Of a DNA stretch of 64,000 bases, positions 1 to 64,000 are shown one piece after another (the stretch's first letter is position 1; each line of letters begins with the position of its first letter). The DNA is taken from positions 58,995 to 122,994 of the forward strand of contig JAAPAO010000029.1 in the NCBI GenBank assembly GCA_013115145.1, read 5' to 3'. Position numbers and translations under genes: made by a program. The notes below the pieces were generated by a model. It saw nothing but the letters and a program-made list of their open reading frames with translations. It did not search any database and had not been told where the DNA came from. This stretch comes from Perkinsus chesapeaki ATCC PRA-425 (lineage: Eukaryota > Protista > Perkinsozoa).

Positions 1-356
1 GTCGTGGGAACACGTTCTACAGATCTACAAACAGAAGAGAAGTTTTCTTAGAAAATCGTAATTAGTATACCAGGCATCAATAAATAGTTTATTTTAATAA
101 TGGTAACCAAGCCGTTCTCACCTGATGCCATTTCACAGATAAGGTTCCTGTGCCCCAATAGTAAGTTTTCTATTGCCTTTCACACTGGACATCTAGTTGT
201 CTTTGTGTAATTTGTCCCCCTCCAGGTTCTGATAATGAGATTGAAGCAGCTTTATATAAATACAACGGCGACCAGAATATGGCTGTAAATGAGTTGTTGA
301 ATCAACAGGAACAGAGACGATCGAACAGCCGCCATCAAAGTGGAAGTCGAAATTAG
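1..356 (+). CDS. 3' end of a multi-exon gene with a C-terminal UBA/CUE-like domain (5' part outside window)
   Basis: Spliced reading ...PFSPDAISQIRFLCPN / SDNEIEAALYKYNGDQNMAVNELLNQQEQRRSNSRHQSGSRN*, with donor gtaag near 174, acceptor tccag near 225 and TAG at 354-356. The EAALYKYNGDQNMAVNELL segment fits the UBA helix 2-3 pattern. Confidence 0.6.
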
Positions 357-462
357 TAGGTCCATCCGCCTCGTTGGCACCCCACAATGCGCGCTGTCTA
401 TTTTTTATGATTTTATATATGAACTCTAATGCATGTTAAAAATTTGAATTAATGCCTTTAAA

Positions 463-3400
463 ATGTTGCCTATAGATATTGGTGTCACAAAGGTCAATCC
501 GCTTTACCCATCGACAAACTCCGAGCCGTGCATCTGTGTCGTTGTTAGTTACCAGCAGGCCCCTCAAGTCGCTACCGGAAACAGCGCACCATTACAGGCT
601 ACAGTGGTGAGCTTCAAAATCCGCAAATCGGCGTGACCTGTGTTCTAGGTGCAACCGAGAGAAGTGACGAGAACGGCTCAGGTGCAGTGTGGATCTTGCC
701 ACCAAGTTTTGACGGTCCAGATGACAGCGATGCGTAAGAAGCTCTGCGTCTCTTTCCCGTAGGCCCCCCATATAATTTAGGTGACCAATCTGTGAAGGCT
801 CAGGCGACATGTCCGCATTGCCAGATGCTGAATGAGTTCATGATTCCCCCTGAGACGGTAAACTTTCGCCGAACGAAATCGAGTCGAACTATTATGGCCT
901 ATTTGGAGACACCGGAGACTATGGTGTAGAGTCACTAGAATTTCGTGCATAAATTGCTGGCGGATCGCGAACTGCGAGTCGCAATTTTCGTGGCATTTGT
1001 CAAATGTCTTCTTTTATGCGGTTTTCCTGGCTTATGATTTTAAAAACTGAGTTGATTTCATGTGTTCACTGGTTAAACCAGTTTGGTTTTATCCAGTGCC
1101 GCCGTTTGTATGCTTTCATCCTTCCAAATTGCGCGGACATCTGAATCCGTATCTCACTGTGTTGCAGTTGATTACGCTTACATCAGGTGCCAACGGCAAC
1201 AGCGATGCCTATGAGCGGCGGCGGTGGCCTGCCGCAGCAAGCTCCTCCACCGAGTATGCAAAGTCAGGCAATGTATGGGCTGCCGAGCACGATGCAAATG
1301 CAACAAACATCACAAGTCGGAATGCCAACACCGTCTCTTACTGGTACAGAGGGCAAAGTCACGCGCCAGGAAATTGTGTGTTTTAGGTGTACAGAGAGCT
1401 CTATTGATTGGTATTAATTATTACAACACACCGGCGCAGCTTTCGGGATGCATACCTGATGTAGGTTGGGAAAAATCTTCATAGTGCGAAAAGATTCGTG
1501 GTTCTCAAAGGATACGTGTGTGGCAATGTATGAAAGTCTCTTGGAAATGAATTGTATATGGCTTGCCGACAGCAAGTTGGCTCTTTTCGGGCGCGAATGC
1601 GAACATCCGCATGCACCACGTTGGTAATTACACCATATCGAACTGAATTGTCAGCTCTAATTTTCTTATCGGAAGATAGCGGCTTGCAGCGGCCTCTGCT
1701 GAATCGAGCAGCACTCGTGCTATTAAGGACTCTTGTTGTTTCTTTCTAGTGTATCCTGCACCGTATTTCGTATTATGATAATTTGTGTGTTTAACAGGCT
1801 CACAATATGTTCCGATTGCTTACTGAGACTTATCGGTGGAATCCTGGTGATATAAGAATGATGACAGATGATGGAAGGGCTGAGATGCCAACTAGTAGGT
1901 TCGGATTGGTTGGTCACGAATTTGATTTCCATCGGACTTTTGCAGCTTGTTAAGCTTGGTGTAAGTCTTGCAAATGGCGCGGTAGTTTTTGTCGATAGCG
2001 TTATCTCCTCAAATTTCCGAAGAACTTTGTTTGCAGCCCATCGCATTTAATTGCTTGCAGGAGCTAACATCATAGCGGCATTGCATTGGCTGGTGAGGGA
2101 TGCCAAGCCAGGTGATGTATTCTTCTTCCATTATTCTGGTCATGGATCCCAACAAGTAATAACCTATCTACCTTCGCTCCGCTAGGATTCTATCCTTCCA
2201 GACCGATCCTTATGGCTTGGAGGAGGATGGAATGAATGAGACGATCTTACCGTGTGATGTAAGTGATAACGCTTAAAGAATCATATTGTCTCTGGATGAA
2301 AATTTCCGGATCCGTATAAGCATGTGCGCGTGTCACATAGTAAATTGACGAACTCATCGGCATGCAGTGGCCCACTGCTAGTGGGATATCGCTATGTCAT
2401 TTGACTTATCTCATTTACTGCTAGAGTTTACATAGTTTACGCAGAAGAGCGGAGTCTTTATGCATTTTCGTATTTCACTCAGGTGCGTCAAGCAGGCATG
2501 ATTTCAGACGATGAAATATTTGCTATCTTGGTTGCACCTTTACCGAGTGGAGTCAGGCTGACAAGTGTTATGGACTGCTGTCATTCCGGAACAGGTACAG
2601 AACACTGGTGGCTTTTTGTTGCGTATGGTAGTTTTCAAAAGTAAGTTTCACTCTAATTCCTGGAACCTGCCAAAACTCACCGATTATTTTCTTGGGATAC
2701 ATGAGGGTCAGGTTTGGGGGCAGCACACAAAATTATCATGTTTCTGGGAAAAGCAGGTGTTTGACCGTCAAACTTTGAGAAGAATGTTTTATCGTGGGTA
2801 GTTTGACTCTGTTCAATCAGGCATGGATTTACCCTGGCGCTGGATTGAGAGAAGAGGCTGGAAAGAAGAGACGAATCCATGGCATTCACTCGGCGATGTG
2901 AGTTCGAAGTATCTTTGTACTCTGAGCTTCCTATTCGTATCACGCATTCATTGCTGCACATACCATCATTTCGTTACGCACGTGTTGTCCATTGTACACA
3001 GTCCATATGCCTTTCCAATAGGTTCAACTATTCAGTGGTTGTGATGATGCTGGTACATCAGCCGATGCCTCTGCAGGCAGCATGAGGGGAGGCGCAATGA
3101 CCACGGCATTTTGTAAGCCTCATGGTCGTTGTTCTTCCTTTTGTCCTGGAGGGGCAAATTTCCCTCAGAAGGCATCCGGGCATGGGCTACCCATGATGGG
3201 GTTTTTGAAATTCCCAGATACGCCCTCGACTCAAGGTCGTGTGTTGGTATTTTACTCGCGTCGAAATTGCGAGAATACACAGGATAACTTCTTATTCTTC
3301 TATGCAATAGATTACTGACATCTGTGGTTTATTGATCGACCCTCAGGTAACTCTATTCGGGCTAGCCCATACATAACTTATATCGATCTAATTCACCGTC

Positions 3401-3930
3401 TAAATGATGAGATGCGGAGGCATAGGATGGGACAGCGCCCGCAGCTGTCTAGCACGCAGGTCTTCCCAGTTACCAGGTGAGTTGCAATCCAACTTCTAGT
3501 TGTAGTTCAATGTGCGCCGCCGGCAACAGCCAGCCGCAGTGCCACTGTGTGAAATTTCCATTCTGGGGTAAATTCCCTGTTCGTTTTTACTCACTGAGTT
3601 TGTATTCTGGAAATAGTTGAACTAGTTCCAGAATACAAACTCAGTCTAGTTCCGTAGACTCTTCCGTCATCCCTTCCTTGCGGAGGCATGGCGCAAGTTA
3701 GAAACTGAAGAAATCGAGTTCCGATTTTTATTATTGCTGATGTTTTTGCGATCAGGCCGTTCAATCTCACCGACATCCTGCCGAATCAGAATCAGTATAT
3801 CGGCAGAATCGTTCGTAAACGATTCAAGCCCCGCAAGAACAAGAAGAAGATGCAAGGACTTGACGGCCTATTGCTACCACTTGCTGGAGGCATGCTAGCT
3901 GGTGCATTGCTAGGCTCGATATTTGACTAG
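463..3930 (+). CDS. MCA: Type I metacaspase (peptidase C14) with CxxC-CxxC zinc-finger and Pro/Gln-rich prodomain; about 12 exons
   Basis: Exons read QVQCGSCHQ..ATCPHCQ, a Q/P/M-rich linker, RALLIGINYY..LSGCIPD, PGDVFFFHYSGHGSQ (catalytic His), EEDGMNETILPCD, RLTSVMDCCHSGT (catalytic Cys), VQLFSGCDD..TSAD, GGAMTTAF and QRPQLSSTQ. All are flanked by GT-AG. Stop at 3928-3930; start codon tentative. Confidence 0.93.
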
Positions 3931-4599
3931 TATAAGCACAATAATCATTCGTGAGAAGTAAATTTTACCTCCTTTCTGTAGTTGATTGTGTGTAAGTTTC
4001 TCTAGTTGAAATAATTGAATGTTTGCTTGCTGATCTTGCGTTCGAGGACGGTCCAATAGCGGTGGGTGTTCTTCCATTGCAGGGAGACGGCTCTGCTGCG
4101 ATTTTGTACCAAAATAAATGCGCTCACACATTGTTTCAATAGGCTCATATTGTTTGAAATGGTGTACGCATTTTGATGAATTAAACTCTCGGCGATTCGC
4201 AGACCGCGATCTCTCTATCTTCTACGCAATGTCATTGCCTTTCTCACTCTTCCTCATTCATATAGCTTGCATGAAGTATTGGTGCACTGGTAGCGTATAG
4301 CGATGCTCGTCAGATGGAAGAACAGCCGCTCAGTCACTAGGATTTCGGGTGCCATGTGTTAGTCGACTTTCGGCCCAGCAGGCTTGAAGCGTTGAATGCC
4401 TATGTCATCAAGCGATGAAGCCATCCGGGGGCGCAGCCGCCATTCCTGAGTAGGAAGAGAACCCTTCCAAATCCCCGAGGATGAAGCTACAGAGGGAGCC
4501 TTAGAGCCTCTGACTCCAAGGATACTGCTAAGAGCAAGGCGTCAGACCCACAAAACCAGCATCTGGCTCCAAACTCAACCGTCAACTTGATGGCATCAA

Positions 4600-5750
4600 G
4601 GCCATCGATTTCAGGCAGAATGGTATGAGGGAAACCCTTGGCTGGAAACTCCAGCCTGGAGTGGAGCCGACTCGGCTCGGCTGAAGCTTGAATCGTATAA
4701 TCTTTGACACAGATTCTGTGATTCTGTGTTGCCTGTTGGGTTTTACCTTCGTACGAGCCAAGGTTACTCACAGCCAGTGCTTCATACAGAATAACAGGGG
4801 GTTATTCACGCGCTTAGGGGGTGGCTGGGGGTGTCCACTGGAGCCAGCGGCTTTGCTCGATAGCAGACGAGTCAACCGTGAAAGGAGTCACTGGAAGTTA
4901 CTTGTGTGTTATGGTTCGCCACTTAGACCCTGACAGTGTCAGGCTGACACAGCAGAACCGAAGGAGTCCTTGGTGGACGTCAAACAAGTTAAAACCGATG
5001 GTGAATCTATCTTCAATGCTATCAGTCTTTCCTGGAGAAGCGCGCTATCTACATTGTGTGGGTTAACACCTTGTCATTCGATGGTGGTGCAAATTCTTCT
5101 GGAGTGAACCGTGGTGTCCGGGCTCACTTTACTGAGAGTGTCCTATACTGTCACTGCAGAGTTCATGCTCTTGCCCTTTGTATGAAGTTCGCGGCGTCGC
5201 AATTATGTCCGAAGGTTACTGCCTATCTGGATTTCTGTGGATCATTATATGACTATTTCTCAAGGTCAAATGCGAAGTCAGTGGCCTAAGGAGGTGCACG
5301 GTCGGAGGTCAGCTGCGGAACTCGAGGCCCGGATGACTGTGAGGTGGAAGGAGAGAAGACTAAGACTCGTGCGATAGCTCTCAAGCTGCTCAGACCTAGC
5401 AAGAGCAAGAGTGGACCATACAAGGCTTGTCAAATCTCAAGAAGAGAGTCCAGAAGATAGCCGACCACAAAGCATCTCCCGGCGGCGTTGCAGCCATGGA
5501 AAATACTATACTGTTGGTCATACTACGTGTTGACCAACGGTGATTAAGAGTAACTCGACAATTGTCAAGGTGTCATGGTATTGCTCAAGGTAAAGCAAGC
5601 GTATCACATGATGACCCTCTAATGGCATTTGATGAAATTGATAGCCGGGACCAAGTGAAAAAACTGGCGAGTAGCCTTGCCGCGAACCTCAGAAAGGCAG
5701 AAGTGTTCGTTACATCAAAGTGTAATCAGGTAGGAGGCTCGTAACTATAC
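4600..5750 (+). pseudogene. Degraded hAT-superfamily transposase (TTF-type N-terminus plus DUF4371/ZMYM1-like core)
   Basis: Fragments in shifting frames: RFQAEWYEGNPWLE (TTF-like), SIADESTVKG..YLCVMVRHLD (first catalytic Asp region), SFDGGANSSGVNRGV (second Asp) and YCHCRVHALAL (CxxH motif). Multiple stops and frameshifts; no terminal inverted repeats found. Confidence 0.8.
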
Positions 5751-6570
5751 GCTTAGATCACATGACGAACATATAGGCAAACCATTTCGGCATGGCACCG
5801 CTCCGAAAAGCGATAGACGAAGAAGTCCAAGAAGCGCCCCTGTTCTTCTTTTCTTATTCTGCTGTGGTCCATTTACTCGCATTTCATACTCACTCTATGG
5901 TTGCTTGTTTCCTGGTATGCCCCGTGTGTAATTGGGCTAATAAATAGTGTACTAAAAATAGTATACTATGAGTATTAAATGTATCACCCGTTCGCGGAGT
6001 CTGGGCTCCACACGTCTCGTGGCACGCGATAACTTTAGATGCAGGTTACTGTAACACGGCAACGGTGTAAATTGGTCGTTCATCAGGCATTGTTATTATA
6101 ATGTTACATCTCCCCAGAGGAAACCTCCGCAAGTTGGCTTTACAGGCAGCTTTCGACTCTTATAGGTAGGTCACTCGAGAGTTCTTCTTTCATTTCCTAT
6201 ATTCTAGAAGGTTTGCTGAGTATGAACAATGAATGCTAAACAACAGTAAATTCAAGGCAGTTTCGACTGACGCCCCTCAAATTCCTCCTAGGTTTCAACA
6301 TATCGCAAGCTAGAATCGGGCTCCTACTCTAATGGCACAATTTTGAGGCAATCATTTCCGTTCAACGATGAAGATCTCTATAGCGTCATTTTGTATTTTT
6401 TCGAATTCAGGAAGGGCTCTCCCCGCTCGGAATTTGTTGTTATCACATTTTTCAGGGCGGTCGGCGGTCGCCTTCTCACGAGGAGCTTCAGTTCTAAACC
6501 CGTCCCACCGGTCCCTTTCACGATATTCGGTGGCGACTCTATGATGATGGTTACCCCACATTTAGTAAGT
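5720..6570 (-). CDS. Probable hypothetical multi-exon gene
   Basis: Exon-like frames with splice signals, e.g. RIRKEEQGRFLDFFVYRFSERCHAEM and EYRERDRWDGF..LPEFEKIQNDAIEIF. No family recognised. Confidence 0.3.
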
Positions 6571-8710
6571 TGGAATCCATATATCGAATCATGTTGTGAG
6601 TTGCGCAGTTTTCCCGGTTGCTGCTGTATTTCATTTCGACTGCGAAGCCGTGAACTCTACAGCCTCGTTGGTCAGTTGAGAATACGTTCGATAATTTCTT
6701 GGTACTTGGAAATGAATCCACAGAAATCCCGGGAATCTTAATATGGCTGAAAAATTTTGCAAATGGCGAGAAGCGGAGCCCGTGGCATGCTTTCCGGTTA
6801 TTGGTTTGTCTTTCTCAGGCGGAGGTGGTTAATAACGGTCTTGAGGTTCAAGTTGTCAAGCCCGGTAACGTTACATTCTATTTTATGAAAAGGACTAGTC
6901 CAGAGGACAAGACAGCCCCCGATGCCAAACGTAATTTACATAGTTAGTTCCATAGCCACACGGTTTTTACCCTCATAAAGCACGATTTGGTTTTCTATAC
7001 AGAACTGGTGACTTACCTCTTCCTAGCGGCACGTGCCTCTGCAGCGTTGGACCGTACTTAACCGGACGCTATAGTAGATTAGCTTTTTTCAGCTGGAATA
7101 ATCGAGAATGATTTTCGAGAAATCGCTCAGGATCCGAGACTCTCCTACTGTGCTGAATTGCTATGAGAACTGTGACCTAATGCCTCCTTAGGATACGACA
7201 AGAACACTCTGGTGAGTCAAACTCTCCGAACTGGAGAAATCGGTGAACTCATTCGGAATGCTTGCGAGGATGTAAAAATCAAGGACAAATGGCAGCCTCA
7301 GGTAAGCCGCTCATCTGTATGGCATTCACTATAATTAACACTGTGGTAAGGCTGAAGGCACCTCCGTCCTATGAATTACGAACTCGCTCGTTGCCGTTAT
7401 ATTATTTCTCATGCACTTTTCTGTTTGATAGTTTTTTCCACATTTTATTCCCACTCAAAATTCCATTGATTTTGGTCGTTTCTGGAAACCTTGGCAGTTT
7501 CGGTGAGACTGAGGATCGGTATCAGTCGTTTAGCGCTGCCTTGTAAACACGGTTATTAATCTGAATCAGGAAGTTTGAGCTCGATTTCATCATTGTTTGG
7601 ATTTCAGAATTCACTGTCGATTGAAAAAGGTATGAGTGAGACGCACGAGAATGAGGAGGTCAGGAAATTCACTATTAATAAGGTAAGAATCACGAGAAGT
7701 GCTAATTTCAAATCACTGATTATAATTGAGCTCTCAATATTTTATATATCATTCATTAAATGATATACAGGGACAGAATTTGCGTGATTTGGGGACAGTT
7801 TTTTGTGCAACTACTACCTGCTCAGGATGATTCTAGCCAGACTGTCTCGTGTACAGTAGAGGAAATGGTCGCACTGCAAAAGATGCTAGAGGTGGTATCT
7901 TAGAGGTCGCATTGTGTTAAGCGTATCTTTGTTATTCAGGCCGTTATTCCCAGCCTCCACGGTTGGAATCTTATCCTCGACACGGCCGAGTAGCGCTGAC
8001 CGATTATTGTTGTTTGATTATTATATGATATTCAAAGAGGGGAGATGCATTTCATTTTCACCATTTTGAGTTTAGCGACGTTCTCGTTTTGAAGTTGTTG
8101 CGGCGGCGGCGGCTGCCTGTTGATAACACAATGAAATGCACGCGTGTGGTTGCCTATACTTCGGCGTGTAATTGGGACTTCGAATCTGAGGCTGCTTTGT
8201 CAGCATTAGTGAATGGTGTTCGGTGACAGATGCGTAGTAAGTGGCAGGCTTAGCTGAGTCAGCAGCTCGACAGACTATCCAATACAGTATTGGAGTCAGA
8301 TTAAGCCACTAGATAGTATCATATTATACTTCAGTGTGGCTCGGAATGGAGTTATCGGAGGGGAGGCACATTGTTGATTTAATGGAATCAACACGTTTCT
8401 GAGATAACTGCCTCCGAAGCGTACACTTGATCTAAAACCTCTATGGCGGTATCAAATTGCTGGTCTCAATAATTGATAGGAATTTGCCTCTTTTTGCTAT
8501 ATTGCTTTTTGCCTCCTGAACTATGTAATACTCTACCAATATTTCCACCATTGCGCGTATACTTGTTATGAGTAATATTGCAAGCTGCTCGACTCTTAAA
8601 TGGTTTCGAGTAGCAAAGTGCGAACTCATTGGGACGTAGTTATTTACTGTAGCATTCGTCGCATTATGATGTAAGGCTCTGTTTTGCAGTAAGTTGTTTC
8701 AGTTTTAATA

Positions 8711-11700
8711 ATGAAACGGATTTTTAGAAATAGTATGATATGGGGTAACGGCAGTACAGACCGTTCCTCTCCCGAGGGGCCGGACGATGATGACGAGGGC
8801 GGCCCGGGGGTGGAAAGCGACCCGATCGCCCCGCTCTTTACGAGGGAAAATGGGACCTGGCCGAAGTGCTTGAGGGAGATGGATGAAGGGGAAAGTAAGG
8901 ACTTTTGTGTGGAAGTATCTTTTACAAGTGTGCAGGTATGGGGTCGAGCTCAAGTCGAATGATAGTGTCATCTTATACGTCTGTGAATCCTCTGGGTTTT
9001 CATAACAATGAGGATCGTACTATGTACTATCAGGAGACACTGAAAATTAAGGGGATATCTCAAGATATATATGTAAGAATTATTCTGGGGAAGATAGTCG
9101 CTAGTAGATCATAGGAGAGAAACGTTTGAAAGGTATTTGATGCTTATTATTTCACTTGAAACTATTCTCTTGCTATTTTGTTTCGAATTATTATATTATA
9201 ATATCCCTCATTATTATATTATAATATCCCTCATTATTATATTATAATATCCCTCATTATTATATTATAATATCCCTCATTATTANNNNNNNNNNNNNNN
9301 NNNNNNNNNNNNNNNNNNNNNNNNNNNNNNNNNNNNNNNNNNNNNNNNNNNNNNNNNNNNNNNNNNNNNNNNNNNNNNNNNNTTATATTATAACGTTTTA
9401 TCATAACATCACTGACCTGAAAACTTCGAGCAGCATTTATACAGCATTTGTATATCATGTATTATCTAACACCGAGTTCGATTAGTCCTTCATCATCATC
9501 CTCTCCTCCTCAGGTTTTCGGAGCTCTCGATGGCCATGACGGTACGACAGCGTGCGAGCTAGTGGCTGCAGATTTCCCTGGTCGATGGATCAACGGTGCT
9601 GTTGACGGCGGGAAGTTTGATGTTTCTGTAAGAACCATTGCCGGGGGGTTGCCGATTTTTCTGGGACTGATTTTCGGTAGCTCTCGCAAGTGGTTTGAGT
9701 CAGTGTCTCTGGTGTAGGAAGTATTAGGCGAGCGCGATCGTTGAGGGACCGAGTCGTCTAATCTGAAAATCCAAGAAGTGTTTTTATATAATGAAAAGCA
9801 TAGAGTCGCCATGGAATGGATGAGGCCTTGTTTGCCTTTACTTGGTTATTCTTTAACGCAGTGGCTTTGTTGTTGTTTTCCAGATCGTAGACTCCGCGGC
9901 GTCGGGGCTTAAGCACTGCGAGCAAGTATTGCAAACGTCAAACTGCAGCGCGGGAGTGTGTGTATTGGGCAACTTGCTAATAGGAAGGTACTGCGGATTG
10001 AACTAGGGTGCTTTGCATGAAAGGATGGCGCCTCGTCCTGTTCAGGTATTTGTACTGCGCAAATCTCGGTGATTGCCGAGCTGCCTGGATACCCCTCCGG
10101 TTTCACGGACCAAACTGCGACCTCAACAGATCGGAGGACATCATTTCCGATGGCGGGATAATCTGGACCAGGTTAGACGGGCAAATCGATCGTCCGATCG
10201 ATTTCGCTGAGCTCAGTCGTGATATGAAGGCGACAGCGCCCTACGAACAGAGACGGATTTCCAACGCGGGTGGACGAGTCACCGATGGCCGCGTGGCTGG
10301 TGTGCTTGAGCCGAGGTGAGAGTCTTCCTATATGGAACTGGGGTGTTAGAATATGTTCACATGAAGAGGGAGAAAAATATCTATTTTGAAATGGAATCGC
10401 ATAGCCTATTCGGAATAGGAAGTAGCATCTAAAGTCCTGGCGGTTTTTACCTGGTATCGGCGGGCACCTAGGGGGTACTGCAAGCTTGAGTCGATTGGAA
10501 TCTTAGCTCGCCGAGTTCGTCTGCTGAGTTATATTCGTGTCTTGGCTCAGTCGTACAGTCGGCGATTTTGATGTTAAGATGCGCTTGCCTCCAGATGTTA
10601 TTAGTGTTACGCCAGAGGTAGGCCGGAAGCTCGACAACGGTGCTGCAGTGTTGCTCAGGTGCGATGCGTTGATTTGTTAAAGGCTGCGAGAGGTGATGAT
10701 GATAGTGGATTGGATGATATTAAGAAATATGGAGGATTCGGGCTCTTAATGAGCGCCACAGATGGTGGGTCTATAAGAACTCGCTTCTGCGTCTGGAAAT
10801 GCTTTCTCATTCTCGTGTAGTAGCGACCACTTTGTGAATTATTGTACTGGTCGAAACAGTCGGTATGGCATGTAGATCTATGAATGGGCAACTGGTGTAG
10901 ATCTCAGAAAGTAGCAGATTGAATGGTAGAGTAGAATCAAGTTCAAGAGTAGCGACTAAGCTACAGTAAGGCTACTGCTTTATGGTTTCATTATTTCTTC
11001 ATCCTTTATTATTTTCCATTTCTTTATGCTCGTGAGGTTCATTGCTTCCCGCTAGTATCCTTGTAGGTGGTTGGTTCTTAATAAACATGTCGCCAGGATT
11101 ACACCTTTGTTTGTTTTTCCGCTTTCTTTGGAATGGATTTCCGAGTCCCATCCCGTTTATTATATGATAAAATCTACATTAGCACCGCTGCAAGGGGCAC
11201 TCGAGATTCTCGAGCAGAACATTTATAGCACATAGAGAGCTAGCGAGAGCGCAGCAAGCTCTCATCGGTAACACCCTTCAGGAGGAGATAATCTTCGGTC
11301 GGGCTGGGATACATTCAATTGACTAGAAATTGCTCGAATGTGTTCTGCAAAGTTGTTCTACGTTGGACTAGGAACGCCACGTTTCATCTCGGGCACCATT
11401 TAGTAGTATTGGAGAATTACCTCTGACTTCGTCTCAGGCATTTGGGATGGGTGTGGCCGACGTGCTATTCGTCGAGCGGTTAATGAACACCGTACTGATT
11501 TGTATCGATCAATGAGATCGTTTTATGAGAAACAGAAGTCCGGGAAAACGGACATGCAACAATGCAAAAGGACGCTCGAGTTTATAGGGAAGAGGTAATT
11601 ATAAACCTGGGGCATGTACCGGTATGGTGGTACATTAATGAATCGTCTTCTTCCCGAAATGGAAAATTCAGATATTTTTCGAAAGTATGGTTGTTAACGA

Positions 11701-12058
11701 GCTCTTCATCTTCTTGAGTGCAGCGTTGACCTGTGGTTCGTGCACTTATTCATAACTGAGCTTCGCGATGAGAGCAGGTCTATGGATTAATTAGGATTTG
11801 TAGTTCAAAACATTGCTTTTCCGGTGTCTCGACGCCTTCCCTCGATGGGTAGCGCCTCCAGGACCGGACTACAGGGAGAGGCTTTTGGATCTACTACCTT
11901 CGTAATCACTCTCTTCGCTCAGGATGGTGGAGATAGCTCGGCATGCTGGATCAGCGGATGACTGTACCTGCCAAATTGCCCTCATATTCGTCCCATCCGA
12001 CTCCGCCGCCGCCTCGGACTCGGCCTCATCATCTGTCCATCCGGATGATTCTGATTGA
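8711..12058 (+). CDS. PP2C/PPM-family protein phosphatase (multi-exon, spans an assembly gap)
   Basis: Exons VFGALDGHDG, YLYCANLGDCRAAW, ELSRD..EQRRISNAGGRVTDGRVAGVLEP, RTVGDFDVK, GIWD and GSADDCTC reproduce the PPM metal-binding motifs in order. Stop TGA at 12056-12058. Confidence 0.9.
9189..9285. repeat. 23-bp AT-rich tandem repeat (ttattatattataatatccctca, about 4 copies) in a PP2C intron
   Basis: Directly visible; the array runs into the N gap. Confidence 0.9.
9286..9382. other. Assembly gap (97 N)
   Basis: Run of N bases. Confidence 0.99.
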
Positions 12059-12769
12059 ATGTAGTGCGGGCTGGGCAAGTGATAATCTTCTTGGGCGTAG
12101 GATACATCGGTAACTTGTTTATTGAGTCACCACGGAAAAAGTGACATCCCATTGTCTATCACATGTTCTCTAAGAGACTGTCAAAATATTGCAGTCCAAG
12201 GCTTTTCCCCTATGTAGCACCTGTGACTGTTTGTGTGGGATTCTTACTAAAGTAACATTTGTGAGGGTTGAAGTACTCTGTCTTTCTTGTCAGGAGTTTG
12301 CTTAGCGAATTGTGAAGGCGATGATGGCGTTGCTGTGTTGTTGTTATTATTCCATCACTATAAGACTGTTGTTATCACCGAGTGTACTTCTAATATTTTT
12401 GCTAAATCCTATTTTCTTGAGTTCCGTCTAACCATCGGGAGTGTTGGGGTTTCTGCCGACTTTACAGAGCTATCACATTTCCCAAAGAACAGTCAATGCT
12501 CGGATACGGAGAGAATTTGTTCGACCTTCGGGGAATCTTCTGACATAGTTGAGCTTACCGGATGGAAATGCGGGAGTACAGTTCGTGTCACATTTCTCCT
12601 ACGTTTCCGATAATTCATGGTGTTGGAAAAACTTTCCATCTAACGCAAATTTCGCGGAAGTTTCCTGGGGAATCCCGCCGTTTTGCGCCGTTTCTCGTGC
12701 GCAGTTTCAAACACCCTAGGATAATCAACAAAAGCCATACCAAAGTAGGCTGAGCATTGCTGAAGGCTC

Positions 12770-15540
12770 CCTTGAAAAGGCTTACGCGCTGATGCCCGTA
12801 GAGAGTCCGTCGGATTCTGTCTTATATGGTTATATGGTTATTTCTAGGAGGGTGTCATCGCAGATACAAGTTCAGCGCAAGGCACACTCCTTGTATCCGG
12901 GCTGCATTTCGAGCTATTCCGCGAGCGGATTCATGTTCTTAGAACATTAGTAATAATTCAGTATTTTTATAATGGCCATTGAGGCTGGTGGCCTAGGGGA
13001 AGATGGGCCGCCATGTGAGCAGGTCACTAAAGGAGGAGGAGCAGCTTCACCGTCTACGAGTGCTGCGTCCTCTAGTACAGGGGAGGAGGATGTGGTAGTA
13101 ATATGGAGGGTGATGGATGGGCTGGGGGGAGGAATGTTCCTCTGGGGGAGGCCTAAATGTCACTAATACGAGCTGCTGTATATTTTTAAGAATGAAATGG
13201 TGAAATGGCGTCTTGTGGTGTATTTTCATCGAGTAATGATCTCGCTGCGACACTGTGGAGGATTTGTCTCGTTGCACTAGCGATGATTCCGGTCGGCTGA
13301 TGCCGACTTTCCAATTCGCGCGACAACTATACAGCACCTCACGCTACGTTTGAGCATTGTTGGAGTGCATGTATTTGGGCATCGCCTGCATATATTAGTG
13401 GTACTCTATCCCTAATAGGTTTTCTAACCCAAATCTCGAAGCATGAGAACATTTCAGGGGAATATTTCGATAGATCTTCGCAACTTTGAGCATCAAAGAA
13501 TTTCTTTCACCTACTGTGATGGCTGTAGGGATGATAAACATGCTCTAGCGTTACTGTTTATGACAGTACGCAAACTTTTGTAAGGGTACCAGGAACTCGT
13601 TGAATAGATAATAGACTTACTTTTGGTAGTGTAATCTTCAAGTAGGCATTGCAGAATACTACCGGCCTGACCAGGACACAAATACTGTCTATTCATGTTA
13701 CAGGGAGCGTCTGAAGCCCGTGGCATGTGTCTGTCGTCCAGCTCTTCTGATGAAGAGCTAGTGTTGGAGCAAGCATCGATGGTGAATCAAAAAAGTGGGA
13801 AGCGTAGGCGGAGGCGAAAAAGGTAGGGAGATCTGTCCCCTGAAATTTTGTCATCATAGGTTAGGTTTCGGTTCGGTCTTTGCGGATCTTGAAAAATCCC
13901 TATGGTATTATAGATATTATACAACTTGAATGTTAACAGAATTTGAATGAGGCTCTTGTTAGAATATTAAATCATGAATATTGTCCCCTTCTGAGGCGCA
14001 TAGAACGCGAACGTTAGTGTATGAGGGAAACGGAAAGAACCGATGGGATCGAGAATGGTGGTGTGCTATTCAGGAAACGAAAGAAGAAAAATTCCCAAGC
14101 AACTTCTCCACAGGAATTAGAACTGATAGCAGCAGCCGGGCAAACGCGGTCACCTAGCGGGGAGAGCGACGAAGTCATTAGTTTGGCGTCGGACTTCGGC
14201 CGTGATGGGGAGGGAGAGGTCATACATGATGCCAAAGGTGACGAGCTTGCCAATCGTACGCTATGGCGAGTGCGACGCTGGGCGACGGAAATGGTGTCGG
14301 AATCTGAGACCTCGTCGACGTCCTCTGACGTTGAGCTTCAATCTGATCTTGAGGAGGATGGTCAACGGACGCCTCGATGGACAGCAACGGCAGCTCACGG
14401 AACCATGTCGGAGTTTCTGTGGGGAATGGGGTGCGAAGAGAATACCGGGTGAGGCTCTGATGGGCCGTTGGGCTTCCGCGATATTCAGTATCTGAACTCT
14501 CACTCATATTTTGAACCTCGCACACATTACAGAACATATATACTTCTTAAAACGGATGTCTCGGATTTCCCATTGATGATGTTAGTGATTCATTTCCCTT
14601 TGGTAGAATATCTTGAAAAATTTGTGTGCTGCTTGGGTCTCCTTGTAGATCACTAAATGTGATGGTCGTGAATGGTGGCATTTTCCGAATATTTTCAATT
14701 TCGCATTCAGACTTCAATTTGGAAACAGGCAGTAGGACACAATTTAAAACCGACCGAGTAACTCGGCCCACGGCAAATTTGGTATCGCCTCAAAATCGAG
14801 TCTCGACGCTTCAGGTCATCTTCAAGTTCGAGCTGTAACGACAGCGATGGTCTGGGCACTGCGCCAACGTTCTCTGCAGAGAGAACGGTAGACTACATGC
14901 ATCGATTGTGCTGCGCTGAAGGGCAGCTGATGCGGTCCCTAGCGAACGGCCCTGGGGCCTCCTCACAGCATACGGACCCGCGAGAACGGCCCACGAATTG
15001 TCCGAGGTAGACAAGGCAGTGATTCTTGGGGATTTCGAACTGGCAGGTGTGGAGCGGACAAGTTGGCTGGCTCGAGGTGTTCGAGTTGTCAAGCATTCGC
15101 TCAGAGAGAAACGTCGAGATGGTGCGGATCAAGCTCGGGCCCGAGTCCCATGTAGGCATTTGAATCACTGAATAGGGATTAGTAGGATTAGTAAGTTATG
15201 AGTCTAGTCAAATGTGTAGAGGACTGTGGTAGAGATGCCCTTGTCGTTCATGCTACACTTCTTAATAGTGAGTAATCTAGGTATCTAGTAATATCTGCAC
15301 TCGGGTATGTAAGCACTTTCCCCCCATAATCGTTGATGGTTCGTCGTAACTGTTTGCCGTTTGTTCAGTTCGCATATTTGGTCGGCAGCGACCGACCTTT
15401 GGCAATATTCTGTCGACGCAGTCGGTGATGGCATTAAGCGTCTGGCACTGACCGATGAATCATCATCGACACGACGGCGGTCGAATCGGCGAGCTCGGAA
15501 TCGAAGGCGGCATGATGGAGGATAGCAGAGCACTATTCCT
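12770..15540 (+). CDS. Hypothetical multi-exon protein with acidic/Ser-rich low-complexity region
   Basis: ORF 14021-14452 ends at a gtgagg donor. Further exon-like frames (SSSSDEELVLEQ..KRRRRRKR; ERPWGLLTAYGPARTAHELSEVDKAVILGDFE) have GT-AG flanks. No family recognised. Confidence 0.4.
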
Positions 15541-17392
15541 TTTATTCGGTCTCATTACATGGGATTTACGGATCCTCGTCGATGGTAGCGAGTAGCTGCC
15601 AAACATGTGTGATTTGCGTGTGTAATAACAAATAGTTATATTTTCTCTCTCTTTTCTGCATTGCGTTCACACTCAGTCATCCATATTTGGCAGCTCGTTG
15701 CATATTGGGCTCTGCTTTCTGACTATGACTTCAAAAGTCACTAATCAAGTATATAAAATACCATTGATCTTGATTATAGCAGTTGTCTGCCAACTGAGTT
15801 CGCCGTGTGCCTGGCATCCGATCAGTGAGCTATGGTGACTATGGGCGTGGTTATATTCTAATATGAGATATTGTGACCGTCATAAGGTTTCTTCCGTCTG
15901 TCTAGGGGACAAACCATATCTGGCAGTAGCCGCAGTGGTTGAACCCACAGTTATTAATGTTTACAGGATGTACTTCTTGATTAGTGACGTGGTATGGCTG
16001 GCAGCGCAAGCCTGCCACCGTGAAAATCCGTTATGGAGCATAGCTTATGCTTCGTGGCTCCGATCGGGCTTAGATGCGGCCGTGTTGCACAAAAGCGGCC
16101 GGTCGCTTTTCCGTAGGGCCTGCCCGTATCCTGTCGACTAATAGACTATTATTACTAGCATCGTGTTATAGAGGAAAGACCGACCATAATTTGTCCACGG
16201 TTATTTTTGTTCTAGTAAGGGGATCGTGACATCGGATGTGGACGTACCCATGCCCTTTAGAGGACTTCGACGTCGGAAGTCTGGAGCCATATCAAAGGTC
16301 CCATACCTTTGATATGTGGATGCCAAGTTCCTGTTCCGACGTCCTCTCGCACCTGAAGTAATTCGCTCACTATGAGACTTGCTCACACGGGACTGATGAT
16401 ACACTCTCCATAGGCTGCTTCGCGCACATGAACGCCTTCTTGGCCAAAGACCTGTTCGCAGGATCCGATAGCAAAAACGGCGTTATCATTAAACGGGGCC
16501 AGTTTCATGAGTTGGTTGTTCTGTGCAGCCAAGTGAGAAAGTTCATCAACTTCTCGTACGTCCGACGCAACTACACGGGGAACAGCTATCGCTGAGATAT
16601 TCGACATCCGCTGGTCAACCGCCTACGAAGATACTTTGCTGGAGATTTTAGACTTGTGTGAGAAGATAAAGGTGGATATTCGTTAATGAATTGCATTGGC
16701 CACCGAATTTCGGTTGCTTGGGCTCATTGTTTTGAACAATTAGGAGACACTTCCGTTGAAGTGCTGCGCTGTTTCCTCCACCGCTATCAACAACCCGTCC
16801 AGTTTCCAAGTGCTGTGCCAGCGTCGAGTTATCATGACCAGACCGAGCAGCTCAGTGTTTCACAGCGCGCATAGCACGCCGTATGTCGTAGTGCTCGCTC
16901 AATGCATGTGGCATATGACGATGCAGCATCTCAGAAAATTGTTTCGCAATACACTTGCAACTTCCCGGGGGAGGATCCCCATTTAAATGCTGTTAAGAAA
17001 TTCTCAGTGGGTCACTGTGGCCATACGGCTAAGGCGTTATCACTAGACACTCGGACGTACCACCTTGGTACTTATATCACATTATTATATCGTCTTCGCT
17101 GCCAGTGTTACTATGATCACCAGCTTCTGGCTGATGGCACATGAGAATTACGGTATATGACGCTCTTGTGTTCTAGGTTGTGTCACTCGAAGCGAATGCT
17201 CCAGCTATCCGTGAGGTCAAGCCTGTCCTATGTAGGCATCTGCGATATTACCATGTTTGCCATTTCTTGTCGACGACATCCTTTAAAGATGCTTTTTCTT
17301 CTGGCCTTTCCCTGCTTGCGTTGCGTTGCATCACCCACAAGTAGAATTCTTATCCATAGTATATCTTCAACGAGCTTTCGTCCCACTATACG

Positions 17393-20300
17393 ATGACCAT
17401 CGACGGCACTACTATAAAGCGGAATCCAATGAACGTGGCCTTCATGGGTCATCACCGAGCAGGCAAATCTACAGCTGCTGGCCATCTACTGTAGGTAGTT
17501 TTCTCTCTTCACTTTCGCCATACATAATCATCAGGACTCTATGTGGCGCTAAGAAGGCCGAAAAAGTTCGACAATGTCGGGATAAAGCTGAGAGAGCGAG
17601 CGTGGTGAGCACTGCTGGGAAGTCAGGCCAAATACGACGGGATGAACTTCATGCTAGAGAATCTGAATTAGAGTTCGCATTCCGAAATAGCCGAACTCGT
17701 ATTAGAACGCAAGATCATCATGGGTTACCAGCCGCAATATGCATGTGCAGTGAGCACCTAGTCGCGGACTTCTGTGCGTCTCGGTAGGAATACAGGGAAA
17801 AATCTTCGTCGCGAAATTTCCAGTGCCCCATTAGCTCCGACTTAAGCATTAGTGATTTCATACCAGCGGGCACTTTCTATCATCTTCAGCCTGATCTCCG
17901 ATATGCCTGGCTATTGGACAAACTGAAGGTCGAGCAGGAAAAGCGTATGACAGTCAATACCAATCTGGATTACTTCCAAACGAGAAAGTAGACGCATATA
18001 ACACCTGACATTAAACTAATCTTTCACAGGTACCGTTACACACTACTGGACTGTCCAGGCCACAAGGACTATCTACGCAACACTATAGTGGGAGCGTCGC
18101 AGGTGAGTAGCTTCAATCTCGACATACCGTTTCTCCGCTCGGTACTTTTGTCGGTCAAGTGCCGTGACCGACTTCAGCGACGGCTTTATAACCTCATAGG
18201 GATGTCGAATTAGCTGCGTATATTTCCGGTTACTGTCATTGTAGATTGGTATCGAGCGGACATTATTTCACATAATTTCAACTGACTTTTTTATGGCTAA
18301 CTTTTATGTGGCTTTTCTATGGCTTTTTTCTGTTGGCTAACTTTTCACAATACAAGCTTTTTCCGACTAGTAACTATTCAGGCTGACGTCTGCGTGCTTG
18401 TGGTATCAGCAGTACCAGATGAGTTCGATGAGGGTATGTCTCAGCTCGGTGAGACCAGAGAGCACGCTCTTGTGGCTTATGTATCCGGTAGGCTCACTAA
18501 GGCATTATTTCTGCTGATGGTGGCTGTAGGTGTGAGGCGAATGATAGTTGCCGTCAATAAAATGGATCGGCCTGAAGTTGCCTATTCCAAGGAACAGTTC
18601 CACCAAGTATCCACCCAGATTCAACGATACCTGCGTAAGAGCTTGCGAAGTTGTGTCTTCGTTTTACTATCCGCAATGGTAACCTTCCGAGTGATAGGGG
18701 TAATGCTTTGTTGAACGACGCTCGGTTTATAGTACTGTAGTATAATGAAAGGATTAATTTCACACTGTAAGTATGTTGTACTTGCGATTGTATAGGTGTT
18801 TTCTGGACTGTGTTTTGTAGTGAGTGCTTGATGGGTACTTGCTCTGACCTTTAGTGCTGTCAATTGGACCTGGTAAATTGTCAAAATTTTACACATAGCG
18901 CTAAAAGCTTGGGCAATTAAATGACGGTAATTTATTATTAATAAAACGGGTAAAGTTTGAAGAATATGGGCAAATTAGTAGAAATCCGGGTAAATAATCA
19001 ACTTCACCTGGAGATGCTGTGGAGTAGAGTAATTATATACATACATTTCTAGGTCTACAATGCACTTATTTACTTTACTCTTCACATACATATGAAGCTC
19101 GTGCATATTGATTAACAACAGCTAGGGTTGTTGTCCACCTGCCTCTTTGCCAGGTAATCTCGGTTTCGATGACAACCGTGTAGAGATGCTTCCCATATCG
19201 GCTCTGACAGGCTACAATATCTACAATCGAGGACCTTCTGATCCCTCCGGAGAATCACCGATGGCTTGGTGAGACGAGCAATAAACTTCCATTAAGAGTT
19301 CGTCTAGAGATTTGATTACTGCTTTACCTTGAATCTGGTAACAACACTATCCTTGCTGACGATAAAGAGCAGCCTAATGTACAACTCCCCCCAAACTGTT
19401 GTCGTTAATGGGGAAACCAGTCTTGGCAGCACCTTTGAGTTTCGCCGGCGCCAGTGGAAGACATAGTTCACGTTTCACATCGCAAGATACGCGCTCAGGT
19501 GGCGAGGAATGTGGGAAACAGCCGTAGTGTTTTTGACCGATACAAAATCGCGCTTTACACCTGACATTGTCGAGTCTGATAGGTGTTTGCATACGTGCCG
19601 GCTTTTACAATAGCCAACACAGCGCTTCTGCAGGTACAAAGGTCCTTCCTTATGGGAGCATCTGGATTTGGTATCATCACCTCATCGGAAGGAAGCAGAA
19701 GGGCCTTTCAGAATGCCTATCGCAGACATCCATCGGCTCAGCTCAGGCAGCAGCTCTGATACGTCCTTAACGGATCCAGTACAATGCTCACAGAAGACGG
19801 CTGTCATTTTAGCGGGAGAAATCACCAGTGGTAAGCACAGCGACATTTTATCGTGAATCACAGTCACGGCTCATTGGCCATCACCAGGCTTCCGATGTAT
19901 TTCGCATTCATTATAGAACTTCTTTTTAATAACTGTATGTAACTGTATGATAGAGTAGGCATTATTATGTGGTATCATTTCATGGTATATTATTATACTA
20001 TTATATAACTCTGTTGCTTTATCACTTCCTACTGCAATTGATAACTTCTATTAAGGATAAAGGGATATCAGTCCCACAAACTTGATCAATACCTTACAAT
20101 ACAAATAGTGAAAAGTATTCTTTTTTGTGAGGTTTCTATAAGCCTACTCGATGTATCTGGATAAGACTTGTTGATTGCTTACGTCATTTCGCTCCCGTAT
20201 AGGTACAGTGGAAGTCGGTGATCAAGTACGAGTCGTTCCTGGAGGGATTGAAGCTACAGTTGCCAGCATACAAGTGGGTAACTCTTTATTAGAGACTGCG

Positions 20301-21732
20301 CTGCTCCTCGACAAGTGCAAAACCTCCTTACTAAACCGTGAAGCGTAATGCTTCGACGCAATTTTGCCTCTTGTGACTTGAAGCCTGCGAGCTTTATAGA
20401 CTCTTGGATGGAGAAGTGAATGTTGTGAAGTCGAGTGAAGTTACCGAATATCCTATGGCTCGCTGTCATTGGTTAATATTTCTACGCGGGGAGGCATAGA
20501 GACTCTCTATTAGAGATATCGAATGCAACCTGAAGGAAGGCATTTGATTTGGCTACTTGCTCTACCTTCGAGCCTCTAGGAACACTTTGAATTCTCATTA
20601 TACCTGAGCACCAGGAATATTTTCCTCCTCTAGAGAAAACGATTTCCGCGGTTTTTCAGACTGGCAATGGCGTTTCCGAACGACGAGCAAGCGCTGGTGA
20701 CAATATCGGAATTAAAATTGAGGGCGTTACGTCTAAAGAAGTTCGACGGGGTCAAGTTTTATCGTGCATCGGTGATGCAGCAGTCGGCGAATACAAGCGG
20801 GTCGACGCCCAAGTTGTCCTTGTCAACTTCCCTGGGGAGTTGAGACCTGGCTACTCGTAAGCATGCTTTGGTGTCACCAGCCTCGATCGCAGCCTTTCTA
20901 TTCTACAAAGAGAGTTTTTCTACACATAAGTTGGAAGAATAAGAATCGGGCGAATAGGGTAAACCGAGTGAGAGGCGAACGCCTGCTTAGTCGAAACGCT
21001 CCTCAACTTGGTTTCCGTGGCACTAGACGGTCTAGATAGCCTAGTATAAAGATATGCTATCTACTTTAGGCAACTTCGACAATACCGGATGCATCTCCAG
21101 TCTGTGTTAGCTTCAGATGAGCTTATTTATCGACTGCTTTGTATTCTTTACCACAAGCTGTAACCTATATATGTTAGATGTAGAAGTAGCGTGGTAGTGG
21201 AATTACCGATGTTAGTTTAGTAAATTATATTCACTATCCCCCCATGGCCTTGCCTTCTGTTGTCAGGCCGGTGATCGACATTGGTACGGCTAGCAGTACG
21301 GTACAATTCAAGTCACTGAAGAAGCGTCTCCATCGGACTACTGGAGTTACCCTTGAAGAGGAGCCAGATGTGCTTGTGCAGGTAAGGCATCACTCTCACG
21401 GTTTCGCTTTTCTGTTCTCTAAACTTCTAGTATATTTTTTGGCGAATTATCATAATATTGATTGTTCGAGCGAATAGCAGTATTGAGTGCTATATAGTAT
21501 ACTATTATTACACTAATTAATATGTCTTGAGATATCATCATCTTAGCCTTCAGCTTCCCGATTGTAAGGTCATTTCCTTCAGGGTGACGGAGCCATCGTC
21601 GAGTTGGCCATGTCGAAGGCAATGGCCTGTTGCACCTTCCAGCCCAGTCGAAGCGTTCTCGGTCGATTCACAATACGAGACCGCAAAACAGTTATTGCGG
21701 TTGGCACAATCCTTCAGACGTATTTAAAATGA
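17393..21732 (+). CDS. Highly divergent elongation factor 1-alpha paralogue (translational GTPase, domains I-III)
   Basis: Exons: MNVAFMGHHRAGKSTAAGHL (G1), YAWLLDKLKVEQEKRMTV (G2), LLDCPGHKDYLRNTIVGASQAD (G3), VAVNKMD (G4), PISALTG (G5), PFRMPIADI, AGDNIGIKIEGV..EVRRGQV, AQVVLVNFPGELRPGYSPVIDIGTA and LGRFTIRDRKTVIAVGTI. AWLLDKLK and PGY(S)PVID are EF-1alpha-like rather than eRF3, Hbs1 or EFL. Confidence 0.9.
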
Positions 21733-21885
21733 AAGTTTCAATATTTCTTGGTTGCGTTACCTGGCAACCCGTTCCCATCCCGATGCCACTTCATGCTTGT
21801 CACAATTTTTCGAGAACTCCCGTGGTCACCGCCCTCGAGAAACTGCGAGGCATTTTTCTATCCTATTAGCTGGGCTTCATTGTCG

Positions 21886-24014
21886 ATGTCCTCTTCTTCC
21901 GGCTACGTCCGAGGCCGCTCTCGGGCCTTCGGCCAGCTCATGGGCGCTCGGCACTACTGCAAGATTTGCAACTGCTGGTAACTGGCGGATTCGGTTGCTA
22001 ACCTATTGCACGGTTTATCCTTCAGGTGCGCGTTACATCCTAATGCCATCAAAACACACGAGAGAAGCGAGAGGCATCTTGCGAATGTCGAGCGGGAGAT
22101 TAGAAGGCAAAGGCAGTCTGAAGTCGAGACGAAGCGGGACCAAGCCGAAGTGTCAAAGCAAATAGCGCGAATGAATGCAGCGGCGGCGTCATCGATGGAG
22201 AGGGATGCTGGGTGAGATCGCTGCCTGCTACTCTATGCGTCGTGGAACAACTATTAGGCGAAAGTTCGTGAGTTGGATTTCTCTTTTTATCTTCGTATCT
22301 TCCCATTTGCATGGCGTGTTAAATGTTGTAGCTCATTTCGGATCCGCGCTCCCCTTCGATCTTTACACCGTTATTCAGGTTATTCGATCCTCGTCGTCGA
22401 GTTACTGAACTTGCCGAGCCAGATATACAGAGACTGGCAGCTCTAAATCCCACCGTTGGCGCCATCAGCAGTGTGACTGTCCCTCTGCCCGAGGAGCAGG
22501 ATCAAGTCGAGGAGCCCGCTAAGCCTTCCTGCCCTCCGCCGCTCCTGCCACCACTCCCCTTGGCTTTACAGAGGCTCCCCCCACTCGGGGCAGTGCCCAT
22601 GCCACCACCCGCTAAACCGGCAACACCTGCGCCTCAACCCACTCCTCCCCAGCCCCCGAAGCCTGCCATGTTTATTCCAGCGATGCCTCGTCCCACTATT
22701 CAGCTCAATGTGCCGCCGAAACCGGCCAGTAAAGCTGCAAAGGTGGAGGAGGAGCCCGAGGTGCCGAAGGAACCGGTGAGGATGGGGAGCGACTCGCACT
22801 ATCTTTACTCCTCCGCCATTTCAAGGTCGTACTTCTTGTTTATCTTCACTACTCTTTACTTCCTACATCTTGTGGTCTTTTATGTAGTTGAACGATAGTT
22901 AATAAGCATTCCTTTGAAAAGACTGTTTGACTGTTTGGTGTATTTGATTTTATGTTTCTTGCATACCATTTCGGCTATCAAATTTGATACATGATTCAGT
23001 AATATGGTAGAGTCAATTAATCTTATTAAACTATGTATCGTGCCAAACGTTGGAAGTTAATTATTTCAACCCATTCTTATTAACCGCTTAACTTCACACC
23101 TGCCAGACTGGCTCATTAGCAGCTCTCATTGCCCTTCAGGAATACATCCAAAAAGATGACGTCAAGCCATCATCGGAACTGATGAGTCTCTGGGATGAAA
23201 CCAAAGTTGCCGCCGCCAGGGCCAACACTAGTCAACAACCAAAGATCGATGCAAACACAGGGTTAGGGATGTGGCAGGCTGTTGGTAGGAGCCGAGCATC
23301 GCAAGCTCAAGAGGTTAAGGATCCCATTCGTATGGCAGCTGGCTCCGAGTCAATTATTTCAACTGAAAATCTCCGACATTCGATCTTGAGCCTTCTCCAG
23401 CCTTGTGACATTAGCTCAGTTCCTGGTCCGCCTCGTTCGCCTTGCTTATTCCTTTTCATCTTTATTGATGATGGATTCGTATTTTCTTCCTTTTTGCTCT
23501 TTACTCGCTTATTTCGTTCCATTCGCATGAGCAAATTCGGCCACATTGTGTCCGTTTCAGATGCCGGTCAGAGTGCATTCGGCGACTCTGTTGACCCTAG
23601 GAAAAAGAAGTCCCACACTTGGACTGATGAACCCGTGCCCGATGGTGAGCATTCCGGTTTGCTGCCTAACAATTCCACCTTCAGAGAGTGCCTTCCCCGG
23701 TGAGGGCAGCACTTCACTGAACAAGGAAGACACCGACGGCCATGGTCAGTACAACGAAGATGAGCTGTTCCTTGGAGACTTGGCGAAATCCTCGAGATTC
23801 TTGGCAGAGTCGGAAGAGTGCGGAGAGGAAAGGTAGGGCAACTTCGCGCCTATCGTCTAGACTATTTCGCCTCAGACGTGAAGTGTTAGCTGTAGATGTG
23901 AGCTCGACTGTCGGCAATAAGCATGCTACTAGTGTAAGCACGACATTTGGGGCATCAAGACACCAGAAAGACCGTGGTAACAAGCGCAGACGACGGAGAA
24001 CTGACGATGATTAA
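21886..24014 (+). CDS. WBP4/FBP21-like spliceosomal protein with U1-type (matrin) zinc finger and Pro-rich region
   Basis: RHYCKICNCW..IKTHERSERHLANV (C2H2 U1-type finger) is followed by a coiled coil (EREIRRQRQ..EVSKQIARMNAAA), the Pro-rich ORF 22473-22898 and a DANTGLGMWQAV motif. It ends in basic KRRRRRTDDD*. Confidence 0.7.
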
Positions 24015-24049
24015 TCTCACTGTTACTGATTGTTGCGTCGTTACAAGTT

Positions 24050-27000
24050 TGGTCATGGGTCAACCAGCCCGACAGGCGGAGATCGGCTGCTCGCTTCTTG
24101 CGCGACTGAACGGTGGTGGGTATGATACCCTACCGGAACCCCTGTTGGACCACCAATGATCCAGTCAAAGGGTGCGCTCAGATGCTACGGGATGAAAACC
24201 AGTTATGGCCCTCGTCTTCAATGGTATCCAGAAAATACACTTTTAGCCCTCTTAGTATTAAAGGCTCTTCGATTAAAACGATGGACTCCCCTGTAGTTAG
24301 TAGCGCCTTCAGCATATTTGTTGCTGAATTCTCTAATGACGAGTTCAATTTATTCCAAAACGACAGACAAATTGCCAAGGCGCTCATCGGCAGTCCGTAG
24401 TCATCTCCTCGTCGTGTATATAACAACTTTCGAACGCTCCCTAGTAACTGACTTCCAAATAGTTCGATGCTGTGGATTGACTGCTTACTGATTAACACAA
24501 GCCAAATGCCAATGAGAATACGTCATCGAAAAGTCGAAACACCCGTCATTGTCAGGAAGTTACTCGGAGTGAATCGCAATATATGTGGACTGAAGTTAAC
24601 CCGTTTATGCCCCGCCGATGTGGAGGAGGCATCAAATCCGAGCTCCAACGGTGAAGGTGGCGGTAACGTCAACGCACAGGGCTTGTCAAGATGGACCCGA
24701 TCCCACAACGATAACCTGCAACAAACACACCGCCTCAACTGATGCTCGCAGAAGCCTTGATTAATCGAGCTGGATCTTAGCATTCAATTTTAGCAAAATA
24801 AGCAAGGACCAATAATACCAATTTTACCAATAATTTTCAACCTTCTGGAGAAGCAAAGTGACTGCGGAGTTGATGGTGAAACGGATACTTTCAAGTTCAA
24901 AAGCAGTATAATGATCAGTCTTGAAATCTAATGTTCATAATTTAAACATTAGTCCTTCCGGTCTTACTTGCCGGTATTATCCGCCGAAATGAGTTGCTCA
25001 AACCCATATTGAGGCGGTATTGGCATACCGTCGATACCATGGGATACCCCAGCGACTGGCCAGGACCACGTCAGACATGTTCTGAAAGACAAACGAGTAT
25101 TCTAATCATTCTACTTCGCTTTGCAGTGTACATAGGTGCGCCCGTTGGATGGTGGCAAAGTCGCTGCCCTGTCTTTCTCAGATCCCAGCACACCAATCGG
25201 CCTGAAGGTAATTCACAGTTAACGCACCTTGAGAGATTCACCAACCTGCTGAGGTGCCGGCTGCTAGTTGCTCTCCATTATGTGAGAACTCCATTGACAG
25301 TACCAATCCTGCTCCGGGGGGCAAAAATAATTTACGAACACCTGATAGGGCAGCAGGATTCCAACCGGCAGCGATTCTCGAGAATCCGAGTCGAAGAGTA
25401 GGGCGATCCCATACGGAGAAATTATAGCTTATCTGCTCGAAGCTTTACGCACAAGCTTTATTAATACCAAACCCCAATGGCCTACAGTCTGACACAGCAA
25501 CATCCCAAAGCTGAATGACGTCACCCTGAGCCACCGCCACCATCTGACCGCTTGGATGCCAACAACTCTGATTGAACCTGGACGCGTTTATTCAGCAAAA
25601 AGCTCGAAAGATACCGCACCCGCAAGAGAGCCGTTTGCCGTGAGTTTCCTCTACCAGCACCCGGAGACACACCGGTACGTCGGTGCGCCAAAGCCGGCAG
25701 TCAACTCCAGAGAGATTCGCCGATGGTGCCGTCGTGCACATGTAGTATCTGAAAATGAAGAATTCAACTTCCGAATGAAACCAACCTTCATACGATAATG
25801 GGTTCCAGTTGAGAGTCCATATAGGATTGGTTGAGCCATACCCGCTGTATGCTACTATTTTACACATCTTCTCAATACCTGACACCAGCCTGTCATTGAA
25901 GCTTATCGATCGAAAACACCGCAGAGCTGCAGAAGCTAAGCATTGTGGGGTGCGTTATATCGGTCAATCTATCTGGCGAGCAAATGAATATCAGTCTGAG
26001 ATGGAAATAAGACTCAGCACAAAATAAATGATATGGGACCACCCCAACCTTCCACACCATAGCAGAGTGAAGACAGCGAGGGCCTTATCTCACGCACGAG
26101 AATAAATAATGGTGAACCGACCCACCCAAATGTAGAAGCACTTACTCCATAAAGAGAGTTGACCTCGCTTGGTCCCAACAGCTAGCAGAGGGCAATCTGG
26201 GGCCAAACCGATTGAACTGACACCGCCCCCAACAGGTACTGCCTGAAATACACAACTGCTGTGAATCACAGCTTGTGATGTTGGTGATGCAGCAGTTGCA
26301 CATTTTCCTCCAGAGATGTTCAACAATTCCGCATATCGGTTATTTTATGGAAACAGACGAATTTCAAAGTAGATCAGAATACGATAAGAAACGGCAGTGA
26401 TGCACAAAGCACGTGTATGGACTTCCAGACGGAAATGAGGCGGATTCCGGCCGGAGAGTAACGTTAGAAAAACCAAGTCACGGCAGTAGTTTTTCTAGTA
26501 CAGTTAGACAACTGAGGTGGTTGTACGTGCGGCGGCGTGCTTAGTATTATTTATATGCAATTTCCTATCATACAGATAGCAATGACAACAATATCAACCA
26601 TTATGAATTATACACTTATATTCTATTAATTATGATTTATTGGTTTGGTGGTAATTTTCTCAAAATCGCTGTTTGCTCGGAGCTTCACAACCCCGACCAT
26701 TAATGCCTACAATCTTGCTTGTGTGTCCCCCCGGCGCTGCTGCTTCGTTATCATAATACCTGAAAACCCTATTGCTTACACAGGACGAACTAGACGACAC
26801 TTACAGATGCTTGTAGACGCTGGAGACAAAGAGTAGGTCCTGCGACACGAGGGCCTGAGCCGCAGCTTCCGAGGGCGGAGGCTGACCCACGGTTGATGGA
26901 AGCTCCGATCGGGAATCTGTAGGGGAACAAGATACGCTAGTGGACCCGAAACGAATCGGAAAAGTGCGAATAGAATTATCAAGATATCCACCAATTGTAG

Positions 27001-27480
27001 GATGACTTAATAGCGTCAAAACTCTCCAACAATATGGGGATGATATGAAGGCGATAGAGAACTGTGATAGGAAGATACGATAGAGAACTGTGATAGGAAG
27101 ATACGAGGAACTTGAAACACGTGCATTGCCTTCCACGAGCATTGTGCTCCTCCTCCTCCTCTACTCCCTTGGACATACTCACCTAGATTCCACAAGATAA
27201 CTTTATTTCCAGCATCGCACGCCGCAGCGATCAGGGAAGCGTCACTCGAACACGTCATAGCTGTAACAGAGGTTGGAGCCGATGACGAGGATACCGACAG
27301 TGTGCAGACCTGACGGATGCCTTAACACAAAATCGAAGCGACATTCACGTTGTGATTAATTTTATAATTTTGCCAGTTCCGGCGATTCCTTTTCTCTGCG
27401 GCAAGAAAGTGCCCAAAAAGCCGCGGGACGGTGAAGACGTGGCGGCCGGCAAGCCGGAAAACGCCGTATTTGCATTTCAT
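24050..27480 (-). CDS. WD40-repeat protein (multi-exon)
   Basis: Exons SDASLIAAACDAGNKVILWNL, PLLAVGTKRGQLSLWS, PIWTLNWNP, CWHPSGQMVAVAQGDVIQLWD, MEFSHNGEQLAAGTSAGRLVCWD. One stretch resembles IFT122, but orthology is not supported. Ends approximate. Confidence 0.75.
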
Positions 27481-27699
27481 GCATCACTTCACTGGGCTAG
27501 CGTACTTGAATCGGTGACCAAAGAAAACTTGCTGTGAGCCTTCATTGGGAGATCGCCTCGCGGTTTGGAGGATACTACTTACTCTGGCCGTTTCGGAAAG
27601 CATTGACAATAATAGCGTATTTCAAAGCCCAGGAATTCTTATCGTTTTGTACCGACAAGCGCAACAAGCACCCACCTGTGGAGGCTTCTTCTCGCTGAC

Positions 27700-30600
27700 A
27701 GCCACTCGAGCCTAACATTATCGAGTCTACCTAATGACTAAAGCGAATCTGTCTACCTGCTTCATTGCAGCAAACTTCGAACCGGCAGTTACTCTGTGAG
27801 GGAGAGTGTCGGCCAGTAGCGGTAGGGACGAGCACTGCACAATCTGAAGATGATGGCAGAAACATTCAAGTGGAGCGGAAACGTCAACAACCCCGAGAGT
27901 CGAAACCCCGAGTTTTCGAGCTCGCAATCGGAATCTTGTCAAGAGCCGGGAATCAGGCACTTCACCGTCTACTACGGCATCTTTGAGGTAACTCATCACC
28001 TTCGTGAGGGGCACTATACGAGAACAGCCATTCCTCCAAAGGCGGGTGGCTGTAATAATTTCCTACCCTCGGTGGTCGAACAAGTTAAATAAAGAATGCT
28101 CTGACTCGTACACTGTGACATTCGGCCAGCTTACGTTTTTAGCCGACCAACTGGTAACATTCCTCTCCTCAGAATGCTCTCGGCTCCTCTTTCCAGTGCT
28201 GTGAGAATTGCTTCCTGTTGTCTCGAACAAGCTTCCATAGGCTTCCGGAGGAGAGTAAGCATCCACGGTGAACACGACTGAATGGAAAATATTCATAGTG
28301 CGCAGGCGGAAAGATACCCTTACAGTTCGTCGCCGGGACTTGATACGCTAGCTCAGCCTCGGATTTTGTCATTTGGTTTTGCCAGGCGTACATCTCTGCC
28401 TGTTCCACCGAAGCCTGTGAACCTGAGCAACGCACGCTGAAGATTTCCAGGATACCATGGTAGCCGCTCACTCGCAAGACTGTGCGGAATCAAGCTCGTT
28501 GTGTCTGTCAACTGAATCCGCGACTGAGAGGAAAATCATAACAGATTGTCAACGGGCAGGAGAACTTACCGGAAAGCCGAGCTGAGAGACCTGCGATATC
28601 TGACTCGACGAAGACACGAATGCAAGGAACAGATCGTATGCTCGCTGGGTAGCCCGGACCTGAACAATATGAGAAAGGCTGTCCGAATGCCTCATGCACG
28701 GATGGATAATCTCCAAGATGGCATCCAGATAAGGACTGCTCGAAAACGTCAATTTTCGAGAATCCTAGAAATGTATCAGGGCCACTCAAATAGCTGACGA
28801 GCATACTTATGATAAGTGTTACTTATCTTCCAAGAATCTTTGGCGCTCGAGTGAAAGACAGATTACGTATCCTGGCCGGAGAACCTCAAAGCGATGCGAG
28901 GCAAAGTTGATTGACGGGCACGACTACCGAAGGCTTCTGAACCACCGAAACTACCGGGTTCGGCAAACTATCTTGGAGAGTTCAATTCAATCATCTAAGT
29001 TTCTTACTCGTCTTGAATATACTTATCCTGCCTTATTCTCGGAAAGACTAGTCTCAACTGAACGCGAGTTGAGGGCACGCGGAAGACGGCGAGATGAAAT
29101 TCTTCACCGCCCACTCACCGGACACTTGTAGGCTGGATTCCTGTAGTATCGATGCCATAACTTATCTTCACCAATATGCTCCTTTAGATCACCAATACCT
29201 CCCACCTGAAGGGGAGGGAAATCCCAAAACCCGTACACTCACTCGGACAAGTGCCGATTGCTCTGAACTCCCATTCTCAATCAACTACCAATTCCGAAAT
29301 TTTTTTCCATATATTCATCCCGAAGTATACCGGCCTAGCATCCATATAAACTCACTCTGGCCAATTCCACAGCTTCGCTCCGCAGCGTGACGTCGACTGT
29401 ATCCACCAGCTCCTCGGTCAGACCCCTGGCAGTCTCGATGGCATCCGCCGTGTTTTGCCCGAAAAGCCAAACGATCTCAGCTACCTAATACAGAAATATA
29501 TTATAAAAATTATCAATTTAATTTCATTAATGTCGCAGTGTGTCGGGCGGCGGGGGCGCACAGCATGAAAGATGCCCAATAAGGTGCACATCACAATTGT
29601 TAATATTTAATCAATACATTTCATATTTATAATATGAATCAGACACATCCTTAGGAATCGCTTAGATTTTTAATTATCAATATCATTTATTAACAAAGGC
29701 AAGTGGCAAGCAGACTTTCTTTCCCGCAGGGAAGCTCACCTACACATGCGAGGAATATAATAAATCGAACAATTTTATAAATGAACTTGAAACAGATATA
29801 CATGCAACCGCGGATAGCATAGAAAAATGTTGTTATTATTTAATGACGAACCGCTCCGAGGTGCCATCTGACGTATCAGCGTCACTCTTGAGGCAGCCCA
29901 GAGATCGGGAACATAACTCAAGATGATGGGTAGAAGTCAACGTCTCATTTCGAATTTGAACTCCCTTCGCGGGGGGCGATACAAAAAACGCACTTTTCTG
30001 GCGGTCAGCAAAGTCTCCCATCTTTTTGATGAAATTTTTCTTTTCAAAATTTTCCCAAATTTTAGCAAAGTGACGGCTTACGATGATTGGCCAAGATATA
30101 CTGGCCAACTGCCATCGAAGTGCTGCATCAGAGAAGCCTATAGGGAACCGAGCGAGAGCCTCAATGCTCAACTTGACGGATGAAATGTCACGCTGCTCTT
30201 CCATTGCCAAAAACAACACTCCTACTCGGGGCAAATTAGTCAACTCCCCAAGAGACTCCGTCCGTAGTATGGGCCAAGTGCGTTGGAACTTGGCCCTCAC
30301 GGATCTACCTTCTCCTAGGACCTGAGCTCCCAGTAAAACCGAGGCTGGCGGCAGTGGTCACCACAGGCTTCACTGTGCTTAGTCTAGCACCAATCACCGT
30401 CTACAGTATGAATGATGTTATTAAGAAAGTCGTTCTCTCCAGCAAAGTGAATTCCCATAGCGTGTCCTCATGAAAACGAGGGAAATATACGTATCATGCC
30501 ATCCGGTCTTGGAGCAACTGTACGTTACGACAAAAAACTCATCGGGCAGTCGGCGAATGTCTCTCCGTTACCTCAAAAATTGAGATTCTACTGCGCCAGT

Positions 30601-31000
30601 CGGCGACTAACTCAACAAACTGAAACTCTCGGGGAAAATAAACTCGATGAAAAAGCCGTCTGATGAAATGGCCTCAACATGGCATTTCGTGGCGCGTGAC
30701 GATCTACAGCTCATCAGCTGTATTTTCTCCTCCTTGAGATTTCAGCATCTCCTCGCTCCGCTCGCGCATAAGCTGACGGTTCGTGTTGCCCGGCTGGCAG
30801 GTATTGTCCGTGTAGTACTGAAATCAACACGATTTAAGGAAGGAGCGGTATGAGATAACATACTCACCCAAAAACTTCTTCCTTTTCTATAGTCTCCGAC
30901 AAGTATCATTTTCAGCATTTCTCGACGACCACCAGCTGTTGCCGAAACGCAGTGCACGGCCGAATTGGGACGAACCAACGTAACTACACGAAGACTCTTT
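27700..31000 (-). CDS. One or more hypothetical multi-exon genes
   Basis: Exon-like frames with gtgagt donors, e.g. VAEIVWLFGQNTADAIETARGLTEELVDTV.., VGGIGDLKEHIGEDKLWHRYYRNPAYKCP, FAEPGSFGGSEAFG, and ORF 29836-30300. No family recognised. Confidence 0.4.
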
Positions 31001-31160
31001 ACCGAATCAAAACACCCACGACGCCCGCCTTTCCAGGCGATGTGGAAGGCGAAAATAAGTGAACACAAAATACCAGGGACTACGCAGACTGAGCAGGAGC
31101 TTCCCAAGGTAGGACTGGTATACAACAGATATATAGAGGGTACTCAGAAGCCTATCAGGA

Positions 31161-31260
31161 AGGATATATAAGACACTAGTAGGTATTAGAGGGAATGAAG
31201 AGGATGAACAAGACAGTATTAGGTATTAGAGGGAATGAAGAGGATGAACAAGACAGTATT
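31161..31260. repeat. 40-bp tandem duplication (aggtattagagggaatgaagaggatgaacaagacagtatt x2)
   Basis: Directly visible, about 31181-31260. Confidence 0.8.
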
Positions 31261-31499
31261 AAACCGACAAGTTGAAGACGATGTGGAAGTACTTGATAAT
31301 GAGCTTCCAAGACATTTTGATACAGAACTAAACCAATCACATTCTTGTAGGTGAATCAACCGATCATATCTTGTATGCGGTCACCGGCGTAGATTAAAAT
31401 CCGAATAATAATTTTTATCGAGGTCTTTGCATAAATAATACAAACTTTATATACCCCCAAACAGAGACATCTAACTCGGCGAATCAGACCTCAATCTTG

Positions 31500-33310
31500 G
31501 AAGACAGGATTTCTGCAAATTTCTAATTTCCTGATTTCTGAATGAGGAGCATCGGCTCACCGGAGTTGGCTTTCGTCAGAACTGCCCGTTCCTTGCCAGC
31601 TTTATCCCACCACTTAAATTCACATTTCGATTCTGGCGAGTTAGAAACAGTTACGACAACTTCCCAATCGTTAGTGTTGTTAGCGTACATCTGCAGGTCT
31701 GAATGGCACGGCATACCTGCAGCACACAATTATCTTGCACGCATGCGCACGGCCATCTGGCAGTTTCCCAGTCACGATCTGCATTGCGGCAACGCTGAGA
31801 CGGAACATCACCCCTCACCAGCACTCTCCTGGCCGTATTCTCTCAGCTCCATGGGAAAGTCGGAACCCCAGAGGGCTCCGGCCTCAGTCACCTGACCACC
31901 AATACACCAATGACACAGGGGCCCAGGTAGGCGTGGGAATAAACAGACCGATGTTAGTTGGGAGATAACTCACCATTTGAAGCGACTGCAGCAAAAACGA
32001 GAAATTGTGTTTTGAGATTAGAAATAATAGAAAATATTAAAATGGAGAAGATGGCAAAAACTAATGATAAGAAATCGAAAAATAAAGGAAAGTAGTATTT
32101 CATAATTATTTTACTCAACTATATCGACAAATCGATTATACTTTCTTACAAGAGATGCCCACAATCTGAAGTTGCCTCCAAATATCAAACGATATAGATC
32201 AGACTTGTATCCAATGTACCTAATAGTTACTCCAAACGCTATCATCGACTCCCCCGATCATCATCACAGGACACCACAGAACACCAAGCCCCGAGTCCAG
32301 CAGTACAGGAGGACACACACGCCCTTAACCACCATACATTCACTCATCAGTTGTATTTAATTCTTAGCAATTGCCCGAGGAGCAATGTCACTTTGAAAAG
32401 TAAAATTTGTTCTTCACGCAGTGGGAGCGACAGATCTCTCACCTAGAGCTAAATAATATCATAACAGTCTCACAGCCATCACGGCTAATAGTCCCAAAAG
32501 ATATGCAACTTGTATGTTAGAGCATATAACATCAACCTTGCTATGGAGGACATCGAAGATTAAGGCAACAATAACTCATCTCATTAATTAAATAACGGTC
32601 CAAATTGAGCACCTTACCCGCCCATTCGATCTTTGCCATCAAGATTGCAGTTTGCCTCCATTCCGTGAGTTTCATTCTCTCCAGTTCTCCAAAGTCTCTC
32701 TGCTTCAAAAAGTATCTAGGACACCCATTAAATGCAGGCTTCAACCTCGGATGCGCCCTATAACTCCCTCTGTTCCACTTCTCACCTGCTCGAATGTGTC
32801 ATCCATAAAAGCGTTTTCAGTGTAAACTGCATAATCGTTCTTCACCAGGTTTTTGTGGCTTTCTTTCACAGCGTCTCTCCCTGTGTGGTCAGGAGCAATT
32901 CCAGAGAGTCGGCCAGAAGCCAGTTTCAGGGCCGCGCGGGTATAGTAGTCTGGTGATGAATGTGCTGGCCTGGAACGGACGCAAAGCCAGGAAATAAATC
33001 TCGCCAATCACTCATTTGGCACCAAGTCCAAACTCGCGAATCACCAAGGCCCCAGAAAATCCACAAGGCTCGAAACTTTTCACTGCGCCACGAAATTCGC
33101 ACCTGTTCAAAGAGTCATCTTCAGGCGGCGGGATGTCACAGTCAATAGGGTCCCTCACAGTTGGGGATGTGTCTCGGGGATCTCGAATCACCATGAGCCT
33201 GCAAAAACCCATGTACATGCGTGCAACCTTCATGCAACATTTCTTAGGTACTAACAGACCATGTTACTGAGTTTCCTACGAGTGTGACTACTTTTGACGA
33301 GCCCCGTCGT
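31500..33310 (-). CDS. Hypothetical multi-exon protein
   Basis: Consecutive GT-AG-flanked exons: KVARMYMGFCRLMVIRDPRD.., PDYYTRAALKLASG..YTENAFMDDTFEQ, YFLKQRDFGELERMKLTEW, YIGYKSDLYRLIFGGNFRLW, MPCHSDLQMYANNTNDWEVVVTV. No family recognised. Confidence 0.5.
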
Positions 33311-33749
33311 GGCCATCGCCCCCTACATTTCGAATTGTGTGCCTTCTCTCTAAATTTCATCGTGTGTATGATACAGGTGTATACAGTGTATAAGATACAC
33401 AGTGTATCCTTTCCCTCTCCCATTAGGAGCCCGTAACAGTTTTAGTATCATACCACAGGAGGACGAGACGATGAGTATAACGGTCGCCGTGTTTTGTGGC
33501 GCGCGGTTTACGATTCAATGGCAAACTCTGGGAATGGCTGCTCATTTAGTGACATTTCCATGAGAATTTAGTGGCACGGTCTGGCGATGTCACATTCTTA
33601 TACAAAAACCAGACACTCTACGAAACAACGGGACCGATAATGATCGTTTTTACACGAGCAAAAACGTCACGCAAACGTACTTTTTCGCCTCGGCACATTT
33701 GGCAAGCTGTTCATAGCCAAAAAGCCTAATGTCACCCTTGCTTGCTAAC

Positions 33750-35948
33750 AATATACCATCATTCTCCATCGTCAATACTGTACGACCGGGGACAACCTGC
33801 ACGCAATAAAACAAAACGAAATTCTTGCTTCGCTCCGCTAGGAAAATATCCTACTCGATTGCTGAATACCGTCGCTCCAGTATATCGTTTAGTGCGTTCG
33901 GCGATGCTTGCAGAAGTGACCAGCCACTTAGCAGCCAATCCCTTAACCATGATCTAAAAACAGAGACAAATGCTGCTGGTGGGATTCGAACCCGGGACCT
34001 CTGATAAGCCGCCTCACCTTGTCCAGGTCTCTCCTTTTCTTAACAACTATTCCCATCTTGGCTTTTCCACCAACCACTTGGTCTTTACGATTTGCTGCAT
34101 CTTCGATATCGTCGAATATTACTCCGGCGGAACAGGAGCCAAGGTCAACCTCTGGATTCGCCGCAAAACACGGCATGCTCAACCTGAACCAGGACTCGAG
34201 GAGACACTGGAGGGAAGCTAACGTTAGCATGCCATATCCTGGCAACAGGTAGACGGTTTCAGCTGCTAACTAGATATCCAAATATATAAGATATTAACCA
34301 ATATTAGTCACACCATTGTATAGTATATCCTTATTAGTTACATTCTTACCAAGTTTATCAAAATTATATAATTACAAATTTAATTATAATTCATTAATTA
34401 CGATAATTGTACCGAAAGTGGTGCCCACTTGCGAAAGTGAGTACAGTGTCCCAGTTCGTTACGTGGTAGAAGGAAAAACAAGATTCCCGGACGGTCCCTC
34501 CCCGAAAACAGCTTTCAATAGCCGAGACTCACTCCAATTTTGATAAGGAAAACTCTCCTCGATGAAAACTGCGAAGTATATATTCTCTACAATTTGCTGC
34601 GTAGTACAGGGTTCCCCCCCCCACCCACTTGGCACTGTTATCATCCCGGTCTGTTTCCATCTCACTTCCTGTAATCTTGCCAAGCGGATTCAATCCGAAA
34701 TCGGTGATAAAACTTTTTATATCATCTCTAAATTGATGCGTCAACACATTTAACTTGAACCTAAAGAACTCGGGTATCCATTCCCGCTGCAAATGCCGCG
34801 CGCCCCGAAACTCGAAGCCATCCGATCAGGCAGTTCATATTTAACACAACCTCTCCCGTCTATATATCTATCGTTATGCAGTTTTTACAGCTGTTACTAG
34901 CTAATAAAACTAACTATATAGGAGAGTGACTCTCCGAGAGTCTCCTATGTAGTTACTTTTATTACTGTTTCAATTTAGTTATTAATTGTCTTATTTGTTT
35001 AATTATATTATTAGTATGTTTACCAAGGAGACATACTAATATATACTATAACCATCATATCGTTATCAGTTACATCCAAACACCCTACAGTTCAGATGAG
35101 CCCCCCCCTTACAGTTCATCTCTGGCTTCTAATATGGCCTCCGATTGTGCCTCGAGATCTCTTAGCCAGGCCCAGAATAACGGCGTAGCCTCCTCACCAA
35201 GTGACAACAGCGCGCGGGACAAATGACGCATTGTGTATCTGAAAGTTTTCCTTAATGCTACAGAACACTGTATTCATACTAGGAATATCTTAGCTCTACC
35301 CATGCACTCTGGGCTAGGGTAATTCAACAATGCCGATGACGTTATGTAATGTTGTCAATCCATTACGTGAATAATCACTCATAAAAAACTGACGTGGCAC
35401 TCGACCATCATACGCGCCAAGGAAGCCCTACGAACCATCTCCTGGGGACTACGAGCTAACCATAAATCACGCCGCTCTGGCATATCCAGGGACGATTAGT
35501 AGAACACGTACACTTCTATGACGATGCTCCGATAGGCGTACTCGACTATAACGACTCTGATTCGCCTAATCTTGTTGGGTGATCCAACCTACTGCGGGCT
35601 GCATGATACTGGCCGTAGTGTTCGATGTGCCCGGGCATTTTCTTAAATTTCCAAGTCGGATATTTCCAGGAAGATACTCGAAACGTTGGATTGGCAGCAT
35701 ATATAATGTAGTAGATACTGCAGAAGTATATATTATAATCTTTGTGGTGTGATCTTAGCTCTCAATGCACCACGATTTAGTTGAGTAACTTACAAAGTTG
35801 TGGCGACCTCCGCGATGTTGAGCTCCTCCTTACTATCCGCCCAGTCACCCAAAGCTCGCAGGCCTGCTGCAGCTGACTTCATATTATTCCCATCACCGCT
35901 GGTGAGGAGGACCAACAAGACCGCGGATAGTAAGCAGATTATTTTCAT
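33750..35948 (-). CDS. Hypothetical secreted protein (multi-exon)
   Basis: N-terminal signal-peptide-like MKIICLLSAVLLVLLTSGDG, followed by exons such as RYTMRHLSRALLSLGEEATPLFWAWLRDLE, EWIPEFFRFKLNVLTHQFRDDIK and GVIFDDIEDAANRKD. Confidence 0.45.
34911..34955. repeat. Short intronic inverted repeat/hairpin
   Basis: Arms taactatataggaga and tctcctatgtagtta (15 bp, one G-T pair) enclose a nested palindrome gactctc-c-gagagtc. Confidence 0.7.
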
Positions 35949-36029
35949 TGAAAAAAGATGCTTAACTTTTGAGACACATTCCTTGCCATCGTTCACCGGT
36001 CGGAAGGTCTATCGGTCTTTCCGATCACC

Positions 36030-39000
36030 GGCGATGCCCTATACAATGCCCCGGGCAGCAGACATCCGCCGGAGTGCTGCCGAATTCCTCTATTGTCTTC
36101 AGCACCATGTCTGGGAGGGCATTACTATTAATTTCGGAGACTCCAACTCGACGACGCCAAGGCGGATACAGAAAGCGGACTCATAGCGGAGTAGCATGCC
36201 GATGACGTGTGGCTTCATTAGAACTAATAAATTATATTATGCCGGGACCAAGAATCGAACCTGGGCCATCGGTTGCACAAACCTAACATAGTCGATGCTG
36301 AATTGAACGATCCCCAGTAGCATTGGACTTTGTGTCATCAGAGCTGTCTTTGGCCTCCCCCACCTGCTCGCCTGTCTCCGCTGTCTGCGTTTTCTGCAGT
36401 TCCTTCACCAACTGTCTTCTTAACACTCGTTTCTCGTCATCTGTTAGCTCCAACTTGGCATTGAGAACCTTTATCGTTTCAAGTCCATGAGCAGATATAA
36501 TTAAGCTGCAAGCTTGACCTGTATGATGGCACATAGGTCAGCCACACAAGAGAATCGAATATCCAAGCCCTGAGCTCGAAGCTGGTTCAGAAGGTATCTG
36601 AAAGATACCACCTTGTGGAAATAGCGGCCCGTTTAGTATGTTTTAATCTTGAGCCATCCCTTGTCCCATGCTCCGGTCACATTACGCCCACTGCTGGGAA
36701 TAAGAACACGCCCCCTTCTGCCGGAAGGATTAGAAGTAGAACTGTAGAAGACGTTACAAACGATGTCCAAGTTACCTGTTATTTTTCACTAGATGAACCT
36801 TGACATTTTTCACCATATCGAGCCACTTGCCATAGGGGCCATAGTGGCCGCAAACAGCAACCAAAATTTTCCTTTTCCCGCGCCACCGGATTCCAATTTT
36901 ATCGGTTTCCTACTTCCTCCGGTCCTTGGGATACTTCGCCAAGTTAGCGTTGGTCGTCTGCAGAACCTCTCTGACCGACCACGTATTGCCTGATCGGCCT
37001 CACACAAGTTCAATCCCGGCACATGTCATTTTACTTGAATTATTTTCATTCATTTCTGCAGCGGCAAACACGAGCTTGTCGACAGTTGTCGTCATCGGAA
37101 CGACAATTCCATCGCTGACCTTATCAACAACTGACGGCTCTGAAAGATACCCGCCGAGTATCTTTGCGCACTGCGAAGATTTTCGTATATCTCACCGCAG
37201 GCAATGTTGTTGATGTTGTTGTTGTCCATAATAGCTATCCGTTCCAATAACGCTTGGTTCGTCCTCGCCAATCTTTTACACATGCTCTCCCAGTCGACTC
37301 TATCATTGCATCGAACCTGTCTTAAGATTCCCACCAGACCGGTATGCCCCAATGTCGTCCATCAATACAAATGCTACGCCGGTGCGTACACAGAGTTGGT
37401 GGAAGGAACAATAATAATAAGTAAAGCGCCTATCCGGCACCTCAACCCATTGTGGTTGGTGGGAAGAGGAGGCTCGGTCATTTAACGTTCTTCCTTTGAG
37501 TCCTTTAGCGGCTTTTCCAACATGGCATCTTTTGTACTTCTCAAATGAACTCACATTATTGACGAGCCGCGAGCATCTCTGTGCAAATCGACAAGTCGCC
37601 ACACTCTCATCGAACGTGTCCAAGTTGACAGATAGATTTGCAACCATCACTGTCATGCAGTTACCAGCCAGCGAGTCCCTTAAAATCTACAACAGGCCTA
37701 TCAACTTGCTCGACGCTCCTGCCCCACCGATGTCAGCAGTGAGTTTCTGTATGGCACATGGAACCTCTGCCCGCTCGCCTTCAGATGCAGGCTGTTTATG
37801 ACTTGCTCTAGAAAATGCAGCGATCGATTTATATATTTAGCTTCTTGTAAAACCTAATAGACGGGAATGCTTCCGTTTAAAATTCCACGAAAATGCGTAT
37901 TCAATTAGTCGCCATGCAATCTTACATCGTGGTAAAAAACGCCCAACTTCTGCGATTTCCCGGTGAACTCGAATTTCAGGCAAGCGGCCGCCCGATCGGC
38001 TACCATTGGAGTTTCGCCGAATGCTGCAACCATTCTGGGTTTCTTTTATCGGTCAGCGTGTAGAAAGATCCTCAATAGCAATATTAAATATTACCATGGC
38101 TTAATTGATCTGTGTATTTAAGATATTCAATAACATATACTAACATTATAATGAATATTTAATTTGACTTTTTTCATGGAATTTATATACCATCTGGAGA
38201 GCTGATTTCATATAGGGTACACAAAGGGTATTGAAGAAGAACAACCTCAAGTTAATTCAATTTCAACTTGTCATTTACAAGATCTTACCGATTCTCCCCG
38301 GCGGCAGCTCCGCGATTCGAGCTCTATTAGCCCTCGTCAAGCTAGTTTTGAACGAACACTTCGACTTTTCGATACCTTAAATCTCACCTGGGAGTTCAAA
38401 CTATTCTTCCACACTCTCTCACTGCCAGCCAGATCAACCAAATGCAACTTCCATTTCCTCAACAAATCAGTGCCGCGGCTTGGAGTGCGCTGAGTAACAC
38501 CGGAATACTCCACAATGAAAAATTAGCGAACCGACTACTTGTTCAACTTGCAAAGTGAAGATCGTGTGACTCCTGCTGGATGCCATATTGGCACTAGTAC
38601 TAGATACCATCCTATTAACCTAAAAAGAATCTTACATCAGTCTGACATCAATAATTGTAACAAACAGGCCACCCCTCCGAGATATTCCTCAAGTTGATGG
38701 TAAGTCTGGTAAACTAGAATATATTGTTATAAGTGAAGTCTGCCCTATCTCACTAACTATGAGCCCAATCTATAATTGTTGTTTCAAAATGACTAAGCTA
38801 TCCAAAACGGGATACTGCAAGTACTCTACACATTAGCAATTCTGCACAAGGATAGATTCTTACAACATTCTGGAACATCCAGTGAATTCTGCCGAACTAT
38901 CATTCCCGCCGGAAAGAGAGACACTCGGAGTCGATTTGAATCCATTGTTCCACGATTTCTTTCTCTCGCCCCAATTCTCTCTCGACAATTCCTGTCTACT

Positions 39001-40900
39001 GAACAATTGTAGCACCATCGTATTACTAGCTCCCTTTACTTTACTCATTCTCTTTACTGCCCTACCCTTCTGAGCCCAATCCATAATTGTTGTGTTATAA
39101 CAACTACAACTATGCTACCCATAAGCAGGCACCCTCTCGCCAAGCCCATCGGCCATTACATTTCCCAACATGAACAGGTCCAAAGCCTCATCTTCATTCT
39201 CAGTAGGATGATGTGTTAAATTCTTCAATACAATCTCACCTTCCACACCTTCCATAATACTAACCTATATACAAATCTTGCACCCACTTGGATTTCCTCA
39301 ACGCTCAAGTCTCACTCTGGGCCACTGTTCAATCGGAGTTTTAGGATTCACGCTGTCTCCTAGAAGATCATACGCGTTCTCATTGTAAACTTCCAAGTAG
39401 CTCACACACACCTAATGGATATCCTAAAATCGAGCACGTGATCGATTTGCCTCTTTACGCTAGCTATGCTGCCAGGTACCGTTTTCTGGTGCTTTTTGAT
39501 GGCCGTAAATATCTCTTCAATGCACCTCGGTATAATCCCTCTCGAATGATACCCTTCTCCTCCGCTCATCGTGTACCTCAATTTTGACCATAAGAATTTC
39601 AGTCTCAATGAACAATATTCTATAGACAATCTCGCTATACCAGCAGCTGCGCGGAGGGCCACCACAGTGGAACAGCTGTTGAATTCAGGCAGTCAGCTGC
39701 TCACTCCAGATCCTGTCTGGACCAAAGTCACCAACTTGTCCACAGCAGCTATGGCCTATCAGCAATTTGCTGTATCAATGCATGCAAGGGTTCTCTATTG
39801 AGGTGGCTCCCTAAAACTGAAGTCCTATCTACAATCCTAAAGGCTTTAGACCGGAGAGCCAGTAGGAAGTGCGGTGGGACCTAGTTCTACTACTACTTGG
39901 GATGAGCCGCTCCTACCAATTGAGAAGGAAGTATCCACAATTTCTCGACACTCGCTAGAGCTCTGGTCGGGCACGTAATGACCAGGTCGACTCTAACCGT
40001 TTCAGATCCCACTCAATTCCTGGCGAATGTACCGCCGTCGAGCTGGGCTTGGATTTTATCAACCTCACGTCGAATAAAAGTTACCAAAAAGTTTACATCG
40101 CGAGACTACCAACACTCGACGCTTACCGCGAGCCGAAAAATTTTTTTCTTCCCGAAATTTTACCAAATTTTTCCCACAAAAATTTCCCGTGTTTTAGTGA
40201 AGAATTATACAGCTCCTCCCTCCACCACTTACGTTTTGCCACTTCCGGTTTGGCCGTAGCAAAATATACACCTGAAACGGCAATTACCAAAGACACGACT
40301 AAATTCCGAAGGATAAAAATTGAACGGCCTGACACTTCCCTGATAATCTGGGCATATTAGGATCATCTATTGTGATAATGTCTAACAGTCCGGCAACTTC
40401 CTAGAGGCTCTTAAAGAGGGGCCCGCCAGATGGGCGATGGCAAGAGGCCTGCCGCCACTCAGGTGTGAGCTTACCGAAGATACTCTCAGCAAGGCCGTCC
40501 CCTCCCTACCCGTTATGACCTCGCATACAGCTTTCCAGTACAGGCATTGCTACCTCCTTGAATGTTGCCTCCTGACCAGCTTCAGGCCCCAAGACACGAT
40601 GGAAGGGAAAGAAATACCTATTAAGGGAAGTTGGCGTTGATGGCTTGTTCATCTACTCTCGAATGTTCATCAGGGCTCGCTACATGCCCGTAAGGTTAAT
40701 TTTAAACAATAACAAATTGCATGTAAAAAATATAATATAGAACTTTTGACGAAAAATACGTTCCTAGCGCATAAATAAATATCAGCTTGTGCATCGGGAG
40801 CCTCCGGTACTACTCTATGACTCCTAGATACCAGTGATTCCGAATAATACAAATCCACAAGCACTTCAAAGCCCACCACCCCTCAGTACGTTTCCCGCTC
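36030..40900 (-). CDS. Kinesin heavy chain, KIF6/kinesin-9-like (N-terminal motor, coiled-coil tail); may extend 5' to about 42090
   Basis: FPFHRVLGPEAGQEATF, CYGQTGSGKT (P-loop, about 40230-40270), RGIIPR, YLEVYNENAYDLL, NMASSRSHTIFTL, LHLVDLAGSER, HVPYRNSLLT, LRDSLAGNCMTVMVAN and TCRFAQR. A KTFARLRP motif near 41930 could be the true first motor exon. Confidence 0.88.
38740..39107. repeat. Dispersed ~320-bp intronic repeat, copy 1 (kinesin intron)
   Basis: Block 38791-38972 matches 61931-62112 with 3 mismatches in 182 bp. Block 38985-39107 matches 61802-61930, so the block order is swapped. Confidence 0.92.
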
Positions 40901-43399
40901 ATCATACCCAAATCCTGATCCATCCATAACCGACGTACCTAACCTTCGACAATCAATTTCCTGCGCGCCACAAAATTACCACTCTCCCGCTTCATTCTAA
41001 GAACAGACCGTGCGTGCTGGCGGGCCATCAAACCCGCAGAGTCATTCTCCTTCGTAATGATCTCGAAACTGAAAACTGAAATACCTCCACCCGGAAAATA
41101 TTATTCGGAGCTTTCCACTACAACTGGGCAACGACCGCACCCGAACTGGAGACGGTATGGAGGAGTGCGTCAGGAAAATGCAATTAAGTGCAAAGTAAGC
41201 CTCAACAACTACTGATAAATGGAGGATGTTGGCGTAGCTGTTGAACCTCTAAGATATAACAGATGTCAATTCACAGCTCTTCCACAACTTATTCGGTACG
41301 GTAGGCTGGCAAGATAGAGTAAACTGCAGAACACCACAAAGCTGGCCGAAGAGCCCTCCCTCGGACCGTCCCTGCCCATCATGAACTAATAGTGCCAGAT
41401 GGATGAGTTTATTGAGTAGCTAGAGTTCAATTGGGGCTTTGAAGAAGGACTTACACATTGGCACAAAGACGGAAAACGTTTCTAGTTAGAATTGTGAACA
41501 AACTGCAAATCGTAGTAGGTCTCGAATTTGAAGTGCTAGGGGTTAATTTAGTTTTAACCTCACCTGTTGTCTACAAGAACGCGGAAGTGTGTTTCCAAGC
41601 ATGTCTGCCAGGAGCGTCTCCGACCTTACCGAATCCGTTTATATGAAAACGACATTATATCCGCTGCCTCAATCCAAACAACTTCTCTTGATAAGTGCTA
41701 TATCATCCTTGCTAGCCTGTCATTCGGGTGGCGTCCAGTTGCTCTAGTTTCACGAAAGTCTATTCCTTTGGAAAGGGATGAACTATTATATTAATGTATT
41801 ATATATCGAATTATGCATCGGTGTGCCCCCCAAATCCCTGTAGATTACGAAAAGCCTTGGCGCTCCCGGTGGCGAGCTCCTCCTCCTCCACGCGCCGGCG
41901 GTGTGTCGTTCTTTAAATCCAATGGTCTTAACCTAGCGAACGTCTTCAAAGGTTGTTGCTCGAATGGGACAGATCGGTAAATCGGCTCTTCGTTCTGAAA
42001 TGAAAAGCGAGGTTTCGAGAATAATCCATGAATGTGGTATCCATGCTGAGGAGTGGCGAGGCGCCACTTGCGACGAAGGACCATGTCGCGGAAATTAACA
42101 TTTTTTCCACTTCCTCGATTTTCCAACTTGGAGATTGATCTGATTAACTGAGGAAGGTCAGTGAGCCAGACTCTAAGGTGACACTGAATGATAACTCGGT
42201 GATAGGCAACTCTACGGTGCGGTCCACAATCACTCAAGCTGGAAACCGTCCTAGGAGCGGAAACCTTACGGAGTCGAACTATGCCCTCCCCTTCACGAAT
42301 CATCAATCATGATAGAATTAACCTTTAATGGTTGAATAATAGATTAATTCTCACAAGTAGTTAATAAATGATTCGACTTTATATTGGTATATGGATGGTA
42401 AAACTAAATCACAGATAACAATATACCAAACGGGTTGAGTGCCTAATACGCTTATTAATGTCCCAGTATTATTACTACTGATACATCCACAACAGACTCC
42501 GCCATGGATCCAGCAGCAGCAGTAGCAACAGTCGATTTATCATAGGGGAGCGGAACTGTCATTGATGGTAGAACTGCTGAATAAGTAAATATTTAAGAGT
42601 CTGTCAGTAGCCATTTGGTGCAAGGTTAGAATAGACTTGAGCGTCAGAATGACTTCGATAAGATCGACGTTAATTACCGCCGTTGAACCGTTGGATACGC
42701 GGTACTACTAGCAAATGCTATGGATTACTACACAACTCAAGAATGTGGAAAGGTCGCAGATCGCATGGCACTGTGTGTGTTAGAAAATGTTATGTGAAGG
42801 AAAAGTCCATGATGGAACTGCACAAAAATAAATAATGACAATGTAGTTAGGCACAAGCAACTTCCACGATACTCTACCAAACAGGGGTATTTCTCCGGCC
42901 TATGACCGGAAGGGCAGAGAGTACAGGAGAGTGTGAAGCTTGAAGAACTTGCCTATGAGCTTGTGCGGACCTTTTATGAGGTAGGTAGGACAATCAGAAC
43001 CCAACGAGGGGATCAGCCAACCACAGCATTAAGAGTTCTTTATACAATCAAATGAAAACATTACAGGGAAGGAATCGGTAAGTGACCGTATGGGAATCTT
43101 TGCCCTGGCATGGATGGCCAAAATATCTTTCTCGCACGCGGAAGAATTCATTAACGCATGCGTGCATAGTATCTTGACGATGCCAATCGACATGATAACC
43201 GGTGTATTGTGAGCGGGGATGGTATTTAGTACTGTGGAGGGGGTATAACACTGATATGTACTGCTCAATCTCAAACTATATAGTAATACTGCCCGTCATG
43301 GGACGATGAACGCAATTGCACGCATGCGCAAGATGCTCTTACTGGATGCGCGTGCGTGCATTAGGTAACAACTTACATAAAGCCCTTAACGATCTCTAT

Positions 43400-44150
43400 A
43401 TGCGCTTCATAAATCTAATACCATTCTTTTGTATCATATCTGCCATTGCTGACCCCCTTGAGGATCCGCAGGCTTCATTCGACGACAATGATCAGGTAAG
43501 ATAACTCCACCGCTGTTCACTTTTATACCTATTTCTCTGAAAATGTTTTTTACTCCACATTTGCACTCTATGACGGAGTCTACTCCGGTTTAATTCTCAC
43601 ATGTTGTCAGGCCCTATTTCTGCCCGAACTCGAGGAGGCCGACGTTGAGGAGTTCTTCAAGCTTGCTGGACAGGTCGCCGGACCCCTCAGCGCTGGACTT
43701 GAGAAAGCCTCCAACGCCTTTGTTGACACTCTTCTCGAGTCTATGAAGGACGTCGAGTCCCAAGTTGACATGGACGAAGTGGATGCATTCCTCCAGAAGA
43801 TCTTCGCCGAGAAACCTCACCGCAACCTCAGAACCAACGACAAAAAGTTCAAGGGAATCGATTACTTCACCATTCCCGAAGGCTCTGCCGCGGAGAAGTT
43901 CTTTGCCGCCCAAGCTAAGGGAAGGCAACTGGTCGATGCCCCACCTGTGAACACCGCATTTTTGGACGCTGTCGCCCCCGAGGAGGCCAGCCGCCAATTT
44001 TTTGTTGACGCCAACATGGCCGACCTCGATTGGTTAAAGCATAGAAAACTTGAGGCGGAGAAAAAGTTCAAAGGCATTCAATACTTTACTGTGGAGGAGG
44101 GCTCGGCTGCTGACAAGTTCTTCCACGTGAAGAATGATCTGAAGGAGTAA
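43400..44150 (+). CDS. Small secreted protein (2 exons) with a duplicated 21-aa motif
   Basis: Exon 1 reads MRFINLIPFFCIISAIADPLEDPQASFDDNDQ then gtaag; exon 2 follows ttgtcag (about 43610) to TAA at 44150. Motifs are KKFKGIDYFTIPEGSAAEKFF and KKFKGIQYFTVEEGSAADKFF. Codons end strongly in C/G. Confidence 0.8.
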
Positions 44151-45258
44151 CCTCCTACTTGCGTTCTCGATAGCCTGGTACATCCTTTAAAGTCTTGTGT
44201 CGTCTTCTGTGCAGATCTTCATATGTTTATGTGGGACCCGTTTTAGCGGGATTTCTGGTGGCAAACACCGCCATGTAAATATCGCCGTACATCCTTTGGA
44301 GAGTATATCATCTTCTTGTCCTTCAAAATGGTTCAGAGTTCAGTCAAGCCAGTCGGCATCTCAATGATCTGTCCCTGCGTCAATTGTATCAGGGTTTCCG
44401 CGTCGCTATCGCCTTCGAACACTTTGGCTCGATAAGCTAGATCACTTGCCGTCTACAAAGCACGCTAGAGTGAATTAATTCGTTCATCTGAATTTATTAC
44501 GAAGTAAAGAGTTACAATATTATCTCGCGGGATGATATTGAGCGAGTGAGGGACAGACCTCCACATGTTTCACCAATCCTGGTGTAAATTATTCGCCGAT
44601 GTCCATAACCACAATCGGCGTGATTGAACCGCCTGAGTAACGCAACAGAGGAAAGTGCTCGAGATTGCTACTGAGGATATAACTTGATGATGTTGAGATA
44701 CGACGACGACGACAAACTCGATTTGAGAAAAAACCACAAGCTCGTTTCCGAGTGTGGCATTGTCTACAAAGATTCAATGCGCTCTACACATGGACTCGGA
44801 AACAGTCAGGAAAAGTACAAGAAAGAGGTATTCTTATAAAAACCTTACATGCGCGACGATCTTAGTGATAGTACAACCGATGAGTGTTAACTGGTCTGGC
44901 AACAGTAGAGACATGAGAGCAGAACGAGAAACAATCTATTAGAGACTGTATTTCTTTATAGCTTGTTGAGCTTGATATGGGCTCTTAATGAAATGGTGCA
45001 AAGATACTTATGGAGTCGGAATACAATCTTTTAATAACACCTAATACATAATAATGCTCTTTACAGATGTAATGACAATTATTATTTATAATGACGTATA
45101 CGTGATAGAAAAGTATAGGGCGGAAAATATTATGAGATAACTTTGAAAGCCTTCTTAGAGCACTTTGAACGTCATTCATCATAATATAAATAAAAAGTAA
45201 AAGCTGACTACATTCCTTTGCGATGCTCCACAGACCAAATTGTCAGCAACAAAAAGAT

Positions 45259-46041
45259 TCACGCTTTCTTTTCGGCGACACCAGTGGAGGACGCAGCGTA
45301 AATGACACCGAGCTGCTCGATATATTGCAAATCTTGATAATATTGAATCATATCATCAGTAACATTTTGGGTCTCGTCAACACGGAATAGCTCCTCCCTG
45401 CTGTGAGCATAACCGCAGTTTACACGACGACAGTTACGGCCACGATCACAGAGCTTGGTCTTACAAAGATTCCCCGGCCTGACACGTAGCTCATCAGCCG
45501 AGTGTGCGAACGCGCACTTATCACCGAATGCACAGTAACCTCTAGCAAAATGTCTACAAGCTTTAGTCTTCACAAGATAAGTAGGAGGCGGCGGGGCATC
45601 TGGGTTGACGAAACTTTCCATGGCATCAACAGTATTATCACCAATAGCAGGAGACAGTGGCTTAGAGAGTGCAACGCCTTTAAAATAAGAATCAATATTT
45701 ATAGTAGGAGGGGCTGAACGTGAGCTGTACTTAGGTGACACACAGACAGCACTGTCAGCAACAGACCAGGTAGAGGACCTTAGAAGAGCCCCAGGAGGGG
45801 GATATGGCGGACCAGCTTCAAATGGAACTGATAGGCTTCTTGAGAACGATAACGGGGTACTGATACTGGCTATGGAAGACGGCGTTGCTATGGTGCTCAC
45901 CGAGCTAGCGCTCCGACGTGGTTTAGAGTTGACATAAGGATCGGTGAGAATCGGCTGAGGCCTCACGGGATTCTTAGGCGTCGGAAGGATGCCGTCATCA
46001 TCGGTAAAGGATGAAGATTGGCAGCTCTCGGACAAAGACAT
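45259..46041 (-). CDS. Tandem CCCH zinc-finger RNA-binding protein (TIS11/ZFP36-like), intronless, 260 aa
   Basis: KTKACRHFARGYCAFGDKCAFAH..ELR and KTKLCDRGRNCRRVNCGYAH..EL, with KTK lead-ins and a Ser/Pro-rich N-terminus. Confidence 0.9.
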   Translation of the reverse strand: MSLSESCQSSSFTDDDGILPTPKNPVRPQPILTDPYVNSKPRRSASSVSTIATPSSIASISTPLSFSRSLSVPFEAGPPYPPPGALLRSSTWSVADSAVCVSPKYSSRSAPPTINIDSYFKGVALSKPLSPAIGDNTVDAMESFVNPDAPPPPTYLVKTKACRHFARGYCAFGDKCAFAHSADELRVRPGNLCKTKLCDRGRNCRRVNCGYAHSREELFRVDETQNVTDDMIQYYQDLQYIEQLGVIYAASSTGVAEKKA

Positions 46042-47000
46042 GAAAAATTAGAAACCCAGCAGGAAGGGGAACTACTACAATAGATCGAACACCCAAAATT
46101 ATTTTGCAGAAGCCGTATGAGAAAAATGGGTGTTAAAATGCGACTAAAAATTCGTAGCTCGCTTATCAAGCTAATCTGAATCTTTCGCGCTTCGAGTTTG
46201 GATACCTAACAGACACTCTCACCCCGTTCCTTACGTTCAACCAAGCCTCGAATAATCCACCTCCGAAGCACCTTACTCGCCAAAGCTAGAGCAAACCCCT
46301 TCCAAAAAGCCAGACTTGGGACTTGCGTACTGAACGTTGAGGAAGCTCAAGACTGCACAAGTGAGCAAGATCTGTTGGCTGCCGTATCTGAATTACTTTT
46401 CGGAGGTAACTTTGAGGTTCCATTGAAGAAAGATGTTTTTTGGGTCAAATTAAAGCTGTGTATGCTAAAAATTTGTGGCTTAATTTTCGTGCGACTTCTC
46501 TAGTTCGCAACAATCAAGACGAGTTTAGACCTGAAACTTTGAGGCTTCGTTAGACTGAGTATTGTCATAGCACTGTGGGACACTCAAACTCTCAACACAT
46601 ACACTCATCCACATAATTTCAGCACAATCGGTTTTTTGAAAAACGTTTTTTTCACATATCCACGCTGTCTATATGTGGATAAACCGATAATGCTAAAGTT
46701 ATGTAGAGAGGTGCATGTGTGTTGAATATTTTCCATATCTGATGCGCATTATTCCCGCAATGATTATTTCACAGACGGAGAAATATTCCGTAAATTGAAT
46801 AGTGCGAAGACAAGCCCTTTGGGTAAAGTAAGCAATGTCCTCTGAAACAATACTGAGCAAACTTCACGGGGCAATGTAAACAGTGGAGTACTCCTCGTAT
46901 ATGTAAGGACCGATAGGATCCACTATACGACGCCTCTTCACGGGAGAACTGGAGAGCTCTTGCGGACTCGACGCAAAAAAATGTGAAGCCTCAGCGAGCC

Positions 47001-48470
47001 ATGGGAAATGCCTTGTCGACACTTCCGTGCGGGAAAAAGAGTTTTGACGCCGGACCTGACCAATTCAACCTCATTTTATCCCTCTCCGCGGACAGAACCC
47101 TGGACGACCAAGGGGGGCTCGCGTACCGTAATGACAGGTAAAACCCGCTTGTACGCGTGACAAGGAAACTGCCGTGACTCAGCGTAAATCCTCACCCGGT
47201 TTGGTCGGTTTCGGTGACGTCAGACGGTTTACAGCTAGCAGCCGCCTGTGCTGACAATCGTATACATTTATGGTGTTTGGTTTCATTTCAAATACTCATA
47301 TCACTCGGAGGGCACGGCGACGTTATTTGGGAGGTAAATGTACCCTGCGGGATTCGAACTCGGATCGTTCGATGGATCGTTGTTCAGGTTGCGTACTCAC
47401 CCAATGACGAGTTTCTCCTGTCTTGCTCCGCTGACGGCACATGCAGGCTTTGGGAGGTGGCAACGGGCTTCCCAATGGCTGTTGTTCGAGGCCACAGCAA
47501 TTGGGTGTGGGCGATAACGTGGAGCGGTAAGCGTATGTCCCGGGTTCGAACCTCGGCTAAGACATCTTTTCAGGAGACTCGCGCTACTTCGCTACAGGAG
47601 GCACCGATAGTCGAATATGCGTCTGGGACAGGCAGCACACTGGTCAGCCGTGACGCCGATTCGCGTCGCAATGAATCCGCGTGATTCAGGGATGCCTCTG
47701 GCATCGTGGCTGGGCCACGTGAAGTCCGTGTCGAGCCTAAGCTTCTCTGCACGAGATGCGAGCCGGTTAGTCAGTGTTTCGAATGACTCCACGGTGAGCC
47801 TTACTTGAAAATTTATTTCAGAGTCCTCTTTCAACTTTTGTAATTGCTTCGCATTCCCCCTACTGATCCCCAATCAGATCGCTGTATGGGATTCGCTTAC
47901 GGGACATCTGCGCTGCCGTTTGGGTGGACATGTTGGAAATATCTCCTGTGTCGAGGTGAGCTACTTACTCTACCATCTACCTCTGCAACGCGTTCGGTTC
48001 GGACAGAACCATGCCACACTTTGGCGCGTTATCATCTTCGCATGAAGAGCGTTGTCGTCAGGTTTGCCCTATGAACGACAATCTCATAGCCACTGCGGGA
48101 GAGGACTGCTCTGTTCGCCTATGGTACGACATTTCCTCCTCTGCAGTGTAAATCAATCAGATAGGTCATTGCGAGATCTGTCAGTCGAGGACGCACACAG
48201 CAGTCGGACCTCCGACTGGGGCTTTGGCCTACAACACCACCTGCTGAAAGGTGTTTGCTTTGACGAGGACCGAAACATATTTATCCATTTCACAGGCCAT
48301 ACTGAGGCTGTTAATTGTCTCCAATTCACGAACGATGGGCGCCTCCTAGCAAGCGGGGGAGCTGACACTACCATAAGGATCTGGCACGTTAGCGCCAAAC
48401 TGCCCAGTCTTGCCTACAAGGTAGCCACAACGCCTGTGCTTGGCAACTTTGCGTGTGGTAGCCTGTGGGC
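47001..48470 (+). CDS. WD40-repeat protein with a putative N-acylation signal
   Basis: Starts MGNALSTLPCGKK. WD repeats include GHGDVIWEVAYSPNDEFLLSCSADGTCRLWE, GHSNWVWAITWS, GHVKSVSSLSFS and GHTEAVNCLQFTNDGRLLASGGADTTIRIW. Confidence 0.85.
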
Positions 48471-51400
48471 CATGTTGTCCAGCATTCCGGTTAAGCAAAT
48501 GCAAGTCAAGAATCAAACCCCCAGGAGAAATAGAGCTTGAAGGTTTTCATCCCCCCTGGGAACGCAGGCGTGAGAGTTGTAGAAACTTTCTGAGTTAGTT
48601 GTCAGCGCACACGAAAGGACGGTTTTTCGCATCACGTAGTTAGAGAACAGAACAAAGTTTATGCTTGGACTGGCAAAGAGGTTGTCCCTATTTAGTTTGT
48701 GGCGCACGAGTCGTGGGTAAGATCCCTCTGTTGGAAGCAGGACAGGACGATGCTCATTACAGCTTCAACAGACGGTCTCATAGCACTATGGTGGGATGCT
48801 ACTCTCACCATACTTATAGTGTTCCTTAAGGAATGTACCGCGTGAATATCACGCCCCGGGTGCGCGAGCACTGGCGTTGGATACATTTAAAGCCATACAG
48901 CAAGAGAAAAAGGTAGGTGGAGTGACGAGGAATCGAACCTGGGTCCAGTTCATTTGTGGCAGCCCGCTAAAGAGTCCGCTGCAGCGCCTGGCTTGGCGGA
49001 GAAGGCGAAAGATGGAGTTCTCAAGGTCGCGCATCGAGGTAAGATACGCGAACTTGTGATACGTCGCAGCTCTTCCATCAGCACGACGGAAGTTCTCTTT
49101 CTTGATACATAAGGCTATCGAAATGGGCCAGGGGGGCAACAACGCTGTGACCGAAAAGTAAGAGCATAAATAGGTAACCCAGGCTGAATCACGTGTCTAC
49201 TATCAAAAACTTGCCATTTGGACGATCAACAATTATCTACAGTGGGATAAATGAAGACGTTGATGAGATAATGTGTACCTCAAGAGCGCTATTGGATTGT
49301 CTAAAATTGTTTGTTGGGGCCTCGTGATACTGCTTACCGTGTTACTGATCGCTGTGGGCATGCATCGATCGAGCCCTTTCTGGGGCGGTAGTTACAGAAA
49401 AATCCCTCTTTGAAAGATGAATACATTACAATCTTGGTTTCGTGAGGTTATAAAGTATGCATATATTTCTTAGTCCAGTTCGGGTCTATATTCTAACGTT
49501 GGTAGTGCGTGGCATACAGTATTATTCCGCCATGGACGATTATGCCCCCTATCACTGGGCCTCAATATCTTCGCGTTTTGTTCTGTCATGGTTGATCGAT
49601 TAAGCTGTGTCGCGCGTTTCCGGTATCCGACCGCAGACTTCTGACACTTGGGGTCGATGGTTAGTCACCAGCCGATGTATCCTGCTCTTTTGTATAGTGA
49701 ATTTATTGCAATATCATGGAAGGTACAAAGAAGATGACGAGGGAAGGAGCGAGCCGGAAAGCAGCGATGCCTCTGAGAGCCGATCTGATGCGGACTCGGC
49801 GCTAGTTGAGAATCTCACGAGCGAGCACCGAGCGGACTCCCGTTCGTCTGGAGAGGTGCAGAATATCAGTTGATGACTGCAGACTTTCTTGCACCGGCAT
49901 GAAGCATATCGATGTTCCAATATTAGTGAAGATTCTTGTTGAGTGAGTCTTACAGTAAACCTGTGAAATCAGACAGGGTTGAGGAACCTGAAGTGACCGA
50001 CCCGGCCGAGACTCTTTTGTACAAAGTAAGGAGAGGCAATGTCAACTGGGAATCACTCCGAATCGAGTACGTGATCGCTGGGACTAGATCCGTTTAAAGG
50101 CGTGGGATAAGTAACTTGCACATCAACTTACAATCAGGGACCTCATTGAGAACCCAGATTTCTTCTGCTTGCAGTTCTTGGGGTTGAGTGATGCAATCTC
50201 TATCATTAAGGGCTATTTTTAACGCTCTCGAAAGTTGCACATAGTATGGATATTCTAACCAAGCTATTTCTGGAGTAGGGTTATGAAGTCAGATATAAAT
50301 AGTCAACAATAAATACACGTAATCTCAACCTGTCCCCCCCTCTCAGTTAACTATCTCCACGCGTGTTGTGGTATACAGCCGTAACTTACCGTGACACTCT
50401 TTTCGGTGACAACCGCAATAAGTGACCCTTTTCGCTCCTGGCTGGCAAGTTAATTCAACATTGTTATCTATCCCACTAACTTATCGGCAACAAAAAATGT
50501 CAGTACTGCTATTCCTAATATCCGTCTCTATGGTCGACAGGTCGCTGCGCTACAACATGCTCTATCACACCTAATTGTGTATCTTCCCATTGTATGGATT
50601 TAAAACTCCCCGCTGTATGCCATGGTATTATTGTTCGACCTGATGGTTCCCTCTGTTCAGCTGATGATGGTCCTGCAAGCCGTCACAGCTACAGGCTCAT
50701 CACTACAGCTGAGCTGTAGGGATGAACCTGCACCGTGTGATAAGCTTCTCCCTCCCGAGCCTTTTACTACAACACCAACGGTAACCACTAATTCTGTAAC
50801 AACTGAAGTTAGTACGTATAGTACAACAACCTCTACGTCAAGTAGAGCTCTACGTATAGGTTTATTTAATAAATTATAACACAATCTAGTCACACCAGAC
50901 CCCCTTCATGGGGACCCATGCATGGTAGTTATCTTATGGCAATGTCTCGTGACATCAGTGCCTTCCAATCTGAACATATACACCTGCACCCAATTCACAA
51001 TGCCTTGACTTAGAAATGACCTTAGAAATCGGTCGAAGTACGGAGGCGTTGTTTCGCGAAGATGGTTTGCAAATGTGCCGAGCGAATGAGCAAGCGACAT
51101 CCTTCATGCTACACCGTCCCTTGTTTTTATAACTCAAGGAGTCCTAGATTAGCTCATGTAGGCTGATCCTATGATTTTACTTCGCAGCATCTTGTGGCTC
51201 CAAACAGAGTTTTCCCGGTGACAAATCTCACACTGAATCTCATCGGGGATGTTTGGTTACTGATTTGGAAATGGGATAAATAACGACTAATGCGAGCACA
51301 GATATCGGCATAACGCCTACAGCTACCCGAACTATGAATGCCCTCGCAGTGTTCTTATACACACAGGCGCATCGCCCAACCTAACCGCAGAGCGGCCGTG

Positions 51401-52734
51401 GAGCGGCGCAGTGCGCCTGTGGTCCAAGGCGGGTCTCGGATGAATGAGTCTTGATGCACGTCAGAATACAGAATAAGCAGGGCGCATATACGGATCCAAA
51501 ATTCCCAGTCAATGGAATCCCGAAGAGTTTCCCTACATTGACATTGCGGGAATCATATGAAAGTTGATCAGTAATTCGAAGTCCAGTTGATTAGTAGTTT
51601 GACTCGACGATGCGCATAATTTAATATCCCCACGGCGTGGGACCCCCGCCAGAGTGGTCGCACTGTTTCCCAGTGTATTAACAGTTTGAGTTGGCCGGGC
51701 TATCATCAACCTACGTGAACGAGCTTTTAAGTTCGTCATAGGGAATTAATAATGGCCATGTTCCGCGAATCCCGAATATTTCGTCAAAGTTTTATGAATT
51801 CAAGCAACCCAACACTATCCTCCTTAAGTGCTAATGAGTCCTCCAAGTCCTTAATGCTCGTTATGAACTCGCTTTAATAGCCCATGGGATGGGCCTCATG
51901 CTGGGCACAGCTCAGCCTTACTGGGCAGGCCAGCGGAGCAATGCTTTGCCTACTCTGCTCTCAGATCAGGACGGTGTATGATTCACGCAATGTTAATGTA
52001 GAGAACCTCTTCATGATTCCATTGACTGGGACTTTCGGACCCGTATATGCGCCCCGCTCTTATTCTGTATGACGTTACCACGGTAGTTTTGATGTATATA
52101 GTATTAACTAACGACGTGATCAGCGGCCACGAATTTGTCGTGGCGCTGCACCACTGGTGCACTCGTCTGGGGAGCAGCCGGCTGTTGCGCCACAGCTCTG
52201 CGCCTGCTGTCTCCTACTTCCCCTTCTATTTGTTGAAGACCTCGAGATAGAGAGTTTGACTCCAATAATCTTAAAGACCGCGCTGAATCATCAGTGGTCT
52301 CGCAGCGAGACTCTCGCTTTTGTTGTTATCAACGCCAAGTCACAACGAATTGTCCCCGTGACGTGGTTCGGCCACGGTTGCATGCGTGCGAAAAATTTGT
52401 AATCTCAAGAATACGGATACACGTTCACCGGAGTCCAAGCACAACCTGACTAAAGACATTGGGGAGAGCGCTGGTCGTGCCTGCGCCTTAGCTTTGCGTG
52501 TTCCCCGCGTGAGCGCAGAGCTAGGCGGAGAAGCGACACCACCACATTTAACGTATAACCGTGTCGACGATCATCGTGGTCAACTTGTTGGGTCAGTTTA
52601 CTCGGGCCATACGACCGTATGCGGAGACAGCTCGTGTGTCCGCGCTGTGCGCGGCTAGTGAGTGCTGCAATGCGCGGTCAGAGGTGACAACGGGATAGTC
52701 ACCCCTTTTTCAGTGATTTTAAGTTTTAATCATT

Positions 52735-54140
52735 ATGGTCAACAGTCGCCCCCGTCGCAACAGCTCATCAACTTCGTCCCCGACTTCTCCTTCAGACGCC
52801 CCTGTCGACTCGAGTATAGCTACGCCCCCTGCAACCACTAGCAACGAAGCCGAGAACACTCAACCACAAGGCCAAAATCCTCCACACACAAGTGGCGAAG
52901 CCCGTGTACCTGCGCCCCCTTCGCAAGAAACCAGCGTGCCCACCCAAGACAACACCACGTTTATACTACCAGTTGCCCCCGAGAACGGCCCCCCACGCAC
53001 CCGGTCGACGCCGCAACAGCCCTGTCTGCACCACCCAATTTACCCGAAGATCTTCTCCACCTCTGTGCTGGTTTGGATCATATTGCATCCGGAACCGCCT
53101 TAGCCGCCCTATCTAACGTAGGGATCACGAATCCCGAGGCTCTAGGCTCCATCAGCAGCAACGAGACCATCAAGGATGCGCTGGCTCGTGATCTGGATCT
53201 AAAAGCGCAGGTCGTCTTCAACATCATGTGTAGCAGAGCTATTTCCGACCGAACCACCCCCAAGCCACCTCCAAGTAGCTCCGAGTCGGAGCCTCCGACG
53301 ACTCGATCAACGTCAAGACCCTACTCGAAGCTTTCTACAAGCACAACGGAATAACCCCGGCCCCATCAACAATGACTTCTAAGACCAACCTGCTTCAGAA
53401 ACTACGACGCCCAGAACAAGCCATCGCCGCCGACCTGAACGAATTCCCACCAAGACGTGACATCCCCAGCAACAAGACGGTCGAGAATACCAGAACATTT
53501 ACTCTAACCAATCAGGGACAGCTGGTGGCGCAGGAGAACAACTCGAAACGTAAGATCACCGGCTTCATCCCCGGGCTGCCTCTTCCGTTGGGGCACTTCG
53601 TGTTCTTTACTCCACCCTTCAGTAGCAGATGGTACCTTCTCCTCGACCGGTTTTTCTCTCTACGATGTGCACGTCTACTGGAGAAGGCTACTGGACTTCC
53701 TCCCAGCCCTCGGAGCACAAGGCCTCATCAACTACGATGCACAGTATCGGTGCTCTATTGCTCAATACGTCACCACGGGCACGTTCTCAATAAGCCACAT
53801 GCTGAGAGAAGACGTACTACCAGCGGTAATGAGCTCTGCCCTAGCCAAAGCCTCTGTGGAAGCTTCTCGTGACTCTGGGAAAGTCATCCAGAACCACCAC
53901 CTCAACGAGACCACTACTACTGCTGTTCAGTCCGGTTCTCGCCGTAACCCTCAAGAACCCAGGAGAACAGATCTGTGCCGACATTTTCTTCGAGGGTCCT
54001 GCCACTTCGGAGACGACTGTCGTTTCAGTCATAGCCCGCCAACATCCACTGCAAGATCAATGTCGAGTCGGGGCAGTTTCTTTAGCGATAATCGGGGACC
54101 CGCGAAGCGGCCGAGAGGTACGTCCCCTAATAAATCGTGA
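52735..54140 (+). CDS. Gag-like ORF with C-x7-C-x5-C-x3-H zinc finger; three apparent frameshifts
   Basis: Joined across frames 1, 3, 2, 3. Contains GLINYDAQYR, resembling the YD..(F/Y)R motif of DIRS-group gag, and LCRHFLRGSCHFGDDCRFSH. Confidence 0.7.
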
Positions 54141-54154
54141 AGGAGTTAATTGAA

Positions 54155-54259
54155 TCAGTCAGTCAGTCAGTTAGTCAGTCAGTTAGTCAGTCAGTCAGTG
54201 AGTCAGTTAGTAAGTCAGTGAGTTAGTCAGTTAGTTAGTCAGTTGTTAGTGAGTCAGTG
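54155..54259. repeat. Degenerate (NAGT)n tetranucleotide microsatellite between gag and RT
   Basis: About 26 units of cagt, tagt, gagt or aagt. Confidence 0.95.
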
Positions 54260-54376
54260 TATGGGTGAACATTTTATTTTAAAAGATAGTAGGTGAGTCT
54301 ATCACGCTGTTAGCGTAGTGTAAGCGTGTCTATACTGGCGACGTTAGTGTACTCTTTCCATTATCTGCATTAAAGT

Positions 54377-55828
54377 TTGATGATTAAACGAAGTTATCGA
54401 ACTAAAACATTTGTTTTGTGTTGCTCAGATGATATAAGTAACTCGCTACCTGCAACTAGCCGCCCTTATCAAGATGGCACCGGCATAACTTCAAGCCTCC
54501 CGCCCTTGAATCGTCCTTTTCAAAATGGGTCGATCGATTCTGAAGCAGTAACATTTGCCGGTTTCCTTGATGAAGTGGAGAAGAAGTTTCATCTGGAACA
54601 AATCCTAGAATCATCCATTTCGGGCACCGGAGAAATATCCGCAGAATCGATCCCCAAAGTTGAAGATTGCTTCAATCAAGCATCATTCGAGTTATTATCA
54701 TTGCTGCATGAACATTTTGGTGTAGCAACAGCTACGGCAAGAGTAGGAGGTCCACTTAGACCAGATGTTATCAGATTCCTGTCCTCTCTCTTTGACTCCA
54801 ATGCTGACCCTACACTACCGGACGACATAAACTCGGGCGTGAATCTTGGCTTCGAAGAACCACTCCAACCTTCGGGTGTCTTTCCTCCTGTGTCTCAACC
54901 TTCGACACAGCAGCATTCATATCTTTTGGCAAGTAGGGGTCCTGGTCCGAGGACAAACTATGTCAGTGCTAGAGACGCGGAAGAAGCTGTACAGAGAGTC
55001 ATAGACGAAGAGCTTAAGTTGGGAAGAGTCCGAGTTCTTACTAAAAATGAGGCTAGCGATTCGGCTCGCTATTTCTCTAAACTAGCAGCAATTCCAAAGT
55101 CTGGTTCTGCTAATTCATACAGATTAGTCGAAGATTTTAAAGAGTCTTCTGCCAATGCAAGAATTACACCAGTGGAGCACACAACTCACCCCTCACTTGA
55201 GGACATTAGGGCATTGGTGCAACGACTACTTCTAGATGAAGACGGCAACAAAAAAGATTACGTCGGGAGTATTACGGATATAAAAGGTGCTTACAGGCAT
55301 CTTCATTTACGTCCCTCATCACGGAAGTTTTGTTGCTTCTCTGTCAACGGGTGTGACTATGAGAATCTTGCAGTGCCTTTTGGGGTTTGTTCGGCAGGTT
55401 GGGCTTTCTGCCGTTTATCTAGCAAGGTCCAACGGATTGACCACGCATTAGCTGATCTGTTAATATCGCTAATGGGTGCCCGTGACTTAGCTCGTGGTTG
55501 GGTTTATATTGATGATGCAGCTTGGCTTTTTCCACGGTCAAAAGCATTTCCTTTGGCTGTTCGCCTTCTGTTGCTATTGCCTCTGATGGGTATTTCAGTA
55601 TCTTGGCCTAAGTTTCGTCTAGGTGTTCAAACGTTAAGATTCATTGGGTTCGACCTCGTTCTCTCTGGTGAGTGTCCTTTAATTCGTCTCCCTGCCGATA
55701 AACTTGGTATTGTCATAAACAGTTTGCATTCACTATTGGATCACAATCGACCTAAGATCCGTCTTGTCGATTTAGAGCCTTTAGCAGGCAGATTGAATCG
55801 TGTTTGTATGATATGCCCTTTTATCTGA
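54377..55828 (+). CDS. Reverse transcriptase of the YR retrotransposon
   Basis: FSKLAAIPKSG..YRLVEDF, TDIKGAYRHL, VPFGVCSAGWAF, GWVYIDDA (YxDD), FIGFDL and GRLN. Confidence 0.92.
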   Translation: MMIKRSYRTKTFVLCCSDDISNSLPATSRPYQDGTGITSSLPPLNRPFQNGSIDSEAVTFAGFLDEVEKKFHLEQILESSISGTGEISAESIPKVEDCFNQASFELLSLLHEHFGVATATARVGGPLRPDVIRFLSSLFDSNADPTLPDDINSGVNLGFEEPLQPSGVFPPVSQPSTQQHSYLLASRGPGPRTNYVSARDAEEAVQRVIDEELKLGRVRVLTKNEASDSARYFSKLAAIPKSGSANSYRLVEDFKESSANARITPVEHTTHPSLEDIRALVQRLLLDEDGNKKDYVGSITDIKGAYRHLHLRPSSRKFCCFSVNGCDYENLAVPFGVCSAGWAFCRLSSKVQRIDHALADLLISLMGARDLARGWVYIDDAAWLFPRSKAFPLAVRLLLLLPLMGISVSWPKFRLGVQTLRFIGFDLVLSGECPLIRLPADKLGIVINSLHSLLDHNRPKIRLVDLEPLAGRLNRVCMICPFI

Positions 55829-55844
55829 TAAATCAAATCTCAAA

Positions 55845-56450
55845 GTGGCCTTAGAATGGTGGTTACGAACGTTGGACCCAACGGGTTCTTCCTTTTTGCT
55901 CGAGTCAGCCATCCTCAAGCCCTCCTTCTCAGAATCAGTAGTCATGGTATCAGATGCATCAACTTGGGCTTTGGGTGGTTGGTTTTCTCATGGCAACTCT
56001 TCGAAGTGGTTCCAAGTTAGATTACATAATGGTGATAATATGAATGGCTGGCAACAATTACTGGAGGATCCGAATCATCCTACATGCAATGATATGGTTT
56101 TACTCGAAACATTAGCAGCTGCACTGTCACTACAGTTAGCGTTGAAAGAGTTTGGCCAGAGTGCATCTCGCCGAGTATTATTCCACCTCTATACGGATAG
56201 CACAGGAGCTATATCTTGTTTTCGCAAGTTTCGCTCTAAATCTGAAAGAGTGAATCATGTCCTCCAAGCTATTGTTAATAGTTTAGCACAAGTTTGCTAC
56301 TCGTTTGAAGTAGATTATATTCAATCATCTAATAATGTGATAGCTGATTCCATTAGTCGATTAGCAGACCCCAGTGCGATTGTTCCTGCTTCTTGGTGCC
56401 AAGTTGATGCAAGTTTGACTGAGCTGATTCCCTTCAATGCGAGTTCGTAG
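55845..56450 (+). CDS. RNase H domain of the YR retrotransposon (out of frame with RT after an apparent deletion)
   Basis: LEWWL, VSDASTWALGG, LLETLAAALSL, LYTDSTGAI and NVIADSISR give the D-E-D-D catalytic set of DIRS-type RNase HI. Confidence 0.88.
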   Translation: MALEWWLRTLDPTGSSFLLESAILKPSFSESVVMVSDASTWALGGWFSHGNSSKWFQVRLHNGDNMNGWQQLLEDPNHPTCNDMVLLETLAAALSLQLALKEFGQSASRRVLFHLYTDSTGAISCFRKFRSKSERVNHVLQAIVNSLAQVCYSFEVDYIQSSNNVIADSISRLADPSAIVPASWCQVDASLTELIPFNASS

Positions 56451-56566
56451 TTGTGTACTCTTTATCTTATTTCTACTTCTTCTGTGTTTCTTTTGTAGCG
56501 TTGCTCACTAGTAATTAATACATACTTCTCATTTTTCTTTTTTTAGGTATTAAAACAACTCCTTGT

Positions 56567-57721
56567 ATGAGTGATAAGCGAAATGAAGCACTACAGTCAA
56601 TCCAATCAAGCAGCCAACCTCAATTGGCTTCTTGGGTTTGGCATTTTATACAAGATGGGCATGCGGCTACTACGAAGAGTCAATATGACTCCATAGAAAC
56701 TTTTTATAAAAGTGTGGTCAGTTCCGCTATTGATCCATTCCCGGCATCTGGTTTATCGCTGGCACTGTTTGCATATGCAATGGTTCGAGCTGATTATAAA
56801 TTCAGCACAGTGTCGTCCTATTTATCAGCAATTGTATCAAGAAATAAGTTGTACGGTTTCTTCATGTCCCCAGCTGATACTTATCTGGTGCAGATGGCAC
56901 GCAAGTCAGCTTCAAAATTATGTAATCACTCAGTTGACCAGAAGGAACCTTTAACCCGGAACCAAGCTTTGCAACTGGGTTGCTTAGACCCACTTGGTGG
57001 TGATGTTATTATTACAGCATGCTTGACGGGCATTTTCGGTTTATTGCGCGGCGATGAGATCATTAATTTAAATTTCAGTGATCTCGAGTTTTGTACTCGC
57101 ATGGGAAGGCAAGTGGCAAAGCTGTTGGTACGAGTCTCCAAAACCGATCAAGCTGCTGTAGGCGAAGCTGTTCTAATTTCTTGTGTTAATGGTACCCCTG
57201 GTGCAGCCACTTGTCAATCTTGTTGTGCATATCATCGTCTACGGTTGATTGGCACTGTCCCTAGACCGGGAGAAGTACGGTACTTTGGTAACCATTGTTT
57301 GCTTTCAACAATGCCCGCTTGACTATAAGATATTTTTATGCGCGAGTTTCGCCATTTGCTAACGCGTCTCAACCCCCCGGTTGATGACTTGGGGATCTAT
57401 GGGCTCCACTCGCTCAGACGCACTGGTGCGACTTTGTGTTACGTTAACGCCGTTCGGGACCACACCATTAAGGAACAGGGTCGCTGGTCTAGTGACTGTG
57501 TCTACCAGTATCTTGTGGGAGCTTCCCTGGGTGATCGAGTTGAGTTGGCTGAGGCAATGATGCGGCCTCCTCATAGAGTTCTTTTGTCTTTCGTTCCCCT
57601 CTTCGGAAGGCGGCCATTTATTCTGAGTAATCTGACCCTTCTTCGTTTTGAGTTAATATCTCCAGCTTTGGGCGGTTCGGTGCTTGCTCGGCGAGCGGCC
57701 TGCTCGAGTGTCTCCTTCTGA
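56567..57721 (+). CDS. Tyrosine recombinase (phage-integrase-like), interrupted by two in-frame stops at 57320-57328
   Basis: N-terminal SAM-like segment (TVSSYLSAI), LLRGDE (Arg I), SKTDQ (Lys), HSLRRTGAT (H-x-x-R) and GRWSSDCVYQY (Trp/Tyr nucleophile). Confidence 0.9.
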
Positions 57722-58246
57722 GCGCTGGGTGTGCGCGGATTGGAGCGATGTGCCGAGCTTCCGCTGGTAGTGTGCGCCCGCGGCGCCCGGCACATTTGGG
57801 CCGTGTGACAGCTGTCGCTGTTGGCGCGCCCCCGCGCCCCACCGCTCGGGAGGAAGGGTAGAGAGTAAACTGGAACACCACCTGATACGCTCACGTGCGA
57901 CCACGTCATATGCTAGCCTGACTGACCAGTCTCCCCCACGTCATCCCGCTCGAGTGACCAGGCACTCCAGTTATCAACCAAGTCAAGATAGAACCAAGCC
58001 AATTGTTTCACTTCCAAAGGTATCCAGAGCACTGGTCGTGCCTAGGCCTTAGCTCTGCGTGTTCCCCCTGCCTGCTCCCTTGGGAGGGTGTTTTTTTCTT
58101 TTTTTCTTTTCTGTTATATATCCCATTTTTGCACAATAGAGGAGCGGTGCCTGCGACATCCTTAGATCCAAACAATCCTTCGAACCAAAGCAGGGCGACG
58201 CATGCGTGCGTGACCTTCTAAGTGTACGCACACGTAAGCAAGTTGT

Positions 58247-59632
58247 GTGAAGCATGCACTCAGCTGCTACAGCTTACAACAAATGAAGGTGTCTAGTCAC
58301 GGCATGGTGGCGAGCATTACGGCGAACTTGGTGGACCTGATGGTTGTATGTGGTGATATCGTATCCAGTAGCCCTTTGAAGTATCTTCTATATGTGGGGT
58401 TAATTTACCTCAAACATTTGTTATTGATTAGTATCGATCGGTTGAGGGTGTTCGCGGGAGCCGTATTTCTGTCCTCGAGACCAGACAGCTTGATGGGGAC
58501 TGCATTAGGAGACTGCAAAATGACGTATATCGGCGAGGAGCCGGTATCTGGTGGCTATTCTAGCTCAGTCAGGCGGGTTTATCTTGATAATGGCGACGTT
58601 GAAAACCCAGACAGTGTGATCGTAAAGACGAGCTCGAGTGCTCTTCGCGTGCGCATATTCGCATCCGGAGGTTACCAGCGCGAAGTGAACTTCTACAACC
58701 AGATATCACACACTCTTCCTATACCGATCCCGAAGATATACCACTCTAAATGGGACAAGTGGCGATGCTCCGAGATCATTATCATGGAGAATATTGCAAT
58801 GGGTTCATCGGTTGTAGATAAGGTACGGACGTCTGAAAATCCGGAAGCGGTTGCCGAAGAAGCAGTGTTGTTTGCTGCTAGAATGCATGCGAGATATTGG
58901 GGGGCGACTCCCTCTACTCTGGCGAACTCTTCCTTGGGCAGGTATACCTGGCTTAAAGGCTACGACTGCATCCAAGGCAAGAATGAGGGAATGTACAAAT
59001 TTAGTATTTTCTTCATATCGTACCTATGGGGAAGACTGAAGGCTGCCATGCCCGAAGAAAGAGGGGATATCACCTGGAACGGTATCAAGTGGAGTCGAGA
59101 ACTTGTGGAGTTCATCGATACGCTCATCGATGGCTCTACTTGGGACGCTTGTCAGGCATTTTGGAGAACCCGTGAGCATCCCTTAACCTTAGTTCATGGG
59201 GACTATCATGTTGGTAACCAGATATGGGATGAGAAGACAGACAAGCTCTACACAATTGACTGGTCTGAGGTGGCCGTGGGTGAAGGCCCCGCCGATGTAG
59301 CCCAGTCATTTCTTGACTTTCGACAAGTGTCCAATGACAGCAACTGGGAAAATGAACTTATCGGTACATATTGGATGGAGCTTGCGGAACAGGGAGTGGA
59401 TCATTTATCGTATCCTCTCTCCATGTGCCGTGAGGCTTATGTCCGCGGCGGTATTGACCGAGGAATTCAAGTCTTGATTGGTGTGGCTACTGCCAGAATG
59501 GCATATCCTGGTATTTTTAGTGTGTCGTATATTCAAGGTATGGTAGACAAAGTAACGGCCTTCGTAGCCGCGCATGAAGCGGAATACCAAAGGCCCTATA
59601 TAATTTCGACACCTTACCTCTGCCAGTGGTGA
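58247..59632 (+). CDS. Intronless APH/choline-kinase-fold phosphotransferase (ecdysteroid-kinase-like, EcKL/DUF227); true start perhaps about 58493
   Basis: GGYSSSVRRV (Gly loop), VIVKT, YQREVNFY, IIIMENI, TLVHGDYHVGN (catalytic loop) and IDWSEVAVGEGPADVA. Confidence 0.88.
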   Translation: MKHALSCYSLQQMKVSSHGMVASITANLVDLMVVCGDIVSSSPLKYLLYVGLIYLKHLLLISIDRLRVFAGAVFLSSRPDSLMGTALGDCKMTYIGEEPVSGGYSSSVRRVYLDNGDVENPDSVIVKTSSSALRVRIFASGGYQREVNFYNQISHTLPIPIPKIYHSKWDKWRCSEIIIMENIAMGSSVVDKVRTSENPEAVAEEAVLFAARMHARYWGATPSTLANSSLGRYTWLKGYDCIQGKNEGMYKFSIFFISYLWGRLKAAMPEERGDITWNGIKWSRELVEFIDTLIDGSTWDACQAFWRTREHPLTLVHGDYHVGNQIWDEKTDKLYTIDWSEVAVGEGPADVAQSFLDFRQVSNDSNWENELIGTYWMELAEQGVDHLSYPLSMCREAYVRGGIDRGIQVLIGVATARMAYPGIFSVSYIQGMVDKVTAFVAAHEAEYQRPYIISTPYLCQW

Positions 59633-60267
59633 GTTAAGAACCTGAGTGTTGGTTAAAGTGTGTTTTTGACAAGCGAAAGAGCAGCCTCATAAAACCCCTT
59701 CGCGGGACTCGTCTATCTCCAGAAAGTATTCAATTGTATGGCGTATCTAGTTGGTTTAATTGAGTATATGGGGGTTCGATAAACAAGACACTCATAGACG
59801 GTTCTAATAGAAGAGGTGCCGATCAAGCTGGACCCACCGCCGAAAGCCGCATAAACGAAAAGGAGAATGCAAACTACGTAGATGGCTAGCTTGTGTAACT
59901 TCGACAGTGGAGGGTTATGCTAAAGCCTCCGATCGGACTATACTTAACCCTAGACTATACTTCAACCCTTCAATACTAAGTATATCGATACGTGACGAGC
60001 TCTTCCAGCCTACCCGACAGGGGAACAATTTGTCGACGGTTAAACGGAACTCATTCTTCGCAAACTTTATCAACAATAGTATGGGCTGGTATCACCCTCA
60101 GCGCTCATCAAACGGTAGACTCCCAATATCATACAATAAGCATTGAACGTGTCTTGCCGAATCACATTGCTTTCTGATTGTGATATGGCAGGGTCCCCAG
60201 CAGATTGACTACTGTTGCAGAACTCAGAATATGTGACTAATCTGAAACATAACCTGCATGAAACGGA

Positions 60268-63200
60268 TCATCGTGCATTAGTTCGTTTAAATATCTTGCT
60301 TCCTAAGGAGGATCTCTCCTGACGACTGGCGATGTCTCGAGTCCACATGTCGGCAGGAAAAGTCCTGAACCCAGCGGCATCCTTGCCGGTCTCATGCATT
60401 GGGCCATTTCCATGTTTGATGCCGCTCTTAAGCGCCGATATCTTTTTGAAGTACTCAGCTGTATTCACCATACACCCTTTTCCTCGAGCCCAGTGAACCC
60501 AGCAGGACCAGTCGCACTCGGGATCAGCAGTAAGCGTTTTGACATCTCCGAAAACCACCAACCCACGCTTCGCTCTGGTGAGCATGACATTCATCCTTCT
60601 AGGATCTCCGGTGAAGCCAATGTCGCCTTCCCGGTTCGAGCGAACAGCGCTAAATAAAACAAGTTCTTTCTCGCTGCCTTGGAACGCATCCACCGTGTTC
60701 ACACTAACACTTCTAACTTGTTCTCGAGACAGTCTGTACTCAGATTCAAGCATCTTCTCAATCTGAGATTTCTGTCCACTATATGGCACAATAACTCCGA
60801 TATCCTTCGGGTCCATCCCAGCCTCAACAGCGCACACCAGAGCGTCGACAACTGCCTTCGCTTCAGTTCTATTGCAGTAGGACGTCCCAACCCTGGCCTC
60901 CCCGCCAGTCAGGGTGTTAGTGTCGACCAAGCACACTTGTACACCCTCGGATGGCCAGAACAAGCCAGGTATCTCGGGGCGATCGCCGACGGCATCGCCA
61001 ATGCGCCCGTCGTAGAAGTTAATGTTTGAGAATTCAGCAATACTTGGATGCATTCGTCGTTGGACATCCAACATGTGCAATCTACCACCGGAGCTCAGAA
61101 GGCGCTCGAAAAGACTGATACTAAATCCGCCGTTTTGGGCAGCTGTTGAACAAACCGTTGCTGAGAGCTGTTTATGGTCCCCTGACATCAAAGGAGAGAG
61201 AAACTTTTCTAGAATCTACCAAATCAATACGATTCCATGTCGAGATATGCGTAGCGTTAGGAACATCTAGAGCCTCTGGCAACAGCTACGTTTCGAAAGC
61301 ATTTAAGTTGCAAAATCAATCGCTCCCCCACAAAACGAGATGTTTGTTATTCTTCAACATGTAATGACCGTAGACATTTTTCATTATCAAATATTTAACC
61401 ACGTGAAGAGCGACTTCTGCTTCAGCAAGGCATGATGGCTGAAACGGATCTCAGCTAGAAACATCTACGCCAGACTACTGAACGATCCCGACATATCTCG
61501 CCATAATAGAAATGGCGTCTATTATCCTTACCCAAAAGAACGCATCGCTTTGCTCCTCGAGCTAGCGGCACTAAAGTAGCGGGCTCTGTGGCTTGTGTGC
61601 ACTCATCGATGACAACCGAGTCGAAAGTGAGACCATCCAGCATTGGGTGACCACTGCCGGTGCATGTTCCTACTATAACAGAGAATCTGAACAAGGCAAG
61701 AAACAGATAGGGAGAATTACGTCCGCCAAAACTTGCCATTGCTCATCTGTTCATCGGAGATCAAAGAGTGTGCTCTATATAATTGAGCTATAGTAAATCA
61801 CACAATTCCTGTCTACTGAACAATTGTAGCACCATCGTATTACTAGCTTTCTTTACTTCACTCATTCTCTTTACTGCCCTATCTCACCAACTATGAGCCC
61901 AATCTATAACTGTTGTGTAACAACAACTACGACTAAGCTATCCAGAACGGGATACTGCAAGTACTCTACACATTAGCAATTCTGCACAAGGATAGATTCT
62001 TACAACATTCTGGAACATCCAGTGAATTCTGCCGAACTATCACTCCCGCCGGAAAGAGAGACACTCGGAGTCGATTTGAATCCATTGTTCCACGCTTTCT
62101 TTCTCTCGCCCCTCCCACCTATTGACCGCTATCTTGTCCATTTGTGCTCTTAACGTTGGCAAGCGTCGGAGGTGACCCAACTCCACAGCTTTCTTGTACT
62201 CTTTAATGAGCGGATGACCTGATTTTGAAGAGCACTGATTATAATGCGACTTTTTTGCTAATTTTTTCATCACTCGCCTGAAAGGGTCATTTCAGAAAAT
62301 ATCCTATAGTCAACTTACTCCAAACAATCATTTTCAAGGAAAAAATTCCTAGGGAATTAGATAATTTTTCAGCAGTCTGTCCCCCTGAAGGGCTTTCCTC
62401 CGATAGACATCCTTCCATTCCCAGCGCATGGCCTATATACCTCTGAGGTAGTGCTCAACCGTTTCGGAGAGATCAAATCCTTGGGACTCCGTCATTCGCC
62501 CAACTCGGTAGCATTCCACCCCATTCCTCTCAAGATGTCCTCTTATATTGTCTGCTGCTGCATTCGAATCAGCGACCACCAATATGCGACCTGGAATGGA
62601 CATGACATGCTCATCAACTACCTGCTCAGTGAATGCCAGTACGCCAGTATATCTAACGATATTAGGCTCGGCACAATTGATAATAACAAATATAAATTCA
62701 AGTAATACTAATTCCCAATTAGACAACTGAGCATTAGCGAGCAATCTATAATAGGTAATACTAGTCCGCATCAATTATGTTGTTCGGCTAATACAAATTA
62801 AAAACACCTTCCGGACTATCCATATTCACCTGATAGTAAATACTGCTACGATTGCTATATCATTCCAAACCGGCTCAGCGGGTGCGAGAAGGCCTCTTTT
62901 TGTGGTTCACATACTCCGGTTTCACCCCTAACGAGACTACCGCGAAAATGTCTTCTCTGTTTGGGAGCTCTCGCAGAGATCTTTCCTATTCGCCCCACTC
63001 ACCTTCATTCTTCTGCAGGGCCCCTTTCTGCTTCAATGGTCTGATCTTATTCCTTACCCAGTGCTTCACTATAGCCACCGCAGTGTAGGTCTTACCAGTT
63101 CCTGGTGGCCCTTGGATCAATGTTAAAGGGACGTTCCATGACCCGTTTATCTATAAATAATAATAACTATTAGATATTTTAAAAACAATCGTCCTATTCA

Positions 63201-64000
63201 CATTCAACCGGATTTCCTGGACTTGTCACATTCTAGCTCATCGTCAAAGACGGAAGTTAGCCAATTCTAAGTTTTCAATTCTAAGCCAATTCAAGTCACC
63301 AGTTCTAACCGTGGACTCTGTTTTCTTCGACAGCAGCGACCTTGGATCTCCCCATTTGCAGCTCTCAACCAGGCACGTTAAGTAACATTCAACATCAGTG
63401 TGCTGTACTCTATCTACATCCATATAGCTGTACGAGAAGAACCATCTAATGCCACAAGGTGTAAAAATATACCCTCGCTGAAGCTTCCCGAATTTCGCCT
63501 AGGACACACTATCCACCTGAAAGCCTACCACATTGCTCTGGTTCTCCGAGAGTGGCATGCCAAGATCCGGCAGTGTCTCTGTTGGTGGCTCAAATGGTGG
63601 GGCGGAGCGAAGCAGAGCATCTCTCATTGATTCATCATAATTAAATCTAAAGCAGCTCAAGTGATAGTTAATAAACTACTACTCCGGCGAGTTAACCGAG
63701 CATTAACGTGAGACAGGGCAAGGACTGCTACTGCTGCTGCTGCGGTCTTACCTTTCATGACCGTCATCCAACACCTTCAGTTTAACGTTTGGTTTAATGG
63801 CGAGGAATAGAGCATTACCGCAGGCAGGGACTTCATATAACACACGAAGAGCCTCACACATTCGAGAGTGACTGAGGAGAAGGAATTATGAGATTCTTCA
63901 TTACCCTGCTCAGACGATAAGCTCCGTCAATCGAACAACATTATATAATAACATTTTACTAGTGTAAAAATAAAGGACAATCGAACAACATTATATAATA
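60268..64000 (-). CDS. UPF1/NAM7-like superfamily 1 helicase (5' part probably outside window)
   Basis: LIQGPPGTGKTYT (about 63090-63125), ILVVADSNAAADN, VIVGTCTG, VVIDECTQATEP, GDHKQL, SLFERL, LDVQRRMHPSI, IGVIVPYSGQ, VNTVDAFQGSEKE and RRMNVMLTRAK. Confidence 0.92.
61802..62112. repeat. Dispersed ~320-bp intronic repeat, copy 2 (helicase intron)
   Basis: Circularly permuted match to 38740-39107. It fills about 90% of an inferred intron at 61775-62118. Confidence 0.92.
63929..64000. repeat. AT-rich ~51-bp tandem duplication at the window end
   Basis: aatcgaacaacattatataata occurs at about 63929 and again at about 63979. Confidence 0.6.

Follow-up and report, generated by a model that had tools for sequence, protein, structure and literature searches.

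Introduction

Retroelements are expected to shed introns, since their spliced RNA is copied back into DNA, and their ratio of Gag to Pol is usually set by frameshifting, readthrough or overlapping frames. A locus of Perkinsus chesapeaki, a relative of the oyster parasite, raises the question whether a retrotransposon can keep spliceosomal introns between its genes and make its polyprotein by removing them. A sequence-only reading of the 64,000-nt stretch of DNA analysed here (the window) had proposed this for two spacers, one between gag and reverse transcriptase (RT) and one between RNase H and a tyrosine recombinase. Here we compare the copy in the window with its relatives in P. chesapeaki and in P. 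olseni. The explanation we consider probable, judging from sequence comparison, is that a dead Ngaro-like element lies in the window, and that in its family gag and pol would be split by a genuine spliceosomal intron, splicing of which would yield Gag-Pol.

The element and its family

The window holds a Ngaro-like tyrosine-recombinase retrotransposon of P. chesapeaki with a gag encoding a CCCH finger, RT/RNase H and a tyrosine recombinase. It is a member of a large and diverse family within this genome. Its features are as follows.

52465..52506, + strand: left member of a 42-nt direct repeat pair; 90% identity with 58026-58067, at a spacing of 5561 nt
53010..54117, + strand: gag-like region, split over three frames, ending at the putative intron-1 donor
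53976..54032, + strand: CCCH zinc finger of Gag, C-x8-C-x5-C-x3-H (PF00642, E 1.5e-8)
54118..54428, + strand: putative intron 1 (gag-pol), 311 nt, GTACGT...GCTCAG, phase 1 at both ends
54151..54255, + strand: (CAGT/TAGT)n microsatellite inside putative intron 1
54429..55825, + strand: RT exon (RVT_1), homologous to relatives from its first codon
55821..55845, + strand: lesion at the junction of RT and RNase H, with about 24 codons deleted and the frame shifted; RT frame stop at 55826-55828
55845..56447, + strand: RNase H-like C-terminal part of pol, 37-41% identical to the RNase H part of relatives
56443..56546, + strand: spacer 2, 104 nt, weak GTTCGT donor, strong pyrimidine-tract acceptor tttttag|GT
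56567..57718, + strand: tyrosine recombinase gene with its own ATG at 56567, inactivated by two stops
58026..58067, + strand: right copy of the 42-nt direct repeat, pairing with 52465-52506

The 42-nt pair brackets the element, and 52465-52506 probably marks its left terminus. At the window element neither further terminal repeats nor a bracketing terminal inverted repeat was found. The B1/B2 pair of Ngaro split repeats was not detected either, the 42-nt pair being the only one seen and the short contigs of the relatives being without ends. Domain searches of the window copy and its relatives gave no methyltransferase match.

Open reading frame maps of more than 15 copies place gag first, RT/RNase H second and the recombinase last; they contain no methyltransferase, and the pol frame stops directly past the RNase H-like block. 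Three non-overlapping frames are found in at least 15 members, at 25-45% amino-acid identity; in 12 of these RT and RNase H share one unbroken frame of 681-812 aa, and the recombinase frame measures 330-490 aa where complete.

Decay of the window copy

The window copy is a dead pseudo-element and cannot make a polyprotein; its intron-1 signals are kept. The gag ORFs of three relatives (C201, C318, C3152b) match 53010-53252 and 53577-54134 in differing frames, so the gag region has decayed. All relatives have the CCCH finger in their gag, as do the public protein models. The window RT shares 39-44% identity with RT-RNase H ORFs that are intact in relatives, with an RVT_1 match that is weak in this copy (E 3.6e-4, below the Pfam curated cut-off) and clear in family member P0009 (E 1.4e-10, above it). 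Relatives have a single unbroken RT-RNase H frame of 718-751 aa. In the window the RT (54377-55828) and RNase H (55845-56450) are not in the same frame, about 24 residues are absent at ~55822 by comparison with relatives, and C201 pol residues 53-511 and 536-733 align in two different frames. For the region 55845..56447 there was no Pfam RNase H match at E 0.1 or better; UniRef names one P. olseni cluster member 'RNase H type-1 domain-containing'.

The recombinase motifs R...K...HxxR...W...Y are recognised by alignment as LLRxDE, SKTD, HSLRRTG, GRW and a C-terminal Y. A profile of the recombinase family matches Cre (1pvp, E 0.0036) and other recombinases, and Pfam Phage_integrase matches the recombinases of 3 out of 6 relatives (best E 1.8e-5). 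The window gene carries nonsense codons (TGA 57320-57322, TAA 57326-57328) where relatives keep conserved residues. The domains named from the sequence are thus borne out for the CCCH finger, the RT and the recombinase, the RNase H being without a Pfam match. Because the copy is degenerate, cutting out both spacers still gives no single open frame. The breaks in gag, RT/RNase H and recombinase had been overlooked by the sequence-only reading.

The gag-pol spacer

The first spacer is as had been described. The gag frame ends in AAG CGG CCG AGA G, followed by GTACGT, whose first base is 54118; the spacer ends in ttgttttgtgttgctcag, last base 54428, so that it spans 311 nt with both sites in phase 1. 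It includes the gag stop (TGA, 54138-54140). Its GC content is 0.38, where the flanks have 0.55 and 0.44, and each frame holds 8-13 stops. The alignment of the window to the pol of C3152b begins at 54428. The P. marinus-like contig L063 has a (TCAG)n run followed by an RT acceptor, the same microsatellite-plus-acceptor layout as the window. The host carries many introns, of GT-AG type and 39-1622 bp long (PMC3101222), and a neighbouring EF-1alpha-like gene has introns of 41-490 nt.

Public model P0001 of this locus joins gag to pol at KRPR|DDISNSL, the same junction; the models for C201, C157 and C29 place the join at the predicted sites, and in P. olseni model P0002 has its join where its own copy carries the homologous site. 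P0001 also holds a spurious 'intron' (53549-53623) that bridges a frameshift by removing gag-homologous codons. These models are predictions, one of them with an invented intron, so that their agreement is not independent proof.

Conservation of the putative gag-pol splice sites

Alignment of the copies upheld the proposal for this spacer, with GT/AG and phase kept in nine copies and in P. olseni around interiors of 61-311 nt. A phase-1 donor N|GT(A/G) lies 0-7 codons before the gag stop in nine divergent P. chesapeaki copies including the window, and in the P. olseni copy. In the P. chesapeaki copies the donor often includes the stop codon (GTGAGTAA, GTAAATAA, GTAAGTAA, GTAATTAA), and the encoded residues differ between copies while the DNA motif is constant. 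Strict GTRAG is enriched at the gag tail (5/15 copies, p ~2e-4 against coding background), as is a looser donor motif (11/15 copies, p ~1e-3); the copies are related, so these counts are not independent. An obvious donor is absent from the gag tail in 5 of the 15.

On the acceptor side, all nine copies have a phase-1 YAG (8 CAG, 1 TAG) shortly before the conserved RT start [YF]QDG[ST]G. Acceptors were picked with the phase known. Since each copy offers about three candidate YAGs, chance would supply one in phase in ~70% of cases, and phase matching by itself carries little weight (~0.04 over nine copies). The spacers fall into all three length classes modulo 3, with the frame restored in every one, and each has stops in all three frames and a GC content below both flanks.

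An in-frame ATG is absent from the first 40 codons of six of the nine RT frames, a span that reaches or approaches the conserved block; translation of pol would thus need fusion there. In the window (54380) and in C201 an in-frame ATG lies upstream of the RT acceptor, so that separate translation of pol is possible for both. The P. olseni copy reads AAG G|GTGAGT...ccctcag|ATACAGGG, in phase 1 and at a site homologous to that of C3152b; between the two the intron is 49% identical and the exons 59-65%.

Intron-less copies had been named as something to look for. An intron-less gag-pol frame was found nowhere in the genome, where no open frame with a gag match exceeds 474 aa and none with an RT match exceeds 849 aa. 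A search for a transcript-derived protein spanning the gag-RT junction found none. A gag-RT intron has strong support from the comparison of copies within the element family and of one Perkinsus species with another.

Expression of gag and pol

Under the best reading of intron 1, the full-length unspliced RNA would be translated into Gag, ending at the stop 0-7 codons into the intron, and would presumably also serve as the template for reverse transcription. A spliced fraction would carry gag fused in frame, both sites being in phase 1, to the RT/RNase H frame that has no ATG, giving Gag-Pol. The Gag:Pol ratio would then be set by splicing efficiency instead of frameshifting or readthrough. 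The family thus probably makes its Gag-Pol by splicing.

The recombinase and the second spacer

The recombinase is a third cistron, downstream, with a conserved acceptor just upstream and its own ATG in many members. The second spacer has the layout ascribed to it: GCGA|GTTCGT with the G at 56443, and tttttctttttttag ending at 56546, 104 nt with both sites in phase 1. Its strong acceptor is retained as a phase-1 YAG|GT in five of five close relatives, which the GTTCGT proposed as its partner is not; no consistent donor exists at the RNase H end among relatives. The acceptor looks real and may pair with the gag donor or a spliced leader, and spacer 2 as an intron with the GTTCGT donor is not established. 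Of the proposed splice-joined polyprotein, the gag-RT junction is therefore conserved across the family and in P. olseni, and the RNase H-recombinase junction is not supported as proposed, its donor being weak and unconserved. The recombinase may be expressed through a second cis-intron, through alternative use of the gag donor, or by spliced-leader trans-splicing.

The members differ in what they allow. Of 17 aligned members, 7, including the window, carry an ATG 1-3 residues ahead of the conserved RR/KR motif. In C3259 and C308 a stop codon immediately precedes it, which makes fusion impossible in those two. The closest relatives C1191 and C895, as well as C241, C2885 and C220, have no ATG between the acceptor and the conserved recombinase N-terminus.

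One explanation, unlikely in our view, is that the recombinase acceptor is a spliced-leader site, at which leader addition to a polycistronic element RNA would release a separate recombinase mRNA with its own ATG; that the RT acceptor acts likewise is less likely still. Perkinsus is known to trans-splice (PMC3101222), with leaders of 21-22 nt (PMC3101222, PMC9399869). A strong pyrimidine tract and AG stand 19 nt upstream of the window ATG, and the recurring position of this ATG, with a stop just before it in two members, agrees with a separate message. The five ATG-less members do not, and the acceptor is in every case (5/5) in phase 1 with an open frame up to the conserved block, neither of which trans-splicing needs. 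At the RT, the ATG-less frames (6/9) speak against it, and no leader relic was found in the window DNA or in the relatives' loci examined.

That both spacers are cis-introns, whose removal would give a single Gag-RT-RNase H-recombinase polyprotein in active members, is also unlikely. The window, C1191, C201 and C260 combine a GT in phase 1 close to the stop of RNase H with the phase-1 YAG|GT of the recombinase, and the members without a recombinase ATG would need the fusion. Public model P0003 unites all three parts in 1385 aa, and P0015 (1451 aa) is long enough for such a fusion, judged by its length alone. The donors at the RNase H end are weak, unlike each other and in non-homologous positions (GTTCGT, GTTGAT, GTGATG, GTATTC), other subfamilies have no consistent one, and that of P0003 differs again and would cost RNase H its conserved LPxxW tail. 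A phase-1 GT is expected in about half of random tails, and the members with their own ATG, two of them with a stop before it, argue against the fusion.

Improbable, if economical with donors, is a single gag-end donor serving two acceptors, the RT acceptor for Gag-Pol and the recombinase acceptor for Gag-recombinase, which would make a donor at the RNase H end unneeded. This would account for a strong, conserved acceptor beside poor RNase H-end donors. All three sites are in phase 1 in the window, C201, C241, C2885 and C220, and the GT after the recombinase acceptor lets the gag ...G| donor rebuild a GGT codon. The idea is purely inferential, C3259 and C308 are excluded from it by their stops, and agreement in phase arises by chance one time in three per copy, in copies that are related. 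We know of no precedent for a Gag-recombinase fusion. The arrangement may be likened to the single major 5' splice site of retroviruses. A fuller retrovirus-style programme, in which short perfect palindromes of the intron would in addition mark unspliced RNA as the only template, is about as improbable; it would account for the absence of intron-less copies.

Just as improbable is that there is no splicing, the three frames being translated apart by internal initiation, reinitiation or non-AUG starts from chance GT/AG pairs that gene predictors exploit: predictors demonstrably invented an intron at the window locus and a clear donor is missing in 5/15 copies, but the donor enrichment at the gag tail (p ~2e-4), the phase 1 conserved in nine copies and P. 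olseni, and the ATG-less RT frames all stand against it. Neither frameshifting nor readthrough could bridge spacers of 61-311 nt in which every frame has stops.

In Perkinsus annotations these elements account for many hypothetical proteins labelled 'C3H1-type domain-containing', and some of the introns predicted for them just bridge frameshifts.

Comparison with known systems

DIRS1-like elements (Dictyostelium DIRS-1, PAT) are likewise tyrosine-recombinase retrotransposons. Their frames overlap, they encode a methyltransferase, and they possess inverted terminal repeats as well as an internal complementary region; P. marinus is listed among the hosts of such elements from a GenBank entry only (PMC3266345). 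Membership of this group was rejected for the present element, in which neither bracketing inverted repeats, nor an internal complementary region, nor a methyltransferase domain was seen, and whose frames do not overlap.

The likeness to Ngaro, whose layout is described in PMC8547959 and PMC13465315, lies in the order gag, RT/RNase H, tyrosine recombinase, in the absence of a methyltransferase, in repeats that are direct and not inverted, and in HxxR plus the catalytic Tyr. Unlike Ngaro, the Perkinsus family has a Gag with a CCCH zinc finger, and its frames are set apart by spacers of 25-310 nt, the gag-pol one with conserved splice signals. Of the split repeats A1-[ORFs]-B1A2B2 that mark Ngaro, a search of the window element found a single 42-nt pair. 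The searchable Ngaro/DIRS literature makes no mention of introns in these elements, and the gag-pol intron would be, as far as we found, the first of its kind in the DIRS/Ngaro order.

In BARE splicing balances the structural and enzymatic products of one transcript (PMC3735527), and the copia/BARE elements and the subgenomic splicing of retroviruses resemble the Perkinsus family in drawing this balance from one transcript. They differ in that splicing there removes pol, giving extra Gag or Env mRNA, whereas in the Perkinsus family it would be needed for Pol.

Another parallel is a retroelement that retains a spliceosomal intron between gag and pol. In the plant element Ogre partial splicing would yield a Gag-Pol fusion, and unspliced RNA would yield Gag alone. 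This legume Ty3/gypsy element reportedly carries its intron between gag-pro and pol (Steinbauerova et al. 2008), and its splicing is reported to have been demonstrated experimentally. Ogre is also discussed in PMC1142308 and PMC3735527. If our reading is right, the Perkinsus family would be a second independent case of splicing-controlled Gag-Pol, its intron kept throughout a diverse family across at least two, probably three, Perkinsus species, and it raises the question how unspliced RNA is chosen as the replication template. Ogre is an integrase-bearing plant LTR element; the Perkinsus family, with its putative splicing, is a tyrosine-recombinase element of an alveolate protist.

Results

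The element family and its copy in the window

The P. chesapeaki genome (41.7 Mb) contains at least 76 reverse transcriptase (RT) and at least 59 recombinase matches, and the loci that were fetched merge into 20 partial or complete elements. At least 15 of these have a common layout of three non-overlapping frames: gag (~300-440 aa), RT-RNase H (681-812 aa without interruption in twelve of the copies) and recombinase (330-490 aa in complete examples), with inter-frame spacers of 0-260 nt and one of 673 nt. The recombinase profile of the family matches Cre (E 0.0036) and Pfam Phage_integrase. The window copy was mapped as follows.

Features of the window copy and flanking host genes (window positions; the gag-like region is given by its zinc finger)
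52465-52506 and 58026-58067: direct repeat, 42 nt, 90% identical, flanking the element on both sides
53976-54032, + strand: CCCH zinc finger at the end of the gag-like region (Pfam zf-CCCH, E 1.5e-8)
54118-54428, + strand: AT-rich spacer, 311 nt, between gag and RT, with the gag stop inside it (ORF map and sequence)
54138-54140, + strand: gag stop (ORF map and sequence)
54151-54255: (CAGT)n microsatellite inside the gag-RT spacer
54377-55828, + strand: RT frame (RVT_1, E 3.6e-4)
55845-56450, + strand: RNase H-like frame, in a reading frame other than that of RT (ORF map)
56443-56546, + strand: pyrimidine-rich spacer, RNase H-like frame to recombinase (ORF map and sequence)
56567-57322 and 57338-57721, + strand: tyrosine-recombinase frame, broken by stops (ORF map)
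58247-59632, + strand: APH/EcKL-type phosphotransferase, flanking host gene (Pfam, E 1.3e-11)
60268-61191, - strand: AAA_12 helicase-type domain, flanking host gene (E 1.1e-52)

Judged by its sequence, this copy is dead. Its gag homology is scattered across three frames; aligned with intact relatives, pol follows one frame to 55822 and another from 55821, with about 24 residues absent between; and in the recombinase a TGA (57320) and a TAA (57326) fall at residues conserved in the relatives (...ITY(E/D)...). A sequence-only reading had proposed that both spacers are phase 1 spliceosomal introns whose removal yields a Gag-RT-RNase H(-recombinase) polyprotein. Its coordinates, splice dinucleotides and phases all proved correct when the sequence was read again, and the polyprotein is impossible from this copy, since removing both spacers still leaves no single open frame. 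Neither of two further candidate introns was accepted. The first, a 54-nt mini-intron spanning the recombinase stops (57277-57330), aligns with the relatives as homologous codons that contain two point-type stops; the second would lie where the frame changes between RT and RNase H, but the relatives read straight through this point and about 24 codons are missing from the window copy. Rfam gave no match anywhere in the window.

The surroundings contain an ORF of 260 aa that encodes a CCCH zinc finger (45259-46041, - strand; Pfam E 1e-7), which may be the gag of another such retrotransposon or an exon of a host CCCH protein. Just upstream of the element lies an inverted repeat (within 51466-52070) with 82-nt arms at 51476-51557 and 51977-52058, 88% complementary and 419 nt apart, perhaps a foldback or MITE-like insertion. 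The phosphotransferase ORF starts about 180 nt past the right repeat of the element.

A probable gag-pol intron

The gag-RT spacer, hereafter intron 1, is well supported as an intron by comparison of sequences. A search for RNA sequencing runs over 52700-57900 listed none. The comparison covered nine P. chesapeaki copies whose amino-acid identity is 25-45% (splice sites are marked by a slash). Their gag ends carry donors of the form N/GT(A/G), namely G/GTACGT, G/GTAAAG, A/GTGAGT, G/GTAAGC, A/GTAAAT, G/GTAGGG, G/GTAAGT (twice) and G/GTAATT, all in phase 1 and 0-7 codons before the gag stop; the stop itself often falls within the donor. Different copies encode different residues here (G/S, then T/K/E/R/N), so that conservation lies in the DNA motif and not in the peptide. 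All nine copies also have a phase 1 YAG acceptor (eight CAG, one TAG) immediately 5' of the conserved RT start, [YF]QDG[ST]G. The sites and phase had been noted in the window copy with the suggestion that other genomic copies be aligned, and both are kept throughout the nine. The spacers measure 61, 123, 134, 142, 153, 192, 251, 270 and 311 nt, and span all three modulo-3 length classes, yet their removal always brings gag and RT back into frame. Every spacer is closed by stops in each of the three frames and has a GC content below both flanks. In six of the nine copies the first 40 RT codons, a stretch that extends to or nearly to the conserved block, include no in-frame ATG.

With the coding sequence of these elements as background, a strict GTRAG lies within the last nine gag codons of 5/15 copies (p ~2e-4) and a looser donor motif at the gag tail of 11/15 (p ~1e-3), counts that are not independent of kinship since the copies are related; five of the 15 gave no obvious gag-tail donor. 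Since acceptors were chosen with the phase known, phase matching alone is worth only p ~0.04. In a tenth copy, C157, GTGAGA overlaps the stop, and donor and acceptor are both in phase 2; the public model P0045 places its junction at these two sites.

Comparable sequence is found in other species. A P. olseni copy reads AAG G/GTGAGT...ccctcag/ATACAGGG at the site homologous to that of the P. chesapeaki copy C3152b, and the two are 49% identical in the intron and 59-65% in the exons. A P. marinus-like Logan contig (SRR12548988; L063) begins in (TCAG)n (L063:1-30), about 75 nt upstream of its RT acceptor, and continues to cttgtcag/TC TCG...YQDGSG, a microsatellite-plus-acceptor layout that it has in common with the window. 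Host introns of Perkinsus have GT-AG ends and lengths of 39-1622 bp, most of them short (PMC3101222). An EF-1alpha-like gene in the window (17880-19300), used here to sample host intron signals, has many short exons and GT-AG introns of 41, 278 and ~490 nt.

Public gene models

A word search with the RT-RNase H frame of a relative retrieved hypothetical protein FOL47_005185 [Perkinsus chesapeaki] (P0001, 690 aa), which is the annotated model of the window locus itself. Its predicted gag-RT junction, ...GPAKRPR/DDISNSLPATSRPYQDGTG, is identical to that of the sequence-only reading, an agreement which is not proof of the intron. The same model has a 75-nt predicted intron inside gag (53549-53623), yet the codons that it removes have homologues in gag from three relatives (CLFRWGTSCSLLHPSVADGTF); we reject this intron as an annotation artefact by which the predictor bridged a frameshift. 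The P0001 junction region, used as a word-search query, matched P0001 itself and nothing else, and a full representative search returned Perkinsus gene models and distant metagenome proteins. Exons were queried separately, and joined sequences entered the searches only as public database proteins. One database protein, P0089, is 23% identical and lacks gag homology, and is therefore uninformative on the intron. Spliced gag-pol models are already in public databases as unnamed hypothetical proteins.

Expression of the recombinase

The second proposed intron, between RNase H and recombinase, fared differently on its two sides. Its acceptor, YAG/GT in phase 1, is present in all five members of the window subfamily (window, C1191, C895, C201 and C260), 26-56 nt upstream of a conserved KR/RR motif with the frame open between, and from this alignment it looks real. 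The donor side is unconvincing. GTTCGT (window), GTTGAT (C1191), GTGATG (C201) and GTATTC (C260) are all weak candidates, their spacing from the conserved LPxxW tail varies, and no pattern emerges in other subfamilies. The predicted model P0003 uses a further donor, ATCA/GTAGGA, which would delete this tail.

An ATG stands 1-3 residues before the conserved recombinase motif in 7/17 aligned members, the window included, and in two of them, C3259 and C308, fusion is excluded by a stop codon immediately in front of it. The closest relatives of the window copy, C1191 and C895, as well as C241, C2885 and C220, lack the ATG, so that some joining or a non-AUG start is needed there. The gag donor may be joined to the recombinase acceptor, in agreement with the phase 1 shared by gag donor, RT acceptor and recombinase acceptor in five copies. 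A second cis-intron may instead use the spacer, for which the conserved acceptor speaks and the weak, shifting donors do not. Spliced-leader trans-splicing, the alternative offered by the sequence-only reading, is present in Perkinsus (PMC3101222, PMC9399869) and may act at this acceptor, although the DNA of the window and fetched loci holds no relic of a spliced-leader sequence. In a distant member, C2927 (L018/L054), a single in-frame TAG (element coordinates 3475-3477) separates the RT-RNase H and recombinase frames; some lineages may thus have, or once have had, a continuous pol-recombinase frame.

Discussion

With intron 1 as a gag-pol intron, unspliced RNA would be the source of both Gag and genome, spliced RNA would give Gag-Pol, and splicing efficiency would set their ratio. 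The sequence-only reading had also suggested a search for intron-less copies: among the gag and RT matches of the genome none was detected, and the open frames that contain these matches reach at most 474 aa for gag and at most 849 aa for RT. This lack of processed copies suggests that replication draws selectively on unspliced RNA as its template.

Perfect 15-17-nt palindromes with a single central base, such as GCCGATAA-G-TTATCGGC, TCACCCGA-G-TCGGGTGA and CTATAGTT-G-AACTATAG, are about ten times denser in the non-coding parts of family elements (intron 1, RNase H-recombinase spacer and termini) than in the coding parts. They lie, among other family loci, in the C3152b intron (L005, element coordinates 1340-1356) and at L061:4586-4600, and several occur as overlapping pairs. 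One, CCGATAAGTTATCGG, is common to the otherwise diverged introns of P. olseni and C3152b. As an observation, the palindromes are a possible lead on template selection.

The closest family is Ngaro, whose order the elements share, without a methyltransferase; DIRS1-like features are absent. The searchable DIRS/Ngaro literature yielded no mention of introns in such elements, and Perkinsus appears in it only as a GenBank entry. The Ogre elements of legumes have an intron between gag and pol, and this is the closest functional precedent for the gag-pol intron proposed for the family described here.
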